A stretch of 43,001 nt of DNA from Candidatus Cloacimonadota bacterium (GTDB lineage: Bacteria; Hydrothermota; E44-bin80): NCBI GenBank assembly GCA_004375965.1, contig SOIS01000239.1, positions 1 to 43,001 on the forward strand. The letters run 5' to 3'. Below the pieces are notes generated by a model. The model was given only the letters and a program-made list of their open reading frames with translations, was not told the origin of the DNA and made no database searches. This document shows positions 1 through 43,001 of the stretch, piece after piece. A program made the position numbers and the translations under genes. How positions within the stretch are numbered: the stretch's first letter is position 1; each line of letters opens with the position of its first letter.

Positions 1-1172
1 ATTTTAGTCCCGACTGGATATTTCTCTTCTATCGCCTTCCATGGGTCTGGTTCCAGCTGTTTTAATCCAAGTGAAATGCGTTCCCTCTCTTTATTTACAT
101 CAAGGACTATTGCCTCTACCACATCACCGATTGCGAGTAGTTGGGAAGGGTGTTTTATGTGTTTTGTCCAGGACATTTCGGATATGTGGATGAGACCTTC
201 AACACCTTTTTCAAGCTCAACAAATGCACCATACTCAGCAATTGAGACTATCTTACCACGCACCTTCTTACCAACTGGATATTTTTCTTCAACATCTTCC
301 CATGGGTAAGGATAGAGTTGTTTCATCCCGAGAGAAACCCTCTGTTTGACCGGATCATATGCAATTACCTTCACCTTAATTTTATCACCAATCGCAACCA
401 ATTCTGATGGATGTGAAATCCTACCCCAGGACATATCGGTAATATGAAGAAGCCCATCAATACCGCCTAAATCAACAAAGACTCCAAAATCGGTAATGTT
501 CTTGACGATACCCTCCTTTTCCTGTCCTTCTTCAAGTTCTGCCAGTAGTTTTTGTTTTGCTTTCTCTTTTTCTTCTTCCAGTATTATTCTCCTTGAGACA
601 ACAATGTTCCTTCTTTTTCTGTTTAACTTAATAACCTTTACTTTTATCTCTTGCCCAACGAGTCCATCTAAGTTATTTACAGGATGAAAATCAATTTGTG
701 AACCAGGTAAGAATGCTTCAGCCCCACCCACATTAACAATCATTCCACCTTTCACCCTGCGAAGAATCTCGCCTGCAACAGGTTCCTGGCTTACCTGTTT
801 CTCGTAAATAAAATCCCACACCTTCATAAAATCTGCCTTCTGTTTTGAGATAATGGCAAATCCCTCATCGTCTTCAATGTCTTCGAGGTAAACTTCCACA
901 GTGTCACCGACCTTTACATTTTCAGGATTAGGAAAGTCACTTAGGGGTATACATCCCTCTGATTTAAGTCCGAGGTCTATAATTACATCTTTCTTTGTAA
1001 GTTTTATTATTTCTCCCTTGACTATTCCTCTGTTTTTTACATCAATGAGGTGCTTACTGTAAAGCTTCTCCATTTCAGTCTCTGACAATTGTGGTATGTT
1101 AAAGAGAGAGCTCTTTACTTGTTCATTTTTTTGACTCTTTTCACTCTGGTTTGTAGTTTTTTTATCAGTCAT
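1..1172 (-). CDS. rpsA: 30S ribosomal protein S1 (3' end outside window)
   Basis: Not in the ORF track. Manual translation from ATG at 1172 gives MTDKKTT...IDLGLKSEG...AFLPGSQID...NITDFGVFVDLGGIDGLLHITDMSW...YGAFVELEKGVEGLIHISEMSW, i.e. repeated S1 domains. AAGGAGG lies upstream; overlaps the ispH end by 8 nt. Confidence 0.97.
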   Translation of the reverse strand, partial: MTDKKTTNQSEKSQKNEQVKSSLFNIPQLSETEMEKLYSKHLIDVKNRGIVKGEIIKLTKKDVIIDLGLKSEGCIPLSDFPNPENVKVGDTVEVYLEDIEDDEGFAIISKQKADFMKVWDFIYEKQVSQEPVAGEILRRVKGGMIVNVGGAEAFLPGSQIDFHPVNNLDGLVGQEIKVKVIKLNRKRRNIVVSRRIILEEEKEKAKQKLLAELEEGQEKEGIVKNITDFGVFVDLGGIDGLLHITDMSWGRISHPSELVAIGDKIKVKVIAYDPVKQRVSLGMKQLYPYPWEDVEEKYPVGKKVRGKIVSIAEYGAFVELEKGVEGLIHISEMSWTKHIKHPSQLLAIGDVVEAIVLDVNKERERISLGLKQLEPDPWKAIEEKYPVGTK

Positions 1173-2067
1173 TTACCACTTCCTCCTTATATAATAATCT
1201 CGATCCTGAAGGATCGGAAATCTTTTCCATTATAGATTCCAATTTAGAAATCACTTCTTTAATTACATAAGCTGGTGTAGATGCACCAGCAGAAATACCA
1301 ATAATGGTTTTCCCCTTTAACCATGCTGGCATAATCTCATCTGATTTTTCGATATGATATGTGGGTTTTCCTGTTTTTCCTGATAATTGGGCAAGATGCG
1401 TTGTATTAGCGCTATTTTTACCCCCAATAATGAGCATAATATCTGCCCTTTCTGCAAGTTCAAGTGTAGCCTTTTGGCGCTTCTGGGTTGCTCCACATAT
1501 GGTTTTATATATTTTTATCTCATTTCCTATCTCGAGAATTTTCATAACGAGAAACTGGAAATATTCCATTGACTGCGTGGTCTGAGTGACGATACCTATT
1601 TTTTCCCTCCCCACCAACTTCTCAATATCGGATTCATTTTCAACAATCACCGCTTTTCCATCTGTATGTCCAACAATTCCAACTACTTCAGGATGTTCAG
1701 CTTCACCAATAACAACAACCTCATAATTCTCTTTCAAAAGTGTTTTTGCAAAGTCCTGAGTCCTTCTCACAAATGGACAGGTTGCATCAATTATTTCAAA
1801 CCCTTTTTCCTTTGCAGCAGTTATAATCTGGGGATGTAAACCATGGGAACGAACAATCAGTTTTCCTGGTTGAACTTCGTCGAGCTTACTTATTGAATGG
1901 ACTCCTATAGATTCAAGATATGAAACTGCCTGTGGATTATGAATAAGTGGACCAAATGTATACACAGGCTTATTTGAACTATTACCTGCGGTTTTTTTAG
2001 CAATCGACATTGCTCTTTTAACACCAAAACAGAACCCCGCATTCTTAGCTAAAATTATCTTAAACAT
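1165..2067 (-). CDS. ispH: 4-hydroxy-3-methylbut-2-enyl diphosphate reductase
   Basis: AGFCFGVKRA, LIHNPQ, RSHG, IDATCPFV, TICGAT, GGKNSANT and AGASTP motifs; three Fe-S cysteines present. Confidence 0.97.
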   Translation of the reverse strand: MFKIILAKNAGFCFGVKRAMSIAKKTAGNSSNKPVYTFGPLIHNPQAVSYLESIGVHSISKLDEVQPGKLIVRSHGLHPQIITAAKEKGFEIIDATCPFVRRTQDFAKTLLKENYEVVVIGEAEHPEVVGIVGHTDGKAVIVENESDIEKLVGREKIGIVTQTTQSMEYFQFLVMKILEIGNEIKIYKTICGATQKRQKATLELAERADIMLIIGGKNSANTTHLAQLSGKTGKPTYHIEKSDEIMPAWLKGKTIIGISAGASTPAYVIKEVISKLESIMEKISDPSGSRLLYKEEVVND

Positions 2068-2681
2068 CTTTTTCCCAAAGACATAATTTCTTTCATTACA
2101 AGTTTACTTAATTCACGACTTCTCTCAGGAAGCGAACCTTTGATGTTAAGTTTTGAAACATCAATAATCTTACCAAACCTTACAAGCACCCTTTTTCTTC
2201 TCCGTATTAGATCGATTATACTCTCTGCGCTACCTTCAATGTATGTTGGAACAATCCCTACCCCGGTCTTAAGAGCAAGATAGCCAACACCAGGTAGAGG
2301 TTTAAGGAAGCTTTTTTCAATGCTTCTTTTACCTTCAAGGAAAATTACCAATGTCCTACCTCTCTTTAGATGAAAGGTTGAAGCCCTTATAGATTTCTTA
2401 TCAATTCCATATCTTTTTATTGGAATGGTGTTGTATTTTGAAAGGAGAAGTGAATAAAATTTATTTGATGAAAAGAGTTCTTGCTTTGCCAGAAAAAATA
2501 CTTCTCTTCTCAGTGCAGCAGATGCTCCTATAATTGGGGGATCCCAGTTGGATAAATGATTCGGAGCAATGATAACACCGCCATCTCTCGGTATATTCTT
2601 CTGTCCTTCAACCCTGAGCCCCATAGCGATTTTCATAAAAAGGAATGTTATTATAACAGAAATAAAAATATGAAATTGCAT
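2055..2681 (-). CDS. plsC: 1-acyl-sn-glycerol-3-phosphate (lysophospholipid) acyltransferase
   Basis: NHLSNWD (HX4D), FLAKQEL and IFLEGKRS motifs; usual position between cmk and ispH. Confidence 0.9.
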   Translation of the reverse strand: MQFHIFISVIITFLFMKIAMGLRVEGQKNIPRDGGVIIAPNHLSNWDPPIIGASAALRREVFFLAKQELFSSNKFYSLLLSKYNTIPIKRYGIDKKSIRASTFHLKRGRTLVIFLEGKRSIEKSFLKPLPGVGYLALKTGVGIVPTYIEGSAESIIDLIRRRKRVLVRFGKIIDVSKLNIKGSLPERSRELSKLVMKEIMSLGKRCLR

Positions 2682-3350
2682 CTACACTCCTTCAAGAGAA
2701 TGGATTAAATCAAGCACCCTCTCTACTTGTTCCTCTATTTTAAGATTTGTTGTGTCAATGATTTCAGCACATTCAGGAATTCTTAAAGGAGAAAATTCCC
2801 TTTTACTATCCATTTTGTCACGTCTTTCGAGTTCTTGTTTCACCTTCTCAAGATTTGTGTTCACTTGAGCTCTTTTTAAGTCAAGTAATCTTCTTTTTGC
2901 TCTTTCTTCAAGGGAACAATCAATATAAATTTTTATATCAGCATTTGGAAATACAACTGTTCCAATATCTCTGCCTTCACAAACAACATTATTATTCTCT
3001 GCCATCGCTCTCTGTAAACCAACAAGATATTCCCTAACACGCCGATAACTTGAAATAAGTGAAACAAATCCTGTGACTTTAGGTGATCTTATATCCTTTG
3101 TAACATCTATTTTGTTAACCAAAACCTTCAATTCTCCTTTGTTGTTTACTAAACTAATATCTGAATCGTGGACTAGTTTTGTGACGCTATTCTTATCATG
3201 GGGGTCAACATCTGAGGTGAGAACTATTAGTGTTGCTGCCCTATACATAGCGCCTGTATCTATATATAAAAAACCTAACTTTTGTGCAACAAGTCTTGCA
3301 GTTGTACTTTTTCCAGAACCAGCAGTTCCGTCAATAGAGATTATAATCAT
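2682..3350 (-). CDS. cmk: Cytidylate kinase
   Basis: IDGTAGSGKST P-loop, DTGAMYRA, EGRDIGTVVFP. Start placed at ATG 3350 (MIIISIDG) behind GGAAGAGG. Confidence 0.96.
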   Translation of the reverse strand: MIIISIDGTAGSGKSTTARLVAQKLGFLYIDTGAMYRAATLIVLTSDVDPHDKNSVTKLVHDSDISLVNNKGELKVLVNKIDVTKDIRSPKVTGFVSLISSYRRVREYLVGLQRAMAENNNVVCEGRDIGTVVFPNADIKIYIDCSLEERAKRRLLDLKRAQVNTNLEKVKQELERRDKMDSKREFSPLRIPECAEIIDTTNLKIEEQVERVLDLIHSLEGV

Positions 3351-3538
3351 AATAATACCTCTTCCAGGGGTCAAAAAGGACGAATTTTCTCTCCATTCAG
3401 CCCCTTCACTATTTTAATACTACATAATGACATAAATTTTATAAAAAAGCAAGTATTTTTTTCTTCATTTTTAATTTTTATACATTTCATGAAGAATTAT
3501 TCAGAAATCACAGAAAAAAAAGAATTATCTCAGATGGG

Positions 3539-3772
3539 ATTTCCTCAGCCGTTGTTCTGTTACTTGTTATTCCAGATATATGGAAAGTTGTTAATGCGAG
3601 GTTTGCTTTTCTCGTAGCGGGATTGTCGGAGTTAATGTTCCTCATTCTCTTCTCCTACGCATTCTTCTGGCCAGGATGGACAGGATTAATCATAACAATT
3701 GGTTCAATACTTACCCTTGCAATACTTATTTTCTCAACATCAAAAGTAAAGTGGGGAGAAGTCTTCAAATAA
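3539..3772 (+). pseudogene. C-terminal remnant of a CreD-family-like inner membrane protein
   Basis: Open frame ISSAVVLLLVIPDIWKVVNARFAFLVAGLSELMFLILFSYAFFWPGWTGLIITIGSILTLAILIFSTSKVKWGEVFK*, about three TM helices. No ATG/GTG/TTG between the in-frame stop at 3428 and this segment. Family call is from recalled C-terminal similarity. Confidence 0.6.
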
Positions 3773-3818
3773 AGTTATTAAGTTATTATGTAATTTAGTA
3801 ATTAACCAAAATAAAAAG

Positions 3819-3891
<73 letters not shown>

Positions 3892-3909
3892 CATTATAAA
3901 AACAAATAT

Positions 3910-3938
3910 ATAATAACATTTATTGTCTCATTTGTCAA
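3910..3938 (-). promoter_or_regulatory. Sigma70-type promoter of tRNA-Ala
   Basis: TTGACA-N17-TATTAT with extended -10 TG on the minus strand. Confidence 0.8.
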
Positions 3939-4084
3939 ATATTTTTTAAAATACCACAGAGAAAAATAGATATATTTCGATTTTCTATTTCACTTTCTCT
4001 TGTGCTATTATGACTTGTGCAGTTGTGAATCTGTGGTCTCTCTTTTCTCTTGACTTTGGAGAAAATGTGTGGTAAGCAAATATT

Positions 4085-5095
4085 ATGCAGAAAGATAGGG
4101 TGATTTCTATTCTGGATAATATAAAGAATAAAAAAATTCTTGTAGTTGGCGATGTAATGCTTGATGAGTACCTATGGGGAAAGGTTGAAAGAATTTCACC
4201 AGAGGCGCCTGTTCCTGTTGTGAAGGTAGAGAAACATTCTTATTCTCTTGGTGGTGCAAGTAATGTTGCATTAAATGCACATTCCCTTGGAGCAGAACCC
4301 ATTCTTGTGGGAATAATTGGCAACGATGTTACTGGAAAGATGTTAAGGTCGCTTGTGAAGAAAAAAGGGATGATTGATAAAGGTCTTTTCACAGAAATTG
4401 GAAGGTCAACTATATTGAAGAAAAGGGTAATTGCACACCATCAGCAAGTAGTAAGGGTAGATATTGAAGAAACTGTTCCTATTGGAAAGAAAATCGAGGA
4501 TAGGATAGTCACATTTTTAAGAAACATTGAAAGTGATTTTTGTGCGATAATAATTGAGGATTACAATAAAGGATTTTTAACAAAAAGCCTGATAAGAAAA
4601 ATTATTTCATTTGGGAAAAAAAGAGGTAAGCTAATAACTGTAGATCCAAAGTTTGAGAATTTTTTTGACTACGAGAAGGTAACACTTTTTAAGCCAAATT
4701 TCAGGGAACTCGAAAGGGTTAGCGGTAAATTACTTACCAGTAATGATGAAGTTGTTAAAACAGTTAGAAGACTACATAAAAAAATAAAAGCGCAAGCGAT
4801 TCTCCTCACTATGGGAGAAGAAGGGATGATGCTGGTAGAGAAAGGGAAAAAACCGTATTATGTAAAACCGTACACTCTTGATGTTTACGATGTTTCTGGT
4901 GCAGGAGATACTGTTATTACTGCTGTTACGTTAGCAATCGCTGCCGGTTTTGATTTAAGAGAAGCTACAAGGTTTGCAAGCATTGCAGCAGCACTTGAGG
5001 TAACAAAACTCGGTGCAGTACCTGTAACGCCAGATGAAATTATTAGATATTGCGAGAAAAATAATTTTTCAGGAAGGATTAAAAACATAAAATAA
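4085..5095 (+). CDS. rfaE1: D-glycero-beta-D-manno-heptose-7-phosphate kinase (stand-alone RfaE domain I / HldA)
   Basis: VGDVMLDEY, RISPEAPVPVV, GGASNVA, VYDVSGAGDTV (PfkB signature); no fused adenylyltransferase domain. Confidence 0.93.
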   Translation: MQKDRVISILDNIKNKKILVVGDVMLDEYLWGKVERISPEAPVPVVKVEKHSYSLGGASNVALNAHSLGAEPILVGIIGNDVTGKMLRSLVKKKGMIDKGLFTEIGRSTILKKRVIAHHQQVVRVDIEETVPIGKKIEDRIVTFLRNIESDFCAIIIEDYNKGFLTKSLIRKIISFGKKRGKLITVDPKFENFFDYEKVTLFKPNFRELERVSGKLLTSNDEVVKTVRRLHKKIKAQAILLTMGEEGMMLVEKGKKPYYVKPYTLDVYDVSGAGDTVITAVTLAIAAGFDLREATRFASIAAALEVTKLGAVPVTPDEIIRYCEKNNFSGRIKNIK

Positions 5096-5139
5096 TCCTA
5101 AACATCCTGTTATCCTGTAAAAAAAAACTCCATCCCTAC

Positions 5140-5766
5140 TTACTTTTCTGGCATTTCTATTCTCATTGATTCAATTACAACGGGCTCAAGCGGTTTGTTA
5201 TTTTTGTCTCGTTTTACTGTAGCAATTTTGTCTACTACATCCATTCCTTTAATTACTTCACCGAACGCAGTATATTGATTATCAAGATGGGCGCATCCTT
5301 TCCTTGTAAGGCAGATAAAGAATTGACAGCTTGCTGAATTGGGATTGGGACCTCGTGCCATTCCAAGTGTTCCTCTATTGAATTGATGTTGGTTAAATTC
5401 AGCATCAATAGTATATCCAGCATTTCCAGTCCCATCTCCACTAGGGTCTCCGCCCTGGATCATAAATTTAGGAATAATCCTGTGGAATGTCAGCCTATCA
5501 TAGAAACCTTTTCTTGCAAGTTTGATGAAATTTTCAACAGTTTTTGGTGCATCTGTGTAATAGAATTTGATAACAATCTCACCACTGTCTTTAATCTTTA
5601 TGACGGCAAGCTCATCTCCTGTAATTGTTATTGGCTTAGGTACTTCTATTTCCATTGTATCCTCTACTTCCTTTTTCTCTTCTGTCTTTACCTGCTTTTC
5701 CTTCTCTTCACATCCTAAAGCGAGAAGAGAAATAATGAATGAAAGTATAGTGAGTCTTAAAAGCAT
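5140..5766 (-). CDS. Cyclophilin-type peptidyl-prolyl isomerase, predicted lipoprotein
   Basis: APKTVENF, FHRIIPKFMIQGGDP, QFFI, HLDNQYTAFGEV; N-terminal lipobox LALGC. Confidence 0.93.
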   Translation of the reverse strand: MLLRLTILSFIISLLALGCEEKEKQVKTEEKKEVEDTMEIEVPKPITITGDELAVIKIKDSGEIVIKFYYTDAPKTVENFIKLARKGFYDRLTFHRIIPKFMIQGGDPSGDGTGNAGYTIDAEFNQHQFNRGTLGMARGPNPNSASCQFFICLTRKGCAHLDNQYTAFGEVIKGMDVVDKIATVKRDKNNKPLEPVVIESMRIEMPEK

Positions 5767-5819
5767 AAAACCTCCTTGATTAAGTTCTAGTAAAGATAGT
5801 TATTAAGATATTGATTTTC

Positions 5820-7070
5820 CTATTTCCCATTTTCCTGATTTCGAACTTTTTGACTTTTTTTGCTGTTTTGTGGGACAATCTTTAAAAACCTCCTTTTTCC
5901 AACCTTCAAAATAAAAGGTTTATCAAAGGTAATCTCAGCATTAACATCAGAAATGTTTTCACCTTTGATCTCAACTCCTCCCTGTTCTATCAATCTTCTT
6001 GCTTCAGAATTCGTATGTGCCATATTTGATTCTGTAAGAAGTTTAACAATCCATATGGGAATTTCCTCTGTTTCAATAGGGAATTCAGGTATTTCATCAG
6101 GGAGTTCTTTCATCTTGAAGATTTTTTCAAATTCTAAAGCAGCCTTCTCTGCTTCTTTTGCATTATGATAAAGAGATACTATCTCACGAGCAAGCCTGAA
6201 TTTTACATCCCGGGGATTTGTTTTTTTATCCTCCAATTCTTTCTTTAAAGAATTCATTTGTTCTTTTGTATAAGAAAGAGCAAGTTCAAAATAACTCTCT
6301 ATCAGTTCATCAGGAATTGACATAGCCTTGCCGAGCATTTCACGCGGAGATTCCATAATACCGATATAGTTACCATAACTCTTGCTCATTTTCATTTTTC
6401 CATCAAGCCCGACGAGTAATGGCATGGTGAGTATAACCTGCGGAGTCATATCCATTTCTCTCATCATTTCTCGTGCAATCATGAAATTGAATGTCTGATC
6501 TGTTCCCCCTATTTCCACATCAGCTTTTACTGCTACTGAATCATATGCCTGAAAAATGGGGTAGAGAAATTCATGTATATATATAGGTTGCTGTGATTTA
6601 TATCTTTTTGAAAAATCATCCCGCTCAAGCATTCTTGCAACAGTAATTTTAGATGCAAGTCTTATAATATCTGATGGAGGAAGTATGGCGAGCCATTCGC
6701 TGTTATACCTGAATTCTGTTCTATCCTTCCGCAATATCATGTAGATTTGAACTGCGTAGTTCTTCATATTCTTCTTTATTTCTTTTTCTGTAAGTTGTGG
6801 TCTGGTTTTAGACCTTTCTGATGGGTCACCTATCATTCCGGTGAAGTCTCCTACGATGAGAACTGCGGTATGTCCACATTCCTGAAAATCCCTAAGTTTC
6901 CTCAAAACAACTGCAAAACCGAGATGAATATCGGGTCCTGATGCATCAATCCCAAGTTTTATTCTTAAAGGTCTTTTTTCTTTAAGTTTATTGATAAGTT
7001 CAGCCTCGGGAATTATTTCGGCAGTTCCTCTCTTTATAATCTCGAGCGACTTCTCTATATTTCTTTGCAT
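5820..7070 (-). CDS. tyrS: Tyrosine--tRNA ligase
   Basis: GDFTGMIGDPS, YPIFQAYDS, GGTDQ, KMSKS and C-terminal S4 domain (SEARRLIEQGGV...VGKRRF). Confidence 0.97.
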   Translation of the reverse strand: MQRNIEKSLEIIKRGTAEIIPEAELINKLKEKRPLRIKLGIDASGPDIHLGFAVVLRKLRDFQECGHTAVLIVGDFTGMIGDPSERSKTRPQLTEKEIKKNMKNYAVQIYMILRKDRTEFRYNSEWLAILPPSDIIRLASKITVARMLERDDFSKRYKSQQPIYIHEFLYPIFQAYDSVAVKADVEIGGTDQTFNFMIAREMMREMDMTPQVILTMPLLVGLDGKMKMSKSYGNYIGIMESPREMLGKAMSIPDELIESYFELALSYTKEQMNSLKKELEDKKTNPRDVKFRLAREIVSLYHNAKEAEKAALEFEKIFKMKELPDEIPEFPIETEEIPIWIVKLLTESNMAHTNSEARRLIEQGGVEIKGENISDVNAEITFDKPFILKVGKRRFLKIVPQNSKKSQKVRNQENGK

Positions 7071-7125
7071 AAATGATAATTACGAAGTTTTTCCCTCCTC
7101 CTTACTGTATACTATGTACTCCTTA

Positions 7126-8040
7126 CTATTTTCTCCCTGTTGGTATATTCAATAAAGGTGTCAGCTTCTGGTCAAATGGAGTAACAATAATAGTGTTATT
7201 GGGCGAGTTTACCAGTTCCTTCAATGTCTGGACATAATACCACTGAAGATATTGGCTTGTAAGTGAGTTGGCAATGATTCTCTGTGCCTTTGATATACCC
7301 TCCGCTTCAATCCTTTTCCTTTCCCTTTCCTGTGTCTCTTTCTGAAGGACAAATTTCATCTTCTGTGCATCTTGTTCAGCTGAAATCTTCTCATCAATTG
7401 CATTCTTCACCATTGGAGGGAGTTCAACATTCCTCAGTAGGACCTTTTCGCATTCTACACCTTTGACGGAGAAATCTGACACTAAAATTATGAAAATATC
7501 GTCAGTTACTTCTGCTCTCTTTGCAGAATAGATATCTGTCGCATTATATTTAACTACTGCACTCCTTATAGCAGTTCGTATTGCAGGTCTTACAATCTTA
7601 CCTACATAGTTCAGTCCAATATTTTTGTAAACCTCTGCAGCATCATCCGGAATGAGATGGTACCAGATCGTGACATCAAGATTAACACTCAATCCTTCTG
7701 CTGTAAGTGTAACAATTGCATCATCTCCCTTAATCTGCCCTTCTCCTGCTTTAGCAGTCATTGTATATGACTGTGTCCTGACAGACATTCGTTCAAGGGT
7801 TATCAGTGGATTGACAAGGTGTAATCCACTCGGAAGTGTCTTCTCTTGAACCTTTCCAAATAGTACCTGAATTCCTACATGTCCAGGGCCAACCATCCTC
7901 ACCATAGAGAGCAAAAGGAATACAACGGCAAGAACAAAAGCGGCAGGTGAAAGTAAGGGATTCAGGTTTCTAACAGTTTTTCTCGCTGCGATGAGTATAA
8001 AACCAGCAATAAGGAATATAATAAATAAGAATAACAGCAT
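7126..8040 (-). CDS. SPFH/prohibitin (band 7) family membrane protein
   Basis: Two N-terminal TM segments, GLHLVNP, LLRNVELP, AIDEKISAEQ...EAEG coiled-coil tail. Confidence 0.9.
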   Translation of the reverse strand: MLLFLFIIFLIAGFILIAARKTVRNLNPLLSPAAFVLAVVFLLLSMVRMVGPGHVGIQVLFGKVQEKTLPSGLHLVNPLITLERMSVRTQSYTMTAKAGEGQIKGDDAIVTLTAEGLSVNLDVTIWYHLIPDDAAEVYKNIGLNYVGKIVRPAIRTAIRSAVVKYNATDIYSAKRAEVTDDIFIILVSDFSVKGVECEKVLLRNVELPPMVKNAIDEKISAEQDAQKMKFVLQKETQERERKRIEAEGISKAQRIIANSLTSQYLQWYYVQTLKELVNSPNNTIIVTPFDQKLTPLLNIPTGRK

Positions 8041-8232
8041 AGCACCCTCCTTTTAAGTTAAAGTTAAAAAAACATTATAAGCAAAATCTGAAATCGGAAT
8101 GTCGAAAAAAGTCCAGATGACAAAACACCAATTTTCATAATGATTGTTGTTTTTTGATATTGATGTTTATAACTTCGTCATTTCTTCGTCATTCGGGTTT
8201 CGGATTTAGACGTTTTTATTTGCTATTGATTG

Positions 8233-8306
8233 TGGCGGCGAAGGGATTTGAACCCCTGACACGCGGATTATGATTCCGCTGCTCTAACCTACTGAGCTAC
8301 GCCGCC
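8233..8306 (-). tRNA. tRNA-Met(CAT), elongator type
   Basis: Reverse complement GGCGGCGTAGCTCAGTAGGTTAGAGCAGCGGAAT-CAT-AATCCGCGTGTCAGGGGTTCAAATCCCTTCGCCGCCA; G1:C72 paired, so not an initiator. Confidence 0.93.
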
Positions 8307-8322
8307 CTTCATAATTTGTTAA

Positions 8323-8351
8323 ATTATATCACAGTAAATTTCAATTGTCAA
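8323..8351 (-). promoter_or_regulatory. Sigma70 promoter of tRNA-Met
   Basis: Perfect TTGACA-N17-TATAAT plus extended -10 TG. Confidence 0.88.
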
Positions 8352-8628
8352 GATATTTAATGAGAAGTCACTGAAAAAGTACTCAAAAATTTCTATTTTT
8401 TTCAGAAACATCCCTCTTAATAGTTAGTGGGATTTTTATATTATTACGAAAAATAAATTGCTTTTATCTCCTTCCCTTTTAGTCTGTCATTGTGAGCCTG
8501 GCTCCAAGCTAGAAATTTAAGGATTTAAAACATCATTTAGTAGTGTGAGAAGAGGGTGGAGTTCACAAACAAAGCAATCTGGGTACTGATACATTTTCAT
8601 TTTGACTTGACATGATACCATTTTTTAT

Positions 8629-8657
8629 TTGACTTTTTGGTAAATTTGAATTACTAT
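8629..8657 (+). promoter_or_regulatory. Sigma70-type promoter of the 8668 lipoprotein gene
   Basis: TTGACT-N17-TACTAT ending 10 nt before the ATG. Confidence 0.65.
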
Positions 8658-8667
8658 AACTTACATA

Positions 8668-10011
8668 ATGGAAAGAGAGAGGAGAAAAAACCTGGTTTTC
8701 AAAAAATTCTTCAGAGTAAGTGATAGGGTTCTCTTTTCATTACTTGTACTTTTCTCAATACTTGCTGGGTGTACACACATGATTGTTAGGGCAAAGAAAG
8801 AACAGATTCCCGATGAAAATGTTGCAATTTCCTCTATAGCAAGAATTGACTCAATTTTAGGTTTTTTCTTTGACTGGCAGTTTGGGAGGGAAAAAATTGG
8901 ATTAATGCCTGAGTTAAAGGCAGAGTTTTCTGGCAAAGTAAGCATACCCGATAGGATTTTTCTCAAAGGAACACTGAGAACTGGTGATATAGTAGAGAAG
9001 ATTAATACGTACACAATAGAAGGAAAGGAATATACCTATAATAAGGAGACACAAATCTGGGAAGGTGGTGCAAAGGGCTCTTTTCCCAACCCATTAGAAA
9101 ATCTTAAACTCATTCTCTCCTTTGGTGAATTCACGTTCATTAAATTTGATAAATATAATAATTCTGAATGTTATCTTTTTTCATTTAAACCAAATGTTTA
9201 TTTTCTCGACCCTATCGAAGCAACAAAACCAGAGGGATTTTTCTGGATTTCTGAGAAGAAAGGGCTACCACTCAGGGTAAAGGTTTCATCTGAAAGAAGG
9301 CGTTTAAACTGGGATATGAGGTTGTCTAAATTCAATAGTTTTGCAAACATAAATGTTCCTTTTAGGAGTCAAAAGATACGAGTAAGTGGGATCAAGAATA
9401 TAGAAAGAGAAGTTGATTTGATAATGGATAGATTCATTTTCCTGGGATATGAAAAGCCGGATGTCACAATAGAAAAAATCGGTGATGTAGTATTTTCTAT
9501 TAAAGCGGAGAGGCTTTCGGATTCTATAATAAGCGATATCCTCAGAAAGGGAAAAGTAGATCTTTACATAGGGACCTGGCCAAAGGACCCCATTTTTGAA
9601 TTGAAAGAGAATCGTAAACTTGTTTGTGAAAAATATGGCGAAGGAGCACAACTCTTCTTTGAGAGAGGAATGGTAACAAAACCTGTGATTGCGGTGAAGA
9701 AAATCTTATCAAGGGATGCGCTTCACTCCTTTGAACTGAAAAATGACATCCTCGGAGAATACTCGATCTATGCGTATCTTAAATCAGAGGGAGGAGATAG
9801 TCTTAAGGAGATTGTTGAAAACTACCTGGATGAGCCAATGGTTGTTGTAGTTGATAACAGAGCAGTATCAGTTTCACTTATTCGAGATACATGGCTCGTT
9901 GAAAATAAAATCCCCATTGTTAAAGGGTTGAAAGGTAACGAGTCTATACGTATATTTACAAAACTAAAAAATAAACCTTTGGAAAAAGATTACGATTTTA
10001 CATGGGATTAA
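8668..10011 (+). CDS. Hypothetical lipoprotein: LolA/LppX-like N domain plus SecD P1-like C domain
   Basis: 447-aa ORF with lipobox ILAGC. The CYLFSF...FWISEKKGLPLRV...SKFN..INVP pattern suits a LolA/LppX-like fold. IMDRFIFLGYEKPDV and DEPMVVVVDNRAVSVSLIR resemble SecD periplasmic motifs. Confidence 0.65.
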   Translation: MERERRKNLVFKKFFRVSDRVLFSLLVLFSILAGCTHMIVRAKKEQIPDENVAISSIARIDSILGFFFDWQFGREKIGLMPELKAEFSGKVSIPDRIFLKGTLRTGDIVEKINTYTIEGKEYTYNKETQIWEGGAKGSFPNPLENLKLILSFGEFTFIKFDKYNNSECYLFSFKPNVYFLDPIEATKPEGFFWISEKKGLPLRVKVSSERRRLNWDMRLSKFNSFANINVPFRSQKIRVSGIKNIEREVDLIMDRFIFLGYEKPDVTIEKIGDVVFSIKAERLSDSIISDILRKGKVDLYIGTWPKDPIFELKENRKLVCEKYGEGAQLFFERGMVTKPVIAVKKILSRDALHSFELKNDILGEYSIYAYLKSEGGDSLKEIVENYLDEPMVVVVDNRAVSVSLIRDTWLVENKIPIVKGLKGNESIRIFTKLKNKPLEKDYDFTWD

Positions 10012-10023
10012 TAAGGAGGAATA

Positions 10024-10188
10024 ATGGATAAGAAATTACTTGATATCCTTGCATGTCCTAAGTGTAAGGGTGACCTTGAGTACGATGAAAAGAATCAGAA
10101 ATTGATATGTAGAAAATGCAAACTTGCATATCCGATAAAGGAAGATATTCCTGTGATGTTAATAGACGAGGCAGATAAAATACAGTAG
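10024..10188 (+). CDS. Trm112/YcaR family small zinc-ribbon protein
   Basis: Below the ORF-track size cutoff: [54 protein letters not shown], with strong SD AAGGAGGA. Confidence 0.95.
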
Positions 10189-10440
10189 GGAGTAAGTAGT
10201 AAGAAGTAAGCAGAGGGCAGAAGACATAAAAACAAAATAGACGACAGAAGAGTAGAATATCAGATTATCAGAGAATCAGAAACAGATATCGAATAACGTA
10301 TGGATAGAATTTTTTTGACGTTAAAACATAACTTCAATGTGATGCAAAAGTTACTATGAGGCTCGAAAAAATAAATAAAACTCCCAGTTTCTAATTATCG
10401 AGAATGGGAGAACCTTTATACAATATGAAGTGAGGTAAGA

Positions 10441-13400
10441 ATGAATAAGATAATTTCCTGCATTCTTTTTCTTGTTATCATTTCTTCTCTTTTTGCAGAG
10501 GATATTAGTATACTCAGTTCTTCGGAAAAGGGAATTGCTTTTGAGTTCAGAGTGCCAGCTTTCTCTGTAACTCCATTATTGATTGATAATAAAGAATACA
10601 AAATAATAGATATACGTGGAACAGGTATGATAAATGACATTGGAAAACCTGCCTTGCCTGTAAGATATATTTATGTTGCTCTTCCCTTAGAAACAGAGAA
10701 TGTAAAGATCTATGTAAAGAAAGAAGGGAAACAGACAATAAAAAATGCAAGAATTATTCCTGTTTTCCAAATGACGTGGAAAGACCAGAAAATTGAAGAA
10801 GACCCTGCTATTTATGGAAAAAATGCATATTTCCCTGGTAAGGATTACGAAGTTCTTTATGACAAGATTCTTCTTCATCAAAGGATTGTTAAGATCGCCA
10901 TCTATCCATTTCATTTTAATCCCTATATTAACGAACTAATATCATATAATACTATTAAGGTAAAAATTATGTTTTTGGGTGGAAAACAAAAAGAGGGAGA
11001 ATATAGGTTTCTGGGTATCCCGAATGAGCGGAGGTTAAAAAACCTTATTATTAATTACAATAAAGGACAATCATGGAGGAAAAAGAAGAAGGTTGGTAGA
11101 GGATCACTGCTCAACTATACACCATGGTATAAAATAAAGGTTTCTGAGGATGGGGTTTATAAAATTGACTATAACTACCTGAAGAACCATAACATTAATC
11201 CTGATAATATAGATCCCCGAACAATAAAGGTATACAATGGGGGAAGTTCAGTTCTCAATGATGATATTTTAATTGTACCGGGAGAAAATGATACAATACC
11301 GTATCAGATACCCATATACATACATGGTGAGGATGATGGGGAATTTAATAAGGATGATTATATCCTTTTCTACGGTCTTTCACTTACAGGGTGGGAGAGG
11401 TGTTCTGTAAGCGTCGGTGTTCCGCTCTTTTACAATCCATTTACTGATACCAATGTCTATTGGCTAACCTGGGGAGAAAATGAAGGTAAGAGGATGGAGG
11501 TAGTAGATGGAAGCCCATCCTTCAATGAGCCGTATACTCCATCCTGTTTCAAAAAGACTATACACATTGAAGAGAATCATCTTTGTCCTTCAAAATCAGG
11601 ATTTGGTTGGGTGTGGGAAGAGGTTGTTCTCCCAACAAATGTCAGTTCAATCTCCCGTAATTATGCATTTTCCGTCAAAAATCTTTACAGTGATAGTTTC
11701 GAGGTTTTTACTGCTGTATATGGTGCTACTACTGGAACCCATTGTATTGAACTTCAGATGAAGAGTATCCCATTCAGTGATACCTGCTGGGCAGGTATGA
11801 ATTATACTGCACCATTTACATGGCTTAGCGGTGGAACTAATCTGTCTTCTGGTGATAATACTATTACAGTAAGAGTTCATAAAGGTGGTGGGGGTGATAA
11901 GATATATATAGATTATTTTGAGGTCTCTTTCTACAAGAACTATAAAGCATTTAACAATGTTCTTGAATTCTCTATTAAAGAGGATGCACCGGTTGATACA
12001 ATCTATGAATTTAATCTTAATGGCTTTTCTGAATCTCCCTATATCTTTGATATTACTTCGCCATATAACACCAAAAGGATTACAGGTTCAACATTCAATT
12101 ATGGTACTGTAAAATTTCAGATCTTTGTATCTCAGGAAGAGAAAAAGAAATGTATAGCAACGAAGGTTTTTAAGACACCCGAATCTATCACTGAAGGAAA
12201 TCCAAACTCTCTGAGAAACGTGGATAAAGCCGATTATATAATCGTTACGCATAAAAAATTCTACTATGCAGCATCGGAGCTAAGGGATTGGAGAAGAAAC
12301 CATCTTTTGGGTGTTCAGAATCCTACTATTAAGATTGTAATGATTGACGAGATATTCGACAATTTTAGTTGGGGTCTTAGTGACCCTGTTGCGATCAGGA
12401 ATTTCTTCTATTATGCAGCGAATTTCTGGGAATATCCCCCTGGGTATGTGCTCCTTTTTGGCGGAGGCTCGTACGATTATAAAAATCTATTCAAAAGCCA
12501 GGAGCCCAAAAATAGCATTCCGGTTTATGAAACAGGGGATTATGTGCATTTTCAAGAATTGATGAGTCATAATCCCTGTTATGAAGATTTTTTTACTGAT
12601 TTTACTGGGGATTTACTGTGTGATATTCCTATTGGAAGGATAACTGTTGTAACACAAGAAGAAGCAGGTGATGTAGTTAATAAGATAATTAACTATGAGA
12701 CCAATAACCTTGGTTCCTGGAAAAATAGGATCATTCTTCTCGCTGATGATGAATTTGACTATAAAGGAATTGATGGTCTCTATCGATTCCATATTTCCGG
12801 AACAGAGGGAATATCACAACTTGTTCCTGGCCCGTTTGATCAAACAAAGGTATATCTGACTGAATATCCTGGAACTAATCCCGGAGCAGTTCCGCCTGGC
12901 AGTAAACCACAAGCAAGAAGTGCCTTAATAGAGGCTCTCGATAAGGGTGCTTTACTCGGGACATTTCTTGGACATGGGAACCTGAGGCAGCTAACACACG
13001 AACTTGTTTTTCATAGAGCTGATGTTGGGATGCTGGAGAACGATTACAGGGAACCATTTTTCTATTTTGGCTCCTGCAGTGTAGGCGATTTCGACAGAGC
13101 TGAAGAGGAAAGTATTGCGGACCTTTTGCAGAAAAGTTGTAGAAGGGGTGCAATTGCAACGTTAGCTTGCACAAGGACTTCTGGTTACTCCAGTATCACT
13201 GTACTTGGGAAAGAACTTGTTACTAACATACTTGGAAACAAAAATGCCACACTTGGTGATGGTGTATTTCTTTCAAAAAAGAATGCAAATTTTGGTAAAA
13301 CATATGCATTCTTTGGTGATCCTGCAACACCTTCTTTCCCTGATTCAATTGGTTTTCAGGCAACAATCAGTAGTGAAACCCTTGTTGGAGGAAGGAAAAT

Positions 13401-14373
13401 ACTGATTGATGGTCAGACAGATGATCCGGGATTCAATGGATTTCTATTTGCAGCAGCATATGACCCTATAAAAAGAATAGCCCATCCAGTTCCCACCACT
13501 TCAGACACGATTCGTTATAACCTTCCAGGTAATTCCATCTTTAAGGGTATCTTCAACATAACAGGTGGAAAAATAGATGCTGCATTTTTTGTCCCAACCA
13601 AGCTTGATTCTGGAAATACAGGAAGAATTAGTATGTATATCTGGGGTGATGCAAAGGAAGGCAGACGAAGTCTTGATTCCCTCATAACAGGTATTGATGA
13701 TACACTTTCTACTGATTCAATTCCACCCGACATTGAGATATACCATAGTGGAAAACTTCTTGGAGACGGAATGTCAATTCCCAGTGATGCAGAAATCATA
13801 GGCGTTCTGGAAGATGAGAGTGGAATTGATATAACTGGTAGAGAAAATAGATCAATATACCTTGCTATCAATGAAGATTATACTCATATAAAAAAGATAA
13901 ATGATTATTTCTTCTATGATATTAATAGCTCGACAAAAGGTTCGTTCAGGTATGCTCTTGGGCTCGAGTCAACTATGAAGACTGTTAGGTTGGAGTTTAC
14001 CTGCTACGACAATTGTGAAAACCAGGCTGTTAAAGTTCTTGACTTAAATGTTTATAGTGGAGAGGAATTTAGTCTAAGTAATGTATATAATTTTCCAAAT
14101 CCCTTTAAGAAAACCACATATTTTACATATTATCTTAGCCACCGGAGTTCTGTCACACTTACTGTGTTCACCATTACTGGGAAAACCATTTATAAAAAAA
14201 ACATTGTTTGTGAACCTGGTTTTAACAGGATTTTATGGGATGGGAGGGATGCAGATGGTGACAGGATAGCTAATGGTGTCTATTTTTATAAAATAAAGGC
14301 ACAAGCATCTGATGCACAGGATAATTTCCAAAGTAAAGCAGAATATAGAGGAAAGATTGCAATAGCTCGATAA
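10441..14373 (+). CDS. porU: Type IX secretion sortase PorU-like C25 (gingipain-family) peptidase
   Basis: Signal peptide, propeptide (GKPALP), WYKIKVSEDGVYKI, DDYILFYG, IFDNFSWG..DPVAIRNF, IGRI, ADD, catalytic GHG and SC, C-terminal VYNFPNPF...WDGRDADGDRIANGVYFYKI (FlgD-Ig/CTD); followed by porV. Confidence 0.88.
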   Translation: MNKIISCILFLVIISSLFAEDISILSSSEKGIAFEFRVPAFSVTPLLIDNKEYKIIDIRGTGMINDIGKPALPVRYIYVALPLETENVKIYVKKEGKQTIKNARIIPVFQMTWKDQKIEEDPAIYGKNAYFPGKDYEVLYDKILLHQRIVKIAIYPFHFNPYINELISYNTIKVKIMFLGGKQKEGEYRFLGIPNERRLKNLIINYNKGQSWRKKKKVGRGSLLNYTPWYKIKVSEDGVYKIDYNYLKNHNINPDNIDPRTIKVYNGGSSVLNDDILIVPGENDTIPYQIPIYIHGEDDGEFNKDDYILFYGLSLTGWERCSVSVGVPLFYNPFTDTNVYWLTWGENEGKRMEVVDGSPSFNEPYTPSCFKKTIHIEENHLCPSKSGFGWVWEEVVLPTNVSSISRNYAFSVKNLYSDSFEVFTAVYGATTGTHCIELQMKSIPFSDTCWAGMNYTAPFTWLSGGTNLSSGDNTITVRVHKGGGGDKIYIDYFEVSFYKNYKAFNNVLEFSIKEDAPVDTIYEFNLNGFSESPYIFDITSPYNTKRITGSTFNYGTVKFQIFVSQEEKKKCIATKVFKTPESITEGNPNSLRNVDKADYIIVTHKKFYYAASELRDWRRNHLLGVQNPTIKIVMIDEIFDNFSWGLSDPVAIRNFFYYAANFWEYPPGYVLLFGGGSYDYKNLFKSQEPKNSIPVYETGDYVHFQELMSHNPCYEDFFTDFTGDLLCDIPIGRITVVTQEEAGDVVNKIINYETNNLGSWKNRIILLADDEFDYKGIDGLYRFHISGTEGISQLVPGPFDQTKVYLTEYPGTNPGAVPPGSKPQARSALIEALDKGALLGTFLGHGNLRQLTHELVFHRADVGMLENDYREPFFYFGSCSVGDFDRAEEESIADLLQKSCRRGAIATLACTRTSGYSSITVLGKELVTNILGNKNATLGDGVFLSKKNANFGKTYAFFGDPATPSFPDSIGFQATISSETLVGGRKILIDGQTDDPGFNGFLFAAAYDPIKRIAHPVPTTSDTIRYNLPGNSIFKGIFNITGGKIDAAFFVPTKLDSGNTGRISMYIWGDAKEGRRSLDSLITGIDDTLSTDSIPPDIEIYHSGKLLGDGMSIPSDAEIIGVLEDESGIDITGRENRSIYLAINEDYTHIKKINDYFFYDINSSTKGSFRYALGLESTMKTVRLEFTCYDNCENQAVKVLDLNVYSGEEFSLSNVYNFPNPFKKTTYFTYYLSHRSSVTLTVFTITGKTIYKKNIVCEPGFNRILWDGRDADGDRIANGVYFYKIKAQASDAQDNFQSKAEYRGKIAIAR

Positions 14374-14422
14374 CGAAAACCAAAATACATAAAAACTTGT
14401 CTTCCAGATTGCCTTTTTTTGC

Positions 14423-14451
14423 TTGACATTTTTGGATTTTGTTGATATTAT
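14423..14451 (+). promoter_or_regulatory. Sigma70 promoter upstream of porV
   Basis: TTGACA-N17-TATTAT with extended -10 TG. Confidence 0.8.
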
Positions 14452-14485
14452 AAAAAAAAGAAAAGTAGTTGAAAAGGAGGGAAAA

Positions 14486-15490
14486 ATGAAAGGACTAATA
14501 AAAATAACAATCGTTCTCATATTTATTATTACTCTGTCAACGTTACAATTGCATGGATTTGCATCAGAAGCGGGGGCTATATTCCTGACTATTTATCCTG
14601 GTGCAAGACCCAACGGTATGGGAGGAGCGTTTGTTGGATTAGCGGACGATGCCCTTTCGACATTTTATAATCAGGGTGGAATGGCATTTATAGAGTCAAG
14701 AAATTTTTACCTAATGCATGCAAACTGGCTTCCTGGACTCTACCCTGGTATGTACTATGATATTGTTTCCTATGTGAACCCAATAAAAGGTTGGGGAACT
14801 ATAGGAGGGAACATAATCTATCTTACAACAGGAGAGACAGAGGCAAGGGATGACCAAGGTAATCCTGTTGGAACATTCAGAACATTTGATGTTGCATTTT
14901 CCTTAGGTTATGCGACAAAGATGAGTCCTTTTCTGGGGCTTGGAGTTGGAGCGAAATTTATTTATAGTTATCTTGCTCCTCCTGAAATTGTTGAGAAGGT
15001 TCTTCATATGAGAGGTGGAACAGGTATAAGTTGGGCGGTTGATATTTCTGCACTATACCATACTCCAATACGGGGTTTAAATCTTGGTGCCTCACTGCAG
15101 AATATCGGTCCTTCCATTCAATATGCACAAAGTGGTAATAAGGACCCATTGCCCAGAACACTGCGACTTGGTATAGCTTATAAACTTTTTGATACTGAGA
15201 CAAATAAATTAAATTTTCTTGCTGATATTACGAAGGTTGTTGTTAACTGGAGCGGTGATCTAAAAAAAGAGAATGAAGATACCTGGAAATCTATAGGGAT
15301 GGAATACACATATTTCAATCTTTTAACAGGAAGGATTGGTTATTTTAGAGATTCATCAGGTAAGAGAATAGGTTTTACGTACGGTGGTGGAGTACAGTTT
15401 AAGAATTTAATATTTGATATTGGTGTGGACGATAAACTCTATGAGTTCCCTACTTCGAACTACAGATTTTCTATCTCATACAGTTTTTGA
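14486..15490 (+). CDS. porV: PorV/PorQ family outer-membrane beta-barrel
   Basis: FLTIYPGARPNGMGGA...ADDA...YNQGG, HANWLP, NIGP...DPLP..LRLG, terminal aromatic ISYSF. ATG 14486 follows AAGGAGG. Confidence 0.88.
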   Translation: MKGLIKITIVLIFIITLSTLQLHGFASEAGAIFLTIYPGARPNGMGGAFVGLADDALSTFYNQGGMAFIESRNFYLMHANWLPGLYPGMYYDIVSYVNPIKGWGTIGGNIIYLTTGETEARDDQGNPVGTFRTFDVAFSLGYATKMSPFLGLGVGAKFIYSYLAPPEIVEKVLHMRGGTGISWAVDISALYHTPIRGLNLGASLQNIGPSIQYAQSGNKDPLPRTLRLGIAYKLFDTETNKLNFLADITKVVVNWSGDLKKENEDTWKSIGMEYTYFNLLTGRIGYFRDSSGKRIGFTYGGGVQFKNLIFDIGVDDKLYEFPTSNYRFSISYSF

Positions 15491-15491
15491 T

Positions 15492-16232
15492 ATGGAAGGC
15501 ATACTTTTGGTAAACAAACCCAAAGGACCAACCTCTTTTCATATTATTAAATTATTGAGGAAGATAACAGGCGAGAAAAAGATCGGACATTCAGGAACTC
15601 TCGACCCGAATGCACGGGGTCTACTCTTAGTTGCCTTTGGGAGGGCAACAAAGCTCATTAGGTTCTTGCAAGAACAAGATAAAGAATATATTGCCAAGAT
15701 TCTTTTCGGAGTTTCTACAGAGACAGACGACATATCAGGCAAGATACTATCCAAAAAAGATATCCCCCAAGTTCCTAATGATGTTCTAAGAGAGATTCTT
15801 AGAACCTTTAAGGGAAGGATACAACAGGTTCCTCCGAAATTTTCTGCTGTTAAACATAAAGGAGAAAGGGCCTATTCTCTTGCAAGGCGTGGAAAAGATT
15901 TCTTGTTAAAGGAAAAGGATGTGGTAGTTCATAAGATTGATTTAATATATTATTGCCATCCTTATCTGAAGATAGCGATCGACTGTTCTAAAGGGACATA
16001 TATTAGAGCGATAGCAAGAGATATTGGAAAGACATTAGGTACCTATGCCACTCTCTTTTCATTACTACGAAGAAGCATTGGAAAATGGACTTTAAGGGAT
16101 TCATTAAACATTGATGATATAATGGACAGGAAGTTGATTAGAAAACGCATTATACCAGTCTCAGAGTTCTTCAAGGATTTTCCTCAGATAACTCTGTGTA
16201 ATCCAAAATTTAAAAAAGTTTGTTCAGTTTGA
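15492..16232 (+). CDS. truB: tRNA pseudouridine(55) synthase
   Basis: VNKPKGPTS, GHSGTLDP, QVPPKFSAVK, CSKGTYIR; short form with no obvious PUA domain. Confidence 0.95.
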   Translation: MEGILLVNKPKGPTSFHIIKLLRKITGEKKIGHSGTLDPNARGLLLVAFGRATKLIRFLQEQDKEYIAKILFGVSTETDDISGKILSKKDIPQVPNDVLREILRTFKGRIQQVPPKFSAVKHKGERAYSLARRGKDFLLKEKDVVVHKIDLIYYCHPYLKIAIDCSKGTYIRAIARDIGKTLGTYATLFSLLRRSIGKWTLRDSLNIDDIMDRKLIRKRIIPVSEFFKDFPQITLCNPKFKKVCSV

Positions 16233-17179
16233 TGAAAATTGGATGGGGTCTTGAGGAAAAGGAATTTGAAAAATGCGAAAATATTATTACCATAGGAAGT
16301 TTTGATGGTATTCATAGGGGACACAGCATAATTCTTAAGAATCTCCTTAAACTTGCCACAAAATATGGCGGTAAGAGTATCGTTATTACTTTCGACCCAT
16401 TACCAAAGGAATTTCTTAAAAAGAATAATTATCAGGTAATTACAACACTCGAAGAAAAACTGAAAATCCTACAGGAGAATGGCATAGATGGTGTATGTAT
16501 AATCCCTTTCACAGAGGACTTTTCAAAAATTGAACCATATGATTTCTTAAAAAAGATATGGAAACATTTTCGTCCAGATGCTATTTCAGTTGGCTATACC
16601 CATCATTTTGGAAAAGATGGAAGTGGAGGAGTATCTTTGCTTGAAGAATTCTCAAAGGAAAAAGGGATTGATCTGCTGGAGGTCGAAGATGTAAAAGTAG
16701 ATGATATGACTGTAAGCAGCTCAAGAATAAGAGATTTTATAAATCGAGGCGAAATCACGAAAGCAAATGATATGCTTGGTAGAGAATTCTTTTTTTCAGC
16801 AACGGTAAATAGAGGTCAAGGTATAGGAAAGACTTTATCATATCCAACTGCCAATCTCAAAATTAACTCACTAAAAAAGATTCTTCCCAAGGAAGGTGTT
16901 TATGCTGCGAAGGTGTTGTTAAGTTCCAGAAATTATGGAGCTATGCTCTATCTTGGCAAGAGACCGACCTTTTATGAAGATTCTCGTTCCACCTGTGAAG
17001 TGTATATTATGGGATTTAAAGGAAATCTTTATGACAAGCAACTATTGGTTAAAGTGGTAGATAGAATTAGAGAAGAAAGAAAATTTCGTTCTGCCCAAAA
17101 CTTAAGAAGCCAAATCATGAACGACGAAGAGACTGCAAGAAAGATTATAAATAGCTTGGTTTCAAAACAAGGAGGTTAA
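16232..17179 (+). CDS. ribF: Bifunctional riboflavin kinase/FAD synthetase
   Basis: [34 protein letters not shown]; TGATG overlap with truB. Confidence 0.95.
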
Positions 17180-17180
17180 G

Positions 17181-17450
17181 TTGTCTTTGGACAGTAAAGT
17201 AAAGGGTAAGCTTATAGGAAACTTCAAGATACATGATAGGGATACGGGATCACCGGAGGTTCAAATTGCTCTTCTTACGGCAAGGATTAAGGATATAACA
17301 AACCATTTAAGAGTACACAAGAAGGATATCCATTCAAGAAGAGGTCTTCTGTTGTTGGTCAGTCAAAGGCGAAAACTCCTAAAGTATCTTTCAAGAAAAG
17401 GAGATGATCGCTACCGTGATCTTATCAAGAAACTTGGATTGAGAGCATAG
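17181..17450 (+). CDS. rpsO: 30S ribosomal protein S15
   Basis: [28 protein letters not shown]; TTG start after AAGGAGG. Confidence 0.97.
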
Positions 17451-17628
17451 AGATAAACGCTGGTTTAATGTCAAAAATATACCCAAATAGTTTATTGTAA
17501 TCAGAGCAAAATATAGCAATATCTAACAGGGTGGTATTACGTATCTGGAAGGTTTATAAAAAAATTCAGGATTGGATTTTTAATGTGGTTCATTAACAGA
17601 TACTATAGATAACGTTTCAGGAGGTTAA

Positions 17629-19803
17629 ATGCTATACAAGGATAATATTGAGATAGGAGGACGGAGAATATCATTTGAAACAGGCGGAATAGCGAAACAG
17701 GCTGATGGTTCTGTAATAATCCGATATGGAGATACAATGGTTCTTGTAAGTGCTGTTGCATCAAAGGAGGAAAGCGAAGAAAATCACTTCTTTCCTCTTA
17801 CCGTCAATTATGTTGAAAGAACATACGCTGCAGGAAAAATACCGGGAGGCTTTTTCAAGAGAGAAGGAAGACCCCGTGAAAAGGAGATTCTTTCGTCTCG
17901 CATGATTGATAGACCTATAAGGCCACTCTTCCCTGAAGGATTCTTATGTGATACACAGATAATAGCTATGGTTCTCTCTGCTGACCAAGAAAATGATAGT
18001 GACATTCTGGGAATAATTGGTGCGAGTGCTGCACTTACAATATCCGATATACCGTTCAATGGACCAATCGGTGCAGTGAGAATTGGTTATGTTGATGGTG
18101 AGTTTATAGTGAATCCTACTTTTTCACAACTTGATGAAAGCAAAATGGATTTGGTCATTGTTATTAAAAATGATTCAATTATTATGCTTGAAGGGGAATG
18201 CTTTGAGGTTGACGAGAGTGATATCATCCGTGCTATTGAGATTGCGATTCCTGTGGCACGAGATATAATTGCTATGCAGGAAAGATTGAGAGATAAAATT
18301 GGAGAAACAAAAAGAACAATAACCCCATTTAATGTACCTCTCGGTCTTGAGGAGAAGATTAAAGATTTATTAAAAAGCGAAGTTGAGATAATTAATCTGA
18401 CAAAGGATAAACTGGAAAGAAACAGGGCAGTAGAGAACTTGGAGAGGTTGGTCTATAAAGAGATAGAGAATAAATTTCCTGATACACAGCAAATTGTTAA
18501 AATAGTAATTGATGATATGAGAAGGAAAAGTATGAGGGAGAGGATTATAGGAGAAAAAATTATGCGTATTGATGGAAGAGGGGCAAAGGAGATTCGTCCA
18601 ATTCATTGTGAAGTTGGCATCCTACCGAGAGTTCATGGCTCTGCACTTTTCACGAGAGGACAGACCCAGAGTTTATGCACTATAACACTTGGGACAACAA
18701 CAGACCGGCAGAGAGTTGAAGATCTTGAAGGGCAGAGTGTGAAAACCTTTATGCTTCATTACAATTTTCCACCTTTCAGTGTTGGGGAGACAAGACCGTT
18801 GAGAGGTCCTGGAAGGAGAGAGATAGGACATGGTTCACTTGCAGAAAGAGCCCTTGAATCAGTTCTTCCTGTAGAGGAACGTTTTCCATACACAATAAGA
18901 ATTGTTTCTGATATCCTTGAGTCAAACGGTTCTTCTTCTATGGCAACTGTTTGTGGGAGTTCATTGGCATTGATGGATGCAGGTGTACCAGTAAAGACAT
19001 CTGTTGCAGGGCTTTCAATTGGTCTTGTTAAAGAGAGTGAAAAATATTGTATGCTTTCTGATATCATTGGGGATGAGGACCATTTTGGAGATATGGATTT
19101 TAAGGTTGCAGGAACCAGGAAAGGGATTACCGCTATTCAACTTGACACAAAAATATCTGAACTCAGTGTTGACATAATTAAGGAAGCACTTGCTCAGGCA
19201 AAAGATGGAAGGTATTATATTCTTGATATAATGGATAGAACCTTGAAAGAGTCTCGGGCAACCCTTTCTGATTATGCTCCAAAGGTCATAATGATGACTG
19301 TTCCCAAGGAAAAGATTGGTGAAATAATAGGTCCGGGAGGGAAAACAATAAGAAGATTGATTGAAGAGACAGGAGCAGAAATTGAAATATCAGACGATGG
19401 AAAGATTTCTATTGTTTCTTCTGATATTGAGTCAGCTGAGAATGCGAAAGCCAAAATAAATTTGCTTATCCAGGAACTTGAACCAGGTAGTATCTTTGTT
19501 GGAAAGGTTACAAGAACCACCAATTTTGGTGCCTTTGTGGAAATTTCACCGGGGAAAGAAGGTCTTATCCATATATCCCAGTTGGCTGCCCATAGGGTTG
19601 CAAAGGTTGAAGATGAGGTCAAGGTTGGAGATGAGGTTAAAGTTATGGTAAAAGAGATAGATGATATGGGAAGAATCAATTTATCAAGAAAAGCAGTTAT
19701 GCCTCCATCCGATCCATCAAAGAGAGAAAATCAAACAAAGTCAAGATATAATGATAAATATCAAAAAAAGCCAACTCGAAAGCGGAATAACAGTAGTAAC
19801 TGA
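17629..19803 (+). CDS. pnp: Polyribonucleotide nucleotidyltransferase (PNPase)
   Basis: GKIPGGFFKREGRP, RREIGHG, LESNGSSSMA, DMDFKVAG, KH and S1 domains. Confidence 0.98.
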   Translation: MLYKDNIEIGGRRISFETGGIAKQADGSVIIRYGDTMVLVSAVASKEESEENHFFPLTVNYVERTYAAGKIPGGFFKREGRPREKEILSSRMIDRPIRPLFPEGFLCDTQIIAMVLSADQENDSDILGIIGASAALTISDIPFNGPIGAVRIGYVDGEFIVNPTFSQLDESKMDLVIVIKNDSIIMLEGECFEVDESDIIRAIEIAIPVARDIIAMQERLRDKIGETKRTITPFNVPLGLEEKIKDLLKSEVEIINLTKDKLERNRAVENLERLVYKEIENKFPDTQQIVKIVIDDMRRKSMRERIIGEKIMRIDGRGAKEIRPIHCEVGILPRVHGSALFTRGQTQSLCTITLGTTTDRQRVEDLEGQSVKTFMLHYNFPPFSVGETRPLRGPGRREIGHGSLAERALESVLPVEERFPYTIRIVSDILESNGSSSMATVCGSSLALMDAGVPVKTSVAGLSIGLVKESEKYCMLSDIIGDEDHFGDMDFKVAGTRKGITAIQLDTKISELSVDIIKEALAQAKDGRYYILDIMDRTLKESRATLSDYAPKVIMMTVPKEKIGEIIGPGGKTIRRLIEETGAEIEISDDGKISIVSSDIESAENAKAKINLLIQELEPGSIFVGKVTRTTNFGAFVEISPGKEGLIHISQLAAHRVAKVEDEVKVGDEVKVMVKEIDDMGRINLSRKAVMPPSDPSKRENQTKSRYNDKYQKKPTRKRNNSSN

Positions 19804-20992
19804 AGGTATTGAAGGTGTTCGTTCCATTTCTTTGGGTTTCTGGGTTGTTGTCGGTTCAAGAAATGAGAATAAACAGGAAAAGGGCATTTCTCATTTTATT
19901 GAACATACTCTCTTCAAAGGAACAAAGAAAAGGAACGCAAAGGAGATAGCAAGAGCACTTGAAAGTAAAGGTGCCACACTCGATGCTTTTACTTCGAAGG
20001 AGATAACTTGTTTTTATTCAAGGGGTCTCGATACACACTTAAAAATTGCTACAGATGTTATTGCAGACCTCATAACAAACCCACTCTTTCCAGAGGAAGA
20101 ACTAAAAAAAGAGATAGGTGTTGTAACAGAAGAGATAAAAGATAGCGAGGATTCTCCAGAAAGACATATCTTTGACCTGCTGTTTAAGAAAATCTTTACA
20201 AAACATCCCCTTGCAAACTCGGTATTAGGGGAAAAAAAAGATGTTGAAAAGATAACAAGAAAGAAGGTTTCTTCGTTTTTCAAGAAATGGTATAATCCTG
20301 AGAGAATTGTTGTTACTGCAAGCGGGTATCTTCAGCACAATGAACTCCTTGGATACTTAGAACCATATTTCAAACCAAAAGAGACTTCTAATGATTCCTT
20401 TTTTACACCCGTAAAAAACTACTATAAACCGTTCTCTTATACATTCAAGAAAAAAGGTCTTTTTCAGGCACATCTTATTCTTGCTACCACAGTATTTGAT
20501 TACAATGATCCGAGAAGATATCCACTTTTAGTTCTTGATACAATACTCGGAGATGGAATGAGTTCAATACTCTTTCAGAAGGTAAGGGAGGAAAAAGCCC
20601 TTGTTTACCAGATCTTTTCTTTTGCAGATTTCTTTTCCGATGCTGGAATCTTCGGAGTTTATCTTGCATGTAATCCAGTAAAAATAGAGAATGCAAAAAG
20701 TACAGTAATCAAAGAATTCAAGAAACTTGTAAAGAAAGGATTAACAAAGAAGGTAGTTAGCGAGGCAAAGGTTCGGCTCAAGGCAAAACTTCTCATTGGG
20801 CAGGAGAGCACATCAAATCGTATGATGAGATTAGGTAGAAGTGAAATTTACAGAAGAGAAAATAGGACGATAGATGAAATTATTGCTTCTATTAATAGAG
20901 TAAAAACTGGTGATGTGAACGATGTTATTAAAGATGTACTCAGGGAGGATAAATTCTCATTCGTCTATTTTGGAGATTTTCGATCTGTGTAA
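19751..20992 (+). CDS. M16 (pitrilysin-family) zinc peptidase
   Basis: GSRNE, HFIEH (HXXEH), SSILFQKVREEKALVY; ATG 19751 overlaps the pnp 3' end by 53 nt. Confidence 0.93.
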   Translation: MINIKKSQLESGITVVTEGIEGVRSISLGFWVVVGSRNENKQEKGISHFIEHTLFKGTKKRNAKEIARALESKGATLDAFTSKEITCFYSRGLDTHLKIATDVIADLITNPLFPEEELKKEIGVVTEEIKDSEDSPERHIFDLLFKKIFTKHPLANSVLGEKKDVEKITRKKVSSFFKKWYNPERIVVTASGYLQHNELLGYLEPYFKPKETSNDSFFTPVKNYYKPFSYTFKKKGLFQAHLILATTVFDYNDPRRYPLLVLDTILGDGMSSILFQKVREEKALVYQIFSFADFFSDAGIFGVYLACNPVKIENAKSTVIKEFKKLVKKGLTKKVVSEAKVRLKAKLLIGQESTSNRMMRLGRSEIYRRENRTIDEIIASINRVKTGDVNDVIKDVLREDKFSFVYFGDFRSV

Positions 20993-21019
20993 TCTACAAT
21001 ATGAAATAAAGGAGTAGTT

Positions 21020-22243
21020 ATGACTTTCGATAGAATGAGGGTATCAAATAGAGCAGTGTTAATGCCGGAGTCCCCTATAAGGAAACTTGCTCCTTATGCT
21101 GCTGAAGCAAAAAAGAGGGGAATTGAAATTTACCACCTGAATATTGGTCAACCTGACATACATACGCCCAAACCTATTTTTGAAGCGATAAAAAATTTTT
21201 CATCTGATATTTTGCCTTACGGACCATCACAAGGTCTTATCGATTTAAGAAAGACTATTGCTGAATATTTTACACGATATAACATTGATGTTGAACCAGA
21301 CAATGTTTTTATAACGACGGGAGGAAGCGAAGCTATTATTTTCACCTTTATGGTTGCCTGCGATGTAGGGGATGAGGTGTTAATTCCAGAACCATTTTAT
21401 ACAAATTATAATGGGTTTGCTGAAATGGCTGGTGTTAGTATTATCCCTCTTTCGACCACTGTCTTAAACGGTTTCCGATGTCCTTCAAGAGAAGAGATAG
21501 AGTCGAAGATTACCAGGAGAACAAAAGCAATACTTGTCTGTTCTCCAAATAACCCCACAGGAACTGTTTACTCGCGAGAGGAATTAGAGATGGTAGCATC
21601 AATTGCAAGGAAATACAATATGTTTATTCTTTCAGATGAAGTTTACAGGGAATTTACATTTGATAATATTACCCATACAAGTATTCTCCATCTCATGGAT
21701 GTTGAGGATAGAGCAGTTATTATGGATAGTATTTCAAAGAGATTTAGTGCATGTGGAGCAAGAATAGGTTTTCTTGTATCAAAAAACAAAAACTTTATTA
21801 AGAGTGTTCTAAAACTGGGTCAAGCAAGACTATGTCCACCAACAATTGAGCAGTATGGGGCAATTGCGGGTTTCAAGATGATTGACAATTTTATATCAGA
21901 TATGAGGCGTAAATATGAGAAGAGAAGAGATATTGTCTTTGAAGAATTGAACAAAATCGAAGGTGTTTATGCACAAAAGCCCGAGGGAGCCTTTTATACT
22001 GTTACAAGAATTCCTGTTGATGATGCTGAAGATTTTACAAAATGGATGCTTACAGAATTTAATGTTGATAAAAAAACAACTATGGTTGCACCAGCGAATG
22101 GATTCTATGCAACAAAAGGTAAAGGTAAGGATGAGGTGAGGATTGCATTCGTATTAAAGGATGAAGACCTTAGGGATGCAATAAAGATTCTAAAGATGGG
22201 AATTGAGGAATATAAAAGTAGAGTAAATATAAAAGAGAGTTAA
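21020..22243 (+). CDS. PLP-dependent aminotransferase class I/II
   Basis: LNIGQPD, TGGSEA, PNNPTG, DEVY, SISKRFSACGARIG (PLP lysine). Confidence 0.93.
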   Translation: MTFDRMRVSNRAVLMPESPIRKLAPYAAEAKKRGIEIYHLNIGQPDIHTPKPIFEAIKNFSSDILPYGPSQGLIDLRKTIAEYFTRYNIDVEPDNVFITTGGSEAIIFTFMVACDVGDEVLIPEPFYTNYNGFAEMAGVSIIPLSTTVLNGFRCPSREEIESKITRRTKAILVCSPNNPTGTVYSREELEMVASIARKYNMFILSDEVYREFTFDNITHTSILHLMDVEDRAVIMDSISKRFSACGARIGFLVSKNKNFIKSVLKLGQARLCPPTIEQYGAIAGFKMIDNFISDMRRKYEKRRDIVFEELNKIEGVYAQKPEGAFYTVTRIPVDDAEDFTKWMLTEFNVDKKTTMVAPANGFYATKGKGKDEVRIAFVLKDEDLRDAIKILKMGIEEYKSRVNIKES

Positions 22244-22340
22244 TCACAAACAACCCTTAAATTCACTGTTGATAAAAACAATTATTCCTCCTTGTATTTT
22301 CTGATGTCCCTGTAATTACTGTTGTTTATAATTTCTTAGT

Positions 22341-22787
22341 ATGTCGAAAAATGTTAAAATCCGGATTAAAAAACTTGTCCCCGATGCAACAATTCCAACC
22401 TATGCATCGAGTGGTTCCAGTGGAGCAGATCTCTATTCTGTAATCGATATGAATATTGCACCAAAGTCATTTTCTTTAATACCCACAGGTATTGCTATAG
22501 AGATGCCTGAAGGTTTTGAAGCCCAGATAAGACCAAGGAGCGGCATTGCTTTAAAACATGGGGTGACAATCTTAAATGCACCTGGTACAATTGACTCAGA
22601 TTATAGAGGGGAGATTAAAATAATCCTGATAAATTTCGGTGATGAAATATTCAAAGTAAAGAAAGGAATGCGGATTGCACAGATTGTATTCACAAGCGTG
22701 GAGCAGGTAAAATTTGAGGATGCGAATAAACTTGGAAAGACAGAGAGGAATAATAGAGGGTTTGGGCACACAGATTCTGAAAAGTAG
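22341..22787 (+). CDS. dut: Trimeric dUTP diphosphatase
   Basis: GADL, RPRSG, GTIDSDYRGE, RIAQ, RGFGHT motifs. Confidence 0.97.
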   Translation: MSKNVKIRIKKLVPDATIPTYASSGSSGADLYSVIDMNIAPKSFSLIPTGIAIEMPEGFEAQIRPRSGIALKHGVTILNAPGTIDSDYRGEIKIILINFGDEIFKVKKGMRIAQIVFTSVEQVKFEDANKLGKTERNNRGFGHTDSEK

Positions 22788-22873
22788 AGAGCAATGGAAA
22801 GAGAATGACAAAGCCCAAAACCCAAATGTCGAATAATGACTAAATCCCAATGACAGGTAAGGAATGAGATTAA

Positions 22874-22983
22874 TAAACCCCGTTAGAATTTTCCCCAGTA
22901 GATATTATCAACGGGGTGAAAAGCGGAAGATTTTTTAATTTATCATCCCAGTGGCAAACCACGAGGTTTTCTAACGGGGTAAA
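22874..22983. mobile_element. MITE-like element with CCCCGTTAGAA termini and TAAA target duplication
   Basis: TAAA|CCCCGTTAGAA (22878-88) ... TTCTAACGGGG (22969-79)|TAAA; non-coding interior. Confidence 0.7.
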
Positions 22984-22997
22984 TTTGGAGGATATAA

Positions 22998-23570
22998 ATG
23001 AGGAGATGGTGTTTATACAGTATAATTATAACTATTTTCTTTTTTTCATGCCATAAAAGCGAGCCATTAGAACCACCATACGGTGATAGACCAGTGATTG
23101 CTGTTACAGACAGGGATTATACATCTTATCTTCTTTCTTATTTTGGTGAATCTGAGAATTATATACATATTGTAATGTATCTGATGAAATATTATCCTTA
23201 TGATTCTACAAATGGGGTAAGTCAGCTACAAAAGGCATTAATTAGTGCACGAGAGAGGGGATTGGATATTAAAGTGCTTCTTGAAAGGAGCGATTATAAC
23301 AGTAGTTTGAATGCAATGAACGAATCCACTTATGTTTATCTTGACTCGCAAGGGATAGATGTGCGGTTTGATCAGCTCTCTGTTACGACTCATGCAAAGC
23401 TTGTCATCATTGATGATAAGGTTGCATTTGTTGGGTCTACAAACTGGAGCCAATCTGCTCTTGAAAAAAACAATGAGGTGAATGTTGAGATAAAAGAAGA
23501 GGAGGTTGTCAAAGAACTTGAGTCTTACTTTCAACATTTATGGGAAGTTAGTAGACTTAAGATAAAGTAA
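22998..23570 (+). CDS. Phospholipase D-like (single HKD, Nuc-type) lipoprotein
   Basis: HAKLVIID..AFVGSTNWS..NNE motif; lipobox FFSC. Confidence 0.88.
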   Translation: MRRWCLYSIIITIFFFSCHKSEPLEPPYGDRPVIAVTDRDYTSYLLSYFGESENYIHIVMYLMKYYPYDSTNGVSQLQKALISARERGLDIKVLLERSDYNSSLNAMNESTYVYLDSQGIDVRFDQLSVTTHAKLVIIDDKVAFVGSTNWSQSALEKNNEVNVEIKEEEVVKELESYFQHLWEVSRLKIK

Positions 23571-23640
23571 TTTCTAAAGGGATAACCCTATCGATTAAAT
23601 TTTCTGGATGGATCATTAATTTTTTTTGTCTGTAAATATA

Positions 23641-24285
23641 TTATTCTTTATAGCAAAGACAGTATTTAGAAATACTGCAAATATTACATTTAGGAGAGAT
23701 GGGTCTGCAGAGATTTTGACCATAAGCAACAAGCAGGTCGTTGAAAATAATCCAATATCGGGGTGAGAGTTTTTTTCTCAAAGCCATCTCTGTCTCATAT
23801 GGTGATTTTGTCTTGACATACCCCCATCTATTTACGATTCTGTGAACATGGGTATCCACACAAAGACCTTGTTTTTTGTAAGCAACAGTTACAACAAGGT
23901 TTGCAGTTTTTCTTCCTACACCAGGAAGTTTTAGAAGTTCGTCAATTTTATCAGGGACAATTCCGTTATGCTTCTCAATCAATATTTTGCTGATTATTCT
24001 TACTGCCTCTGCCTTTCTTCTGTAAAATCCAACAGGATAAATTGCTTTCATGATCTTTGCAGGTGAAAGCTTTAACATACTGTAAGGGTTATCTGCAAGG
24101 GAAAAAAGTTTTGTAGATGCTCCTCCTGTTACCTTATCCTTTGTTCTCAGGCTGAGTAAACAGGATATAAGAACCCTATAAGGGTCCTTGAAATGCCTTT
24201 CTATCTCACCAACGATAGGGGGTTTCCATTGTTTAACCTCTTCTTTCAATATTTTCATAACCCTTTGAATATCGCTATTGTTCAT
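23641..24285 (-). CDS. nth: Endonuclease III
   Basis: LPGVGRKTAN HhH motif, VDTHVHR, C-X6-C-X2-C-X5-C Fe-S motif. Confidence 0.95.
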   Translation of the reverse strand: MNNSDIQRVMKILKEEVKQWKPPIVGEIERHFKDPYRVLISCLLSLRTKDKVTGGASTKLFSLADNPYSMLKLSPAKIMKAIYPVGFYRRKAEAVRIISKILIEKHNGIVPDKIDELLKLPGVGRKTANLVVTVAYKKQGLCVDTHVHRIVNRWGYVKTKSPYETEMALRKKLSPRYWIIFNDLLVAYGQNLCRPISPKCNICSISKYCLCYKE

Positions 24286-24298
24286 CCCTTTATCCTTT

Positions 24299-25966
24299 TC
24301 AAAAAAGACCTGTTATGTTTCCTTCTTCATCTATATCAACATTCTCTGCTACAGGTACCTTTGGGAGACCTGGCATAAGAAGTATATTACCTGTTATTGG
24401 GACAAGGAAGCCCGCACCAGATGATATCCGTATTTCTCTAACAGTTACCAGAAAATCTTTTGGACGTCCTAAAAGTTTAGGATTATCAGAGAGGGACTTC
24501 TGGGTTTTTGCTATGCAAACTGGAAGTTTTTCCATTCCCAGTTTCTTTATTATCTTTAAGTCATATTTTGCCTTTTTTGTAAAGTCAACTGCTTTTGATC
24601 CGTAGATTTCTTTGCAAACTGTTTCTATCTTCTCTTCAACCGGTTTACTCAATTCATAAAGAGGTTGGAATTTTCTATTATGTTTAGACATTTCTACCAC
24701 CTTTTCAGCAAGTTCAGTGGTTCCTTCACCACCTTTATCGTATTCTTCAGCAACTGCGCATGGAGTTCGCTTTATCTTTGAAAAGTTTTGGATTATTTCA
24801 ATTTCTTCATCTGTATCAGTTATAAATCTGTTGATTGCAACAACTGCAGGAACCTTAAATTTGTAAATGTTTTCAAGGTGCTTTTCAAGGTTTGAAAGAC
24901 CCTTTTCAACTGATTGGGGGTCCGGTTCTTGGATTCCCTTAAGTTTTTTCCCTCCGTGCATTTTAAGTGCTCTTGTTGTTACAACAAGAGCAACAACCTT
25001 TGGGTTAAGTTCGGATTTTCTCGCTACAATATCAAAGAACTTCTCAGCCCCAAGGTCAAAACCAAATCCAGCTTCTGTGATAACAAATTTAGATAGTTTA
25101 AGGGCGAGTTCCATAGATTGAACAGAACAGGTTCCTTGTGCTATATTTGCAAAAGGACCTCCATGAACAAATGCAGGAGTTCCTTCAGTTGTCTGAACAA
25201 GATTTGGTTTAATGGCATCTTTCAGCAACGCAGTTGCTGCTCCGCAAATTTTTAAATCCCTTAAATAAACAGGATCACCGCTGTAAGTAAAGCCAAGGAG
25301 TATATTTGAGATTCTATGGTTTAGTTCTTTAAAAGTCTCTGAGAGACAGAGAATTGCCATTATTTCAGAAGAAGCGGAGATGTGAAAAGATGTTTCCCTT
25401 GGGAACCCATGCTTTCGTCCTCCAAGTCCTATAACTATGTTTCTTAAGGACCTGTCATTCATATCCATTACCCTTTCCCATTCTGTTCTCCTTGGGTCAA
25501 GTTGAGGTTCCTTTCTTCTGAATATGTGGTTGTCCAGTGCTGCTGATATGAGATTGTGGGCAGATGTAATTGCATGAATATCACCCGTGAAGTGAAGATT
25601 TATGTCCTCCATAGGAAGAACCTGAGCCTTACCGCCTCCAGTTGCTCCTCCTTTCATCCCGAAAAGGGGACCTAACGAAGGTTCCCTTAGTGTTACAATT
25701 GATGAATAACCTAGCCTGTTTAGACCCAATGAAAGTCCAATTGCAACTGTCGTTTTACCTTCTCCTGCAGGGGTTGGCGTGATTGCAGAGACAAGAATTA
25801 AATTCCCATCTTCTTTATTTTCACATCTTTCATAAGCAGCAAGCTTTACTTTTGCTTTGTAATCGCCGTAGAGTTCAATTTCTTCTATTGTGAGTCCTAT
25901 TTCTTCTGCAATTCTATGAATTGGTTTTAATTTTACTAATTTTGCAATGTTGCTGTCTCTCACCAT
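24299..25966 (-). CDS. fhs: Formate--tetrahydrofolate ligase
   Basis: PTPAGEGKTT, KGGATGGG, NLHFTGD, HGGPFANIA, TEAGFG, MPGLP. Confidence 0.98.
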   Translation of the reverse strand: MVRDSNIAKLVKLKPIHRIAEEIGLTIEEIELYGDYKAKVKLAAYERCENKEDGNLILVSAITPTPAGEGKTTVAIGLSLGLNRLGYSSIVTLREPSLGPLFGMKGGATGGGKAQVLPMEDINLHFTGDIHAITSAHNLISAALDNHIFRRKEPQLDPRRTEWERVMDMNDRSLRNIVIGLGGRKHGFPRETSFHISASSEIMAILCLSETFKELNHRISNILLGFTYSGDPVYLRDLKICGAATALLKDAIKPNLVQTTEGTPAFVHGGPFANIAQGTCSVQSMELALKLSKFVITEAGFGFDLGAEKFFDIVARKSELNPKVVALVVTTRALKMHGGKKLKGIQEPDPQSVEKGLSNLEKHLENIYKFKVPAVVAINRFITDTDEEIEIIQNFSKIKRTPCAVAEEYDKGGEGTTELAEKVVEMSKHNRKFQPLYELSKPVEEKIETVCKEIYGSKAVDFTKKAKYDLKIIKKLGMEKLPVCIAKTQKSLSDNPKLLGRPKDFLVTVREIRISSGAGFLVPITGNILLMPGLPKVPVAENVDIDEEGNITGLF

Positions 25967-26076
25967 GTTCCCTCCTGTTATAACAAATTAAATTCGATAA
26001 ATTAAAATATGGCTAAATAGATTTGATTGCAAATTACACAGATCCTTAAACCAAAGATAGTCTATGCAATCTATTT

Positions 26077-26107
26077 ACTCTGTTAGATGTTTACTATCTA
26101 ACAGGGT
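26077..26107. repeat. Short palindromic element of the (C)CC(T/C)GTTAGA family
   Basis: ACTCTGTTAGAT...ATCTAACAGGGT (11/12 inverted match); a half copy ATCTAACAGGGT is at 17521-17532. Confidence 0.6.
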
Positions 26108-26121
26108 GTAATCAAAAAATA

Positions 26122-26739
26122 TTATTTTTCTATTATTTCTATACCGTCTGGGGGAGTGAAGGTGAAATTGATTTTCTTTTTACTATTCACCTCGATCTCA
26201 GAAAAATTATACTCTGTTTTATTCCCGGTTTTATCCTTAAAAGTAAGAGAGAGGAGTAACATTTTGTCCTTTGAAACCTTTAACTCTATACATTGAAAGA
26301 ACTCTTCGTCCTCTTTCATGGATAATTTAATAAATATGAAACTTGTGTCACTGTAAAGAGTATCAACAATTAGGTTGTTGAAAGGTTCAAAAATATAACG
26401 AGGGATCTTTGAAAGACTATTTTCCTTTCCACAACTATATTTTAAGCAATACTTTTGCTCTGGTAAATAGACCCAAGCTGTTTCACCGTTATATAGAATC
26501 AGTTGTTTTTCCGGTGCAATTATTTCCATCCGAAGATTATGGGGTCTTAAAATATCAATTGTTCCCTCAAAGAATTGTGCTTCTCCAATAACAGGCGCAA
26601 CCTTCTGGTTGAAGGTTGCGCTAAATTCCTTGATAGAGGAAAACCTCTTTTCTATCTTGTCAAGTAATTCCTCTTTGCTTTCTGAGAAAATAAATGTTCC
26701 AAAAGCAAGAATTATAATTATTAGAAATAGTTTCTTCAT
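26122..26739 (-). CDS. lolA: Outer-membrane lipoprotein carrier LolA family
   Basis: Signal peptide, FSATFNQ, LRPHNLRME..PEKQLILYNGETAWVYLP, FTFTPPDG. Confidence 0.88.
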   Translation of the reverse strand: MKKLFLIIIILAFGTFIFSESKEELLDKIEKRFSSIKEFSATFNQKVAPVIGEAQFFEGTIDILRPHNLRMEIIAPEKQLILYNGETAWVYLPEQKYCLKYSCGKENSLSKIPRYIFEPFNNLIVDTLYSDTSFIFIKLSMKEDEEFFQCIELKVSKDKMLLLSLTFKDKTGNKTEYNFSEIEVNSKKKINFTFTPPDGIEIIEK

Positions 26740-28367
26740 TAAATTTCCATTGAGGGTAGTTCAACTGTAACTGTTGTTCCTTGATCCAATTCACTTTCAA
26801 TTGTTATATTCCCACCATGCATGTCTATAATATCCTTAACTATTGTTAAACCCAATCCAAAGCCACTGATAGTATGAATCTTCTTTTCTACCCTGTAGAA
26901 TTTTCCAAAAAGATAAGGAATTTCTGATTTTGCAATGCCAATACCTGTATCCTTTATGACTATCTCAAAGTTCCAGCTCGAGTCTCTCAGTATCAAACCT
27001 TCAGTTGAAATCTTAATCGTGCCTCCTGGTTTATTAAATTTGATAGCATTATCAATAAGGTGAGAAAAGGCGTATTGAAGTGCAAGTTTATCACCGGATA
27101 TTTGGATGGGTTCAGAAGGGAAGTTGACCTCAATTGCTATATTTTTTTCCTTACTTTTTTGCTTAAAGTTTTCAGCAATTTTCTTCACAAGTTCAAGTAT
27201 TGGAAAAATTTCTCTTTTTAGTCCAATATTCCATTTACTCACTTCATCAAAATCTAAGAGCGCATTCAGTATATTTGCAAATTTTTCCCCCTCTTCTCTA
27301 ACTATATTAAGAAAACTCTGGATAGTTGGCGGTAGGTTGTTCATTCCCTTTAACTCCGTTTCCAGAATACTTAGACTTCCAATAATTGCAAAGAGAGGGG
27401 TTCTTAATTCATGGGCAACATTGGTTATGAATTCATCTTCCTTTGAGTGTACCATCTCCCATTCAGCAGGATTTGTAAAGAATAAAACTGCAAAGCTTTT
27501 CCCGTTAAATTTAAATGGGGAGACTCCAAAAGAGACTGTTATTTCATGCCCATCTTTTCTTAAGAGATGGAGGGGGCTTTGAAAATAGGTTTTTTCAGGA
27601 AATTTTGATAGGAATTCATCAAGGAGTGAAATGTTACCCTTCATATCATTTGAAAGTATAACATCATGGCATTTTTTCCCTATCGTTTCATCGGTTTTTA
27701 AACCAAGCGTATTCAATCCAAAACTGTTTGCAAAGAGTATTTTAAATTCCTCGTTGATAATAAAAAATCCTATTGGGACTGATTGGGTAGCCGTAGAAAA
27801 AGATAATTCTTCTTCTATCTTTTTTTCTTTTTCTCTCTTTTTTAACTCTAAATAGAAGAGAAAAAAACCAAAAATGTTTGATATCTCAAAAAGCCTTTCA
27901 GCATCTGTTTTATCAAAAGGATTATCAAGTTTTCTTCTGTTTATTTGTATTATACCACATATATCTTCCCCGAAAGAAATTGGTGAAGCAACAATACTTT
28001 CTGGGGCAGGTTCAAAAATATTATCCTTTGCGTCAAATCTTATATCCTTTTTTGCTTCAGATAGAAATGCAGGTTTACGACTCTGTAGTAACCATCCTCC
28101 CAGACCTTCTTTCTTAGAAATTTGTCTTCCTTCAACAAGTGATGTTGTTCCTATTGTAATCTTACATGAAAGACTATCCTTATCGTTAAGGAAGATTGCT
28201 CCTTCATCGCCACCAAGTTCATTCACAAGCTCTTTTAACCAGTTAGCAAGCATCTTCTCATCCATCTTATTCTTATGAAATAGTTTATTCATGTAGTAAA
28301 GATTGGATTGTCGTGTTTGAAGAGGTTCTTTTTCTTCAGTTTTCTTTTTTCCAAACTGGCTTAACAT
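26739..28367 (-). CDS. Cytoplasmic sensor histidine kinase (GAF-PAS-HisKA-HATPase)
   Basis: AHELRTPL H-box, NAIKF, DTGIG, FYRV, GFGLGL; GAF (SIVASPI..GIIQI) and PAS (FAN..LG) segments; no TM helix. Confidence 0.92.
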   Translation of the reverse strand: MLSQFGKKKTEEKEPLQTRQSNLYYMNKLFHKNKMDEKMLANWLKELVNELGGDEGAIFLNDKDSLSCKITIGTTSLVEGRQISKKEGLGGWLLQSRKPAFLSEAKKDIRFDAKDNIFEPAPESIVASPISFGEDICGIIQINRRKLDNPFDKTDAERLFEISNIFGFFLFYLELKKREKEKKIEEELSFSTATQSVPIGFFIINEEFKILFANSFGLNTLGLKTDETIGKKCHDVILSNDMKGNISLLDEFLSKFPEKTYFQSPLHLLRKDGHEITVSFGVSPFKFNGKSFAVLFFTNPAEWEMVHSKEDEFITNVAHELRTPLFAIIGSLSILETELKGMNNLPPTIQSFLNIVREEGEKFANILNALLDFDEVSKWNIGLKREIFPILELVKKIAENFKQKSKEKNIAIEVNFPSEPIQISGDKLALQYAFSHLIDNAIKFNKPGGTIKISTEGLILRDSSWNFEIVIKDTGIGIAKSEIPYLFGKFYRVEKKIHTISGFGLGLTIVKDIIDMHGGNITIESELDQGTTVTVELPSMEI

Positions 28368-28460
28368 CTCTTTTAGTTTGTGAAGAGTATTAAATCATTT
28401 ATGTTTAGAGGAATTTAAGTTAATACTTTCTAATTAATGTTTACTTTTTATTCAGCAAAT

Positions 28461-29129
28461 CTATTCTAATGAAATCTCTGTTTCTGCAATATCCTGAGGA
28501 ACGCTGTTCTTAATCTGGAACTTACCATCCTTCCATGTAAGGATTGATTCAAGAGCTACTTTGTCTTTGCTCACAGAAGTTTCAGCTTTTGTAATCTTCC
28601 CATTTTTTATATAGATCTTACCAACATCATCAGATGTTGTTGCAGTTAGTGTTGCTGTTTCCTTATTTGATTTCATGCTCTGGAGAACCTTTATAATCGG
28701 GAATTCGCTTATATCTCCCTCTTTAGGGATATCCTTTACAATAGAACCTTTCTCCTTATACTGTTCAATACTTTTTGCAATCTTTTTTAGAAGGTCATTT
28801 AGATTAAATGGTTTAACAATGTAGTCGTCCCCCCCAAGGCTAAACCCTTTCAACTGATCGTCCAGTTTTCCTTTTGCTGTGAGAAAAAGAAAGGGTATAT
28901 CCTTCGTTTTGGGATCCTCTTTTGTCTTTTTGCATAATTCAAAACCATCCATCTTAGGCATCATTATATCAGCAAGGATGAGGTCTGGAGGATTATTAGA
29001 GATTATTTTTATTGCTTCTTCTCCATCATATGCTTTGAGTACCTCGTAATTCTCCATCTCAAGACTAAAACTGAGAATATCAACAAGATATGCATTATCA
29101 TCGACTACAAGTATTTTAGATTTAGCCAT
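28461..29129 (-). CDS. Response regulator: REC plus DUF4388-like C-terminal domain
   Basis: LVVDD, DIMMPKMDG, LTAK, DDYIVKPF; C-terminal EGDISEFPIIKVLQ...GKIYIKNGKI...ILTWKDGKF matches the DUF4388 pattern. Confidence 0.88.
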   Translation of the reverse strand: MAKSKILVVDDNAYLVDILSFSLEMENYEVLKAYDGEEAIKIISNNPPDLILADIMMPKMDGFELCKKTKEDPKTKDIPFLFLTAKGKLDDQLKGFSLGGDDYIVKPFNLNDLLKKIAKSIEQYKEKGSIVKDIPKEGDISEFPIIKVLQSMKSNKETATLTATTSDDVGKIYIKNGKITKAETSVSKDKVALESILTWKDGKFQIKNSVPQDIAETEISLE

Positions 29130-29196
29130 AAATTTCCTTTATTACAAAACTCTTATATAGTTAATCATATGATTAAACCAAAAACAAATATATTTA

Positions 29197-29226
29197 TTTA
29201 TAACAGAAAATATACACTGTTGTCAA
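29197..29226 (-). promoter_or_regulatory. Sigma70-type promoter of the response regulator gene
   Basis: TTGACA-N18-TATAAA with extended -10 TG. Confidence 0.6.
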
Positions 29227-29304
29227 GTTTTTTTTCAAGATTTCTCACTTCAGACTTATGATCAAGGATGTGTTTCTCAATTTCTAATTTCCTCATTTCC
29301 AATT

Positions 29305-29601
29305 TTATTCTGGCTTCCTGAAACCTATTTCCTTACCAGGTTCCACAACATTTTTAATCTCGCCAAACCGGTCTTCAAATTTCTTTATATTGTTTTCGAG
29401 AGCCTTAAATAGCATCCTGGCATGTTGAGGGGTCATTATTATTCGTGAATGCACCTTCGCTTTTTTCATGCCTGGTAGAATTCTTGCAAAATCTATAATA
29501 AATTCAGCAGGGGAATGGGTAATAAAGGCAAAATTGGAATACGTTCCTTGAACTTCTCCATTTCCAATTTCTACATTAATCTGCTGTTTTGGTTTCTCCA
29601 T
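29305..29601 (-). CDS. DUF3467 domain protein
   Basis: GTYSNFAFITHSPAEFIIDFAR..PG...VHSRIIMTPQHAR; ATG 29601 after AAGGAG. Confidence 0.9.
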   Translation of the reverse strand: MEKPKQQINVEIGNGEVQGTYSNFAFITHSPAEFIIDFARILPGMKKAKVHSRIIMTPQHARMLFKALENNIKKFEDRFGEIKNVVEPGKEIGFRKPE

Positions 29602-29850
29602 GTTTCTCTCCTTTCTCAATCTCATTGTATTCATTTTATAGAATAAAACTTGCAAAAAGTCAAGAAAAAAAGACTCAGACTACAGAAGACACAGAGGTGT
29701 ATAAATTTTTTTATTCTTTTTATCTTTAATTTCTGTATTCTTCTTGTAGTCAGTTTTATCTTGACTATTCACAATTTTTGGAGTAAGACTATGAAGATAG
29801 TGGTTTAGTTCTTGGTTTTACGATTTTATAAGAAATTAAGGGAGGAAAAG

Positions 29851-30182
29851 ATGATTCTAAGAAGTCATGAAAACTCGCAAGATTTAAGTTTCATCTCCCT
29901 ATTAAAGTTTTGAGAATAGAAAATCGTAATAACAAAAAGATTGCCATAATTGATTTAAGAGAAAAGAACCATCCATATCCACATGGGTATTCCTGGCGTG
30001 GTATTTACTTTCAGGGCTCATCAGGTGGTGGGTCTACAACAGTAACATTAATCAAGACCTTTCTTCAGGAGAATTATAAAGGGGAGTGGATAGATGGTGT
30101 TGAATTTTACTATGAGGGCAAACCTATAGTAGAAGATGAATGGGCCCATATTTTTTTAAGTGGTACAATATATAGAAAATGA
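29851..30182 (+). pseudogene. Frameshifted, probably internally deleted hypothetical gene
   Basis: GGGAGG SD plus ATG 29851 reads only 20 codons. A different frame, opening after a TGA at 29868, reads KLARFKFHLPIKVLRIENR...YFQGSSGG...FLQENYKGEWIDGVEFYY, which looks like a conserved C-terminal domain. Confidence 0.55.
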
Positions 30183-30283
30183 AAAGTTATTAAGCATTAA
30201 TAATTTGAGATTCTTCGTTTACCTAGTACGAAAAATCTTCACCTTTAAAAATGATAAAATCTAATGTTATCTACCGTTTAATC

Positions 30284-30814
30284 TCATTCTGATGTGTAAT
30301 CAATAAATGAAAGAATTGGATAACCATGCAACTTTTCTCTTCCTTTGAGGAAAGATAACTCTATAAGAAAAGCAAAGCATATAACCTCTCCACCCAGTTT
30401 TTCAATAAGACGACAGGTTGATAGAGCTGTTCCTCCTGTTGCAAGCAGGTCATCTATGACAAGTACCTTATCACCCTTTTTTACTGCATCTTTATGAATT
30501 TCAAGTGCATCCGTCCCATACTCAAGTTCATATTCCTCTTTTTCTGTCTCTGCAGGAAGCTTATTAGGTTTTCTAATGAGGATTAAACCTTTTTGAAGCA
30601 TATTAGCAAGTGCGCCACCCAGAACAAAACCCCTGGATTCGATTGCTGCAATCTTATCAAAATGTTTACCCTTGAACTCCTCAAGAAAGATGTTCATGGT
30701 AGAGTGGAAGGCAAAACCATCTAAGAGAAGAGTAGTAATATCTCTGAAAACAATTCCTTTCTTTGGAAAATCGGGCACATTTCTGATGTATTTTTTTATG
30801 TCTTCTCTTTTCAT
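30284..30814 (-). CDS. apt: Adenine phosphoribosyltransferase
   Basis: [36 protein letters not shown]. Confidence 0.97.
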
Positions 30815-30833
30815 CTTTTCTCCTTGGCTTTAA

Positions 30834-30909
<76 letters not shown>

Positions 30910-30946
30910 TTTAAATCTCAAATAGGAATAAATCTGTGTGCGATTT

Positions 30947-31219
30947 TTAAAATCTAACATCAAAACCATTAAATTCACCTTTTGGTTCAACCCACTCAAT
31001 TTTCATATCCCTTACATCACTGGAAATAGGGCCGATCTTGATTTCTTCTATAAATTGATTGAGCATTCCACTGTTACCTTCGGCAACAATTTCAACATCT
31101 CCTTCGTATCTATTTCTAACAAAACCATAAAGACCAAGTGACATTGCCTTTCTTACAACAAAATATCTGAATCCCACACCCTGGACAAGACCAGAGACAA
31201 GTATACGCACTGCTTCCAT
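30947..31219 (-). CDS. acyP: Acylphosphatase
   Basis: VSGLVQGVGFR, GFVRN...GDVEIVAEG; start placed at ATG 31219. Confidence 0.95.
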   Translation of the reverse strand: MEAVRILVSGLVQGVGFRYFVVRKAMSLGLYGFVRNRYEGDVEIVAEGNSGMLNQFIEEIKIGPISSDVRDMKIEWVEPKGEFNGFDVRF

Positions 31220-31442
31220 CGTTAATGTTTCAACTAAAACCATTTATATACCTTAAAAGGAACAAAGTCAAGAAAAAAAACGAATTGTACCGCAGCACAC
31301 CCTGCCTGTACATGCATCCAGACAGGCAACACTGCACTTAAATTTTTGCTTGCTTAATTATTTTTTTTCTGTATATTGTATTAGATGGAATAAATTATTA
31401 TACATGGTGTATATCTTAATGAAAACAAAAAAAGGAGGTAGT

Positions 31443-34400
31443 ATGAAACGGTTTCTATTAATAACAGTTCTTTTTTCCCTTTTATACTTTTCGCTCTTTG
31501 GTTTTGGGGATAAACCTCTACTGGTTTTTAATGAGGATACCTCAAAGGCAAAACTTGAAGAAGGCAAACTAACCATCACTATTTCTTTGAGCAAAAAAAC
31601 TTGGGTGAGTCTTGGTGGTGAGATTACTGTAGAGGTAATAGACGCAAACGATAAAGTTCTTTTGACAAAGCAAAAGCATTTACGATTCTTCAGAAGGTCT
31701 ATAACAACAAGTTTTGTCTTTGAAACAGACCTGACAGAAGAGGAGCTATTTACCAATAGGTTGAGGATAACATTTGAAAGCAAAAAAGCAGAAGAAACGC
31801 ATATCTTTGCTATCTCCCAATTGATGGATAAACTTGAACTAATGGTTTTAGGACAGAATAATTTACTTGCTGGAAGTAAGGCATCTATAAGGATTATTAC
31901 AGTGAACTACAGAGGGAAAAAACCTATTAAGAATGCTCTTGTTGAGATCACCTTAAAAGGCGATAAGATTAAGAAAAGGCTTTTTTCGGGAAGAACAGGC
32001 AATAATGGGAGTATTGATGCCATATTTAGTATCCCTGACGTAGAGGATGAAAACACGAGAATAGAAGTATCTGCTGAAACAGCAATTGGAAGTGAAAGAT
32101 TGGAATATAGTATTACAATGAAGAAAGTATATAATATCTATCTTGTAACAGATAAACCTGTGTATCAACCAAATCAGATTATTCATATAAGAAGCTTAAC
32201 ATTACAAAAGCCATCCCTTAAAGCTGCTTCTGGTATTCCTATCACATTAAGCGTGGAAGATTCTAAAGGTAATAAGGTTTTTAAAAAGTCTCTCAAAACT
32301 GACAAATTTGGTATTGCTTCTATTGATTTTCAATTAGCAGATGAACTAAATATGGGTGATTACAGAATAATGGCAGAGATGAAGAATACGAGAGTAGAAA
32401 AAACTGTTAATGTAAAGCGATATGTCCTTCCGAAGTTTAAGATAACCCTTAAAACTAATAAGGATTATTATCTGCCATCTGAAAATTTCAAAGGGGATAT
32501 AAATGTCAAATATTTCTTTGGGAAGCCTGTTGGTGGTGGAAAGGTAAAGATCACATTAAGCAAGTTTGATGTAGGGTTCGAGGCGTTTCAGGAGATAAAA
32601 GGTGAGACAGACAGTAAAGGTAATTACCACTTTGATGTCCGACTTCCATCACATTTTGTAGGAACTCCACTTGAGCAGGGAAAGGCATTCATCAAAATAG
32701 ACATTGAAGTTACTGATAAGGCAGAACATAAAGAAAAACTGACAAACAAGAGAATTGTTGCAAAAAGTGACCTTATTATTGTGCTTATACCAGAAAGTGG
32801 TACTCTTGTACCGGGGTTTGAAAATACTCTTTATGTAATGACAACATATCCTGATGGAACACCGGCAAGGACCACTGTTACACTAAAAAGTGGTAAGATA
32901 ACATTAACTGGAAAGACTGACGACTCTGGTATTGCAGAATTTTCTGTAACTCCAGAAGAGAAAGATGGAATGGCTTTTGATGCTCAAGCAGTTGATGAGA
33001 AAGGAGCAAGCGGTAAGGCAGATGTCTATTTCTCATACGATTCAAGTCTGCCACACATACTTCTCAGAACAGACAAAGGGCTCTATAAGGTTGGTAATAG
33101 GATGAACCTTACTGTTTTATCATCGAAGAAGAAAGGCGTGGTTTACCTTGATATTATAAAGGATAAACAGACTATAATGACAAAGACTGTAAGTATAAAA
33201 AGAGGGGTAGGCAAAATTACTATTCCCTTGACCACAGATTTAAGCGGCAGTATATGGATTCATTCATACACAGTTGCTGCTGGAGAAGAGATAATGAGGG
33301 ATACAAAGGTAGTATATGTTAATCCTGCCAATGACCTATGCATTTCTATTGTTCCTGATAAAAAGATATACAAACCTGGTGAGGAAGGAAAACTCAGGTT
33401 CTCTGTAAGGGATAGGAAAGGACATGCTGTTATATCTGCACTCGGGATCAGCATTGTGGATGAAAGTGTTTTTGCACTGACAGAGATGCAGCCTGGCCTT
33501 GAAAAGGTATATTTTACACTCGAAAAGGAATTAATGGAACCCAAATATGAAATCCATTATCTATCTCCAAGAGAAATAGTAATGTTTGAAACAAAAAAGG
33601 AGATAGAGAAGAGGAAAGAGAAGGCAGCAAAGCTGCTCTTTGCTTCAGTTTCTGAGCTTTCACCTTTCAATATAAAGGAAGATAACACGAGAGAGTTGGA
33701 TAACAGCATCTATGATAAATATCAGTCAAGGGTATGGAATGACCTTTCGAAAATACGAAACGCTGTATATAGATTCTATAGCAAAGAGAAGCGTTATCCA
33801 ACAAAAGAGGAAGGTCTCTTAATACTAATTAGAAAGGATTATTTAATCACGAAGGATATTCTTGACCCCTGGGGTATGGTTTATGAAGTAGTAACAAGTA
33901 GTAATGATCTCTCTTGGTTCGGACTCTTAAGTTACGGACCTGATAAGAAAAAGGATACTGCTGATGACATAAATACAGAGGTTTATAGAAGAGGTTGGAG
34001 TTGGCAGAAGAATGAACTTTTGTTCGAAGCAGAGGAGGGTCTTGGTGGTATTGGAAGAAGAGAGATGCTTGCGAAGAAAGCAAAAGCAGCGCCTGTACCT
34101 GCAAACGGTGATAAACTTGATATTTTAACGTCATCAACAAAAACGGGCAAGAAGGAACCGAGGATAAGGGAATATTTCCCAGAAACCTTCATATTTGAGC
34201 CTGTGCTTATCACAAACAAAAAAGGAGTTGCTGTACTCCCGCTTAAATGGCCTGATTCCATAACTGAATGGAGGATAACAACTACTGCATCAACCATACT
34301 TGGACGGCTTGGAAGTACAACAAAAGGGATAAAGGTCTTCCAAGATTTCTTTGTAGATATAGACCTTCCTGTTTCACTAACGCAGAACGATATAGTTGCT

Positions 34401-36260
34401 GTTCCGGTTGCACTATATAACTATGTCAAGGGCTCACAAAAGATTAATTTGACACTCAAAAAAGAAGAATGGTATGAACTTATTGATGATGCAGAAAAGA
34501 GTGTTACTCTTGAGGAGAACGAGGTTTCTGTTATCTATTTCAGATTAAGGGCAAAGGATATTGGCAGGCATAGTTTCACGGTAAAGGCAATAGGCAGCAA
34601 GATGAGTGATGCAATTAAGAGGGAGATAGAGATTGTTCCAGATGGGAAGAAATTCGAATATATTGTGAGCGACAGGTTAGCAGGCAAGATAACAAAAAGT
34701 GTTTACATACCTGAAGAATCCATAGATGGCTCAGGTAAAATTTTTGTAAGAGTCTTTCCTGGAATGGTCAGTCAGGTTGTGGAAGGTATGGAATCAATGC
34801 TCGGAATGCCTTTTGGGTGTTTCGAACAAACCTCTTCTATTACCTATCCCAATATACTAATCCTTGATTACCTTCGAGGAATAAAGAAAATAACACCTGA
34901 GATAGAGATGAAGGCTGAACAGTATATAAATGTTGGTTATCAGAGATTACTTGCATACGAGGTTACTGGTGGAGGATTTGAATGGTTTGGTAATGTTCCA
35001 GCGAACAGGTTGCTCACCGCATATGGGCTCATGGAATTTTATGATATGGCAGAGGTGTTTGAGACAGACCCTAACATCGTTCCAAGAACACAGAGATGGC
35101 TTATCAACCAGCAGAACAAGGATGGTTCCTGGTCACCTGATAAGAGTTACTGTCATCAGGAGAGCTGGAACAGAATTCAGAAAAACAGGACGCTTCCAAC
35201 TGCATATATTCTCTGGTCGCTTGCAGAAACAGGATACAAAGGCAAGGAGTTAAAGAAGGCTGCAGCATATGTTGAAGATAATCTTGGAAAAGAAGAGGAC
35301 GCTTACATACTTGCTATTTGTGCAAATGCCTTTGTAACATACGAGCCTGATGGAAAAACCACTGAAAAGATAATCAAAAGACTAATTGATAGAAGAATTG
35401 AAGAGAAGGATGTTGTTTACTGGAGTTCAGGAATACCAACGTTCACTTACGCAAAGGGAAAGGGAGCGGATATTGAGGCGACTGCGCTTGCAACCTACGC
35501 ACTCATAAAATATAACAGGTATCCAAATATCCTGAATAAAGCAATAAACTACCTTGTAAAATCAAAGTATCCAGGTAGCACCTGGGGTTCTACACAGGCA
35601 ACATTTCTTGCATTGAAATGTCTGTTAGCATCTCTAAAAGGAAGCACGGAGAATGTGGATGCAACCGTCAGGGTCCTTATCAATGGGAAATCGAAAGAGA
35701 CCATACGACTGGATGAGGATAATGCAGATATAATGTATCTTATTGACCTTACAAAAGAGACGAAAGAAGGTAAAAATGAAGTAACGGTTTCCATTGAAGG
35801 CAAAGGAAATCCAATGTATGAGATTGCATCACGGTACTATATTCCTTGGAAACTTGTTATGCCTGAAAAGAAAAAGGATATCCTTTCTATAGATGTTGAT
35901 TATGATAAGACAACACTTACCCAGGATGATATTGTTACCTGTTCTGTGAAGATAAAAAACAATATCTTGGAATCTGCCAATATGGTTATTGTTGACCTTG
36001 GTATTCCGCCAGGATTCTCCGTTGAAACAGGTGATTTACAAAAGCTTGTTGGTAAGAAAATCGAGAAATATAGTCTGACTGCGAGACAGATTATTCTATA
36101 CATAGAGAGGATAGATTTTAAGCATCCCATTGAGTTGTCTTACAGGATAAAGGCGAAGTTCCCGATAAAGGCAAAGACACCGACATCGAAGGTTTATAAA
36201 TACTATGAACCCGAGGTGGAGACCATAGCAGAACCTATAGATATTGAGGTGAAAGGGTAA
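31443..36260 (+). CDS. Alpha-2-macroglobulin family thioester protein with GspG-like insertion
   Basis: TDKPVYQP (MG2), YVLPKF, VDESV, REYFPET, PDSITEW, thioester GCFEQ (34818-29), GYQRLL, WGSTQAT, YKYYEP. ATG 31443 after AAGGAGG; signal peptide has no lipobox. Confidence 0.93.
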   Translation: MKRFLLITVLFSLLYFSLFGFGDKPLLVFNEDTSKAKLEEGKLTITISLSKKTWVSLGGEITVEVIDANDKVLLTKQKHLRFFRRSITTSFVFETDLTEEELFTNRLRITFESKKAEETHIFAISQLMDKLELMVLGQNNLLAGSKASIRIITVNYRGKKPIKNALVEITLKGDKIKKRLFSGRTGNNGSIDAIFSIPDVEDENTRIEVSAETAIGSERLEYSITMKKVYNIYLVTDKPVYQPNQIIHIRSLTLQKPSLKAASGIPITLSVEDSKGNKVFKKSLKTDKFGIASIDFQLADELNMGDYRIMAEMKNTRVEKTVNVKRYVLPKFKITLKTNKDYYLPSENFKGDINVKYFFGKPVGGGKVKITLSKFDVGFEAFQEIKGETDSKGNYHFDVRLPSHFVGTPLEQGKAFIKIDIEVTDKAEHKEKLTNKRIVAKSDLIIVLIPESGTLVPGFENTLYVMTTYPDGTPARTTVTLKSGKITLTGKTDDSGIAEFSVTPEEKDGMAFDAQAVDEKGASGKADVYFSYDSSLPHILLRTDKGLYKVGNRMNLTVLSSKKKGVVYLDIIKDKQTIMTKTVSIKRGVGKITIPLTTDLSGSIWIHSYTVAAGEEIMRDTKVVYVNPANDLCISIVPDKKIYKPGEEGKLRFSVRDRKGHAVISALGISIVDESVFALTEMQPGLEKVYFTLEKELMEPKYEIHYLSPREIVMFETKKEIEKRKEKAAKLLFASVSELSPFNIKEDNTRELDNSIYDKYQSRVWNDLSKIRNAVYRFYSKEKRYPTKEEGLLILIRKDYLITKDILDPWGMVYEVVTSSNDLSWFGLLSYGPDKKKDTADDINTEVYRRGWSWQKNELLFEAEEGLGGIGRREMLAKKAKAAPVPANGDKLDILTSSTKTGKKEPRIREYFPETFIFEPVLITNKKGVAVLPLKWPDSITEWRITTTASTILGRLGSTTKGIKVFQDFFVDIDLPVSLTQNDIVAVPVALYNYVKGSQKINLTLKKEEWYELIDDAEKSVTLEENEVSVIYFRLRAKDIGRHSFTVKAIGSKMSDAIKREIEIVPDGKKFEYIVSDRLAGKITKSVYIPEESIDGSGKIFVRVFPGMVSQVVEGMESMLGMPFGCFEQTSSITYPNILILDYLRGIKKITPEIEMKAEQYINVGYQRLLAYEVTGGGFEWFGNVPANRLLTAYGLMEFYDMAEVFETDPNIVPRTQRWLINQQNKDGSWSPDKSYCHQESWNRIQKNRTLPTAYILWSLAETGYKGKELKKAAAYVEDNLGKEEDAYILAICANAFVTYEPDGKTTEKIIKRLIDRRIEEKDVVYWSSGIPTFTYAKGKGADIEATALATYALIKYNRYPNILNKAINYLVKSKYPGSTWGSTQATFLALKCLLASLKGSTENVDATVRVLINGKSKETIRLDEDNADIMYLIDLTKETKEGKNEVTVSIEGKGNPMYEIASRYYIPWKLVMPEKKKDILSIDVDYDKTTLTQDDIVTCSVKIKNNILESANMVIVDLGIPPGFSVETGDLQKLVGKKIEKYSLTARQIILYIERIDFKHPIELSYRIKAKFPIKAKTPTSKVYKYYEPEVETIAEPIDIEVKG

Positions 36261-36282
36261 GAAGGTAGCCAGCAAATGGATT

Positions 36283-36309
36283 GTAGGGGCAGTCCTGTGG
36301 TCTGCCCCT
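36283..36309 (+). repeat. GTAG-type REP palindrome, possibly also the A2M terminator
   Basis: GTAG-GGGCAG-N9-CTGCCC followed by CTTTT, 22 nt after the A2M stop. Confidence 0.6.
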
Positions 36310-36363
36310 TTTACTTATTTAGAGTGCAATGTCTCCAACATTGTACACCAAATGAAAAAAATC

Positions 36364-36391
36364 TTGACATAAATGTATATTTTGATATAAT
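36364..36391 (+). promoter_or_regulatory. Sigma70 promoter of the helicase gene
   Basis: TTGACA-N16-TATAAT with extended -10 TG. Confidence 0.8.
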
Positions 36392-36435
36392 TATAAAGTG
36401 TAAAGAACCAATACAAAATATAGTACCGAGGAATA

Positions 36436-38766
36436 ATGCAGAATTATACAGAGATAGATAATTTTATTGAGCCATTATCACAGGATCCACAATTAAGTAA
36501 ACGGGTTTCTCATATTGAAATAATAAAAGAAAAAGAAGCAGAATTTTCTGATTTTCCTTCTGATATGCATGAAACACTTATTGCAGCATTGAGGAATTCA
36601 GGAATTAAACAGTTATATAGTCACCAGATACAATCGTATTCACTGCTTAAAGAGGGGAAAAATATCGTCGTTGTTACACCGACTGCCTCAGGGAAAACAC
36701 TCTGTTACAACATCCCTGTAATTAATACTATCCTTGAGGATGAGAGCGCAAGGGCACTCTATCTTTTTCCAACAAAAGCCCTCTCCTATGACCAGCTTGA
36801 AGGTCTTGAGAAATTACTTGAAGCACTGAAAAAAGGCATAGCGACATTCACATACGATGGCGACACCCCGAAGGATATAAGGAAAAGTGTAAGGGAGAAG
36901 TCTAAGATTGTCATCTCCAATCCTGATATGCTCCACAAGGCAATTCTTCCACATCATACAAAATGGATTGGACTCTTCTCAAATCTTCGATATGTCGTAA
37001 TAGATGAACTACACAACTATAGAGGTGTTTTTGGTAGCCAGGTCGCCAATGTTATAAGAAGGCTAAAAAGGGTTTCGAAACATTATGGTTCAAAACCACA
37101 GTACATTCTATCATCAGCAACTATTTCAAATCCAGCTGAACTTGCAGAGAAACTTATAGAAGAGGAGGTTGAACTAATTGATAAAAGTGGTTCTCCGCAG
37201 GGAAGGAAATATTTTATACTCTGGAACCCACCCCTCATTGACAGGGAACTTGGCTTGAGGAGGAATTATATAACTGAAGCACAGTTTGCCACTGAGAGGT
37301 TGTTAAAACTCGGGATTCAGATAATTCTTTTTGCAAGGAGCAGGTTAAATGTTGAGATACTTACCACACGACTAAGAGAGAAATTTGAGAAAAATCCAAA
37401 AATGATCGGTAAAATAAGAGGATACAGAGGAGGGTATCTCCCAAACGAAAGAAGAGAGATAGAAAAAGCCTTGAGGGACGGGGAGGCAAGAGTAGTTGTA
37501 AGCACAAATGCACTTGAGCTGGGAATAGATATTGGTTCTCTTGATGGTGCAATACTTGCAGGATATCCTGGTTCGATTGCAAGCACCTGGCAACAGGCAG
37601 GGAGGGCAGGAAGAAAGGAGAAATCATCCATTGCTATTCTTGTTGCAAGTTCAGCACCATTAGACCAGTTCCTTATCAATAATCCTCAGTACTTATTCGG
37701 AGTATCACCTGAAAAGGGTCTTATAAACCCTGATAACCTTCTTATCCTTCTTGCTCATATAAAATGTGCTGCATTTGAATTACCTTTCCGAGAAGGGGAA
37801 CATTTTGGAAAGGAACCACTCGAAGAGGTTCTCTCGTACCTGGAAGAAAAGGGTGTTTTGCATAAAAGCAGTGGACAGTGGTACTGGACAGAAGATTCCT
37901 ATCCTGCTGATACATTCGGATTGAGAAACATCCCAAGTGAGAATTTTGTAATTGTTGACAGAACAGGAAAGAAACCAAGAAGCATAGGAAATGTAGACTA
38001 TTGTTCTGCACCGATGCTGCTACATGAAAGCGCAATCTATATTCATGGAGGGGAGCAGTATCATGTTGATAAACTTGATTTTGAGGAGAGAAAAGCTTAT
38101 GTAAAGAAGGTTTCTGCAAATTACTACACAGATGCAATAGAATACACAAAAGTGAAGGTTCTTGACAGCTTTGGTACTAAAGGTGAAGCGAGCTGGGGAG
38201 AGGTATGTGTAACAAAAAGGGTAGTAGGCTACAAGAAAATTAAACTTTCAACATTCGAAAATATTGGATTTGGTGATGTTAACCTACCTGAAAATGAGAT
38301 GCATACAACCTGTTACTGGTTTACAATTGACAAAGAAAAATTAAAAAATCTTGGGTATACGGAGGAGGCAATTGTTTACGGACTCTATGGTATTTTATAT
38401 ATAATCGGGAATATCGCGCCACTTTTTCTACTCTGTTCAAGGAGGGATATAGGAGTTCATCTTGGAGGTAAAGAGGGAGTGTGGTCTTATCAGGGTGAGT
38501 TAAGAAAGAAGGATACACAGACAATAGATGATTTTAAAAGGGGATTATATTCACCAACAATTTTTATATATGAGAACTACCCTGGTGGTGTTGGTTTTGC
38601 ATATGAACTATTCTCCATTCATCCCGAACCTCTTATCAAGGCACGGGAAGAGATACAATCTTGTTCCTGCAACACAGGTTGCCCTTCCTGCATAGGACCG
38701 TTATTTATTACCAATGTCAATGTAAAGGAGATTTCATTGAAAATGCTTGATGTTATTCTTAAATGA
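36436..38766 (+). CDS. DEAD/DEAH helicase with DUF1998 (Hrq1/MrfA(YprA)/SftH family)
   Basis: TASGKT, PTKAL, NPDMLH, DELH, SAT, ELGIDIG, QAGRAGR and C-terminal CSCNTGCPSC zinc motif. Confidence 0.93.
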   Translation: MQNYTEIDNFIEPLSQDPQLSKRVSHIEIIKEKEAEFSDFPSDMHETLIAALRNSGIKQLYSHQIQSYSLLKEGKNIVVVTPTASGKTLCYNIPVINTILEDESARALYLFPTKALSYDQLEGLEKLLEALKKGIATFTYDGDTPKDIRKSVREKSKIVISNPDMLHKAILPHHTKWIGLFSNLRYVVIDELHNYRGVFGSQVANVIRRLKRVSKHYGSKPQYILSSATISNPAELAEKLIEEEVELIDKSGSPQGRKYFILWNPPLIDRELGLRRNYITEAQFATERLLKLGIQIILFARSRLNVEILTTRLREKFEKNPKMIGKIRGYRGGYLPNERREIEKALRDGEARVVVSTNALELGIDIGSLDGAILAGYPGSIASTWQQAGRAGRKEKSSIAILVASSAPLDQFLINNPQYLFGVSPEKGLINPDNLLILLAHIKCAAFELPFREGEHFGKEPLEEVLSYLEEKGVLHKSSGQWYWTEDSYPADTFGLRNIPSENFVIVDRTGKKPRSIGNVDYCSAPMLLHESAIYIHGGEQYHVDKLDFEERKAYVKKVSANYYTDAIEYTKVKVLDSFGTKGEASWGEVCVTKRVVGYKKIKLSTFENIGFGDVNLPENEMHTTCYWFTIDKEKLKNLGYTEEAIVYGLYGILYIIGNIAPLFLLCSRRDIGVHLGGKEGVWSYQGELRKKDTQTIDDFKRGLYSPTIFIYENYPGGVGFAYELFSIHPEPLIKAREEIQSCSCNTGCPSCIGPLFITNVNVKEISLKMLDVILK

Positions 38767-38785
38767 GATAGAAGCATGGATTTAA

Positions 38786-38860
38786 GTAGCGTTGGAGCTT
38801 GCCCCGTGAAATAGAAGTAAGAGATGAGGTTTTTGTTATTTCACAGGGCTTGTCCCCAAC
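38786..38860. mobile_element. MITE-like element inserted into a REP-like hairpin
   Basis: GTAGCGTTGGAG-CTTG|CCCCGTGAAATA...TATTTCACAGGG|CTTG-TCCCCAAC. Confidence 0.62.
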
Positions 38861-38895
38861 AGAAAAACTAATAACCAACAAAAAGGAGAAATATC

Positions 38896-40644
38896 ATGGA
38901 TGAAAACGTTGTGAAACCTGAGGAATTGATGACCATAGCAGAGATGGTAAAGAGAAACGCAGAGCTGTTTGGTGAAAAGACAGCACTTCAGATGAGAAGA
39001 GGAGACGTCTTTGAAAAAATATCATACAGGGAACTTTACCAAAAGGTGCGTGCAACAGCAGCTGCACTTGTGTCAATCGGTTTTAGCAAAGGGGATAGAG
39101 CGGGTGTAATAGGAGAAAATCGACCTGAATGGCCGATTTCTTACCTTTCAATAGTTACTGCAGGAGGTATTGTAGTCCCTCTTGACCCGCAATTGAAATA
39201 CAAGGAAATAGGGCATATACTTACGATTTCTGGAACAAAAATTGTATTTGCTTCTCCAAAGTATATTCCACTTCTTAATGAATGTCAGGAAAGCACAGGG
39301 TTACCTGAAACAATTATATCAATGGAGAGTAAATACCCGGAAGCCCTTTTTATATTAGATGATTTTATTAAAAAGGGACAGGAACTTATTGCAGAAGGAT
39401 CTATTAATCTTGATGAAAGAAAGGCAAAACTGGATGATCTACTTGCTATAATTTTTACATCAGGAACTACAGGAAAATCGAAGGGTGTAATGTTGACACA
39501 CAGGGGTGTGATGTTCGATGCAATAGCCTCGAGCAAGGTAATAATTATTAATAGTACTGACCGATTAATATCAATACTCCCCCTTCATCATACATTCGAG
39601 GCAACAGCGGGTTTTATCTTCCCTCTTTATATAGGGGCAATGATTACGTATGCGAGAAGCCTGAAATCGAAAGAGATTATTGAGGATATAAAAGATACAA
39701 AAGCAACAATAATACTTGGTGTACCACTGATCTATGAAAAGATGCTTAAAGGTCTTAGAAAGGGAATTTCTGAACAGAGACCATTGATTAGATCACTTGT
39801 GCAAACAAACCTTGCGGTTGTTCATGGCACAAGAAAGATATTACACTTAGATCCTGGTAGGTTTCTTTTTAAAAGTTTAAGAAAGAAATCAGGACTGGGG
39901 TCCTTAAGATTGCTTATAGCTGGAGGTGCTGCTCTTCCCCTCTGGGTGTCAGAAGGATTCAGTGAATTTGGATTCAATATTATCCAGGGTTACGGACTGA
40001 CTGAGACATCACCTATTACAAATATAAATCCGCTTGAGAAGGTGAAACACGCATCTGTAGGACCACCTATTCCTGGTATTGAGATGAAGATCGTTAACCC
40101 TGATGAGCATGGGATTGGGGAAATTGCTGTTAAAGGTCCAATAGTAATGCAAGGTTATTATAAGGATGAAGAAGAGACAAGTAAGGTTATAAAAGAAGGC
40201 TGGTTATACACAGGTGATTATGGAAGGGTTGATAAGGATAACTATTTCTATATTACGGGCAGAAAGAAGAGTCTGATTGTTTCGCAAGCTGGAAAAAACA
40301 TCTATCCTGAAGAGGTTGAGGAAGAACTTCTTCTGAGTGACTTTATTGAGGAGGTTTTAGTTATTGGTAGGCTTAATCCTAATACAAAAAGAGAAGAGGT
40401 TTATGCAATTATTTATCCCAACTGGGAAAGCCTGGATGCGTACACAAAAGAGAAAGGAATTGATCAGACTGAAACCTGGGTAAATTCCTTTTTCAAAGAA
40501 GAAATAGAGAAGTATTGTAAGGAGCTTGCCGATTATAAAAGGGTGAAATCATTCTCCATAAGGGAAGAGGAGTTTCCAAAGACAACAACGAAGAAGATAA
40601 AAAGGTTCCTTTTCCAGGAAGAAACAATTCAGACAGAGAAATAG
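38896..40644 (+). CDS. Long-chain-fatty-acid--CoA ligase (AMP-binding)
   Basis: FTSGTTGKSKG, LPLHH, QGYGLTE, TGD, GRKK..GKNIYPEE, KIKR. Confidence 0.93.
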   Translation: MDENVVKPEELMTIAEMVKRNAELFGEKTALQMRRGDVFEKISYRELYQKVRATAAALVSIGFSKGDRAGVIGENRPEWPISYLSIVTAGGIVVPLDPQLKYKEIGHILTISGTKIVFASPKYIPLLNECQESTGLPETIISMESKYPEALFILDDFIKKGQELIAEGSINLDERKAKLDDLLAIIFTSGTTGKSKGVMLTHRGVMFDAIASSKVIIINSTDRLISILPLHHTFEATAGFIFPLYIGAMITYARSLKSKEIIEDIKDTKATIILGVPLIYEKMLKGLRKGISEQRPLIRSLVQTNLAVVHGTRKILHLDPGRFLFKSLRKKSGLGSLRLLIAGGAALPLWVSEGFSEFGFNIIQGYGLTETSPITNINPLEKVKHASVGPPIPGIEMKIVNPDEHGIGEIAVKGPIVMQGYYKDEEETSKVIKEGWLYTGDYGRVDKDNYFYITGRKKSLIVSQAGKNIYPEEVEEELLLSDFIEEVLVIGRLNPNTKREEVYAIIYPNWESLDAYTKEKGIDQTETWVNSFFKEEIEKYCKELADYKRVKSFSIREEEFPKTTTKKIKRFLFQEETIQTEK

Positions 40645-40660
40645 AAATTTATTATTTATC

Positions 40661-40943
40661 TGTCATTGCGAGTATTCTTTCATATTCACAATCGAAGCAA
40701 TCCCATTTCTAATAAAACAGGCGAGTCTTGCCGTCCTCGCATTCTACGGTAGGGGCAACCCTTGCGGTTGCCCATTATTTGGAGTAGCGAAACTTGTTAC
40801 GCGGTAAGCGTGGAGTAGCAAGACTTGTCTTGCGCAGTTAAACGCAGAGCAAGCTCTGCTACTCCAGAGAAGTCTGAGTCCTATAAGGAAGGAATGAGAT
40901 TGCTTCGCAAAAGCAGAGCAGGTGAGAGTAACTCGCAATGACA
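40661..40943. repeat. Composite nested palindromic repeat cluster
   Basis: 13-bp perfect terminal inverted repeat TGTCATTGCGAGT/ACTCGCAATGACA and inner pair CGAAGCAATCCCATT/AATGAGATTGCTTCG, enclosing five GTAG-type hairpins. Confidence 0.8.
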
Positions 40944-41074
40944 TCCTTTATTTTATCTGTGTAAATCAGAGTTAATCCCCACAACAACGTGTTGATGTTG
41001 CTGCGGGGTTCATCGCTGTCTCTATTTTTATTTTCTTGACTTTTAATTCTTTCTATGATAAATTGAGAAGGGTT

Positions 41075-42229
41075 ATGGATAGAAACAGGTTACGGATTGC
41101 TCTCGTTACTAATGTATACTATCCCCATGTTGGAGGAATTCAGGAACATATCTACCATCTCGGGATTGAGCTTAAAAAAAGAGGACATCACGTAAAAGTG
41201 ATAACCGGCTCTACAGGTGAGAATAGTGCACCAGAAGGGATTGATGTTATCAGAATTGGTCGTGTTATCCAGTATCCAGCAAACAGATCCTTTTCAAAAA
41301 TGACCGTCTGTTTTGGGATAAAAGGCAAAATGATTAAAATCTATAAGAAAGAAAAGTTTGATATAGTGCATGTTCATGGAGTACTGAGCCCTTTCCTTCC
41401 TCTCTATTCACATCTCTTATCGAATACGACAACCATTCAAACATTCCATGCTCAATTTGAAATGAGCACCGGCTATAATATTTTCAAGAAGTTATTACAA
41501 AAATGCATGAAAAAAATCGATGCTTGTATCGCAGTATCTAATGCAGCAAGGAATTCTATTGCAAAATATCTTCCTGGTGATTATACTATCATTCCTAATG
41601 GTATTGACACCGAAAGATTTAATCCTAAACAGAAAAGATTAAAAAAATTTAATGGCAAGTCTCCAGTTATACTCTTTGTAGGAAGATTTGAACCGAGAAA
41701 GGGCTTGAAATACCTCTTTCTTTCATTTAATCAAATCATCGAAAAGATTCCAGATGCAATCCTTGTTGTTATTGGTGAAGGACGATTAAAGGATTATTAC
41801 AAAAGCTTTCTTTCAAAGCATGCGTTGAAGAATATTTTTTTCGAAGGGAAGGTCTCCATGGAAGTGCTACCTTCCTATTTTACAACCTGTGATATCTTTT
41901 GTTCACCTTCATATACAGGCGAATCGTTCGGAATAACACTCCTTGAGGCACTCTCTTCGGGAAAACCTGTTATTGCATCCGATATTCCTGGATACAGAAC
42001 AGTGATAAAAGATGGATATAATGGGGTTCTTGTCCCTCCCAGGAAGCCAAGTGCAATAACTGATGCAGTTTTAAGAATAACAAAAGACGATAGACTTAAA
42101 AAGAGACTCATTGATAATGGGCTGCAGTCTGTTAAGAAATATTCCTGGAAAAATGTATCGTTAATGATTGAGGATTTTTACTATAAGACAATTAAAAAAA
42201 AGAAAAACAATAGTGGAAAGATTCAATAA
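41075..42229 (+). CDS. GT4 glycosyltransferase (PimA-like)
   Basis: GGIQEH, HVH, IPNGID, FVGRFEPRKG, GESFGITLLEA (EX7E); ATG 41075. Confidence 0.9.
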   Translation: MDRNRLRIALVTNVYYPHVGGIQEHIYHLGIELKKRGHHVKVITGSTGENSAPEGIDVIRIGRVIQYPANRSFSKMTVCFGIKGKMIKIYKKEKFDIVHVHGVLSPFLPLYSHLLSNTTTIQTFHAQFEMSTGYNIFKKLLQKCMKKIDACIAVSNAARNSIAKYLPGDYTIIPNGIDTERFNPKQKRLKKFNGKSPVILFVGRFEPRKGLKYLFLSFNQIIEKIPDAILVVIGEGRLKDYYKSFLSKHALKNIFFEGKVSMEVLPSYFTTCDIFCSPSYTGESFGITLLEALSSGKPVIASDIPGYRTVIKDGYNGVLVPPRKPSAITDAVLRITKDDRLKKRLIDNGLQSVKKYSWKNVSLMIEDFYYKTIKKKKNNSGKIQ

Positions 42230-43001
42230 TACCCCTGTTCTTGCATACCATAAGGTTGACAGAAATTTTGAATGGGGGGTAACAAGGGTTTTACCTTCGC
42301 AATTTTCAGAACAGATGAGGTTTCTATATCAAAAAAGATATAAAGCTATCACCTTGAGTGACTTATTAAAGAATAATAGCTATGAAAAAAGGGTTGCAAT
42401 AACCTTTGATGATGCATATGAGGAATTGATAAATAATGCATTTTCTATTATGCAGAAATATTCTTTTAAGGCTACCATTTTTGTTGTTACAGACTTTGTC
42501 GGGAAAGAAAACCTCTGGGATGTCAATCTTGGGTTTCGCAGATTTAACCATATGAACTGGTCTGCTTTAAGAAATATAAGTAGTGCTGGCTTTGAGATCG
42601 GCTCTCACACACATACGCATCCAGACCTTACAAAGATTTCTGAGGAAAGTATAAGAAAAGAATTCTCTTTCTCAAAAAAAATCCTTGAGGATAAACTTGG
42701 CATTTCTGTCCGTTTTGTCTCTTATCCTTTTGGAAGATACTCGCGTAAGATAAAGGAGATTGCTTACAAATGTGGATATAGTGGAGGTGTTTGTCTTTCA
42801 CATCCTTTTAAAAAAAAGGTCGATATCTTCGAGATAGAAAGAGAAGGTATCTACATATTTGATACACTTGATGATTTCAAAGCTAAATTATCACTATATG
42901 GGAAGGGTGCTTTTCTTTTTGAAAAAATTAAGGGAAGGATTGTGAACTTCTTTGCAGGAGCTACCTACATAATAAAGAGGTCCCAGGAACTTTTTTCGAG
43001 A
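42213..43001 (+). CDS. Polysaccharide deacetylase (CE4/NodB), 3' end outside window
   Basis: Not in the ORF track. GTG 42213 opens PVLAYHKV...AITFDDAY...ATIFVV...EIGSHTHTHPDL...SYPFG, open to the window end. Confidence 0.92.
   Translation, partial: MERFNNTPVLAYHKVDRNFEWGVTRVLPSQFSEQMRFLYQKRYKAITLSDLLKNNSYEKRVAITFDDAYEELINNAFSIMQKYSFKATIFVVTDFVGKENLWDVNLGFRRFNHMNWSALRNISSAGFEIGSHTHTHPDLTKISEESIRKEFSFSKKILEDKLGISVRFVSYPFGRYSRKIKEIAYKCGYSGGVCLSHPFKKKVDIFEIEREGIYIFDTLDDFKAKLSLYGKGAFLFEKIKGRIVNFFAGATYIIKRSQELFSR

Follow-up and report, generated by a model that had tools for sequence, protein, structure and literature searches.

The proteins of the alpha-2-macroglobulin (A2M) family are triggered through an insert in MG6, and to our knowledge a folded domain at the position of this insert has been known until now only in complement C3, C4 and C5. 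[quoted passage not shown] The first-pass annotation of this DNA had proposed a folded pilin-like decoy, docking or releasable module coupled to the protease trigger.

The gene encodes a single thioester A2M of about 1605 aa, predicted to be secreted, in which Pfam recognises MG2, MG3, MG4, A2M_BRD, A2M, a thioester domain (TED) with GCFEQ, and A2M_recep (Table 1). The MG domain series, the CxEQ motif in the TED, and a bait insert and plug in MG6 are all present, as in the A2M/TEP superfamily; GCFEQ is unchanged in 41 of 41 aligned sequences, and a predicted model of 1047 aa is all-beta and MG-like outside the MG6 insert (pTM 0.67). On these sequence features, the gene product is predicted to be a secreted, thioester-bearing protease trap of this superfamily. 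Its neighbours encode a helicase, an AMP-binding enzyme and an acylphosphatase.

Table 1. Features of the A2M gene, in window coordinates; P0001 is the open reading frame counted from the upstream TTG.
Feature	Coordinates	Strand	P0001 residues	Basis or remark
Whole A2M open reading frame (P0001)	31350..36260	+		1636 codons counted from upstream TTG
Likely A2M start codon	ATG 31419 or 31443 (MKRFLLITV...)	+		Closest homologues are 1602-1670 aa
Predicted signal peptide MKRFLLITVLFSLLYFSLFGFG	31443..31511	+		Read from the translation only; no Cys, hence no lipobox
A2M_BRD Pfam match (MG5 / N-terminal half of MG6)	33063..33479	+	572-710	E 4e-12
Conserved LNK start VDESVFAL.EMQPGLEKVYFTLEKELMEPKYEIH	33456..33581	+	703-744	Columns almost invariant
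Variable Lys-rich helical linker ahead of module	33582..33686	+	745-779	First part of low confidence
GspG-type pseudopilin globular module	33687..33977	+	780-876	Pfam, PDB profile, AF2, Foldseek, VIA
Calcium-loop motif S-Y-G-P-D-K-K-K-D-T-A-D-D	33930..33968	+	861-873	Sequence against PulG/OutG ligand spacing
Disordered hypervariable segment, probable bait proper	33984..34148	+	879-933	pLDDT, length variation
BR-C plug motif RIREYFPET	34161..34187	+	938-946	R..R..FPET invariant in family
A2M Pfam match (from the C-terminal half of MG6 on)	34185..34454	+	946-1035	E 2.3e-18
Thioester domain (TED_complement)	34767..35624	+		E 3.1e-41; GCFEQ at 34815-34829
A2M_recep (MG8 / receptor-binding-type) domain	35973..36227	+		E 4.7e-15

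The peptide that had drawn attention is encoded at 33741-33974 (+), corresponding to P0001 798-875 or to residues 767-844 counted from MKRF. As first read, translation places it between VDESV (P0001 703-707) and REYFPET (940-946), with an Ala/Gly/Lys/Arg-rich segment on its C-terminal side. The MG6 insert is sequentially organized as LNK, a short variable linker, the GspG-type domain, a disordered hypervariable bait of about 55 aa, the plug PRIREYFPET and the second half of MG6. The role of LNK is taken from A2ML1, as described in parts of PMC9156758; the same parts assign the plug-in-channel role to A2ML1 residues R730-P734 and describe the ANA domain as replacing the bait region. Our plug aligns to human A2M from residue 730, just after the bait, and to the C3 alpha' chain from residue 16 (the alpha' N-terminus). 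These alignments support the view that the module occupies the MG6 insert, the site of the bait in human A2M and of the anaphylatoxin in C3, C4 and C5, in agreement with the equivalence to the C3 anaphylatoxin site first suggested for it. Confidence is low in the linker region (pLDDT 48-59 at about P0001 741-760, model 660-700) and lowest in the segment following the module, at 24-31 in the 1047-aa model and below 50 in isolation. The distance from the DD of the calcium loop to R.YFPE ranges from 42 to 147 aa (median 65, 75 segments), and the alignment is gappy there; predicted disorder together with hypervariable length and sequence makes this segment the probable bait proper.

Several lines of evidence bear on the identity of the module. 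T2SSG (PF08334) matches P0001 797-873 with E 4.7e-07 and 30.3 bits in the whole protein, and with E 7.9e-09 and 36 bits in the isolated segment, against a Pfam cut-off of 21 bits; this is the sole PF08334 match in the 2.29-Mb genome. A profile of the module family searched against the PDB gave eight matches at E<=3.3e-4, all of them GspG chains. The module corresponds to GspG residues ~26-130. An alpha1C-like helix comes first, then DPWG, after which come the beta strands and the calcium loop; the DPW..Y and S.G.D(6)DD motifs are invariant or almost so among relatives. The AF2 prediction is confident (pLDDT 86-94), both in isolation and inside the 1047-aa model, and with it Foldseek returned major pseudopilins (GspG/PulG/EpsG/XcpT) at ranks 1-14, the best being 3g20_A (E 9.2e-4, TMt 0.57). 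In a wide VIA-align search, type IV pilins (Z<=5.8) came after EpsG (Z 8.5, 99 aligned at rmsd 3.5) and PulG (Z 7.4). Collectively, the HMM, the PDB profile and the predicted fold support a true GspG-type pseudopilin globular domain, just as the first-pass annotation had it. A protein atlas comparison gave weak leads (0.77), every one GspG-like.

The module had been taken for a singular oddity, which it is not. The best 150 of 2979 library representatives all carry one to four modules embedded in an A2M protein, and T2SSG matches 64 of 78 module segments drawn from many phyla; as far as these sequences go, the module is the rule rather than the exception in a large, multi-phylum A2M clade, and the design is common in many bacterial phyla that have received little study. 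Relatives carry arrays of two to four modules that are position-specific, and tandem arrays with a CarboxypepD_reg domain after them also occur. Every column that is invariant in the module falls in the core or the calcium loop, which fits a structural role of the module. At least one such A2M protein is publicly annotated as "type II secretion system protein GspG", an annotation that needs correction. Searches of the openly accessible literature brought up known A2M work and irrelevant papers, but no description of a macroglobulin with a pseudopilin-type module.

The Asp-rich loop, correctly picked out as calcium-binding in pattern, keeps its ligand positions. SYGPDKKKDTADD in the module matches, with identical spacing, the PulG/OutG calcium-ligand positions 114, 117, 119, 122, 124 and 125 given in the relevant part of PMC13081927, and 75 of 78 module segments retain the G.D(6)DD pattern. 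The module is probably calcium-stabilised.

What, then, would such a domain do in a trap? We favour, with a probability of roughly 0.45, a folded stopper, stabilised by calcium, that serves as a steric element N-terminal of the bait, in a position like that of the anaphylatoxin. If the protein works as A2ML1 and C3 do, the plug would sit in the channel formed by MG2, MG3 and LNK, while the folded, probably calcium-stabilised module would lie on the far side of the channel, resting on the MG ring in the manner of the C3 anaphylatoxin, unable to pass through and presenting the bait. Upon cleavage of the disordered bait by a protease, the plug side would be freed and retract, the protein would rearrange, and the GCFEQ thioester would capture the protease. 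Since the long disordered bait lies only C-terminal of the module, the module remains part of the N-terminal (LNK) fragment after a single bait cut. There, in what is putatively a monomeric trap, it may add bulk around the captured protease; the two to four modules of relatives may give more bulk or reach.

Docking of the module against MG1-MG6a plus LNK, the two chains being parts of one polypeptide, scored 0.60 (runs 0.55, 0.64 and 0.60), compared with 0.01 for the best of three controls; the runs agree in at least 85% of contacts, and the partner pLDDT is at least 83. We grade this as weak support: 58 of 80 solved complexes reach this mark, as do 2 of 110 mismatches, and, among those passing it, scores of 0.60 or lower came from 7 of the 80 solved complexes and from both passing mismatches. 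The arrays of two to four modules fit a single, unique docking site poorly and may point to a separate function of the modules, for example in binding, spacing or sensing. That the calcium loop is so strictly conserved could reflect calcium sensing instead of mere stability.

One alternative, compatible with the stopper explanation and not exclusive of it, is that the bait is calcium-gated. The module would fold only with calcium and, at low calcium, unfold like PulG to serve as additional protease-sensitive bait or to loosen the lock, so that the trap would be tuned to its environment. The near-universal ligand pattern favours this, as does PulG, which according to parts of PMC13081927 is disordered without calcium and degraded in vivo. 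OutG, however, is stable without calcium in the same account, so the motif alone is no predictor of calcium dependence, and we regard gating by calcium as unlikely, if the foremost of the alternatives.

Somewhat less likely still is a recruiting decoy, in which the module mimics a pseudopilus surface and draws to the bait those proteases that naturally come into contact with pseudopilins or pilins or degrade them, such as T2SS-secreted exoproteases of competitors. A real GspG fold does adjoin the bait, T2SS substrates are frequently hydrolases, and several modules would give avidity. However, the alpha3-beta1 loop (residues 69-83), tied to secretion specificity in PulG/OutG in the portion of a preprint concerned with it (PMC13081927), is about 11-12 residues shorter in the A2M modules, and no surface patch is conserved besides the core and calcium-loop residues.

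The placement of the module, topologically that of ANA in C3, C4 and C5, and its variable, low-confidence flanks would also suit an anaphylatoxin-like unit, with cuts in linker and bait freeing a soluble pseudopilin-like domain of about 100 aa to act as signal or effector. For this, the variable linker ahead of the module would have to be cut in addition to the bait, yet the linker is short and partly helical and has no family-conserved processing site; no receptor or partner is evident among the neighbouring genes, and tandem arrays with CarboxypepD_reg are unlike a released hormone-like unit. We therefore hold release to be improbable. It would be an equally long shot that the module plays in bacteria the functional part of the complement anaphylatoxin and that the trap doubles as a sensor, its activation by a foreign protease exposing or releasing up to four calcium-loaded pilin-like units. 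If so, the exposed or released unit would signal danger, recruit partners or lure pseudopilus-recognising proteases, and the coupling of a thioester trap to a folded effector would be a bacterial development separate from animal complement or older than it.

We also considered whether, through the module, the A2M protein joins a type IV filament machine (a T2SS pseudopilus or type IV pilus) or docks on it, given that a secretin, a PilC/GspF-type gene and a prepilin peptidase are each found once in the genome. Against this, the module lies within a protein of 1605 aa, no gsp/pil operon was found around the gene, and the NCBIfam GspG equivalog TIGR01710 scores 16.6-24.1 bits, far from its cut-off of 88.85. 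The prepilin leader, the N-methylation site and the hydrophobic alpha1N helix are not present: the sequence preceding the module is Lys/Glu-rich, Pfam gives no N_methyl match at E<=1 in the A2M protein, and the structural alignments begin at GspG residue 26. As first noted, the module lacks the prepilin N-terminal helix and should not polymerise; polymerisation or entry into a filament is rejected because alpha1N is absent, leaving very little room for this idea. A chance resemblance, or an ordinary macroglobulin domain misread as a pseudopilin, has next to no likelihood and is refuted by the above-threshold T2SSG match, the PDB profile, two independent structure searches (Foldseek and VIA-align) that put pseudopilins first and the 64 of 78 matching segments, with nothing found in its favour; judged from the sequence, the resemblance is far above chance.

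This bacterial clade carries in its MG6 insert a folded domain different from that of complement, and its conservation, in one to four copies, extends over many phyla. The clade lends itself as a natural experiment on the control of the spring-loaded state by a folded plug next to the bait, and it puts the pseudopilin fold to a new, non-filament use.

With GspG of the T2SS (PulG, EpsG, XcpT, OutG) the module shares the globular fold, the DPWG core motif and the calcium-ligand spacing, whereas it differs in lacking the prepilin leader and the alpha1N polymerisation helix, in its shortened alpha-beta loop, and in being embedded in a large protein outside a gsp operon and under the equivalog cut-off. 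Complement C3, C4 and C5 likewise have a small folded domain in the same MG6 insert, followed by a segment threading the MG2/MG3/LNK channel, and their activating cut C-terminal of the folded domain can be likened to the bait placement here. However, theirs is a disulphide-rich helical ANATO domain, whereas the module is a pseudopilin alpha/beta fold with a calcium loop and no Cys, and the A2M protein has no ANATO Pfam match; nor is there a furin-type processing site between LNK and module, and a long unspecific bait stands in place of a single convertase site.

With metazoan A2ML1, CD109, A2M and mosquito TEP1, the protein has in common the MG ring, LNK and the MG6 bait insert, the R-x-Y-F-P plug, the CUB/TED with CxEQ, and MG8. 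It differs in being bacterial, with a plain predicted signal peptide, and in an insert of about 235 aa that holds a folded GspG-type domain, whereas known bait regions are unstructured or short (66-126 residues for the BRD according to a review, PMC12939704). E. coli ECAM/YfhM, Salmonella A2M (type I) and MagD (type II) are also bacterial A2Ms, and the thioester is as in type I; in contrast to the ECAM/YfhM type, there is here no lipobox Cys, no neighbouring pbpC (transglycosylase/transpeptidase) and no bMG-type Pfam match. ECAM and Salmonella A2M are absent from the best 60 of 73 PDB matches of the protein, and from the 35 PDB matches for region 560-1100. The best PDB sequence matches are CD109 (3.7e-60), A2M (1.3e-55), A2ML1 (8.1e-54) and TEP1 (2.1e-49). 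Judging by the best 60 of 73 PDB matches, the bacterial clade resembles animal TEPs more closely in sequence than it does the solved enterobacterial A2Ms, and provides material for the old question of the kinship of bacterial and animal thioester proteins.

A single long open reading frame encloses the pseudopilin-like segment (Table), and its product, P0001, is a thioester alpha-2-macroglobulin (A2M) encoded by the only TED-bearing gene of the genome. The protein probably begins with MKRFLLITVLFSLLYFSLFGFG, an N-terminal stretch that reads like a signal peptide and has no Cys. The peptide reported in the first-pass annotation, DLSKIRNAVYRFYSKEKRYPTKEEGLLIL...DPWGMVYEV...FGLLSYGPDKKKDTADDI, is encoded exactly at 33741-33974, with VDESV on one side and REYFPET on the other.

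Table. Features of the A2M gene, its product P0001 and the surrounding window
Feature	Position	Strand	Source or remark
A2M gene (P0001)	31350-36260	+	single long ORF
MG2	P0001 263-355		Pfam
MG3	P0001 357-431		Pfam
MG4	P0001 493-549		Pfam
A2M_BRD	P0001 572-710		Pfam
T2SSG (PF08334)	P0001 797-873		Pfam
A2M	P0001 946-1035		Pfam
TED_complement	P0001 1140-1425		Pfam; GCFEQ inside
A2M_recep	P0001 1542-1626		Pfam
Calcium loop, S-Y-G-P-D-K-K-K-D-T-A-D-D-I	33930-33971
Acylphosphatase, phosphoribosyltransferase, DUF3467, two-component pair			upstream of A2M gene
MrfA/Hrq1-type helicase	36436-38766	+	immediately downstream; 776-aa DEAD/Helicase_C protein, HRQ1 winged-helix and MrfA Zn-binding domains
AMP-binding enzyme, GT4 glycosyltransferase			downstream of A2M gene
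Peptidase_C25 protein and PorV homologue	10441-15490	+	Peptidase_C25 protein 1310 aa, with C25 propeptide and C-terminal FlgD_ig-like domain; PorV homologue directly after it
447-aa ORF	8668-10011	+	no Pfam match at E<=1e-5

The inserted module is a folded pseudopilin-type domain with an intact calcium loop. T2SSG scores 30.3 bits on whole P0001 and 36 bits on a 157-aa segment (gathering cut-off 21), and the NCBIfam GspG equivalog scores 16.6-24.1 bits, below its cut-off of 88.85, indicating a member of the domain family but no GspG orthologue. A profile built from the segment and 17 relatives and run against all PDB sequences (E<=1) yields nine matches; GspG/PulG/EpsG/XcpT account for the whole of the top eight (E 1.8e-9 to 3.3e-4), and the ninth (E 0.65) is an unrelated protein. 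AlphaFold2 (AF2) predicts the isolated 218-aa segment with pLDDT 86-94 at segment residues 40-130 and <50 at 137-207; in the model of P0001 54-1100 (mean pLDDT 82.2, pTM 0.67), the module again reaches 86-93, while P0001 879-933 drops to 24-31. In Foldseek searches of the PDB with the segment model, major pseudopilins fill ranks 1-14, followed by type IV pilins (top match 3g20_A, E 9.2e-4, TM (target) 0.57; 3gn9 up to 0.61). VIA-align, a wide structure comparison independent of Foldseek, ranks EpsG 4lw9_A first (Z 8.5, rmsd 3.5, 99 aligned) and PulG 5wda_A second (Z 7.4), with type IV pilins after at Z 5.8 or lower. The structural alignment enters full-length pseudopilins at their residue 26, so the module corresponds to the pseudopilin globular part, without the leader and hydrophobic alpha1N.

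The module had been treated as a singular oddity; instead, it proves to be a trait of a whole A2M family, seen in many relatives. A word-index search with the region returned 22 proteins at E<=0.001 out of 745 candidates, of which 15 (P0002-P0016) are close relatives (48-96% identical, 1602-1670 aa), 14 of them with precomputed PF08334. One of these, the 1605-aa A2M P0005, is publicly named 'type II secretion system protein GspG [candidate division WOR-3 bacterium]', probably a mis-annotation caused by the embedded domain. DPWG...S.GPD...DD also occurs in three ~30% relatives without recorded PF08334. Relatives of 1850-2140 aa (P0021-P0023; representatives P0024, P0037, P0039 and others) carry 2-4 tandem modules inside the bait insert; P0021, P0023 and the partial, Pyrinomonadaceae-labelled P0022 have three, then a CarboxypepD_reg domain ahead of the plug described below. 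A profile search of 1.84 billion representatives gave 2979 matches at E<=1e-3 (446 at <=1e-10, 25 at <=1e-30). Searched with a purpose-built module HMM, each of the best 150 of these 2979 shows one or more modules, with one, two, three and four modules in 54, 36, 45 and 15 proteins, respectively; 108 of the 150 are at least 1300 aa long, and 102 of those 108 also contain CxEQ. For 150 of the 155 modules in three- and four-module proteins, the closest module lies in a different protein, usually at the same array position (21/33 third-of-three modules pair with third-of-three), arguing that the arrays are old and position-specific.

Among species-representative genomes, 140 of the 159 pattern matches turned out to encode a relative. 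The 80 loci retained carry the labels WOR-3, Stahlbacteria, Zixibacteria, Hydrogenedentota, Chthonomonadales/Armatimonadota, Planctomycetota, Verrucomicrobiota, Myxococcota, Acidobacteriota, Moduliflexus and others; the closest to the window (62-75% identity) are Cloacimonadota-labelled. In the window's own phylum, 18/151 sampled genomes, its own counted, have a match at E<=1e-10, spanning 14/76 genera and including 5/5 other members of its family. Without L066 and L073, which lack a suitable ORF, and L078, with its mere 27 aa, 78 segments remain, the window and 77 genome loci, of which Pfam T2SSG matches 64. An excerpt of a 2026 preprint (PMC13081927) gives the PulG/OutG calcium ligands as the side chains of D117, T/S122, D125 and possibly D124, and the backbone oxygens of residues 114 and 119. 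The Y, D, K, T, D and D of the window loop fall at exactly these spacings; G.D(6)DD is kept in 75 of the 78 segments, and the position equal to 122 is T in 52, N in 20 and S in 4. The matched spacing and this conservation strongly imply, at the level of sequence, that the module binds calcium.

A phmmer comparison of P0001 560-1100 with the PDB pairs RIREYFPET, invariant among relatives, with human A2M from residue 730, where we take the bait to be 690-728 in the same numbering. In the C3b alpha' chain, the stretch that pairs with the motif starts at residue 16, directly past the convertase site. The topological likening to C3 in the first-pass annotation is correct, the module lying in the same MG6 insert. 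In A2ML1, according to an excerpt of its description (PMC9156758), LNK (the insert start) and the bait region form a single continuous MG6 insert, and a channel of MG2, MG3 and LNK is plugged by the conserved R730-P734, which retracts upon cleavage. The same paper proposes that the captured protease ends up enclosed by LNK and what is left of the bait on its N-terminal side, and states that complement proteins have an anaphylatoxin domain in place of the bait region. The alignments and this layout give the insert order LNK, ~35-aa variable helical linker, GspG-type module, disordered bait, plug and second half of MG6, in which a disordered, hypervariable stretch separates the module from the invariant plug motif.

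By analogy, we infer as the likeliest reading that the A2ML1/C3 mechanism applies to P0001. The plug would fill the MG2/MG3/LNK channel, with the module beyond it and unable to pass; a protease cut in the disordered bait would let the plug side retract, leading to rearrangement and thioester capture, while the module would stay with LNK, one or several modules adding bulk around the captured protease. All invariant module columns are core or calcium-loop positions, a pattern that fits a structural role better than a specific binding surface. In a two-chain prediction, the module paired with MG1-MG6a plus LNK scores 0.60 (runs 0.55, 0.64, 0.60; graded as weak support), and the best of three controls 0.01; runs share at least 85% of contacts, with partner pLDDT at least 83. 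The mark is reached by 58/80 solved complexes and 2/110 mismatches, but passing scores of 0.60 or under comprise only 7/80 solved complexes and both mismatches. This prediction raises the odds of anaphylatoxin-like packing only modestly. Against a stopper or packing role, a single docking site would not lead one to expect arrays of 2-4 modules, each specific to its position, and a calcium loop so strictly retained may point to sensing. Calcium gating of the bait is unlikely, though compatible with the stopper reading. Recruitment, as a decoy, of proteases that recognise the pseudopilus is improbable, weakened by the loop tied to secretion specificity being the one shortened in the module (the helix-to-DPWG loop, by 11-12 residues in the profile alignments with PDB pseudopilins). 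Module release, through a further cut in the short linker N-terminal to the module (pLDDT 48-59), we consider quite doubtful. Docking on a filament is very improbable. In the 2.29-Mb, ~95% complete genome, a secretin, a PilC/GspF-type gene and a prepilin peptidase are each present once, and no PF08334 match was found in it other than the A2M-embedded module. A resemblance to pseudopilins by chance is, beside the profile and structure matches, next to negligible.

The neighbours of the A2M gene are housekeeping or unrelated (Table), with no pbpC or gsp/pil genes among them and no evident link seen between the helicase and the A2M. Elsewhere in the window, the Peptidase_C25 protein and the following PorV homologue look like a PorU/PorV pair of a type IX secretion system, here in a lineage outside the Bacteroidota; the 447-aa ORF precedes them.

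The A2M plus PF08334 architecture can be read from precomputed Pfam annotations, and no published description of an A2M with a pseudopilin-type insert was found in the literature searched, which lay outside subscription journals and supplements. An excerpt of a 2026 review (PMC12939704) gives the BRD as 66-126 residues, smaller in bacteria than in eukaryotes, and a 2018 abstract recognises two bacterial A2M types; neither excerpt nor abstract mentions a folded pilin-like insert. Against the PDB, the best solved relatives of full-length P0001 are metazoan, namely CD109 (E 3.7e-60), human A2M (1.3e-55), A2ML1 (8.1e-54), TEP1 (2.1e-49) and C3 (4.8e-45), and neither the E. coli nor the Salmonella A2M appears among the best 60 of 73 matches. 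Judged by these best 60, P0001 (window 31443-36257) is nearer in sequence to metazoan proteins than to the solved A2Ms of E. coli and Salmonella, which touches the debate on transfer between bacteria and animals.
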